The position numbers and the translations under genes were made by a program. A stretch of DNA of 64,000 nt from Dictyostelium discoideum (lineage: Eukaryota), in NCBI GenBank assembly GCA_000004695.1, contig CM000150.2, positions 1,312,001-1,376,000 on the forward strand, read 5' to 3'. Shown here in pieces: positions 1 to 64,000 of the stretch. Every line of letters begins with the position of its first letter. Within the stretch, counting starts at the first letter, position 1. Under the pieces are notes generated by a model. The model searched no databases and was not told where the DNA came from. It saw only the letters and a program-made list of their open reading frames with translations.

Positions 1-2
1 AG

Positions 3-1112
3 TCCAATGACAACAGTGTTCATTGGTTCTCCATTTTGAATTCATTGATGATTGTATTCATCTTGACCGTTATGGTTGCAATGATTATCATCAGAACTTT
101 AAAGAAGGACATTCGTCGTTACACATCCATCGACACATCAGAGGATCGTGATTCACAAGAGGAGACCGGCTGGAAGATGATCCATGGCGATGTTTTCCGT
201 CCACCATCACATCCAATGCTATTATCAGTTTGCATTGGTAGTGGTGTTCAAATCTTTTCAATGACTCTCATCACTATGATCTTTGCTGTATTGGGTTTCC
301 TCTCACCAGCAAATATTGGTGGTTTGGCAACTGCCCTCATCGTTTTATTCGTACTTAGTGCAATGTTTGCTGGCTACTTTTCAACTCGTGTATTCACAAT
401 TTTCAAGGGTAGAAATTGGAAAAAGAATACCATTTACACCGCTCTCTCAATGCCTGGTATTATCTTTGGCATTTTCTTCTTTGTAAACATGTTTTTACGT
501 GGTGCCAAGTCCTCTGCCGCCGTGCCATTTGGAACTTTTGCTTCAATCATTGCAATGTGGTTTGGTATCTCCGTGCCATTGGTCTTCTTGGGCAGTTATT
601 TCGCCTCAAAGAAACCAGTGCCAGAGGATCCAGTTAGAACCAACCAAATCCCACGTCAAGTTCCAGACCAAATTTGGTATATGAATCCTTATCTCTCCAT
701 TTTAATGGGTGGTATTTTACCATTTGGTGCTGTCTTTATCGAACTTCATTTCATTCTCACCTCACTTTGGGATAATCAATTCTACTATATCTTTGGTTTC
801 CTTTTCATCGTTTTAATGATCTTAATTGTAACTTCCGCTGAAATCTCAATCGTTATGTGTTATTTCCAATTATGCGCTGAAGATCATCATTGGTGGTGGA
901 GATCCTTCTTAACCGCTGGTAGCTCTTCTCTTTACATGTTTATCTACTCTGTTAGTTTCTTCCGTTATTTAGGTATCACAAAATTCATCTCATCTTTATT
1001 GGATTTCTCTTATTCTTTCATTATGTCTTTAGCTTTTGCTGCTTTAACTGGTACAATTGGTTTTTATTCTTGTTACTTTTTAGTTAGAAAAATTTATAGT
1101 TCCATTCATATT

Positions 1113-1118
<6 letters not shown>
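3..1118 (+). CDS. Transmembrane 9 superfamily (nonaspanin/EMP70, Phg1-like) protein, C-terminal ~370 aa; 5' end lies outside the window
   Basis: The frame is open from the window edge (SNDNSVHWFSILNSLMIVF...) and stops at 1116-1118. The C-terminus carries the TM9SF signature ...VMCYFQLCAEDHHWWWRSFLTAGSSSLYMF...LTGTIGFYSCYFLVRKIY, which aligns with human TM9SF2/4. Nine predicted TM helices. The ORF-track 'M' at 36 is a TTG, not the true start. Confidence 0.9.
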
Positions 1119-1146
<28 letters not shown>

Positions 1147-1475
1147 CAAATTAATCCAAAATTGGAACTAAAACTAAAAAAAAAAAAAAAACTATTTAAA
1201 AAAATAAAAAATAAAATAGTAATATTAAATTAAAAAAAAATAATAATAATAATTTTTAAAAAAATTTATTTATCTCTTTTTTTTAAAACTTTTTTTTATT
1301 TAAGAAAAAAAAAAAATATATTTCGGCAAAAAAAAAGAAATCGAATTCGAAACTATTTTTAGAATTTTTTTATTTTTTTTATATAAATACCCTCTAAAAT
1401 ATAATAAAGGGGTTGTCTCTTTTTTTTTTTTTTTTATTTTGTTTTATAAATTTTTTTTATTTTTTATATTTTTTT

Positions 1476-1789
1476 TTAAAGAGCAGTTGCTTTAAATTGA
1501 TTTTTATTTCTAGTATAACCATGTAATAAACCTAAAAACATTGATATGAAAACTGCCCATAAAAGTAAAATTACTCCAAGCATTCTTGCTATAAATATAA
1601 AATTAAATTAGTATAAAAGTAATAAAAATAGATTATAAAATTATTTTTTTAAAAAAAAAACTTACCAAAATGAGGAAAAGAAGTTCCAAAAATTAAATAT
1701 CTTTCTCTTTTTTCATCCTTTTTAATTGGACTAATATCTTTGATATGGAAATTTTTAATTGAAGTTTTTATTTTATTTAAAACTGTCAT
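1476..1789 (-). CDS. Small tail-anchored membrane protein, 79 aa, two exons (1666..1789 and 1476..1588); intron 1589..1665 (GTAAG...ATAG)
   Basis: ATG at 1789-1787. Exon 1 encodes MTVLNKIKTSIKNFHIKDISPIKKDEKRERYLIFGTSFPHF plus G. Donor GTAAG at 1665-1661, acceptor ..tttatAG at 1590-1589. Exon 2 encodes ARMLGVILLLWAVFISMFLGLLHGYTRNKNQFKATAL*. It has a single C-terminal TM helix, and the HGYTRN tail is reminiscent of Sec61-beta (...HIWGKYTRS). Both exons are under 60 codons, so it is absent from the ORF track. Confidence 0.55.
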
Positions 1790-2103
1790 TGTGTTATTTT
1801 TTTTATAAAAAATAAAATAAAATAATTATTATATAACTAATGATACAAAAATTTGGAGGACTGATTTAAAATAAAATAAAAAAAAAAAAGATTTTTTTAT
1901 TTTTTTTTTAAAAAGAAAAAAAAAAAAAAAAATTACAAATGACAACTATACAAAAAATATTTGTATAGGAGAAATTATGTCTATGTAAAAATATAAATAT
2001 ATTTTAAAAATATATATATAAATTGGGTTTATGTATTGTATATATAAAAAAATACCGGATTATAAATTTTGAAAAAAAAAAAAAAAAAAAACCAAAAATT
2101 TAT

Positions 2104-2178
2104 TTTTAATTTTTTTTAATTTTTTTTAATTTTTTTTAATTTTTTTTAATTTTTTTTAATTTTTTTTAATTTTTTTTA
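2104..2178. repeat. (TTTTTTTTAA)n 10-nt tandem repeat, about 7-8 units
   Basis: Direct reading of 'aattttttttaattttttttaa...'. Confidence 0.9.
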
Positions 2179-2388
2179 TTTTTTTTTTATTTTAAAATAA
2201 ATTAAATTTTGTACGAATTGGTCCAAGTTAGTTAAAGTTAAATTTTTGTTTTTTTTTATTTTTTTTTCTCGTTTTTTGCAGTTGTTTAGGGGTTTGTTTT
2301 AAAATCGAATTTCAAATATATAACCAACCTTTTTTTTTTTTTTTTTTTTTTTTCGCAGATTTTTCCTGTTTTGATTTTGGGTTAATTT

Positions 2389-2420
<32 letters not shown>

Positions 2421-2424
<4 letters not shown>

Positions 2425-2627
2425 CCATATGAATGTATTTATGTATTTCATTTGAAATATTGATTCACTATTTAATTATACATTTAAAATAAAATTAATT
2501 TTTGATAAAATGAAAATAAAAAAATAATAAAAATAAAAAATAAAAAAAAAAATATCCATATGAATGTATTAATGTATTTTATTTGAAATATTGGTTTACT
2601 ATTTAATTATACATTTAAAATAAAATT
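2421..2627. repeat. Two ~76-bp direct repeats (2421-2496 and 2552-2627), ~95% identical, ~130 bp apart, upstream of the hydrolase-like gene
   Basis: atatccatatgaatgtatt[t/a]atgtattt[c/t]atttgaaatattg[a/g]tt[c/t]actatttaattatacatttaaaataaaatt occurs twice. Confidence 0.85.
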
Positions 2628-2807
2628 TTTTTTTTTTTTTTTTTTTTAACCAAATAAATCAAAAAAAAGGGCTTGTATGTTCACTTTTTTTTTAAAAATA
2701 ATTTTTTCAATTTTTTTTTTTTTTTTTTTTTATCATTTTCATTTTATTTTTTTATTTTTTATTTTTTTTTTTTTTTGTTTTAAATACAATATTAAATAAA
2801 TAAAAAA

Positions 2808-4272
2808 ATGGTTGAAGAAACAAAATCAACCTTAAAAAAGAGAGATATAAAAAAAGATAAAGAAGAAGTCGAGAGTGAAGTTATTGAGGATAAGAAAAAG
2901 AATGATAATAATAATAGTATAAATAAAAAAGAAGAAAAACAAGAAAAACAAGAAACTAAAAAAGAAGATAATAAAAAAAAACAACAACAACAACAACAAG
3001 TTCAACCAAAGAATGCATTTTGTATTAGATTTTTTGGAATTATTTTAATAACAATTGTAACATTTTCAATTTGGTCAGTTTTTAATCATAATAATAATAG
3101 AAATGTAGATTCATCATTCTTTATAAAAGAGATGCCAGAACCATTGTTAAGACATTTTCAATCAGGTCAAATGATACCAGTATTTGATAAAACAAATGGT
3201 GGAACATTCAATTTATTCATAGTTCAACAAAGTGTCGATTGGACAAGACCAGATCCACAATATAATGGCGAAGTCAATAAAAATGGTCAACCAATTATAA
3301 TTAGAGAAGATGTTTTCTCCAATGAAGATTCCAATGAAATAATACCACAAACTAATAGTATTGATAACGAAGTTGCATTATTAATTCATGGTCAAACTAC
3401 AACTAGTTTTGCATTTAGAAAAACTTTAAAATATATTCAAAAAGAAAGAATTCATCCAATTGCAATTGATTTACCATGTTTTGGTTTCTCTGATGCGTTG
3501 TCAAATTGTTCATACTCTGAAATCACTGATCGTTTAGATGACATTTTAGATAGTCTTCAAATTCGTAAACCAATTCATTTAGTACTTTATGATACTTCCG
3601 CTACAATTGGTACTTCCTTTGCTATGAAACATTCAAATAGAGTTAAATCAATCGTTTATATAGATCCTCATATCGATTTATCAAATACTCCATTATATTA
3701 TAATATCATTAAAACTCCTTTCTTTGGTCAATTATATCTTCAATTTTTAACTTCACCATATCTTTCAACAATTAGATATAAATTATTAGCTGATCGTTGT
3801 ATGTATTTATTTAATTAATATTAATATTAATATTAATATTAATATTTATTTTATTATTTTATACTAATTAAATAATTGTTATTGTTATTGTTATAGTTAA
3901 TTTATATAATAGTTTTACAAGACAATCAGATGTTGATAGTTATTTTTATTGTTTAAGATATAGAAATAATATTCAAAATTTTATAGATACAGTTAAATCA
4001 ATGGATACAACATTTAGAGAAACATATAGATTAACAACATCATCAATTGCATTAAATCGTTTAAAACCAATTCATTTAATTTTAACAACAAGATATGTTA
4101 GTAGTTATCAATCACAATTATTCCAAAATAAATTCACTTCTTCAATTTTACATACAGATTCAACTGAAACTTTCTCTTTATTCTTTGAAGATAATCCATC
4201 CTCAATTTCACATCAATTGGCTGATATTATTGATGCAATCGATAAAAATTTAAGAATTGAAAAACCAAAACC

Positions 4273-4309
<37 letters not shown>

Positions 4310-4513
4310 AGGCAACAAGATTATGATCATGGTCATGGTCATTCACATGGTGGTGGCAATTCACATGGTCACTCACATGGTAGTGGTAATTCACATGGTC
4401 ACTCTCATGGTGGTGGTAATTCACATGGCCACTCTCATGGTGGTGGTAATTCACATGGTCACTCTCATGGTGGTGGTGATCAATATGGTCTTGGCCATAA
4501 TTATGGAATGTAA
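2808..4513 (+). CDS. Membrane-anchored alpha/beta-hydrolase-fold protein (epoxide-hydrolase/haloalkane-dehalogenase-like, Asp-type nucleophile elbow) with a C-terminal poly-Q and His/Gly decapeptide-repeat tail; exons 2808..3798 and 3897..4513 (~535 aa)
   Basis: The N-terminus is Lys/Glu-rich and followed by a TM helix (FCIRFFGIILITIVTFSIWSVF). The sequence has an HG box (ALLIHGQTT) and a nucleophile elbow LVLYDTSATIG (compare VxHDWG of epoxide hydrolases). Donor GTATGT at 3799 and acceptor ttatAG at 3895-3896 restore the frame (...LADR-F-NLYNSFTRQSDVD...). The tail is (Q)12 followed by 5x HGHSHGGGNS. Stop at 4511-4513. Confidence 0.7.
4324..4483 (+). repeat. Coding 30-nt tandem repeat (x5) encoding HGHSHGG(G/S)NS; preceded by (CAA)12
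   Basis: 'cacatggtggtggcaattcacatggtcactcacatggtagtggtaattca...' repeats with period 30. Confidence 0.9.
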
Positions 4514-5001
4514 AAATAAATTTAAAATAATTTTACTTTTTTTTTTTTTTATTTAATTTTTTAAATTTTTTTTTAACCATATTCTCTATTTTGTTTATTT
4601 ATTATTTTAAAATTGAATCTCAAATCGGAAGGAAAAAAAAAAGGTGGAAAAAGAAAAAAAATTTAATTAAAAAATATGGGGTTATTATTTTTTTTTTTAT
4701 AAGCAATTTATTAATTTAAAAAAAAAAAAAAAAAAAAAATAAAAATAAAAATAAAAATTTAAAAAATATCTGTAAATTGTTTAAGTATGACATGTGAATC
4801 AATGTATTTTTTTTATTTTTTATTATTATTATTTTTTTATTTTTTATTTTTTTTTTTTTTTTATTTTTTTTTTTTTTTGTTTTTTTTTTTTAATTCTTTT
4901 TCAAAATTTCTTTTTTTTATTTTTTTATTTTTTTATTTTTTTTTTTCACTCCCATTATTTTTTTTTAATATAAGAAAGGGATTATTGCTATATTAATAAT
5001 A

Positions 5002-5164
5002 ATGTTAAGAGGAAATAATATTAAAAAAGTCAACTCTTTATTAGTAAGTATTCTTTTTTTTTTTATTATTAATTTTCTGGGTTATGAAATAAAAAATAAA
5101 TTAAAAAAAAAAAAAAAAATTAAAATCACATATGATCATAAAAACGAACGAATCACATACACAC

Positions 5165-5197
<33 letters not shown>

Positions 5198-5788
5198 CTT
5201 TCTTTCTCATTTGGAGTTAAAACTCTTTAATTATTATTATTATTATTATTATTATTATTTTTATTTTTATTATTATTTTTCATTCTTTTATGATTCACTA
5301 TTTATAATTTAAACCTTTTAACAAAAAAAAAAAAAACCAAAATATTAATAATAATAATAATAATAATAATAATTATAATAATGATAATAATAAATAGGTT
5401 AGATCATTTCATTCAACAGTTGGAAATAGATCAGGTGGACCATCAACACCAATTAATTATCCATCATTAGAGATTGAAAATGCAGGTGAAAAACAAAAAA
5501 TGAATCTTTTTCAAGCAATTAACAATGGTATGGATATTGCAATGCAAAAAGATTCAAAAGCAGTTGTATTTGGTGAAGATGTAGGTTTTGGTGGTGTATT
5601 TCGTTGTACAGTTGGTTTAAGAGATAAATATGGTGCATCAAGAGTTTTCAATACACCATTATGTGAACAAGGTATTGCTGGTTTCGCAATTGGTTTAGCT
5701 GCTCAAGGTGCTACTCCAATCGCTGAAATTCAATTTGCTGATTATATTTTCCCAGCTTTTGATCAAGTATGTTATTATTTTCCCCTCA

Positions 5789-5820
<32 letters not shown>

Positions 5821-6564
5821 AGAAAGAAATAATATATTAATTAATATATATAAATTTATTAGATTGTAAATGAAGCAGCAAAATATAGATATAGATCAGG
5901 TGGTCAATTTGATTGTGGATCATTAACAATTAGATCACCATATGGTGCAGTTGGACATGGTGGACATTATCATTCACAATCACCAGAATCATATTTTGGA
6001 CATACACCAGGTTTAAAGGTTGTAATTCCATCAACACCAATTGAAGCCAAAGGTTTATTATTAGCATCAATTCGTGAAAAAGATCCAGTTATATTTTTTG
6101 AACCAAAATTAATGTATAGATCAGCTGTTGAAGAAGTACCAATTGGTGATTATGAAATTCCATTAGGTAAAGCACGTATTGTTAAAGAGGGTAAGGATAT
6201 TACAATCATTGGTTGGGGTGCTCAAATGAGAGTTTTACTTCAAGCTGTTAATATGGCCGAAGAGAAATTAGGTATCAGTTGTGAGTTGATCGATTTACGT
6301 ACTATTCAACCATGGGATGTTGAAACAGTAGTTGAAAGTGTAAAAAAAACTGGTAGAGTTGTCATTAGTCATGAAGCTCCAAAAACTGGTGGTTGGGCTG
6401 CTGAAATCTCTGCTACCATTCAAGAACGTTGTTTCCTTCATTTAGAAGCTCCAATTCAAAGAGTTTGTGGTTATGATACACCTTTCCCATTAATCTTTGA
6501 AAAATTCTATGTACCTGATCACTTAAAGAATTTCGAATCAATTAAAAAAACTATGGTTTATTAA
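5002..6564 (+). CDS. bkdB: Branched-chain alpha-keto acid dehydrogenase E1 beta subunit (2-oxoisovalerate dehydrogenase beta), mitochondrial; exons 5002..5043, 5398..5766 and 5863..6564 (~370 aa)
   Basis: Exon 1 encodes the presequence [14 protein letters not shown], ending at donor GTAAGT (5044). Exon 2 runs [14 protein letters not shown]...[23 protein letters not shown]...[21 protein letters not shown]...[15 protein letters not shown], then donor GTATGT (5767) and acceptor ttAG (5861-5862). Exon 3 begins [13 protein letters not shown] and ends ...[16 protein letters not shown]. It aligns closely with human BCKDHB across its length. Confidence 0.92.
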
Positions 6565-6569
6565 ATTTA

Positions 6570-6603
<34 letters not shown>

Positions 6604-6735
6604 AATAAATAATAGTAATAATAAAAAAAAATTTAAAAAATAAAAACAAAGGAAAAAAAAAAAAAAAAAAAAAACTATAATCATATATTATTAAATTTTA
6701 CAAAGTTTATTAATAATTTACAAAAAGTTTATTTG

Positions 6736-6762
<27 letters not shown>

Positions 6763-6766
<4 letters not shown>

Positions 6767-7387
6767 TCTTTTTTCTTTAATTTATCAGATTTTTGATTTG
6801 TTTCAATTTTATCTTGATCTGCATTCATTAAAAATAAACCAAACATAATAAAAAATGCACCTATCCACCATTTAAATGATAATTGTTCTTTGAAAAACAA
6901 CCAACCAAAAAATGCCTAATTTAATTAAAATAATAATTAATAATTAGTAATTTTTAATTTTTATTCAATATTATTGATTATTGATTTTTTTTTAAAAAAT
7001 AATTTATTTATACTTTACAGTAAAGAAAAAGTTACTTGAAGTTGTTATAACAGTTGATGTAAGTGTTGAATTTGCTAAATCCATTCCTTTTGCAGCATAT
7101 CTCCATTGCATAGTTGTACATATAAAAATACTACCAATACTAATAGCTCTTGTTATTAATTCAATATTATCACTTGAAATAAATTGTGAAAGAAATTGTG
7201 AATCTAATGCAACTTTACCACAAACTGACGATAATGATGCAAATACACCACCAATTAAACTATATATAAATGATAATTTTAAATTTATTGTATTTACTAA
7301 TGGTTTTTTTTCTTCATTTTTAATTTTATTATCTTTATTTATTGATTTCTTTATTTCATTATTTGATTTTTTAGTTTCTCTTTTCAT
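6763..7387 (-). CDS. TMEM42-like small multi-pass membrane protein (EamA-like), ~173 aa; exons 7019..7387 and 6763..6915
   Basis: Starts MKRETKKSNN...; GGVFASLSSVCGKVALD, ...STVITTSSNFFFT, then donor GTAAAG and acceptor aattAG, then AFFGWLFFKEQLSFKWWIGAFFIMFGLFLM... parallel human TMEM42 (GALAAASAKLAF...FSNILSSAFLGYVLYGE...WWGGVFLILCGL). The upstream part of ORF 7004..7546 runs through a poly-A tract (poly-F) and is not coding. Confidence 0.75.
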
Positions 7388-7412
7388 TTTTAAAATGATT
7401 TGATAAAAAATG

Positions 7413-7465
<53 letters not shown>

Positions 7466-7982
7466 AAAAAGGGATTTTTTTGATAGTTTTTTTATAAAAT
7501 TCCAAAATTGACACCAAAATAATAAAAAATATACCAAACCAACCAAATGAATCTTTTTGTTTTTTTTTTTTTTTTTTTAAAAAAAAATCTATTTTAATAC
7601 AAAACATATTCACTCTCGTTGTTCTTCTAAAAAAAAAAATTAAAAAAATGAATGATAAATAATTAAATTCTAAAAATAAAAAAAGAAAAAAAAAATAAAA
7701 AAAAAACAGGTTTTTCATTTTTTTGATATCTTTATCATTTTGTATTTTATAAGATAGTGCTCTATCTTATAAAATAAGTTAATATTGAAAATAAATACAA
7801 AAGTGATATAAAAAAAAATTGATAAATTTTTTTTATTTTAAAAAAATTGATTTGATTTAATTGGCTTATTTTTTTATGCCCAAAAAAAAAAAAAAAAAAA
7901 AAAAAAAATCCTGGATAAACTTTATTGTTTAGTTTTTATTAAATTTACATAAATTTTGTTTTTTGTTTATTTATACCTTTAC

Positions 7983-8014
<32 letters not shown>

Positions 8015-8083
8015 CTTTGTGTTCTCCCTGCCCTTTTTTTTTTTTTTTTTATTTAAAAAAAATTTTATTTTTGGATTTTTTTT

Positions 8084-10172
<2,089 letters not shown>

Positions 10173-10588
10173 ATCTATATATATATATATATATATGTAA
10201 TATGTATATTTACAAAATAAATTAAAAAAAAAAAAGATTTCAAAATTTTTTTTTTTTTTTTAAATTTTTTTTTTTTTTTTTTTAAAAATTTTTTTTATTT
10301 TTTTTTTTTTTTTTATTTTTATTTTATTTTTTTTATTTACTGAACATTTTGTGAAGTTGGGGAGGTGGAATCAAAAATACATTATTATTTTTCTTTTTTT
10401 CTTATTTTAATATTTATAATTACTTAAAAAAAAAAAATATAATTAAAAAATCTTTTTTGCATAGGAAAAAAAAAAATTGAGAAAAATTAATGAAGAAAAG
10501 GATTTGGTTGTAAAAAGAATTTTAATATTAAAAAAAAAAAAGAAATAAAAGTTTTTTTTCTATACAAAAAAATTTTTATTTTTTTTTA

Positions 10589-10633
<45 letters not shown>

Positions 10634-10687
10634 TTTTTTTTATTGTATATATATATATGTATTTTGGTTCGAACCAATTTTTTTTAT

Positions 10688-11277
10688 TTAATGATTTGAG
10701 GTTTTGAATAACGGAATAAAAACAAATAATGAAAAGAAGACAGCACCAATTACTAGCCAAAAACCAACATATGGGGAAAAAGATAATTTGATGAGTTCAT
10801 CTTCATTGCTACCCATGAATTTATGACAATAGGTATCATCGGCATCACCAACAAACAATGAACTAATCCAAGATGCAACTGGATTACCATTACATAATGG
10901 ATCATCTTCACGGAATGCTCCATTGATTCTAAAGAATTGGAAAAATGAAACTAATAACAAAATCATTACAATGATCATGAAAACACCGGCAACTTTAGCG
11001 CAAATTCTATTCTTTGCCAAGAATGCAATTAAAATCACTACGGCACTAATTAAAGCTAATAATGTTGCTAGACATAAAAATGCAAGTGAAACTATGAAAA
11101 CGTTCTTTATATGATCATATCCCAAATCATCATATTTCTCTGAATCAGAATTACTACTTGTATTTATAATATTTGTCTATTTTTATTTATTAAAAAAAAA
11201 AATAATAAAAAATAATAAATAATAAAAAATAATAAAATATAAAAAAATTGGTTAGGAAAAAAATGTTTAGAAGAAAG

Positions 11278-11318
<41 letters not shown>

Positions 11319-11508
11319 TTTTACATACAGCATTTAATTTTTCATCAGTATTTCTTATTTCATCCCAATAGTATAAATACTTGACTCTATCTTCTGAGCC
11401 AATTTTTTTAAATGAAACGATATACCATGGATAAACAATCGAAACAATACAACATGCTATAACAACTAAGCACATGAATAAACTTAAAAATGCAACGCCT
11501 CTCTTCAT
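10688..11508 (-). CDS. Four-TM (tetraspan, claudin/PMP22/Sur7-like topology) membrane protein, ~222 aa; exons 11329..11508 and 10688..11176
   Basis: Exon 1 is MKRGVAFLSLFMCLVVIACCIVSIVYPWYIVSFKKIGSEDRVKYLYYWDEIRNTDEKLNA, with donor GTATGT (11328-11323). Acceptor aaatAG (11178-11177). Exon 2 is TNIINTSSNSDSEKYDDLGYDHIKNVFIVSLAFLCLATLLALISAVVILIAFL...FREDDPLCNGNPVASWISS...YCHKF...VGFWLVIGAVFFSLFVFIPLFKTSNH*. Four hydrophobic helices; loop 1 has conserved W/Y and loop 2 has Cys. Confidence 0.6.
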
Positions 11509-11670
11509 TTTATTTGAAAATTATGTATATATAGGAAATGAGGATAAATTATGTATATAATAAATAAAAAAATATTATTTGAAAAAATTACTAAAAGCGC
11601 GTGTGTGTGTGTGTATATAAAAATATATATTAATAAATATTATTATATATATGTGAATTAATAAATAAAT

Positions 11671-11706
<36 letters not shown>

Positions 11707-12471
11707 TTGTTTTGTGAATATTATTATTAAAAATGAATAAAAAAAAAAAAAAATTATTATTATATAAATATTTATTTATCCAATAAGATGAGTAAAAAAA
11801 AAAAAAAAAAAAAATAAAAATAAAAAAAAAATTAATATTATAAATTAATTTTATTTGAAAAAAAAGTGATAAGAAAAAAAAAAAAAAAATGTTTTATATG
11901 AAATTAAAAATATAAAAAAAAATAAAAAAAAAATAAAATAAAAATAAACTATTAATTAAAATAATATAAGTGCTATTAATAATAACATTTTGAACGGCTT
12001 AGATTACATCTACCACAAAATTTCACCACTTTTTGTCAGTTTAATATATTTTTAATTTTATTTTTATTTTTTTTTTAATTTTTTTTTTTTTTTTTATTTT
12101 TTTGGGTTTTTTTATTTTAGACCAATATGAGGTCTTAATAATATAATTACAACGTTATAATAAACTTATTAAAAGAGAATCTAATAATTCATCATAAAAA
12201 AGTGTGTAAAATAAAGGAAATTGATTTTTCCAAGATTACAATACACACTTTCAGACATTTTCTAATAAAAAAAAAAAAAAAAATTTATTTTTAAAATAAA
12301 AAAAAATAATTTTAAATGAAAATCTATTAAAAAACAATGACATTATATTTTTATTTTTTTTTTTTTTTGAAAATTCAAAAAAATTTTTTTTTTGATCTTT
12401 TATTCATAATGTTGTAAACCATCATTTTTCCAAATCCCACTCACTTATTGGGGAAAAATAATAATAACGAA

Positions 12472-12511
<40 letters not shown>

Positions 12512-12875
12512 ATTTAACGAGCTAAAAAAAAATTAAAAAAAAAAAAAAAAAAAACAAATAAAATTTGAAAAGAAAGATAATAATATTTATTATTTTTCTT
12601 TTTTATTATTATTATTATTTTTTCAAACCCAATGAAATAAAAAAAAAAAAAAATCTAGTTTGTTAAATCACAAAATAAATGTTAATATTATCTTAAATCT
12701 GAATGGTCCATTTAGATAAAAAAGGATTATTTCAAGGATAGGAAATCAAAAATTAAAAAAAACAAAAAAAAAGAAAAAATTAAAAATAAATAAAATTCAA
12801 TCAATATATAACAAAAATATTCATTGTTTCAAAACAAAATAATTAACTCTTATAAAATAAATAAATGTAAAAATC

Positions 12876-12920
<45 letters not shown>

Positions 12921-13201
12921 TGAAAGTATTTCAATAAAATTATTATAATAAAATGTATATTATTATTTTTATTATTATTTTTTCTTTTTTTTATTGTCAT
13001 TAAACTTTTAATCCAAGCAACAAATATGAGTGGGAGTTTTTTTTTTTTTTTAAAATTTAGATATTAAAAACTATTATATTGTTATTATAACATGAAAATT
13101 AAAAAATTATATCATATTTAATAAAAAAAAAAATTATTTTTAAACAAAAAGGGATTATGAAAAAGAATAATTTTATTTATTATTATTTATTAAAAAGGTG
13201 A

Positions 13202-13239
<38 letters not shown>

Positions 13240-13278
13240 ATTTTTTTTTTTTTTTTTTTTTTTCAAATTATTATTATT

Positions 13279-15597
13279 TTAATTAGTTGATGGACCAACA
13301 TAAGTAGTTTGCTCTTGAGTTTCAAATACTTTTTTATCGTTATCAAAGACTTTTTCAGTTGTATTTGTAGTTGTTGTTTCAGAAACATATTGAGTTGCAG
13401 TTTGTGGTTGATTTAAAGTTTGTGGAATAACCATAGATTCAGTTCTAGTTGTAGTGACTTGAGTTGGAATAGTTGAGGTAGAAGCGACATTACCAGTATT
13501 TGAATTATTTGCTCTATTACCAAGAACTGCTTTAGCAAATGATTCAACACTCTTTTTAGCACTTTCTTTTTTTATATTCTTTTTATTTTGAGCCATCTTT
13601 TGTTTGATTTCAGAGACACGTGAATTGAGTTTAGCCTTCATACGTAGACGATTTTGTTTAGCAACATGATATTTACCGACCATTTTGTAATCTGTTTCAG
13701 CAACCATCTTTGCGACTTGTTGAGCGATTGCTTTTTCAACCTCGAATTTTAATTTCTTTTTAAGGAGATTTGTAAAGATTTTATAGAGGAAAGTATGTTT
13801 ACAATCATAGAGATGAATTGAAAGATTATCCAAAATACAATAGGAATCCAAGATTTGAGTTTTTCTTTGAAGTCCATCTTTCAAGATTCTAACCTCAACA
13901 CCAACACGAGCACCTCTACCATCGACTAAAATATTTGCTAAACCTCTATCACGAATTTTTGGGAAATTGAATTTTTCAAACTCCCATGGTAAAGCATTGA
14001 TACGAGCACGAATTGAAGTGAGTTCAATCCAAACGATAGTATCTGGATCAATGATGGAGAGGGTGTATGGATCAGCATTGGTTTTATGCGAGATTTCAAA
14101 ATGAATATTCTCTGGAAGCAATTCAATCGATGAGAGATTGACAGCACCAATACGGTAACCTAAATTTCTATCAGGAGTTAAACCAGATTGTGGTGGAATG
14201 GTGATGGTTCTAAATTCTTCCAAAAGGAATGGAACTAATAACATCTTCAATTGACCAGCCATACGAAGGTTACCTTTGGCAGTATGAGTATTCAAATCAC
14301 TGAGTAAACTATTGAAATGAGTCCAAAGACGTGAATTTAATTCATCAGTTGCAATACCATCCTTGAGACGTGACGATTCTGCAGTGAATTTTTGAAGTGG
14401 TGGACTTTCTTTAGTTTCAACAATTAATGTCTCAGCCTTTGCATAAAGATCACGCATTGCTTTTCTATAGGCTGGATCTTCAATTAAATCTGGATTCTCC
14501 ATGAGTTCAATTGTAAGATTTCTAAAGTCTTGCATAAACACATTGTAACCTTGATTCTTTTTAATCTCTTCAAATGATTCACCACCATACTCGAATACCT
14601 TATCGACATCGGCCACTGATTTATCTTTGATAAATGATTGAATTAAAATCTTGAAATTTGAAAACATTGAATTGAAATTATCATTGGATTTGATGGTATT
14701 TAATTTACTAGCGGCATGTTTTGATTCAACTTCTCCAGTTGCTTTAACTTCACGTGACAATGATTTACTATTCAATACGAAATCATTCCATGCTGGACTT
14801 GATGATAATACTCTAAATACTTTATAGAAATTATCAAATACAATCTCTCTTTGCTCATCAACAAATTGAGAGTTTTTATCCAAAACTATCATTTGAAGGA
14901 ATTTACTTGCCTCTGAAAGGAATCTGAATATAGATTCACTACCTTTAAGATCAGTCACAACTTGGGTGGTGGAACGAACGATACCACGTCCCTCTGTACC
15001 CGTTGCCATCTTGACAATGGTGGTCTTCCAGTCTTCCAAGAGGACCTTAAGCTCATTATCATTGGAGAGATCGCCAGAGAATAGCTTGGCATCTTTGAAA
15101 AATCTGAGGAATTGTTCATCGGTTTTACGAGTTTCAACCATGAGGATTAGATCTGCCAAAATGTTCTTGACATCATAGATAACCTTTTTGGTTTGGTCAT
15201 CGGCTTTCTCTCTAAAGATACGAGTTTCCATCATTCTTTCCAAACTATTGTAATGACGTTTAAGTAACTCTAAATTGGTGACATTTGATGTAGCAGCTGT
15301 AATTGGAATACCATCTGGTCCTATTATTGGTGCTTGGACTACATTACGATCAAAGTTTCTTGCATAATCTTTACGATATTCATATCCACTAACTTTGTTA
15401 TTATTAAGTTTTGATTTAGATTCAACACGTGCTTCTGACATACTTCCACCTAACTTTGGTGAATTTGCATATACTGACTCCTTACCATGTTTACTATGTT
15501 TAACATGAGCTGGTTGATTAATTGAACTTGTATTATTTTCAACTGGATATCCTGAACTTGTATCAGTTTCAAAATATTCTCTACCTTTTGATTTTGT

Positions 15598-15600
<3 letters not shown>
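13279..15600 (-). CDS. Conserved hypothetical protein, 773 aa, apparently single exon; no family recognised
   Basis: Uninterrupted ORF with ordinary amino-acid composition (MTKSKGREYFETDTSS...FNFPKIRDRGLANILVDGRGARVGVEVRILKDGLQRKTQILDSYCILDNLSIHLYDCKHTFLYKIF...). Predicted mixed alpha/beta fold with an S/T-rich C-terminal tail. Confidence 0.7.
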
Positions 15601-15630
<30 letters not shown>

Positions 15631-16111
15631 CTAAATTTTATAAAATTAAAAAAAAAAAAAAAAATTAGTAATAAATTCGTTTATTAAATAATAATAAAAA
15701 ATAAATAATATAATATAAATATATAAAACTATTATTACTTACTTTTTTTTTTTTTTTTTTTTATTTTTTTTTTTTTATTGTTTTTTTTTTTTTTTAAAAT
15801 TGGATAAATAAAAAAAAATTATAAAAAGATTAATTAAAATATATTTTTTTTTTAAAAAAAAATACTAAATAAATATTATTGAGATTGATTATTTATTCGT
15901 GTGTTGTGTGACTATAGTTGGAGATAAAAAATATAATCAAATAAATAAAATAAATAAATAAATAAATAATTGGTATTTTTTTTATTTTTTTTATTTTTTT
16001 TTTTAGAGGTGGGTTATGTAGTACTAAAAAAAAAAAATATATAAAATGAGATAAATTATTATTTAATAAAATTGAATTTCAAATTATTCTTGAAAAAATA
16101 AAAAGATGCTC

Positions 16112-16153
<42 letters not shown>

Positions 16154-16718
16154 TTTTTTTTTTTTTTTTAAACAAAATTTTTTTTTATTAATTTATAAGT
16201 TTAAATATTGACTTTTTTGTTAAATCGTCTCCCACAAGATTGGTTTTTGTTTATAAGTTAATATAATAGGGTGCGATGAGGAAAAAGTAGTAGAAACCAC
16301 ACAGTCTAAAAAAAAACGATTTGGAATAATTTGGAAATTTTCATTTCTATATCTGGTTAGTTTCTTATGAGATATTTACTAATTAATGCATTATTTATTA
16401 AACACACTCTTTTTTTAATTTTACCACACCGTATGAATTTTTTTTTTTTTACACCATATTAAATAAATTAAAAAATAATAAAAAAATAATAAAAAAAATT
16501 AAACCCAATGGTGTGTGTTTTCTTTTAATTATTTATATTTTTATTTTATTTTTTTTTTTTTTTTTTTTTTTATTTATTATTAATTTTATTTATTATTAAT
16601 TTTATTTATTTTTATTTATTTTTTTATTTAGTTATTTTTTATATTTATATAAATTGTTTTTATTTATTTTATTTTTCCAACACAGGAAATAATTTTTCGT
16701 ATAAAAAAAAATAATAGA

Positions 16719-16749
<31 letters not shown>

Positions 16750-17297
16750 AATAATAAAAAAAAAAAAATAAAAAGGAATTAAGTTATTTACAAGCCAATT
16801 TTATTTTGTTTTTTTTTTTTTTGTTTTGTTTTGCTTTGTTTTTTTTTTTTTTTTTTTTTTTGATCTTCTAGATTATTATAATAAAAATGTTGGAGAACTT
16901 GTAATTCATCACTTTATTTTTAATTTTTTCATTTTTTCATTTTTTAATATTAATTTCGAGAATAAAGTAAGCGGTGACTGTTTATTTTTAAAAAAAAAAA
17001 AAAAATGAATATTCATTTTATATAAAACGAGATATATTTATTTATTTTTTTTTTTATTTTTTTTTTTTTCGACCTGTTTATTTTTTAAATTTTATTCAAA
17101 ATTGAGATATTTTTCTTCTTTTTTTTTTTAATAAAAAAAAAATAATTAAAAATAAAAAAAAAAAAATAAAAAATTATTTTTAATTTTCGTTTCAAATTTA
17201 AAAAAAAAAAAAAAAATTTGGATAAAAAAAAAGTTAAAAAAATAATTTCATTTTTTTTTTTTTTTAAACCTCTCTAAAACAAACAAATAATCTAAAA

Positions 17298-19157
17298 ATG
17301 TCAGCACCAGAAGGACCATCAAAATGCACTTGGACTCCAAATACCACTGAAAACACTCCACATACCACCAGAAGGTAATAATTTAAAAATAATAATAGTT
17401 TTCTTTTTTTTTTTTTTAAATATTTTAAAGGAAAAAAAAAAAAAAGATCATTTTTTAAAAAAAAAAAAAAAAAAAAACGAAATAAACCTTTTTTTTTTTT
17501 TTTTTTATAATGATAATAATAATATAATAATATTAAAAAATAAAATAGAATTTATTGGAAAAAAAAAAAAAAAAAAAAAAAAAGATTAAAAATCTGATCT
17601 TTTTTTTTTCTTTTTTAAATTAATTGTTAGAAATTTCAAATACTAATATTTTGTTTTTTTTTTTCAATCAATAAAATTTTTTTTTTTTTTTTTTTAATAT
17701 TATATCAAATTAAAATTAAAATGATTTAAAATTTCAGAACTCCAAAGAAATTAATTATGGATAATATTCTTGATAATATTGGTGGAACACCATTAGTTAG
17801 AGTTAATAAAGTTTCATCAGATTTAGAATGTGAATTAGTTGCAAAATGTGAATTTTTCAATGCAGGTGGTTCAGTTAAGGATCGTATTGGTCATCGTATG
17901 ATTGTTGATGCAGAAGAGAGTGGTAGAATTAAGAAAGGAGATACATTAATTGAACCAACCTCTGGTAACACTGGTATTGGTTTAGCATTGACAGCAGCCA
18001 TCAAAGGTTACAAAATGATCATTACACTCCCAGAGAAAATGTCACAAGAGAAAGTTGATGTCTTGAAAGCATTGGGAGCAGAGATCATTCGTACACCAAC
18101 TGAAGCAGCATTTGATGCACCAGAGTCACATATTGGTGTTGCAAAGAAATTAAATTCAGAGATTCCAAATTCCCACATTTTAGATCAATACGGTAACCCA
18201 TCCAATCCATTGGCCCATTACGATGGTACCGCCGAAGAACTCCTCGAACAATGTGAGGGTAAGATTGATATGATCGTTTGCACAGCCGGTACCGGTGGTA
18301 CAATCACTGGTATTGCCAGAAAGATCAAAGAAAGACTTCCAAACTGTATCGTCGTTGGTGTCGATCCACATGGTTCAATTCTCGCTCAACCAGAATCACT
18401 CAACAATACCAACAAGAGTTACAAAATCGAAGGTATCGGTTACGATTTCATTCCAAACGTTCTCGAACGTAAATTAGTCGATCAATGGATCAAAACCGAC
18501 GATAAGGAATCTTTCATCATGGCTCGTCGTCTCATTAAAGAAGAAGGTCTCCTTTGCGGTGGTAGTTCAGGTTCCGCTATGGTTGGTGCACTCCTAGCCG
18601 CCAAACAATTGAAAAAAGGTCAACGTTGTGTTGTCTTATTAGCCGATTCCATTAGAAACTATATGACCAAACATTTAAATGATGATTGGTTAGTCGACAA
18701 TGGTTTCGTTGATCCAGAATACAAAACTAAAGATCAACAAGAAGAAGAGAAATATCATGGTGCCACCGTCAAAGATTTAACACTCCCAAAACCAATCACC
18801 ATCTCTGCCACCACCACTTGTGCTGCCGCAGTTCAACTCCTCCAACAATATGGTTTCGATCAATTACCAGTCGTTAGTGAATCAAAAAAAGTTTTAGGTC
18901 AACTCACTCTTGGTAACTTACTCTCACATATTGCCTCTAAAAAAGCTGTCCCAACTGATGCTGTCAGTAAAGTTATGTTCCGTTTCACTAAAAATGAAAA
19001 ATATATTCCAATCACTCAATCAACTTCTTTAGCTACTCTTAGCAAATTTTTCGAAAATCATAGCAGTGCTATCGTAACTGAAAATGATGAAATCATTTCA
19101 ATTGTAACTAAAATTGATTTATTAACTTATTTAATGAAATCTCAACAAAAAAATTAA
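17298..19157 (+). CDS. cysB: Cystathionine beta-synthase (PLP fold-II domain plus tandem CBS domains), ~498 aa; exons 17298..17374 and 17738..19157
   Basis: Exon 1 is MSAPEGPSKCTWTPNTTENTPHTTR plus AG, with donor GTAATA (17375). Acceptor tttcAG (17736-17737). Exon 2 is (R)TPKKLIMDNILDNIGGTPLVRVNK...CEFFNAGGSVKDRIGHRM...PTSGNTGIGLALTAA...ILDQYGNPSNPLAHYDGTAEE...CGGSSGSAMVGALL...GQRCVVLLADSIRNYMTKHL... It is colinear with human CBS, including the CTW motif. Confidence 0.92.
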
Positions 19158-19238
19158 AAATAAAATAAAATAAAAAAAAAAAAAAGTAATATTAATAATA
19201 ATTATAAAAAAAAACTTGTTTAATGTTTTTTAATTTAT

Positions 19239-21035
19239 TTAATTTGGGTATGGACCCATTTCTTGCCAATCAAAATTAAAAGTTTCAGGTACACCAATAT
19301 GAGTTATATTTTGAAATAATGGTGATTGTGACCAAGTGAAAGGTGGTAAAGTACCACCATTTGTTGATGGACCAGATATTGCAGTGCAAGATAATGTTAA
19401 AACTTGATTAAAAGAAGTAATTTTTGAATCAACACCACCAAATGCAACAGCACTTCTATTACCATTTTCAATTGTTAATAGATCACCTCTTGATGAAATT
19501 GAATTCAATGGTGATGAATATGATAATGGATCAGTTTTATAGTTATTAAATTGCATTAATGATTTCATATCTTCAAAATTTAATACATCAGATGCATTAC
19601 GTGAAAATATTAAACTTCTTGGACATTTTTCATAAGAATATTGATATGATGGTGGTAAATCAGTTTTTTCAGAGTATCCTGAAATATTATAAATTGATTC
19701 AAAGTATGGAATATTATAAGATTTCCAATAACCTTGTTCATTTAAAATATTGGTTAAATCTGCTGTTTTAACTTGACCTGGAATTTGTTCAGCAATCCAA
19801 AATGTATTTGGAGGTAATGATGATGATGATTGTTGTTTATTTGGTATAAATAATTTATAATCAAATACCATCCATTGATTTTGATAAGTACCACTATTAA
19901 ATTCAGAGAATATTTTTACCCAATCACTTGAATTGGTTGCAATCATATTAGCAATCATTGCTCTTTGCCAAACTAATACTGATTGTGGAATTGTATATTG
20001 ATATAGTGATTCATTGTAAATGTTATTTGTAGTTTCCATAATTGCTAATTTATTACCAGTGATATAGAAATCATCTTTTGAAGAAATAAATCCTGGTGAT
20101 GAACTAAATGAAACTTTATATTCCATTGGTGTATCTTGAAAGTTGAATTGTAAATTTATAAATTTATAAATTCTTAATAATGCATAATAATATCTCCATG
20201 TTGTATGTCCAAAATAAACATCTGAATAATCTGGTAAAATTCTAATAAATCCTGAACAATCTGTTAATTCATCTTTAAAATTTGGTTTTATTGATGATAT
20301 TTTAATATTTTTATTTTTATTTTCATTTGTTGTTGAAGATGACGATGATGACGATGATGGGAATAATGTAACTAAAGTTTCTAAATCACCAGCAGATGTT
20401 AAAATATATAATTGAATTTCAGATAATTGTGGGAATGGTGATTGTTGATAACCATTTACTAAACCATCAAATTGAGACATAATTAAACCAGTTGAATACC
20501 AATATTGTGATGATCCATTATTTTCAAATACTTGATCTCTAACGAATTCCATTTGAGTATTTAAGAAATCAATTAATTTTGGTGATGGCGTATGATCTGA
20601 ATTTGTAAATTCTGAAGCTGCAAAATTATTATACATTTGATTAATTCTTTCACCAGTTAAAACCGATTCAATAAATCCTGTAAAATAAGCTTGTTCATTA
20701 TCACTAATTTGTATTGTTGCTGAATTTGAATTAAATGTTATATTCAATTCTCCCCAACCTGTGGTTTCAATCTTATCAAAATATTCTCCAATCATAACAA
20801 TATCATCAAATTCTTCATTATATGATGATTGTAATATTAAATTAAATTGTTCATTACTCCATACTAAATAAATTGAATTTGAACTATTGGTATAAATAAT
20901 TTTATCCACATTTATGAAAGGATAATTATTATTATTATTATATTTATTATTATTATTATTTTCACATAATATAAAATTATTTATAAATATTAAAAAAATT
21001 AATATTATAAAAAATAAATAATATGATTTAATCAT
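19239..21035 (-). CDS. Secreted phospholipase B-like (PLBD/LAMA-like, Ntn-hydrolase fold) protein, 598 aa
   Basis: Signal peptide MIKSYYLFFIILIFLIFINNFILC. It carries family motifs: DCSGFIRILPDYSDVYFGHTTW (candidate Cys N-terminal nucleophile), and the ...FISSKDDFYITGNKLAIMETTN... and ...IAEQIPGQVKTADLTNILNEQGYWKSYNIPYFESIYNISGY... regions match PLB-like proteins. A poly-Ser linker is present. Confidence 0.75.
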   Translation of the reverse strand: MIKSYYLFFIILIFLIFINNFILCENNNNNKYNNNNNYPFINVDKIIYTNSSNSIYLVWSNEQFNLILQSSYNEEFDDIVMIGEYFDKIETTGWGELNITFNSNSATIQISDNEQAYFTGFIESVLTGERINQMYNNFAASEFTNSDHTPSPKLIDFLNTQMEFVRDQVFENNGSSQYWYSTGLIMSQFDGLVNGYQQSPFPQLSEIQLYILTSAGDLETLVTLFPSSSSSSSSTTNENKNKNIKISSIKPNFKDELTDCSGFIRILPDYSDVYFGHTTWRYYYALLRIYKFINLQFNFQDTPMEYKVSFSSSPGFISSKDDFYITGNKLAIMETTNNIYNESLYQYTIPQSVLVWQRAMIANMIATNSSDWVKIFSEFNSGTYQNQWMVFDYKLFIPNKQQSSSSLPPNTFWIAEQIPGQVKTADLTNILNEQGYWKSYNIPYFESIYNISGYSEKTDLPPSYQYSYEKCPRSLIFSRNASDVLNFEDMKSLMQFNNYKTDPLSYSSPLNSISSRGDLLTIENGNRSAVAFGGVDSKITSFNQVLTLSCTAISGPSTNGGTLPPFTWSQSPLFQNITHIGVPETFNFDWQEMGPYPN

Positions 21036-21446
21036 TCTTTGGGTAAAAAAAAAAAAAGTGATTGAAAAAAAAAAAAAAAAAAAAAAAACTAATTTTATAA
21101 AATTTTATATTTTTTGATTGTGCAAAACAGTTTGCAATTGTTTTTATTATAAAAATTTTTAATCTTAATCTTTAAGATAAAAAAAATTATTTTTATTAAT
21201 TTTTTTTTTTTTTTTGTGATTTATTGGTGAAAATTAAATTTATTAAAAAATAATTAACTATTGCTTAGCACCTGAATTGATTTATTTTTTTTTAAAAAAA
21301 AAAAAAAAAAAACTAAAAAAATAATTAAAAATAAAGAAATGCTTTGCTAAAAAGAAAGTTGTATAAAATGATGGATAAAATCTTAACAAAAAGGTAATAA
21401 AAAAATATTTTATTGGCAATAGTGATACACTAATATTCAATTCCTT

Positions 21447-21490
21447 ATTTTATTTTATTTTATTTTATTTTATTTTATTTTATTTTATTT
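21447..21490. repeat. (TTTTA)n microsatellite, ~9 units
   Basis: Direct reading. Confidence 0.9.
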
Positions 21491-22448
21491 TGATGTTTTA
21501 ATTTTTTAATGTATTAATAATTTCTTTTTTTAATTTTATATTATTTTTGTTAGTATTTTTTTTTTTTTTATTTAAAAATATTAAACAAATATCAATTAAT
21601 GTATAATAAAAATTATAGTTACCCAGAATTTATCTTCTATAATTAAAAATTAAATCTATAGTTGGTGTGTTGTGTATATTTGTGTGCTAGTATTTGATAC
21701 TTACCATTTGAAAGACCTTTCTAGAATAAATATATATAACTATATAATTGTATTATTTATTTATGAATATTTTTTAATTTAAATAAAAAGGAATCATTTA
21801 GTGGTATAATATTTATCAGTAATCAAATATCTGTTCCATAATATCAACTTTAAGTTTGATATTAAATCATTTTCCTTTTTTTTTTAAAAAAAAAACATAG
21901 TACATAAAATGCACAATTATCTCTTTTTTTTTTTTTTTAATCTCTTATAAATGATTGGATTTATCTATATAAATGAAATATATATCGTTTTATAGAAAAA
22001 GTATTGGTTATTTTGAATAAACGAAAGAAAAAGATTAATCAATGATAAATTAATTAAATAAATAAGTGTTTTCTAATAAAGATATTTATAACTTATTAAC
22101 ATTGAAAAATCTAGCTATAGAATTAGCATATTCTTTATACTATTTTCATAAATTCATATACACACAAAAATACGAATAAATCTCAATTAAAGCTTGAAAA
22201 AAAAAAAAGAAAAGAAAAAAGTTGAAAAAAAAGTTTAAAAAAAAAAAAAAAATTGAAAAAAAAGTGAAAAAAAAGAATTTGGATTTAAATTACTTTGACC
22301 AAATTAATTTCAACCTTAAAAATCTCATACCTTTTAAATTAAAAATTAAACCCAAATAAAATAAAAATCTATTTTTTGAATTAAAAAAAAAAAGTTTGAT
22401 TTTGGATTATTTACAATATTTTTTTTATTTTTGTTGACTATTTTTTAA

Positions 22449-26114
<3,666 letters not shown>

Positions 26115-26148
26115 TGTTATCTATTTTTTTCATATACTATTATTAAAA

Positions 26149-26192
<44 letters not shown>

Positions 26193-26327
26193 ATATTAAT
26201 GTTAAAATTCATTCTCCCATCTTTTCCTGTAAACTTTTATTCTTGGTTTTTTTTTTTTTTTTCCAAACACTTTTTTTTTTTTCCAAACACTTTTTTTTTT
26301 TAAAAAACCAAAGTGAAAAACAAAAAC

Positions 26328-26358
<31 letters not shown>

Positions 26359-26858
26359 ATTTTAAAAATAAAAAAAATAAAAAATCCTCGTTGGTGATTC
26401 AACTTTGCTAAACCAAATAATTTATTATATTATGTAAAAAATAGAGATAATTACCTTTTTTTTTTTTTTTAAAATTATTATTTTTTGAAGTTTTTAAAAT
26501 TGATGGCCAATGTAAAAATTTTTACATAGTTATGTAAAAAAAAAAAATTGAAAAATTGAAAAAAAAAGTAAAAAAAAATAAAAAATAAAAAAAAAATAAA
26601 ATAAAAAATATCAAAGTAGTTCGGTTTTTTTTTTTTTTTTTTTACGTTATCAATTTTGACATTTTTATTTTTAAATCTTTTTTTAATTGTATTATTTGTC
26701 ACATTTTTAAAATCTGCCAACAAAAAAAATAAAATATAATTGTTTATTTTATGATCATTTATCAAAATATCTGAGGTTTAAATTTTTTTAAGAAAAAATT
26801 GATTTTAAAAGTTGATTAAATATTTATTTTGATTAGTTCCCTTTGATTTTATTTTATT

Positions 26859-26890
<32 letters not shown>

Positions 26891-27033
26891 CCAAATTGTA
26901 ATTTATTTTATTTATTTATTTTATTAATTTTTTTTTTATATTTTATATTTTTTTTTTTTTTGTTAATTTTTTTTTTTAATTTTTTTTTTTTTTTTTCAAA
27001 ATATTTTTTAATTTTAATTCCCACAAATTAACA

Positions 27034-27901
27034 ATGAGCGATTATAATAATAATAGTAATAATAATAATGAAAACGAACAAGATGAAAATAAAAATAATA
27101 CAATTCAAGAGATAACTGAACAATTTCTCACATTAAGATCTCTAAATGAAGGTTTAAAAGAAAAAAATCTTCAATTAATACATCAACAAGAGGTATCTGA
27201 AAATAAAATTGATACATTTAAAAAAGAGTTAGAAAATAAAACTGAACAGTAAGTTAACTAAAATAAAAAAAATACTAAAAAAAATACTAAAAAAAAAAAA
27301 AAATATACTAAAAAATATACAATACTTTAGAATAAATTCATTAGAAAATAAATTAGCGAATAAAGAAGAAGAATTAAGAGAAATAAAATATATAAATGAA
27401 GAATTATACAAGTGGAAAGAAACCCATAGATTAACAGATGATGATTATATAAAATTAAAAGATACAATTAGATTAAAGGATGATAATATTAGTTCACTAT
27501 CAATTCAACTAGAGCATACAATAAATAAAAATGCGTATGTATCACTTTATATTATTATTATTATTATTATTATTATTTTTAATATAAAATTAGATTATTA
27601 ATATTATTTATTTATTTCGTTATACCTATACACACACAGTATGTTAACAGAGAGTTTAAAAGAAGTTGGTGATAGAGGTAGTATATTTGAAAGAGATGAA
27701 AGCTTTAATATAAGCAGTGCAAGTAAACAATTATTAGATTATCAAAAAATGTTATCATATCATAAAATTAAATCAATAGAAGAGAAATATACAACAATTA
27801 AAAATATTAATTTGGGTTTACAAAAAGCAATTCAAGAACTTGCTTTGGAAAATGAAAAATTACGTTATGCATTAGTCAATATAGAAAAAAATGCTCTATA
27901 A
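27034..27901 (+). CDS. Small coiled-coil protein, ~226 aa, three exons: 27034..27248, 27331..27534 and 27640..27901
   Basis: Exon 1 is [71 protein letters not shown] plus CA, with donor GTAAGT (27249). Acceptor tttAG (27329-27330). Exon 2 is QINSLENKLANKEEELREIKYINEELYKWKETHRLTDDDYIKLKDTIRLKDDNISSLSIQLEHTINKN plus GC, with donor GTATGT (27535). Acceptor cacAG (27638-27639). Exon 3 is (A)MLTESLKEVGDRGSIFERDESF...LALENEKLRYALVNIEKNAL*. Heptad-rich throughout. Confidence 0.7.
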
Positions 27902-27948
27902 CTATTACTCTCAACTTAATTTATTCATTGTACATTTTCTATTCCTCC

Positions 27949-27984
<36 letters not shown>

Positions 27985-28012
27985 CAATTTTTTTCCTTAT
28001 TTGGATATCCAC

Positions 28013-28054
<42 letters not shown>

Positions 28055-28353
28055 CTCCAAATCAATCAATTAATAAACTTCAGTTTAAACTAAATAAATA
28101 AATCAAAAAAAACTAATAAACAGCAGTTTAAACTAAACTAAACTAAACTAAACTAAATAAAATAAAATAAAATAATTTGATTAATCCAATTTTGGAAAAA
28201 AAAAAAGAACAAAAATAAAATTAATTAAAAATAAATATTTATTTTTATTATAAAACTTAAAGCCCATTTTTTTTTTTTTTTATTTTTTTTTTTGGGATTT
28301 GCTTTAATTTTTTTTTTTTAATTTTTTTTTTAATTTTTTTTTTTTAATTTTTT

Positions 28354-28388
<35 letters not shown>

Positions 28389-28556
28389 AAATTTTTTTTT
28401 TATATTGTATTTTTAACACACCAAATATATATTTATATTTATATATTTATATATTTTTTTTTATTTTATTTTCACACCCTATTCTATATAAATTAATTTT
28501 TTTTTTTTTTAACAACAAATTAAAAAAAAAAAAAAAAAAAAAAAAATCAAGACAAG

Positions 28557-29435
28557 ATGGATGAACATTATGATGTTATTGTTTTAGGTACTGGTCTCAA
28601 GGAATGTATTATTAGTGGTTTATTATCAGTTGATGGTAAGAAAGTCCTCCATATGGATAGAAATGGATATTATGGTGGTGAATCAGCATCATTGAATATG
28701 AATCAATTATGGGAGAAATCACATGGCAAAGAAAAGAAAGCACCAGAGACATTAGGATCATCAAGAGACTACAATGTTGATTTAATTCCAAAATTCATTC
28801 TCAGCAGTGGTCTTTTAGTTAAGATGTTGTTACACACAGATGTTACACGTTATTTGGACTTCAAAGTTGTAGATGGCTCATATGTCTACTCATCAGGTAA
28901 GATCAACAAGGTTCCATCAACAGATACAGAAGCCCTCACATCATCATTGGTTGGTCTCTTGGACAAACTTCCATTAAGAAAATTCTTTATCTTTGTTCAA
29001 AACTATGAAGAAAACAATCCAGCTACCCACGATGGTTTGAACTTAAAAATCACCACTATGGATGCCCTCTTCAAAAAGTATGGTTTAAGAGAAAACATCG
29101 TAGATTTCATTGGTCATGCACTCGCTCTCTATCTCGATGATAGCTACCTCCAACAACCAGCTCATGATACCATCATGAGAATGAAACTCTATGCTGACTC
29201 TTTAGCTCGTTACAGTAAATCACCATACATTTATCCATTATATGGTTTAGGTGAATTACCACAAGCATTTGCCCGTTTATCTGCTATCTATGGTGGTACA
29301 TATATGCTTAATAAACCAATTGAAAATATTGTTTTCGATGAAGAAAAGAAAATTATTAAAGTTACATCTGAAGGTGAAGTAAGTATTTAATTTAATTAAT
29401 TAATTTATAATTTATTATTATTATTATTTTATTCT

Positions 29436-29526
<91 letters not shown>

Positions 29527-30081
29527 ACTATTTTTTAGACTGTAACATGTGATAAAATTGTTTGTGATCCATCATATTTCCCAAATAAAGTTCAAAAGAA
29601 AGGTAAAATTATTCGTTCAATTTGTATTTTGAATGGTCCAATTCCATCTGCTGATAAGAAATTTGAATCACTCCAAATCATTATCCCACAAAAACAAGTT
29701 AAACGTCAATCAGATATGTACGTTGGTGTTATGTCATCCGCTCATTGTGTCTGTCCAAAGGGTAAATACATTGCCATCGTTTCAGCCACTGTTGAAACCA
29801 ATGAACCAGAGAAAGAATTAGCACCAGCTTACGCTTTATTAGGTCCAATTCAAGAGAAATTTGTCTATATTTCTGATTTCATTGAACCAATTGCTGATGG
29901 TACTGCCGACAATGTTTTCATCTCAAAATCATATGATGCTACCTCTCACTTTGAAACCACTTGTGAAGATGTCATGGATATGTACAAGAGAATCACTGGT
30001 AAAGATTTAGTTCTCACTGTTCATCCAAATATTCTTAAACAACAAGAAGAAGCTGGTAACCAAGAACAAGAAGAACAATAA
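28557..30081 (+). CDS. gdi1: Rab GDP-dissociation inhibitor (GDI), ~454 aa; exons 28557..29378 and 29539..30081
   Basis: [46 protein letters not shown]...[39 protein letters not shown]...[40 protein letters not shown]...SEGE, then donor GTAAGT (29379) and acceptor tttAG (29537-29538), then [35 protein letters not shown]...[24 protein letters not shown]...*. It is near-identical in motif order to human GDI1/2. Confidence 0.92.
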
Positions 30082-30397
30082 AAAAAAAAATAAAAAAATA
30101 AAAATAAAAAAATAAAAATAAAAAAAATAAATAAATAATAATTAAATTATAATAATAATAATAATAAAAAAAAAAAAAAAAAAAAATTCAAATCATTTTT
30201 TATAAAAAAAAAAAAAAAAAAAAAAAAAGATATATATAAAAAAATAATAATAATAATTATGATAAAAATAGAATTTCTTAAAAAAAAAATAAATAATTAA
30301 TTTGTAATTTTCATCTTCAACACTTTTTAATTACTTTCACCCCTTTTTTTTTTTTTTTTTTATTTTTATTTTTATTTTTTTTATTTTTTTTCGTCCA

Positions 30398-30429
<32 letters not shown>

Positions 30430-30457
30430 ACTAAAACTATTCCACAAAATAAAAAAA

Positions 30458-41350: not shown

Positions 41351-42182
41351 TTATAAAACTAATGATTTATTTAACCAATCACGAGTTGGATTTGAAAGAT
41401 ATTCCTCAAAATCATAAATTTGAGATTCTTTTATATTTTGTAAATTTCTTTTTAAGATTTCATTAATATCTTCACTATTTGAGGTTGTATCGATTGTAAT
41501 TAATGTTTTTCTATTTTTTAACCAATCAGAACCAACTTTATCAATGGAAACTAAACCACTTGGACGATTTACTTCAATCTTTGAAATCTATATATAAGTG
41601 TGTGTGTATATAGATATATAGGTATATGTATTGAATGAAAACTATAATTAGAGATAAGAGTCTATAAAGAAAAAAATTGATAAAATAGAGGATGAATATA
41701 TATATATATAGATAATAGGAAATTTTACCATTAAAAAGCACATATTATTTAATTCATTGTTTAATCTATCAGCAATTTTTTTAGCTATTGGTTCAGGTTC
41801 TAATTCGTTTGCTATACATTGATTTGAATGATAATATCCAACCATATCTATATTATTATCTCTACAATATTTTTCAATCTTTTTATTTTTATTTTTTTAT
41901 TTAATCCATTATTATTATTATTATTAGTATATATATAATAAATTTATATTATTTTATATAATAAAAATGATTATGATACCATAATCATACCTGAATCATT
42001 GCAACTTCAAACATCGGTAATAAAGTTTGTGTATGAAAAAGTGGTATTATATCTGTAATTAAAATTGAGTTTTTATCGGCTTTACCAAGTAAAATTCCAT
42101 TAACTGATGATGCATGATGTTTAAATGAATGTAAATGAGCTTTTGATAGTGCTTCTGTAGTTATAGATATATTATTATTCAT
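41351..42182 (-). CDS. ER membrane protein complex subunit 8/9 homologue (EMC8/EMC9, UPF0172/COX4NB family), 192 aa; exons 41991..42182, 41729..41878 and 41351..41587
   Basis: Exon 1 is MNNNISITTEALSKAHLHSFKHHASSVNGILLGKADKNSILITDIIPLFHTQTLLPMFEVAMIQ, with donor GTATGA. Acceptor aaaAG (41880-41879). Exon 2 is IEKYCRDNNIDMVGYYHSNQCIANELEPEPIAKKIADRLNNELNNMCFLM, with donor GTAAAA. Acceptor tatAG (41589-41588). Exon 3 is ISKIEVNRPSGLVSIDKVGSDWLKNRKTLITIDTTSNSEDINEILK...DWLNKSLVL*. It parallels human EMC8 ([31 protein letters not shown]...[46 protein letters not shown]...[21 protein letters not shown]). Confidence 0.82.
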
Positions 42183-42219
42183 TGTTATTTTTATTTTTGT
42201 CAAAGTATTAAAATTTACA

Positions 42220-42250
<31 letters not shown>

Positions 42251-42667
42251 TGAAAATGAAAATTAAAAATGAAAAATGGGACAAAAGAAAAATTATTTTT
42301 ATTTTTATAATTTTTTTTTTTTTTTTGCAATCACTTAATTTTTTAATATGAGTTTTGTATGAATACTCAATCATATAAAATTTTAAAAAATCAATGATAC
42401 CATTCTGTTTTTCAAGTTTTTTTTTTTTTTTTTATTGATTTTTTGTAATTTTTTTTTTTTATTTTATATATAGTAAAGAATAAAATTTTAATTAATAATG
42501 CCAAATTTTAATTTTTAAAAAAATAAAATTAAAAAAAAAAAAACAAATTAAATAATCCAGATTTAATTCATTTATTTTTTGATTTTTTTTTTTCCCCAAG
42601 TGTCAAATTCGGGTGTTTTGGTCAAAAAAAAAAAAAAAAAAAATTTTATCCAGTTTCTCAAAGGATT

Positions 42668-42798
<131 letters not shown>

Positions 42799-42806
42799 TG
42801 TTATTA

Positions 42807-43227
42807 TTATTTTACAAAAAATTTTATTACACTCATAAATGAATCAATAATCACCAATATGAAATAGTAAATGATACGAAATAGGAAATGAAAGAATTTA
42901 TCTGAACATTTAAATATAAAGCTTGAAATTCTTAAAGATTCCTTTAAATATTTTGGAGATTTTCCTGTAACCAAAATTGAATAAGCTTTTCTTTGAAAAT
43001 TAACAATTTGATTAACATTTTTATCAATTAAAATATTACATTCTTTACATTGTGATAAATTATTAATATCATCATCACTAATTTTCGATAAACTTTGAAT
43101 ACTATCTAAACCATAACCATATTCTTTATACCCTTTCAATGGATCAAATGATTTAATATCTTCCAAAGTTCCTGATAAACATTCACTACATTGTGTATTT
43201 GTTCTTTCTTCATCTATAAAAAATATA

Positions 43228-43261
<34 letters not shown>

Positions 43262-43529
43262 CAATCATTACATCAATCAAGCCATTATCAAAATAATCTT
43301 TTTCTGAAATGAAATGAATACATTGATTATTATTCTTTGCTTTGTATTTATTTTCAGTATCTTTAATGATTTTTAATATATTATTATTATTATTTTTTAA
43401 AATGTGTAAACCATTGGGCTTATTTTGAAGATATTGGGTATTAAATGATAGGAATGAGCTTGAATACGGTTTGGGTAATGGATTAGAATTCCATATTTGA
43501 ACAGTTGGTAGATCATCTTTTTTTAACAT
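42807..43529 (-). CDS. Hypothetical protein, 240 aa, with two CxxC pairs (zinc-ribbon-like) and a C-terminal hydrophobic (tail-anchor-like) segment
   Basis: ORF MLKKDDLPTVQIWNSNPLPKPY...QCSECLSGTLEDIKSFDPLKGYKEYGYGLDSIQSLSKISDDDINNLSQCKECNILIDKNVNQIVNFQRKAYSILVTGKSPKYLKESLRISSFIFKCSDKFFHFLFRIIYYFILVIIDSFMSVIKFFVK*. No family assigned. A 45-codon ORF (MWLNKLKTNKNIIKIENLKNIKNFVKEKNRVDLFVYGNGLGNKEY*) ends 5 nt upstream in another frame. It is either a uORF or an unresolved upstream exon. Confidence 0.45.
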
Positions 43530-43699
43530 TAAACTAATATTCCTTATTTCCTAAACCATTTCCATATACAAATAAATCAACTCTATTCTTTTCCTTTACA
43601 AAATTTTTAATATTTTTTAAATTTTCAATCTTTATTATATTTTTATTGGTTTTTAGTTTATTTAACCACATTGTTTTAATTTTTGTATATTCCTCAGGT

Positions 43700-43735
<36 letters not shown>

Positions 43736-43834
43736 GGAAAATCTAAAAAAAAACAAAAATAAATTGGAATATCCAATATATATCCAAATATTAATTAATA
43801 TACAATTCAATATTATTATTTACAAATTGTTTTA

Positions 43835-45919
<2,085 letters not shown>

Positions 45920-45974
45920 TAATGAATTTTCAATTAAATTATTATTTCTATAAAATTAATAAAAAAGTTAGTAT

Positions 45975-46192
<218 letters not shown>

Positions 46193-46196
46193 AATA

Positions 46197-46611
46197 TTAC
46201 ATTTTACTTTCAGATTTCCAACTTTTACTATTTTGAAAGAATTTTGAAGCTAAACAAATATTAAAAGGTAAGGTTGAAATAGTTTTAATATCAGAATCAT
46301 CAATGATGAAAATTGAAGATAATAATGAAATTTTATGACGATAATGAGCCCATGCAATTAAACCATAATCATTTGGAAATCTATAAAAATCTGATTCTGG
46401 TATATTATAAGGACAACTAAAATAATAAATTGGTGCTTTAACTTGATTTGATAAATTTGAAATTAATAATTTAATTGTATCCCTATATTGATTTAATATT
46501 GATACATTATCATTCTCTAAACAACTTAGTGGATATAATGAAACTTCATCAATTAATATTATAATTCTTTTACTATTATTATTATTGTTCTTATTATTAT
46601 TACTATTATTC

Positions 46612-46678
<67 letters not shown>

Positions 46679-47552
46679 CACCACCACTATTATCAAACCA
46701 ATCCTTAATTGAAATATAAAATTCATCATTTTCATTTTCTTTTAATTTAATTCTATATGATGGGAGTACTGAATTTTGATTGAATTGTGATATTTTTTCA
46801 AATTCAAATATTGATCTTGCGTCAATGAATAATGCTATATTTTTAAATTTCTTTTCTATTAATTGATACCTTGAATTATAGGTTAGAGGAGTTGTAATAT
46901 TTTTAACATATGTATAACCATCATGACTGAATGGTTGTTTAAATTCCAATTTAAATGTATCTAAATCAATCTTTGGTATTTTTTGTAAAGTAGAAGAGGA
47001 GTCAGAAGATGAAAATTCACAATCATACCAAACACTACTCCACTTTAATTGTAATTCACCACCACTTGGTTCAAAATTTAATAAAATGATTGATGAAATT
47101 GCAATTTGTGAACTTGAAATTGCACCAAGATAACTACTTCTTACTGTTGGTAAATGATTTGTATCATCAACAACAACATTTTTACCTTCTTTTAATGCTT
47201 TCAATACTAAACTTATAACTTTTTTAAATGATATTAAACTATTATTGTTATTGTTATTATTGTTGTTATTACTATTATCATTATCTGTTATAATATCACT
47301 ATTTTGATGAAATAAGTCTTGTGCTGATATTCTTTGATGTGTATCTTTATAAATTGATTGATAATAAAATGTTTTACCACATGAACTTGGTCCACAAAAG
47401 AGTATAATTTCAGGTGCTCCCTTTACAAAATTAAATCTTTTTATTGGTTGTTGTTCATTTATTTGTGGTTTTGGTGGTGAATATTTAAAAATTTGTTGTT
47501 GTTGTTGTTGTTGAGGTTTTGTATGAGAATTTGTTGATAGATTTGTTATCAT
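46197..47552 (-). CDS. P-loop kinase-like (AAA_33/PNK-like nucleotide kinase fold) protein; probable start at M of MITNLSTNSH (47552), ~451 aa
   Basis: Walker A box (ILFCGPSSCGKTFYYQSIY) and a kinase-type ...KEGKNVVVDDTNHLPTVRSSY... motif. The C-terminal half has D-rich, HAD-like motifs (IALFIDARSIF; RIIILIDEVSL). The ORF-track N-terminus (MFLLFYFIICKY...) derives from a poly-A/T tract and is probably 5' UTR. Confidence 0.55.
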
Positions 47553-47895
47553 TCTAGAATATATAATAAAACATATAAATAAATTGTAAAAAAAAAAAAA
47601 CAAAGAAAGATATTTACAAATAATAAAATAAAATAATAAAAACAAAAAAAAAAAAAATAAAATAATATAAAAAAAAAAACAATTAAAAAAATAAAAAAAA
47701 TAAAAAAAATAAAAAAACTCAATTTAAATTTTCTAAGAAAAATAATGATTTCAAAAAAAAAAAGATATTTTTTGAAAAATTGTAAAAATAAATAAATAAA
47801 TTTTAGGTAAAAAAATTATAATTTTTTAAAATATGTATTTTATAATATTAAAAATAATACTATATTTTATTAGAGAATAAATAAATAGTTAATTA

Positions 47896-48284
47896 TTAAT
47901 TATTTTGTTGTATTTGTTGATTATTAATTTGTTGTTGTTGTTGTTGTTGCTGTTGTTGTATTTGAATTTGTTGAATTTGTTGTGTTGTCAATTGTTGTTG
48001 CGCATTTGCAGCTTGTTCACTATCGATATCTAAAAATGATAAAATCCAATGATCCTCTTCATTTGAACCAGTCATTGGGTTTGGATATGAACTACCATTT
48101 CCTCCACTTAATAATGGTGTTAAAAATTGATTGTTATTATTATTATTATTATTATTATTGTTATTGTTATTATTATTTAAATTGCTATTTATTGATTGTG
48201 GTACTTGGAACTTATCTACATTGCCACTACTTGTAGTTGTAGTAGTAGTGGTAGTGGTAGTAGTATTATTATTGTTATTATTGC

Positions 48285-48327
<43 letters not shown>

Positions 48328-48555
48328 ATTATTAATATTATTATTGTTGGTTTCTTCATTCTTTGGTTTTGTTGGAGTTGTTTGAGACTGTGATGATTGG
48401 GTGTTATCATTATTTGGTTGTTTAGTTGATTGAGAAGTTGGTGAAGAATCTGAAAAATCATTCATTTGTTGATTTGCTGCCTGATCAATAAAAGGTACTT
48501 GACCTGGTGATGAGTTTTGTTCCGCTTTGATTGGTGGTGATGGTTTATTGCTGTT

Positions 48556-48647
<92 letters not shown>

Positions 48648-48742
48648 CTGCGCTTGAGGATTTTGGTGAATTTTGTTGTTGTTGTGATGGTTGTTGTTGT
48701 ATTTGTTGTTGTTGTAGTAAAGGTTGTTGTATTTGTTGTTGA

Positions 48743-48808
<66 letters not shown>

Positions 48809-48972
48809 GGTTGTTGTTGTTGTTGTTGTTGTGGTTGTTGTTGTTGTTGCTGAGGTTGGTGTTGTTGTTGAGGTTGTTGTTGTTGTTGGTGTTGTTGAGG
48901 TTGTTGTTGTTGGTGTTGTTGAGGTTGTTGTTGTTGAGGTTGTTGTTGGTGTTGTTGTTGTAGTTGTTGAAG

Positions 48973-49037
<65 letters not shown>

Positions 49038-49131
49038 GCATCGATTGTGATTGAGGTAAAGGTGGTGGTTGCATTTGTTGTTGTTGTTGTGGAGGAGGTG
49101 GTGGTTGCATTTGCATCATTTGATTATGAAT

Positions 49132-49178
<47 letters not shown>

Positions 49179-49419
49179 GATGCATCATATGGTTATGTTG
49201 CATGTAATTTTGTTGAATTTGTTGTTGATGTACAGTTTCATATTGACCATAAGACATATGTCTTCTTTGATCAATACCATTTGAATTTTGAATATTATTT
49301 AAAAGTGAACTTTGATCAATTTGACCATATGGCGAATATGAATGTCTTCTCTGTTCATTTTGCATATTTATAATTGCACTCATATCATATTGTGCATAGG
49401 GTATTGGCCCTGCTCTACC

Positions 49420-49451
<32 letters not shown>

Positions 49452-49477
49452 TATTGTTGTTATTGTTATTGTTATTA

Positions 49478-49518
<41 letters not shown>

Positions 49519-50997
49519 ATCTTCGTTATTTAAAACTGGTGTTGAATTAGGTGATATTTGATTTGCATTAACAATGGGTGAACTGTTTGGTTGTGGTGGT
49601 TGCATTGAATTATTACTACCACTCGATGATAATAAATTATTATTAGTATTACCATTTAACATATAAGGTGAATAAGAATGTGCCCTTCTTTGATCATCAA
49701 TTTGACTTTGAATTTGTTGTTGTTGTTGTTGTAATTGTTGTTGATGTTGTTGTTGTTGTTCAAATGAATTCATTGAATGTCTTCTTTGGTCTTCTACTAA
49801 ATTTGGCGATGATAAATTCAATTTATTTGCCAACACTTTATCGGATGATTGTTCTTTTAATGATTGTTGTTGTTGCTGTTGTTGTTGTTGTTGTTGTTGT
49901 TGTACTGGTGAATTATTATTTGATTGTCTATTACCATTATCTTCAGATGATACAGATGATAATGTTGTAGTGGTAGTTGTTGTCGATGATGATGATGATG
50001 ATGATGGGTTTGTTGAAGTTGTGGTTGTAGTTGTTGTTGATCTATTGCCAGCAATATTAATTTTAATTTTACCTTTTGGAGAAGAGTTACCATTGATTGT
50101 AGATTTACCTTTTGGTGATTGTGCAATTGATAATGATGTTATATTTGGTGTTGCAGTGGTTGATGATGGTAATTCTTGAGTTGAATCATTTCCGCCACCA
50201 CCATTTATTTCATTATCACTGGTTCTTTTAAATTTCTTTTGTGGTGCAGGAACTTGTCTATCAGAATTACTCATGATATTATTATTGTTATTACCCATAT
50301 TATTCATGTTTGGTGAATTTGAATTGGATAATTTAAATGATGAAAAACCTTGACCTGGTACGGCAGGGCTATTTGAACTATTATTCATATGATTATTCAT
50401 ATGACTATTCATATGATTATTATTATTGTTATTGTTGTTATTATTATTATTATTATTATTACTTAATGGAACAGCATGTACATTTGAAGATGCTTCATCA
50501 GCACCTTCAGATAACATGAATTCAATACATTTTAAAACTTGTTTAACACGCATTTCACAATCCAAATCTGATAAAATCTTTGGTAAACACTTATTATAAG
50601 TTGGATTATATGTCATAACTGATGGATTATTATTATTTGGTGTTGCCATTGATGTTGATGATGTTGTTGGTGTATTGGTTATCATTGTTGACGATGTTGA
50701 TTGTTGTAGTGGTTGTAATTGTTGTTGTTGTTGTTGTTGTGGTTGTTGTTGAGCTTGTTGTTGTAGTTGTTGAGCTTGTTGTTGTTGTTGAATTTGTTGT
50801 TGGATTTGTTGTTGGTGTGGTTGTTGATGTTGTTGGATTTGTTGATGGTGTTGTTGTTGATGTTGTTGTTGGTGATGTTGTTGTTGGTGATGGTGGTGTT
50901 GTTGTTGCATTGGTTGTTGCATTAAAATTTGAGGTGGTTGTTGGAGTCCTAATCCATTTGGGACTACATTCATCATTTGTGGAGTTAGTTGTGGATT

Positions 50998-51000
<3 letters not shown>
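47896..51000 (-). CDS. Very large Q/N/H/T-rich low-complexity protein, 1034 aa, with one short ordinary-sequence island (putative transcription-regulator-like)
   Basis: ORF MNPQLTPQMMNVVPNGLGLQQPPQ.... The non-repetitive island is YNKCLPKILSDLDCEMRVKQVLKCIEFMLSEGADEAS, and there are repeated ...DQRRHSYSPY... motifs. Opposite-strand poly-L/V ORFs are artefacts. Confidence 0.7.
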
Positions 51001-51047
<47 letters not shown>

Positions 51048-51615
51048 GTTATTAAAAAAAAAAAAAGGGGGGAAAGTTTTAAAGATGTTTTTTATGTGAA
51101 TGAGAGTGGATTATACAATGATTAAAATTATTGAATTTTATTATTATATTTTTTCTCTCTATGATTTATGTTTATATAAAAATGAAAAAAAAAAAAATAA
51201 AAAAAAAAAAAGGTTTGTGTGGGGAAAATAAAAAAAAAAAATTGATAAAGAATTAGTATAAAATTATTTTGGTTTAAATCTGAAAAAAAAAAAAAAAAAA
51301 AAAAAAAATCTTTAGATTTGGGGCAATATTGGAGAGAAATCTAAAACTTTTTTTATTTTATTTTCAATTTTTTTTTTTTTTTTATATATAAATTGATGGT
51401 AATCCAAAAATAAAAAAAAAAAAAAAGGAAAGATTTAGATTGGTAATGATTTGGAAATCTTACTTTTTTTGATTTTTTTTTTTTTATTTGATTTTTTTTT
51501 TGATTTTTTATAATTATTACTATTATTTTAATTCCAAAAAAAAACTATGATAAATTGAATCAAATAACTATTTTAAAATAATACAAATTTTATTTGAAAC
51601 ACCAATAAAAATTGG

Positions 51616-51660
<45 letters not shown>

Positions 51661-52877
51661 CTCGAATATAATTAATTTAAAAAATAAAAAAATTTTAATA
51701 AAAAGGTTTGTAGTTTAATAATACTATTATGATAAATTTGTAATTATATTATTACTATTGTTTTCTGTGTTTTGGTTGGAGATATAATGTGATGCTTTTT
51801 TTTTTTTTTTTCTTATTTTTTATTTTTTTTTTTTTTATTTTTTTTTTTTGGTTTTCAAAATTAAATAAAATAAATAAATTTTAAAAGAAAAAATGATTGA
51901 TGATGGTAATATTAAGAAAAAAAAAAAATTAAAAAAAAAATTAAAAAAATAATAAATTAAAAATATTATTTTTTAAATTAAATTTATTTGCACTTAATTG
52001 AGATAGAGAGAACCCATAAAAATTATTTGTGTTTTTTTTTTTTTTTTTTTTTTTGTGTGGGAAAGTGGGGTGTTGGTGTGTGAATTAAATTTATAAATGT
52101 ATATATTTATATAATTGTATTTGTATATCTTTGTGTGAGTGTGTGAATTTGTGTTAAAAAGAGAGAAACAAAAAAAAAAAAAAAAAAAAAGGATAAATTT
52201 AGAAGTATGTGTTTTATGAGTGTTGATTTTTTTTTATTTTTTTTTTTTTTTTTATTTTTTTATTTTTTATTTTTTTTATTAATATTATTTATTTTAAGAG
52301 TGTGTTGCTTCAAAAAAAAAAAAAAAAAAAAAATAATAAAAAATAAAAAATAAAATAAAAAAAAAAAAATAATAAAATAATTAAATTTTTTTTTTTTTTT
52401 TTTTTATTATGATAAAGGTTAAGACATATACTTTTTTCATTCAAATATTTTAATATTAAAAATATTTAATGGGGGATTTTAATGAATTGTTTTATAAAAA
52501 AAAAAATAAAAAAAAAATAAAAATAAAAAAAAAAAAAAAAAAACCAAAAATATTTGGCAAACTACAAATTTCAAAACAAAGATATATCAATTTTTAGCGG
52601 TGGGGGTATATAAAAAATAAAATAAAATAAAATAAAAAAAATAATTTGGATTGTGATGTTGGAGTGTTTTATTGTTATTTCACTTTTTTAAAATTTTTTA
52701 AAACTATTTTTATTGCTAATTAGAAAAAGGTACAAAAAAAAAAAAAAAAATAATAAAAAAAATAAAAAATAAGACATTAAACAATGTATTAAATAATAAA
52801 TAAAAATATTTTAAAATTAAGTGTTATGCGTGTGTATATATTCGATTTTTATTTTAGTACTTAGTACTTAGTATTAA

Positions 52878-52936
<59 letters not shown>

Positions 52937-53317
52937 CCCTTTCTGTCAATAGATGATTACTGATTTAATTAATAAAAATGGGTGAAAATATCTATATTTT
53001 GTAATATTATATTAAACAATATTATATTTTGTAAATCTGTTGTTTATACTAAATAAATATATAATATATGAATAAATAAACATATGTATATATAGTGCAA
53101 AGAGTATTACAATAATATTATTGTTGTTATTATTATTGTGGTATCGTGAGGTTTATTTAAAAGGCGTATATTTTTAGTATTTTTTATTGGTTTATTTTTT
53201 TATTTATTTATCTGTCATCTATTTCCATTTTTATCAATTATTATTATTATTTTTATTTATTTTTTCAAATTATTACTATTTACTATTTACAATTTTTTTT
53301 TTTTGAAATATTTTGAT

Positions 53318-53947
53318 CTATTTTCTATTTATATTGAATTCTTTAACAAATTTTTCTTGACATGCTGTAAATTCTTTTAAAATATCCGAACAATTTAAAA
53401 AATGATCCTTATTATTTGATAAACATTGAATTAAATTTTTTTCTTTTTCAATACATTTTGAAACCACTTTTTCTTTTCTATTTTTTATTTTATTTTATTT
53501 TTATAATATTACATATATATATATATATAAAATTCAGAGTATGTTTGTATTATGTATGTTATTTGTTTAAGTATGAGTGTATGTGTAACATATAATAAAA
53601 ATTATTTTTAAAATAATTTATTCCAAAAAAAAAAAATAAAAAATAAAATAAAAAATAAAAAAAAAAAAAAAAAAAAAAAATATTTAGAATTAATTTATTT
53701 ATTACAATATTATAAAATAAAACTAGTTTATTTATTTTAAAACATACATTAAAAATTGATTAAAAATTTCAAAATGTTGATTTTCAATTTTTTTCATTTC
53801 TTCATTGCTTTTATTAAAAACTTTTGAAATATCATTTTTAAATTCATTTAAAACATTATCATCAATAATTAATCTATCATTGTCACCCATAATTTGTGCA
53901 TTTGTAATTGTTGTTATATTATCTATTGCTACTGAATTATCTTCCAT
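53318..53947 (-). CDS. Twin Cx9C (CHCH-domain) protein with an N-terminal extension, ~119 aa; exons 53748..53947 and 53318..53477
   Basis: Exon 1 is MEDNSVAIDNITTITNAQIMGDNDRLIIDDNVLNEFKNDISKVFNKSNEEMKKIENQHFEIFNQFL plus AT, with donor GTATGT (53747-53742). Acceptor aaatAG (53479-53478). Exon 2 is (I)KEKVVSKCIEKEKNLIQCLSNNKDHFLNCSDILKEFTACQEKFVKEFNINRK*, which contains two Cx9C pairs. Confidence 0.65.
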
Positions 53948-54266
53948 GATTATGTGTGTGTGCTGGTGGTAGTGATTAAACGAAAAATGAAATGAAAAAA
54001 AATAAAAAAAAATAAAAAATTATGGAGAAAAAAAAAAATTTGAAAAAAAAAAAAAAAAAAAAAAAAAAATTCTAATTATTACCCATTAATGGATATAAAA
54101 ATATATATTTATATTTAAATTTATATTGCTTTTTGTATGTAATTTTTTAAATATATAATAATTTTATTTTATTTTATTTTTATTTTTATTTTTTTTGTTT
54201 ATTTTTTTTATTTTTTATTTTTTTATTTTCATTTTCATTTTTAATTTTTTTTTTTTTTATTTTTTT

Positions 54267-55566
54267 TTAATTTGATTCAAGTACAAATGATGTACATTTT
54301 TTAATGATTTCAATTGATTGTTTAATTTGATCAGAAGATAAATTTGAAGAAACAGAGATACGAATTGATGGTTTTGGAATGAATTTTTCAGCAGAAACAT
54401 ATTTAGCACGAGTTAATAATAAACCATAATCCATTGCTTTATCGACAATCTTTTGTAATAATAATTCATCATTTATTCTATTTGATTTATTTGATTTTGA
54501 ATCTAATAGGGATAAATGAATAACAGGTGAAATTGGTAAAGAAGTGATCTCCAATAACCCATTTAATGCACCACTCTTATTTAAACCTTGATATAGTTCA
54601 CCAATATTAGAATGTAACATCTCCAACATTTTTGGATTCTCTTCCAACATCTCAATGGCTTTAGTTGATGAACATGCTAAAAATGGTGGTAATGATGCTG
54701 AAAATACATAACCAACACCATTCAATCTTTGATGATAAACTACCTCTGGTGAACCACAACAAAATCCACCACCTGAACTAAATGAATTACCATATGATCC
54801 TGTTAAAATATCAACTAAATTTGTCTGTATAAAATAAACAAACAATAAATTAATAAATAAATAATATAATATAAATAATATAATAATTAATTATTAATTA
54901 ATCTTACATCAATATTATAATGCTCTGTTAAACCTCTACCAGTTGAACCTAAAACACCAACAGAATGAGATTCATCCATAATTAATCTAAATTTATATTG
55001 TTCTTTAAATTTTAAAATTTGTGGTAATGGTGCAATTGTACCGGAATTATAGTAAAGACCTTCAATAACAACGAATTTTCTAACGATCTTTGCTTTACTA
55101 CCTTTAAATTGAGTTTGTTCTAAAACTCTTTGAAGATCATCCATATCATTATGATTAAAATAATAAATTCTACTACGTGATAATGAAACACCAACTTGAA
55201 CTGGTTGTGATACACCTCTATCACTATTATTATAATTATTTTAATTATTATTATTATTATTATTATTATTATGTTAAATATTGGTGAGATATATATATCC
55301 ATAATTTTAAAATTTTATATATACATACACAATAATAATATCACCAATTTTTGAAAAAGATGGAATTGCAGATGAAATTGTAGCATAAGCAGAAGAGTAT
55401 AAAACTGCTTCTGGTGTTTTCATAAAAGATGCTGTTTTCTTTTCAAGATCTAAATGAACATCAATTGTACCATAAAAACCACGTGGTCCACATGAACCAA
55501 CACCATATTTTCTAATTGCATTCTCTGAAATTTTCTAAATAAAGAAATAAATGAGTTCATTTATTT

Positions 55567-55610
<44 letters not shown>

Positions 55611-56004
55611 TTTTTAAAAAACTTTAAAAAATATAAAGACATACATTAATTTCAGGATTATTAATTAAACCTAAATAATTTGATCTTGCAAGATTTAAAT
55701 ATTTTTTATTATTAATTGTTACATGAGTACCTTCAGATTCTTGAATGATTAATTCAGTTTGATTTAAAACTTCTAATGGATTAGATTTTGGTGTTAATGG
55801 AATTGGTGACCATTCACGAATTAATTCATCCTCTTCTGCTTTAGTTAATGTATCATTTTGTCTTGGTTTAAATGGTCTCTTTGTAAGAAGATATATTATA
55901 AATACTGCCATCAATCCATGGATGAAAAGATTTGGACTTGTACTTGTAACTATAAATTCTTTTGTATAATATAAAATATTATTATAAATATCGAATAAAA
56001 ACAT
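54267..56004 (-). CDS. sptA: Serine palmitoyltransferase subunit 1 (LCB1/SPTLC1; class-II aminotransferase/AONS family), ~479 aa; exons 55645..56004, 55329..55534, 54908..55223 and 54267..54824
   Basis: Exon 1 is MFLFDIYNN...[19 protein letters not shown]...[24 protein letters not shown], with donor GTATGT. Exon 2 is [68 protein letters not shown] plus GT, with donor GTATGT. Exon 3 is (V)[11 protein letters not shown]...[13 protein letters not shown]...[55 protein letters not shown], with donor GTAAGA. Exon 4 is [47 protein letters not shown]...*. It is colinear with human SPTLC1, including a K-to-N change at the PLP-lysine position ([13 protein letters not shown]) that is typical of LCB1. 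Confidence 0.9.
55569..55608. repeat. (TG)n dinucleotide repeat, ~19 units, inside sptA intron 1
   Basis: 'gtgtgagtgtgtgtgtgtgtgtgtgtgtgtgtgtgtgtgtat'. Confidence 0.95.
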
Positions 56005-56295
56005 TTTTTTTAATTTTTATTTTATTTTTTTTTAAATTTTTATTTATTTTTTTTTTTTTTTTTTATAGATTTGTTTATTTTTCGTTTATCGGGTGATTAG
56101 TGTTGATTAAATTATTATTATTATTAAATTATTATATTTTTTATTTTATTTTTATAGTAGTACAAGATATACCCAATAAACAAAAAACAAAATAAAACAA
56201 AACAAAATTTAATAAAATAAAATGCAACACAATAATATCCAAATAGAGTAAATTTTAAAAAAAAAAAAATACAATGAATGATTAAATATATTTTG

Positions 56296-56342
<47 letters not shown>

Positions 56343-56537
56343 AAATAAAATAAAATAAAAAAAAAATAAAATTTAAAAAAAAAAACAAAAAAAAAAAGAG
56401 TGTCGCGACAGTTTTTTTTGTTGCTTAGAGTGATTGGTTAGAATGGCGGTAAAAGAAAAAAAAAAAAAAAAAAAAAAAATAAAAACTAATAAAAATAAAA
56501 AGAAAAAATATAACATATAACTTAAGATTTTTTTCTT

Positions 56538-56575
<38 letters not shown>

Positions 56576-56762
56576 TTTTTTTTATAAATATATTTAATTT
56601 TATTTTTATTTTTGATGATTAATAAAGATTTTTTTTTATTATTTTATTTTATTTTATTTAAACTCTTTTTTTTTTTTTTTTTTTTTTTTTTGGATTTTTT
56701 TTTTTAGATTTTTTTTTTTTTTTGATTTGTTTTTTTTTTTTTAAAAAAAAAAAAAAAACAAC

Positions 56763-57065
56763 TTATTGAGATTGTTGACCAGTTTCACAATTATTGAAAA
56801 TTATAGAAACTAATGATTGAATTCTATTTGTTGAGTGAACCATAATTCTTAAAATATTCATCATTGATTGATTTCTTCTAATTAAATTTTTAACTTCCTT
56901 TTCAAATGAAAGATTTCCTAAGATTTTAACTGCTAATAATAATAATTCATATGATGGATTATTATAATTTACAATTACAATCTTTGTTAATAATTCAACT
57001 AAATCTTGTTGGGCTAATTGTGGTAAAAGTTTTTCTATAAAAAAAAAAAAATTTTAAGTTAGTAT

Positions 57066-57106
<41 letters not shown>

Positions 57107-58695
57107 AATTAATAATAATAATTACTATTTGTTGATAAAAGTGATAAAGTTATAGCAGCATTAATTGCAATTTGAATACAATGATCATTTTTATCAGTTA
57201 TAATATTTTTTAAAGGATTAATACCACCAACTTTAATGATTGCAATTTGATTTTCAATATTTTCAGCCAAGAATGATAAAGTGGCAGTAGTATGAAGTAG
57301 TACTTTTTCAGAGGAAGAATTTAACATTAAAACCAATGGTGGTAAAGCACCACATTCCACTACTTTTCTTTGATACTTTTGGTGAAATGCCAATATCGAT
57401 AATGCTTGTGAAGAAGTCTCTTGCAAGAAAACATCATCTTGCAATGCGATAGCAATGAATGATTGCAAACCACCACCTTGTACAACTTGGTCACGTGATA
57501 GCGGATTCTTTGTTAAATTTAATAATACTATGGAACTGGAATTCTTGATTTGTATATTATAACTTCTAGACATCTTTATTAAAATTGGTAAACATTTATC
57601 TGCCAATTCTGTCTTTACTACAATATTCTCTTCACAACTTAAATATTGAAAACATATACAAACATTTAAAAAACTTTCAAAATCTTCGTCATGAATAATT
57701 AATTGTTGATCATTATATTCTTCTTCTTCCTCCCCTTCTCTCTCTTCTTTTTCTCCTCTTCCACTTTTTCCTCCTCTATTTTTATTATTATTATTATTTA
57801 CATTTTTATTATTAAAATTATTATTACTATCTCTACTTTTATTTTCAAAATTATTTTGATCAACATTTGATGAACTATTATTATTATATTGATTTTTAAA
57901 ACTATCTAATAAATAATTTACTAATAAATTTAAAAAATTTGCTTCAAGTATATCAATTCTTGAAATATCTATATATATATGTATATTATTTTTAGTTTGT
58001 ATGATTAATAAAAAAATTAAAATTTTTTTTTAAAATTTTTTTTTTATTTTTAATTTACACATACCACATTCAGATAAATTTGCAATTGCTCTTGTTAAAT
58101 GTTTATATACAATAGAGTTGCCATTATAGAATAAAGATGATAATGGTGTTAAGAAACCTCTAATGATCATCTTTCTTGCTAATGAGTCAGTACTTAAATT
58201 ACAGAATCCTTTTGCAGCTTCAATTTTATTTTTAATTTCATTTGATTGTGCAAGTTTTGAATAAGTTGTTAAATCTGAACATCTATTACAAATTCTAACT
58301 GGTTTATTATAGTGTAATTGTGGTAATGATTGTCTTTTACTTGTACAATTATTACAAAATAAATTACCACAACCTCTACAATGATGTCTTCTTAATAGTG
58401 TATTAAATTGTGATTGACAATTTAAACAACATTCTTCTTGATGATCAGGTACCCATATTGGTCTCCATATCTTTTGAAGATTGTTATCTGTATTATTATT
58501 TAAATTATTATTATTATTATTATTATTATTTAAATTGTTATTATTGTTGTTGTTGTTTTTATTGTTGGTATTATTTACAGTTGAAGGGGATGATGATGAA
58601 GATGATGATGATAATGATAATGAAGAAGAGGAAGAATAAGAATGTGATGATCCTAATACTGCTCCCGTAGTTCCTGTAGTTGATGATGTTGACAT
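56763..58695 (-). CDS. FYVE zinc-finger + armadillo-repeat protein, ~581 aa; exons 58065..58695, 57126..57968 and 56763..57034
   Basis: Exon 1 has a poly-S/poly-N N-terminus and a FYVE finger: WVPDHQEECCLNCQSQFNTLLRRHHCRGCGNLFCNNCTSKRQSLP...VRICNRCSDL; ...LSEC plus G, donor GTATGT (58064). Acceptor tatAG (57970-57969). Exon 2 is (D)ISRIDILEANFLN...acidic/N-rich linker...ADKCLPILIKMSRSYNIQIKNSSSIVLLNLTKNPLSRDQVVQGGGLQSFIAIALQDD...ARM-like repeats...LSLLSTN plus A, with donor GTAATT (57125). Acceptor tatAG (57036-57035). Exon 3 is (K)KLLPQLAQQDLVELLTKIVIVNYNNPSYELLLLAVKILGNLSFEKEVKNLIRRNQSMMNILRIMVHS...*. Confidence 0.72.
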
Positions 58696-58712
58696 TTAAT
58701 TCCTATTTTTTA

Positions 58713-58758
<46 letters not shown>

Positions 58759-59349
58759 ATATTGTCGCAAGTGTCAAATTTTAATTTTTATTATTTATTT
58801 GTTTGATTGAGGTGTGTGAGTGTGAGTGTGGGTGTGGTTGGGATGGAATCCAAAAAATTTAATTTTTTTTTTTTTTTTATTTTTTATTTTTTGAAATTTT
58901 GATTGTGTTGTGGTAGTGTTTTATTTTTATTTTTTTATTTTTTATTTTATTTTTTATTTTTAAAAATTTTATTTTTAACTTTTTTTTTATAATTATTATT
59001 ATTATTATTATTATTATTACTGCTATTAATTTATTTTTGGTATTGTTTGGAAAAAAAAAAAAAAGAGAAATCAAAACGTGAAAATATATATAAAAAATTT
59101 AAATTGGCAAATAAAACAAAAGAAACTTTAAGTAACTGTATATGACAGTATGGAAAATAGAAAATTTGATTCTTTTGAATTTTTTTTGAATTTTTTTTTT
59201 TTTATTTTGTTTTATTTTATTTTTTTATTTTAATTTTTTTTTATTTTTTTTTAAAAAAAAAAAAAAAAAAAAAAATCAAATAAAAAAAAAAATTAAAAAA
59301 AAAAAGATTTATCTGCAAAGATGAGGGTTTCTATAAAATTTTTCAAATT

Positions 59350-59384
<35 letters not shown>

Positions 59385-59492
59385 ATAATTCTATTTATAA
59401 AATTTAAATTAGATTTCTTTAAAGAATGTCCGATTATTTTTCTTTTTTATTTTTTTTTAATTTTTTTTTTTTTATTTTTTTATTTTTTTTTT

Positions 59493-60547
59493 TCAGTCAA
59501 ATAAATAAAATGGTGTTCCAAAAAAAGTGATAGGAGAGCAAGTACGAATATTTGCATTTAATGAATTAATTTTTTCAATATCATCATTTGATAATTGGAA
59601 GTCAAAAATATTGAAATTTTCAATGATACGAGAATGATTTCCAGATTTTGGAATAGCTGCAATACCTCTTTGATTTAACCATTTAAAAATAACATTTGCA
59701 ACTGATTTTTTATATTTACCAGCTATTGATTTTAGGATTTTATTACTAAAAAAATCACATTTACCTTGGCCTAATGGACTATATGCAACTAATTTAATTT
59801 CATATTTATCACAATATTCTTGTAATTTAAATTGAGTTAAGTATGGATGAATTTCAACTTGATTTACAACTGGTTTAATTTTTGCATATGTTAAAAGATC
59901 AACTAAATTTTGAACATTAAAATTTGAAACACCAATAGATTTTACTAAACCAAGTTCAACTAGTTTTTCCATTTCTTGCCAAGTTTCACGAATTGATACT
60001 GGTGCAATTATTGGATTGCCATTTTGATCTCTTAATGGTTCAATTGTCAATCCTAATGGATTTGAATTTTCAAACGCAATTGGCCAATGAATTAAATATA
60101 AATCTAAATAACCAATTCCTAAATCCTCAATTGTCTTTACACAATGTTTAACAACCAAGTTTGAATTATGACATGAATTCCAAAGTTTACTTGTATAAAA
60201 TATATCTTCTCTTTTAATTTCACCCTCTTTAAAGATCTCTTTTAAAGAATTTCCAATCACTTTTTCATTACCATAAAATGCAGCACCATCAATATGTCTA
60301 TATCCTTTTTTTTTATTATTATTTTTTTTTTTTTAAATATAATTAATTATTTTTTAATTATTCCTAAGATTGGAATAAAATTTTAAAAATTACCATTTTT
60401 TAAAGCATTGTTAATAGCATCCCCAACTTCACCAGGATTTTCACTATAATATGTCCCAAGACCAATTGATGGTATTTGATTTCCATCATTTAATTTAAAA
60501 TTATTATTATTATAATTGGTATTATTATTATAATTATTTTGAAACAT
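59493..60547 (-). CDS. Aldo-keto reductase (AKR1 aldose/aldehyde reductase-like), ~321 aa; exons 60394..60547 and 59493..60304
   Basis: Exon 1 is MFQNNYNNNTNYNNNNFKLNDGNQIPSIGLGTYYSENPGEVGDAINNALKN plus G, with donor GTAATT (60393). Acceptor aaaaAG (60306-60305). Exon 2 is (G)YRHIDGAAFYGNEKVIGNSLKEIFKEGEIKREDIFYTSKLWNSCHNSNLVVKHC...LDLYLIHWPIAFEN...ETWQEMEKLVELGLVKSIGVSNFNVQNL...VNQVEIHPYLTQFKLQEYCDKYEIKLVAYSPLGQGK...IPKSGNHSRIIENFNIFDFQLSNDDIEKINSL...*. Canonical AKR catalytic tetrad context is present (D...Y...K...H). Confidence 0.88.
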
Positions 60548-60889
60548 TTTAATTAATTATAATAAATTATAAGAAAAAAAAAAAAGAATTTATTAAAGAA
60601 ACAAATTTATTTTTTTTTTTAATATTTAAATTTTAGTTTAAACATATTACATATTTTATGTCCTTTTATAAAAATTAAAAATAATTATCACCAAATTATA
60701 ACTTTCAGATATAAAAAAAATTAAAAAAGTAAATTACAAGAAAATTGTGTTTAACACGAGCATAGAATTAATTTTTTTTTTTTTTTTCCAAAATAAAATT
60801 TTTTTTAAAAATTAATTTTAATTAATTATTGAATTTATTAATAGATAGAATATAATAAAAAAAATACTTTTAGTACATGAACCACAATA

Positions 60890-61380
60890 CTGATGGATTT
60901 GAATTTTCAAATGCAATTGGCCAATGAATTAAATATAAATCTAAATAACTAATTCCTAAATCCTCAATTGTCTTTTTACAATGTTTAATAACTAATTTGA
61001 ATTATAACATGAATTCCAAAGTTTACTTGTATTCTCTTTTAATTTCACCCTCTTCAAAAATTTCTTTTAATGAAATTCCAATCACTTTTTCATTACGATA
61101 AATTGCAGCACCATCAATATGTATATATCCTTTTTTTTTTTTTTTTTTTTTTTAAAAATTTATAAAAAAAAAATTATTTTTTTAAAAATTCTTAAGATTG
61201 GCGGTAAAAAATTTTAAAATTACTATTTATGAACATTTTGTGATTAAAAAGAATAAAAAACAGTTAAATTAAAATTTTTTTTTTTTTTTTTTGTGCGGAA
61301 ATTTCCAATTCCTAAATGTTTAATTGTATTTTGACAATGTATAATAACTAATTATGGCATGTTGTTGAACATTATCACCA
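60890..61380 (-). pseudogene. Truncated, decayed duplicate fragments of the adjacent aldo-keto reductase gene (5' part of exon 2 + intron + 3' end of exon 1, then a further, shorter and more degenerate piece at ~61300-61375)
   Basis: 60898-61140 aligns with 60050-60300 of the intact gene ('ggatttgaattttcaaa[t/c]gcaattggccaatgaattaaatataaatctaaataac...') with substitutions and an ~11-nt deletion. 61140-61260 matches the intron ('...ttcttaagattggcggtaaaaaattttaaaattac' versus '...ttcctaagattggaataaaattttaaaaattacc'). No open frame. Confidence 0.8.
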
Positions 61381-61980
61381 TAATTTATTATATAGTTTAA
61401 AATTTTATAAAATAATTAAAATAGCGGCCTAAAATAAAAATAATTAAATTATAATATTAATGAATGTAAATTATATGAATAATGATTCTTATTTAATTTT
61501 TTTTTTTTTTTATATTTAGTTTCCGAAGCGACTGAGAAAATTATAAAATTTTGACACATAATTTATTATCGTATGAGGGTGAGAACGAATCTAATTATAG
61601 TACTTTGATAATACATAATTATGTTGATACAAATCTAATTGTAGTATTTTGATAATATATATTTATATTGAAAAGGTATGTATTCCAAAGCTTTTTAACA
61701 AAACTGCAACAACGCTATATTTATATATATCTTCTATCTTAATTTTGTCCTTTTCGAAACTAATAAAAAAAGAAATCTGTTTAATTGTTTTTATTTTTAA
61801 AAATAAAAAAAAGAAATAAGGGTTAATAATAATAATAATAATATTAAAAAAAAAAAAAATTTGAATTTTTAAATTGAAAACAATTTCCTTTTTTCTTTTT
61901 TTCTTATATAAATGGACTTTTATATTTATTTTTAATTTTATTTATTTATTTATTTTTTATAATTTTTTTTTAATCAAATA

Positions 61981-62741
61981 ATGGAATATTCCAAAAACTA
62001 AATGGGCAATAAGCACGAAAATTTGAATTTAATGAATTAATTTTTTCAATATCATCATTTGATAATTGGAATTCAAAAATATTAAAATTTTAAATTATAT
62101 GAGAATGATTTGCAGATTTTGGAATAGCTGCAATACCTCTTTGATTTAACCATTTAAAAATAACATTTGCAACTGATTTTTTATATTTATCAGCTATTGA
62201 TTTTAGGATTTCATTATTAAAAAAATCACATTTACCTCTACTTAATGGACTATATGCAGCTAATTTAATTTCATATTTATCACAATATTCTTGTAATTTT
62301 AGTTAAGTTAAGTATGGATGAATTTCAACTTGATTTACAAATGGTTTAGTTTTTGCATATGTTAAAATTTGAAACACCAATTGATTTTACTAAACCAAGT
62401 TCAACTAATTTTTCCATTTCTTGCCAAGTTTCACGAATTGATATTGGTGCAATTTTTTGATAACCATTTTCATCTTTTATCCAATCAATTGTAACATCTG
62501 ATGGATTTGCATTTTTAAATGCAATTGGCCAATGAATTAAATATAAATCTAAATAACCAATTCCTAAATCCTCAATTGTCTTTTCACAATGTTTAATAAC
62601 TAAATTTGAATTATGACATGAATTCCATACTTGTATAAAATATATCTTCTCTTTTAATTTCACACTCTTCAAAAATTTCTTTTAATGAATTTCCAATAAC
62701 TTTTTCATTCCTATAAAATGCAGCACCATCAATATGTCTAT

Positions 62742-62758
<17 letters not shown>
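61981..62758 (-). pseudogene. Second, longer degenerate copy of the aldo-keto reductase gene (covers most of exon 2), disrupted by internal deletions and frameshifts
   Basis: Colinear with 59505-60300 of the intact gene. The ORF-track fragment 62346..62672 is 108 aa (MKSVKLKEKIYFIQVWNSCHNSNLVIKHCEKTIEDLGIGYLDLYLIHWPIAFKNANP...ETWQEMEKLVELGLVKSIGVSNFNICKN). Deletions relative to the intact copy include loss of '...gatcaactaaattttgaacatt...' near 62360 and loss of ~15 nt near 62640; a stop follows ...GVSNFN. Confidence 0.8.
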
Positions 62759-62781
<23 letters not shown>

Positions 62782-63258
62782 AATAAAATTTAATAATATC
62801 TCCTCTTTTGAACTAATATCATTTTATTTATAGTTAATGATTATATAAATTAAAAAATTAACATAGAAGATCAAAAATTAATTATTAAAATATTTAAGGA
62901 AATTAATTTTTGAAAATATTAAAAAAAGATAAAAAAATAAAATAAAAAAAGAAAAAAAAAATAAAATAAAATTAAAAAAATAATTAATTCATTGCCAATA
63001 CAAAATATTTTTTTTTGTTTTTTAATTTTTTTTATCAAATCAAATTATTAAATTTTCATTCACTTTTTTTTTTTATTTTTTTTTTTTTTTATTTTTTTAA
63101 TTTTTTTTTTTTTATTTTTTAAAATTACAAATAAAAACAACACATACATCACCACAGCACTCACAAAAAATAGAAAGAAATAAATAAATAAATAAAATAA
63201 AATAAAACAATAATAATAATAATAAAAATTATTAAATAATAGTAATAATAAAATAATT

Positions 63259-64000
63259 ATGTCAATTTTTGCGTATAGCATATTGGCTGGATTAGCACCA
63301 TTATTATCATCATCAATTCCTTTTTTCACATTAAGGAATAGAAATATAAATGCATCAGTGTTTCATATACTGTTGTGTATATCAGCAGGTTTATTATTTG
63401 CAGTTGCTTCACTAGAGCTAATACCAGAATCTATGAATTTAGCACTTAGATCATTTGAAGAATCAACAAAAACACAAACATCACTTAAATCAACTACAAC
63501 AAAAACAACAACAACAACAACAACAATTGGTAATATAAAACTTCAAAAGAGTTTTATAAGTAATAGTGAAGATAGTTTAAATGAATTTCATAGTTTAGAC
63601 AATGAAATTAATAAACCTCCAATTGAAGGTTTAAATTTAAATAATTTAAATCAAGCAACAAACTTGGATAATAATGAAGAAGATAATGATAATTTAGATA
63701 ATGATGGTGAAAATGAGATTGAAAATGATCATGACCATGATCACCAAGAAGATGAAGGTGGTGATAATGATCATGATCATGAAAGTGAAGAAAAGAAAGA
63801 ATTTTTAAAAATTCCAATGTATGGTATTGGGTTTGGTTTTGCAATTTTAATTATAGTAGAATCAATATTTAGTTCAATTGATGGTGGTGGTGGTGGTGGT
63901 GGTCATCATTCTCATAGTCATGGTTCATTATCATCCTCTTCATCAAATGATGTAATTAGTGATTATATTAGTAATAATAATAGTAATAATATTAATAATA
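63259..64000 (+). CDS. ZIP-family (Zrt/Irt-like) metal-ion transporter, N-terminal ~247 aa; 3' end lies outside the window
   Basis: ATG at 63259. MSIFAYSILAGLAPLLSSSIPFF...VFHILLCISAGLLFAVASLELIPES, followed by a His/Asp-rich cytosolic loop (ENDHDHDHQEDEGGDNDHDHESEEKK) and a second His cluster (GGGGGGGHHSHSHG). The frame stays open to the window end. It is not in the ORF track because there is no stop codon within the window. Confidence 0.7.
   Translation, partial: MSIFAYSILAGLAPLLSSSIPFFTLRNRNINASVFHILLCISAGLLFAVASLELIPESMNLALRSFEESTKTQTSLKSTTTKTTTTTTTIGNIKLQKSFISNSEDSLNEFHSLDNEINKPPIEGLNLNNLNQATNLDNNEEDNDNLDNDGENEIENDHDHDHQEDEGGDNDHDHESEEKKEFLKIPMYGIGFGFAILIIVESIFSSIDGGGGGGGHHSHSHGSLSSSSSNDVISDYISNNNSNNINN

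What the first reader, a model, noticed from the sequence alone, without database searches (positions are those of the whole stretch)
59493..62758. Tandem array: one intact aldo-keto reductase gene followed by two or three progressively decayed duplicates
Directly downstream of the intact two-exon AKR gene (59493-60547) and in the same orientation lie three decayed pieces. The first is a ~250-nt fragment reproducing the exon 2 start, the intron and the exon 1 end (60898-61260). The second is a ~75-nt more diverged scrap (61300-61375). The third is a ~780-nt copy of most of exon 2 (61981-62758) carrying deletions and a premature stop. Identity to the parent is high but clearly not 100% (scattered substitutions and indels), so these are real decayed paralogues rather than assembly duplication. 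This is a snapshot of birth-and-death evolution in the AKR (alr) family and a candidate site of unequal crossing-over.
Basis: seen in the sequence. Interest (0 to 1): 0.55.

Follow-up and report, generated by a model that had tools for sequence, protein, structure and literature searches.

The report
Dead aldo-keto reductase copies beside survivor
One working aldo-keto reductase gene in Dictyostelium discoideum sits next to three broken remnants of older neighbouring copies that are still intact in related amoeba genomes, which is an ordinary, well-understood case of gene-family turnover.

Summary
A two-exon aldo-keto reductase (AKR) gene lies on the minus strand (exon 1 60394-60547, intron 60305-60393, exon 2 59493-60304; 321 aa, catalytic tetrad intact). 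Three AKR-derived pieces follow in the same orientation:
- 60885-61237: 92% identical to the intact gene, keeps the intron.
- 61299-61351: a 53-nt scrap.
- 61917-62774: 92% identical, no exon 1, deletions of 5, 26 and 2 bp, and two in-frame TAA codons.

An independent assembly (GCA_054883475.1) shows the same arrangement, so this is not an assembly artefact.

Two corrections. The pieces lie upstream of the gene, not downstream. They are also not decayed copies of the surviving gene. Six syntenic Dictyostelium loci point to an older array between a ZIP transporter gene and a FYVE gene. I call its members z, y, a, b and c. The survivor is c. The large pseudogene is z and carries the other, ancestral C-terminal type. 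The scrap is y. The intron-bearing fragment is most likely b. Copy a is deleted. Other genomes keep a, b or c intact and have killed different members.

This is ordinary birth-and-death of a tandem family, made of unprocessed pseudogenes. Interest is low.

The parts
59493..60304 (-). Exon 2 of the intact AKR gene (array member 'c'), including the TGA stop codon.
   Evidence: The spliced CDS translates without interruption to 321 aa. Pfam PF00248 scores 171.7 bits. It is 0/92 different from the c orthologues over its 3' end.
60305..60393 (-). Intron of the intact gene (GT..AG, 89 nt, A-rich).
   Evidence: The position is conserved in all syntenic copies.
60394..60547 (-). Exon 1 of the intact gene (ATG at 60545-60547), with an Asn-rich N-terminus.
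60548..60884 (-). Upstream or promoter region of the intact gene. It is collinear with the b-c intergenic region of other genomes.
   Evidence: Window 60886-59300 aligns as one block to L001 12725-14265 and to L002 9695-11205.
60885..61237 (-). Fragment 1, the remnant of array member 'b'. Exon 2 positions 1-257 lie at 60885-61129, the intron homologue at 61130-61223, and about 14 nt of the exon 1 end at 61224-61237. It carries 11-bp and 1-bp deletions. Its 3' two-thirds were lost in a deletion of about 0.68 kb, with the junction at 60885/60886.
   Evidence: Its best match is the b copies: 89% to L001 11697-12052, with p-distance 4.1% to b against 6.9% to the survivor.
61299..61351 (-). Fragment 2, a scrap of a further dead member ('y'). 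It corresponds to exon 2 positions 147-199 and possibly extends with weak similarity to about 61375.
   Evidence: (z=8-17) and D13. It sits in the same slot, between shared flanks, as a different AKR scrap in L001 at 9168-9303.
61376..61916 (-). Spacer: the 3' flank of fragment 3. It is unique sequence and not AKR-derived.
   Evidence: Blocks are collinear with L001 8746-9160. It has no repeat elsewhere in the window and no significant AKR similarity.
61917..62774 (-). Fragment 3, an unprocessed pseudogene of the ZIP-proximal member 'z'. The exon 2 homologue is 61970-62744, with about 53 nt of 3'UTR-like sequence and the intron's 3' poly(A) tract. It has no exon 1, deletions of 5, 26 and 2 bp, two in-frame TAA codons, and its own terminal stop at 61970-61972.
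62775..63258. Intergenic region shared with the divergently oriented ZIP transporter gene. It contains no exon 1 remnant.
   Evidence: It is collinear with L001 7919-8430 and L002 6860-7436. tblastn finds no exon 1 there.
63259..64000 (+). 5' part of the flanking ZIP-family transporter gene, which serves as the synteny anchor.
   Evidence: Pfam PF02535 gives a partial match with E=3.4e-6. A ZIP gene flanks the AKR array in L001, L002, L004, L006 and L007.

Best explanation
The region is the remains of a tandem array of aldo-keto reductase genes in the D. discoideum laboratory-strain lineage. The array lies between a ZIP transporter gene and a FYVE-domain gene.

The array arose by DNA-level tandem duplication. 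The copies keep the intron and genomic flanks, so they are not retrocopies. Before this lineage split from the other discoideum-clade genomes, the array already held at least five members. I call them z, y, a, b and c, in order from the ZIP side.

In this genome only c still encodes an enzyme:
- Member z (fragment 3) lost exon 1 and picked up three frameshifting deletions and two nonsense codons.
- Member y is reduced to a 53-nt scrap (fragment 2).
- Member a was deleted outright, together with exon 1 of b.
- Member b (fragment 1) also lost its 3' two-thirds in a deletion of about 0.68 kb.

Sister genomes kept other members and killed different ones. The mechanism is therefore redundancy after duplication, followed by neutral decay through point mutations and deletions, with unequal exchange or gene conversion shuffling segments between copies.

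Shown: the homology, the disabling lesions, the synteny and the copy-state differences between genomes. Inferred: the exact order of deletions, the assignment of fragment 1 to b rather than a, and the non-functionality of the remnants.
For: Homology and lesions:
- The intron is retained in fragment 1.
- Fragment 3 starts at the intron's 3' poly(A)/exon 2 boundary, and its 3' flank is genomic and shared with other genomes. This argues against retroposition.

Independent assembly:
- L007 shows the same structure.

Syntenic loci and copy states (exon 2 reading frames):

| Locus | Organism | State |
|---|---|---|
| L001 | D. discoideum | z and y remnants; a and c open; b with one in-frame TAA |
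| L002 | D. discoideum | 5'-truncated a; b and c open |
| L003 | D. cf. discoideum | single copy with a stop codon and a 1-bp deletion |
| L004 | D. citrinum | two copies, one with a stop codon |
| L005 | D. dimigraforme | two open copies |
| L006 | D. firmibasis | one open copy |

Orthology:
- The survivor groups with the c copies at 88% bootstrap and is 0/92 different from them over the 3' end.
- Fragment 3 groups with the a/b clade at 79% and has the a/b-type C-terminus.
- The fragment 3 flank is 85% identical (z=26) to the ZIP-proximal remnant of L001, and the spacer blocks are collinear.
- Fragment 1 is closest to the b copies. It is joined directly to the b-c intergenic region.

Relaxed constraint:
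- Substitutions unique to fragment 3 are 3 synonymous, 11 non-synonymous and 2 stops, at codon positions 8/6/2. The survivor has 8 synonymous and 7 non-synonymous, at codon positions 4/4/7.

Survivor is a functional-looking enzyme:
- It is a full AKR with the D57/Y62/K91/H124 tetrad aligned to human aldose reductase.
Against: - Bootstrap support for the paralogue groupings is only moderate (57-88%), because the copies are mosaics.
- Over whole exon 2, fragment 3 is about equally distant (8-10%) from all discoideum-clade copies. Its assignment to z rests on flanks and on the 3' end.
- Fragment 1 is assigned to b rather than a on 10 versus 15 differences in 245 nt, plus the intron match. A hybrid a/b origin by unequal crossing-over is not excluded.
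- The counts for relaxed constraint are small.
- No expression data were available, so transcription of the remnants is untested.
Confidence: 0.85

Rival explanations
1. The intact gene is the parent. It was duplicated locally two or three times in this lineage, and the copies have since decayed in place.
For: The fragments are about 92% identical to the intact gene. In exon 2 positions 481-720, fragment 3 is closest to the window's own gene (14/240 differences). The two share states at a few sites that the c orthologues lack, and at positions 603 and 648 no other copy carries that state.
Against: - Over the 3' end, fragment 3 differs from the survivor at 24/90 sites, while the survivor is 0/92 from the c orthologues.
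- The two have different C-terminal types, and both types are older than the species.
- Flank collinearity links fragment 3 with the ZIP-proximal copies of other genomes.
- Fragment 1 is nearer to the b orthologues than to the survivor.
- dS between fragment 3 and the survivor (0.175) is no smaller than the orthologue dS (0.14-0.15).
- The locally shared tract is better explained by gene conversion.
Confidence: 0.07
2. Fragment 3 is a live gene with an unusual exon structure, as modelled by the automated annotation of GCA_054883475.1. That model is the 181-aa protein P0099.
For: A gene model exists. A 108-aa ORF within it still matches PF00248 (54 bits).
Against: - The model needs an invented 6-codon first exon about 370 nt upstream, plus extra introns that skip each frameshift.
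- The product lacks residues 1-55, the catalytic Lys segment (TSKLW), the GVSNFN...HPYLTQ segment and the last 40 residues of a 321-aa TIM-barrel enzyme.
- There are two in-frame TAA codons and three frameshifts.
- The substitution pattern is relaxed.
Confidence: 0.03
3. The copies are an assembly artefact: collapsed or duplicated reads, or mis-joined paralogues.
For: The sequence is AT-rich and repeat-prone. The 3 substitutions between the two assemblies within 59300-63300 all fall inside AKR copies.
Against: - The copies are only about 92% identical, with distinct indels.
- An independent assembly reproduces every junction.
- The remnants have orthologous counterparts in other genomes.
Confidence: 0.01
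4. The fragments are processed pseudogenes (retrocopies) or were scattered by a transposable element.
For: A 38-nt A-run in gene orientation abuts fragment 3, and an A18 run abuts fragment 2.
Against: - The A-run of fragment 3 is at its 5' end and corresponds to the A-rich 3' end of the intron.
- Fragment 1 keeps the intron.
- The 3' flanks are genomic and syntenic.
- No tRNA gene, no Rfam family and no repeated element occur in the spacers.
Confidence: 0.01

Closest known systems
Unprocessed (duplicated) pseudogenes in tandem gene arrays, under the birth-and-death model of multigene family evolution (Nei and Rooney; recalled from general knowledge)
   Same: The copies are tandem and in the same orientation, and they retain the intron and genomic flanks. 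They carry frameshifts, nonsense codons and truncations. Different members are lost in different lineages, and there are signs of gene conversion between members.
   Different: Nothing essential differs. The only notable point is how many independent inactivations are visible at one small locus across closely related genomes.
Dictyostelium tgr gene families, with many adjacent partial duplicates and pseudogenes (PMC12745789)
   Same: This is the same organism group. Functional genes are flanked by truncated or partial paralogues. [quoted passage not shown] Recombination between copies is proposed there.
   Different: The tgr loci are hypervariable recognition genes under diversifying selection. 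The AKR array shows no such signal. Its survivors evolve under purifying selection (dN/dS 0.2-0.35).
Aldo-keto reductase superfamily, AKR1-like aldose/aldehyde reductases. The D. discoideum alr genes alrA, alrB, alrC and alrE are named in PMC2474670.
   Same: The intact gene matches PF00248 end to end. It aligns to human aldose reductase at E=3e-72 with the catalytic Asp/Tyr/Lys/His conserved.
   Different: It has an Asn-rich N-terminal extension typical of Dictyostelium. I could not establish which named alr gene this is. The substrate is unknown.

Membership tests
Aldo-keto reductase superfamily (intact gene 59493-60547) | Full-length match to the Aldo_ket_red domain (PF00248) above the curated cut-off. 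| tested here: met
   171.7 bits against a cut-off of 24. Residues 28-301 cover profile positions 2-290 of 291.
Aldo-keto reductase superfamily (intact gene 59493-60547) | Catalytic tetrad Asp-Tyr-Lys-His (AKR1B1 D43/Y48/K77/H110). | tested here: met
   D57, Y62, K91 and H124 align to the tetrad positions of human aldose reductase 2agt_A. The numbering of the human residues is from general knowledge.
Aldo-keto reductase superfamily (intact gene 59493-60547) | NADPH-dependent carbonyl reductase activity. | not testable with these tools
   No biochemical data were available.
Aldo-keto reductase superfamily (fragment 3 as a functional member) | An uninterrupted frame encoding the complete (alpha/beta)8 barrel with the tetrad. 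| tested here: not met
   No exon 1, three frameshifting deletions and two in-frame TAA codons. The 5-bp deletion lies at the catalytic Lys codon region. Three frames are needed to cover it.
Unprocessed (duplication-derived) pseudogene | Homology to a functional paralogue that includes non-coding parts (intron, UTR or flank). | tested here: met
   Fragment 1 keeps the intron homologue. Fragment 3 keeps the 3'UTR-like sequence and the intron's 3' end.
Unprocessed (duplication-derived) pseudogene | Disabling mutations or truncation. | tested here: met
   One search gives the indels and stops. Searches give the truncation junctions.
Unprocessed (duplication-derived) pseudogene | Relaxed selective constraint on the dead lineage. 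| tested here: inconclusive
   The direction is as expected: 11 non-synonymous, 2 stops and 3 synonymous, at codon positions 8/6/2. However, there are only 16 lineage-specific changes.
Unprocessed (duplication-derived) pseudogene | No functional transcript or protein. | not testable with these tools
   No RNA-seq or proteome data were available here.
Birth-and-death tandem array | Copy number and functional state differ between related genomes at the syntenic locus. | tested here: met
   There are 0 to 2 open copies in these six loci, plus different remnants, between the same flanking genes.
Birth-and-death tandem array | Dead members have orthologues that are intact elsewhere. | tested here: met
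   The b copy is open in L002, while b is fragment 1 here. The a copy is open in L001 and is deleted here. For z, no intact orthologue was found; it is truncated in L001 too.
Processed pseudogene (retrocopy) | Intron loss, a 3' poly(A) tail and a dispersed location. | tested here: not met
   The intron is retained in fragment 1. The A-tract of fragment 3 is at its 5' end and is intron-derived. The location is tandem and syntenic.

The most novel reading that the evidence does not exclude
The dead copies may not be inert. They could serve as donors (or recipients) in ectopic gene conversion with the surviving AKR gene, acting as a small reservoir of sequence variation. This would be analogous to what has been proposed for tgr fragments in Dictyostelium.

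The hint is a tract at exon 2 positions 587-662 where the survivor and fragment 3 are identical at 14 consecutive polymorphic sites (p=0.0075, uncorrected for 28 pairs). At positions 603 and 648 the two window copies share a state that no other copy carries. In addition, two adjacent substitutions in fragment 3 distinguish the two lab-strain assemblies, and in the other assembly they match the survivor's codon.
Probability: 0.15. Interest if true: 0.35.

Novelty: new member of a known kind. Interest (0 to 1): 0.22.

Why it matters
It matters mainly for annotation. The three pieces should be labelled as pseudogene remnants. An automated annotation of a sister assembly has already turned the largest one into a 181-aa 'protein' (P0099), and it patched premature stops in other genomes' copies with invented introns.

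As biology, it is a compact and well-resolved example of how a small metabolic gene family turns over. Across closely related social-amoeba genomes, different array members have been inactivated independently. It opens no new question, and the mechanism is textbook.

Tried and rejected
- **Exact-protein look-up of the spliced 321-aa product.** The window's own genome appears to be absent from the protein search: the best hit was 89%.
- **A fourth AKR scrap at 61725-61759.** The repeat finder suggested it (D18). It was rejected because no segment of the spacer 61380-61916 reaches z>4.5 against any AKR gene on either strand with dinucleotide shuffles.
- **A transposon, tRNA or ncRNA explanation for the spacers.** There are no tRNA genes in the window, no Rfam family in 56000-64000, and no repeat of the spacer elsewhere in the window.
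- **An exon 1 remnant upstream of fragment 3.** None was found.
- **Naming the gene (alrA, B, C or E).** The literature confirms that these names exist, but no sequence or ID mapping could be made.
- **Mapping GCA accessions to strain names.** The source paper's main text does not give the mapping.
- **Whole-exon NJ tree as the sole arbiter of orthology.** Its resolution is limited by mosaicism, so flanks and the diagnostic 3' end were used instead.
- **Gene conversion between the survivor and fragment 3.** It is suggestive only and would not survive multiple-test correction.
Full report
**1. What is in the sequence**

The region is very AT-rich Dictyostelium DNA.

The intact gene lies on the minus strand:
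- Exon 1 is 60394-60547, a GT..AG intron of 89 nt is 60305-60393, and exon 2 is 59493-60304.
- Spliced, it gives a 966-nt CDS and a 321-aa protein.
- It matches Pfam Aldo_ket_red end to end at 171.7 bits.
- It aligns to human aldose reductase at E about 3e-72, with the catalytic Asp/Tyr/Lys/His positions occupied by D57, Y62, K91 and H124.

Three further AKR-derived stretches lie at higher plus-strand coordinates, in the same orientation. They are therefore upstream of the gene, not downstream.

| Piece | Window | Aligns to | Identity | Lesions |
|---|---|---|---|---|
| Fragment 1 | 60885-61237 | 60048-60409 of the intact gene | 91.8% without gaps | 11-bp and 1-bp deletions; keeps the intron homologue and about 14 nt of the exon 1 end |
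| Fragment 2 | core 61299-61351 | exon 2 positions 147-199 | 42/53 to the survivor, 47/53 to a c copy elsewhere (z=8-17) | scrap only |
| Fragment 3 | 61917-62774 | 59442-60334 of the intact gene | 92.1% without gaps | no exon 1; deletions of 5, 26 and 2 bp; two in-frame TAA codons; needs three frames in tblastn |

The repeat finder recovers the same families independently. No other AKR sequence is in the window.

**2. Not an artefact**

- A protein search found a 181-aa model (P0099) in another D. discoideum assembly.
- Its locus, L007 (GCA_054883475.1), is 99.3% identical to window 64000-52022.
- Within 59300-63300 it differs only by one homopolymer length and three substitutions.
- An independent assembly therefore reproduces every fragment and junction.
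- This also places the window in the D. discoideum laboratory-strain lineage. That placement is an inference from the near-identity. The new assemblies appear to be those of PMC12745789, but I could not map accessions to strains.

**3. Comparative anatomy**

The look-up of encoding contigs returned the syntenic locus from six other genomes. In each, the AKR copies sit between a ZIP transporter gene and a 580-650-aa gene. In L007 this second gene has a FYVE domain. Reading exon 2 of every copy in frame gives these states:

| Locus | Organism and assembly | State of AKR copies |
|---|---|---|
| L001 | D. discoideum, GCA_054859355.1 | two remnants, then three full-length copies: a and c open, b with one in-frame TAA |
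| L002 | D. discoideum, GCA_054859385.1 | 5'-truncated a, then b and c open |
| L003 | D. cf. discoideum | single copy with a stop codon and a 1-bp deletion; upstream synteny broken |
| L004 | D. citrinum | two copies, one with a stop codon |
| L005 | D. dimigraforme | two open copies |
| L006 | D. firmibasis | one open copy |

The window differs from L001 and L002 by about 13% in the flanks and by dS about 0.15 in the c gene. These are diverged lineages, which makes them useful as outgroups.

**4. Who is who**

The survivor is member c:
- It is closest to L001_c and L002_c (6.4-6.9%) and groups with them at 88% bootstrap.
- It is identical to them over the last 92 nt, whereas the a and b copies differ there at 24-28 sites.

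Fragment 1 is most likely member b:
- It is closest to the b copies (4.1%, against 6.9% to the survivor). Its intron-containing stretch matches b at 89%, c at 86% and a at 85%.
- Its 3' end is joined directly at 60885/60886 to sequence collinear with the b-c intergenic region. This implies a deletion of about 0.68 kb covering the rest of b.

Fragment 3 is member z, not a copy of the survivor:
- It differs from c copies at 24/90 of the last sites, but from b copies at only 7-9/90.
- In its own frame it ends NSNFRAYCPFSFWNIPLFD*, whereas the survivor ends RTCSPITFFGTPFYLFD*.
- The D. citrinum pair and the D. dimigraforme pair each have both C-terminal types, and the single D. firmibasis gene has the WNIPLFD type.
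- The two types therefore predate these species, and fragment 3 belongs to the ancestral type.
- Its 3' flank (61912-61757) matches the flank of the ZIP-proximal remnant of L001 best (122/144, z=26). It matches the a flanks next (118/156, z=10), and other flanks not significantly.
- The spacer blocks that follow are collinear with L001 8922-9160.

Fragment 2 is member y:
- Fragment 2 and a different AKR scrap in L001 (9168-9303, exon 2 positions 337 to about 500) occupy the same slot between shared left and right flanks.
- They look like two differently whittled leftovers of one more dead member.

The simplest array is therefore ZIP | z | y | a | b | c | FYVE. In this genome z is fragment 3, y is fragment 2, a is deleted together with exon 1 of b, b is fragment 1, and c is alive.

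**5. Mechanism**

- The copies keep the intron and genomic flanks, and the poly(A) next to fragment 3 is the A-rich 3' end of the intron. They therefore arose by DNA-level tandem duplication, not retroposition.
- After duplication, redundancy allowed neutral decay.
  - Lineage-specific changes in fragment 3 are 3 synonymous, 11 non-synonymous and 2 stops, at codon positions 8/6/2.
  - The survivor shows 8 synonymous and 7 non-synonymous, at codon positions 4/4/7. The numbers are small.
  - Orthologous live copies show dN/dS of 0.18-0.35.
- The copies are mosaics. Sliding-window distances switch partners along exon 2, and several pairs share runs of concordant polymorphic sites longer than permutation allows. 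Gene conversion or unequal exchange has evidently acted in the array.
- This also explains why within-species pairs cluster in D. citrinum and D. dimigraforme despite their distinct 3' ends.
- For the survivor and fragment 3, the signal is only suggestive: positions 587-662, p=0.0075 uncorrected.

**6. Rivals**

- **A live, oddly spliced gene at fragment 3.** It would lack the N-terminal 55 residues, the catalytic Lys segment, a central 40-residue segment and the C-terminus. The P0099 model needs an invented 6-codon exon about 370 nt upstream.
- **Assembly artefact and retrocopy/TE origins.** Both are excluded as described in sections 2 and 5. In addition there is no tRNA gene, no Rfam family and no repeat of the spacer.

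**7. Comparison with what is known, and verdict**

This is a standard set of unprocessed pseudogenes in a tandem gene family evolving by birth-and-death. Dictyostelium genomes are known to carry many partial duplicates and pseudogenes next to functional genes; for example, AX4 has 26 tgr pseudogenes (PMC12745789). D. discoideum AKR genes alrA, alrB, alrC and alrE are named in the literature (PMC2474670), but I could not determine which one this is.

The curated reference annotation may well already list these remnants, which I could not check.

The comparative picture is tidy but unsurprising: different members were killed independently in almost every genome examined, and automated annotations patched the lesions with invented introns. 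Interest is low. The kind is known and the instance is ordinary.

Noticed in passing
L007 10001-11051 (equivalent to window about 63150-62095): The automated annotation of GCA_054883475.1 calls a 181-aa 'Aldo_ket_red' protein (P0099) over the fragment 3 pseudogene. It uses a 6-codon first exon (MCCFYL) about 370 nt upstream and extra introns that skip the frameshifts. This is probably a pseudogene mis-called as a gene.
   Followed up: partly
L001 11572-12602; L003 10001-11019; L004 11693-12593: Three annotated AKR 'genes' in other genomes have lesions in exon 2. L001_b has an in-frame TAA (GQG*CAFF). The only copy in D. cf. discoideum (L003) has a stop codon plus a 1-bp deletion. D. citrinum copy b has a stop codon (GNPS*II). 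Their shortened protein models (297, 274 and 267 aa) skip the lesions.
   Followed up: partly
window 62710-62712 and 60519, compared with L007: All 3 substitutions between the window and the sister assembly within 59300-63300 lie inside AKR copies (the whole 12-kb alignment has 10 mismatches). The adjacent pair in fragment 3 (AGG here, GGT there) makes the other assembly match the intact gene's codon. This could be a micro-conversion, or it could be polishing cross-talk between paralogues.
   Followed up: no
L003 1-9436: In D. cf. discoideum the ZIP/Tim17/sulfate-transporter side of the synteny block is replaced upstream of the AKR copy. In its place are a FNIP-repeat gene and a DDE_Tnp_4 transposase-like gene. 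A piece of the ZIP-side intergenic region (window 63300-62955) matches L003 467-797. This is a rearrangement breakpoint at the array.
   Followed up: no
L005 7904-9758: In D. dimigraforme an iron-containing alcohol dehydrogenase gene (Fe-ADH), on the opposite strand, lies between the two AKR copies. This is absent from the other loci.
   Followed up: no
window 61660-61760: A block of about 100 nt in the spacer is absent from the otherwise collinear L001 sequence. Next to it lies a pair of imperfect direct repeats of about 40 nt (about 61565-61660, 'aatctaatt(a/g)tagta(c/t)tttgataata'). The origin is unknown and there is no AKR similarity.
   Followed up: partly
window 58030-58695 (-): A 221-aa ORF has a FYVE-like Cys-rich motif and long Ser/Asn runs. 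It is probably an exon of the 581-aa FYVE-domain gene that flanks the array in L007.
   Followed up: no
window 62745-62782: There is an uninterrupted run of 38 T on the plus strand at the 5' border of fragment 3. Its length differs by 5 nt between the two lab-strain assemblies. Homopolymer tracts bound several of the deletion junctions in this array.
   Followed up: partly
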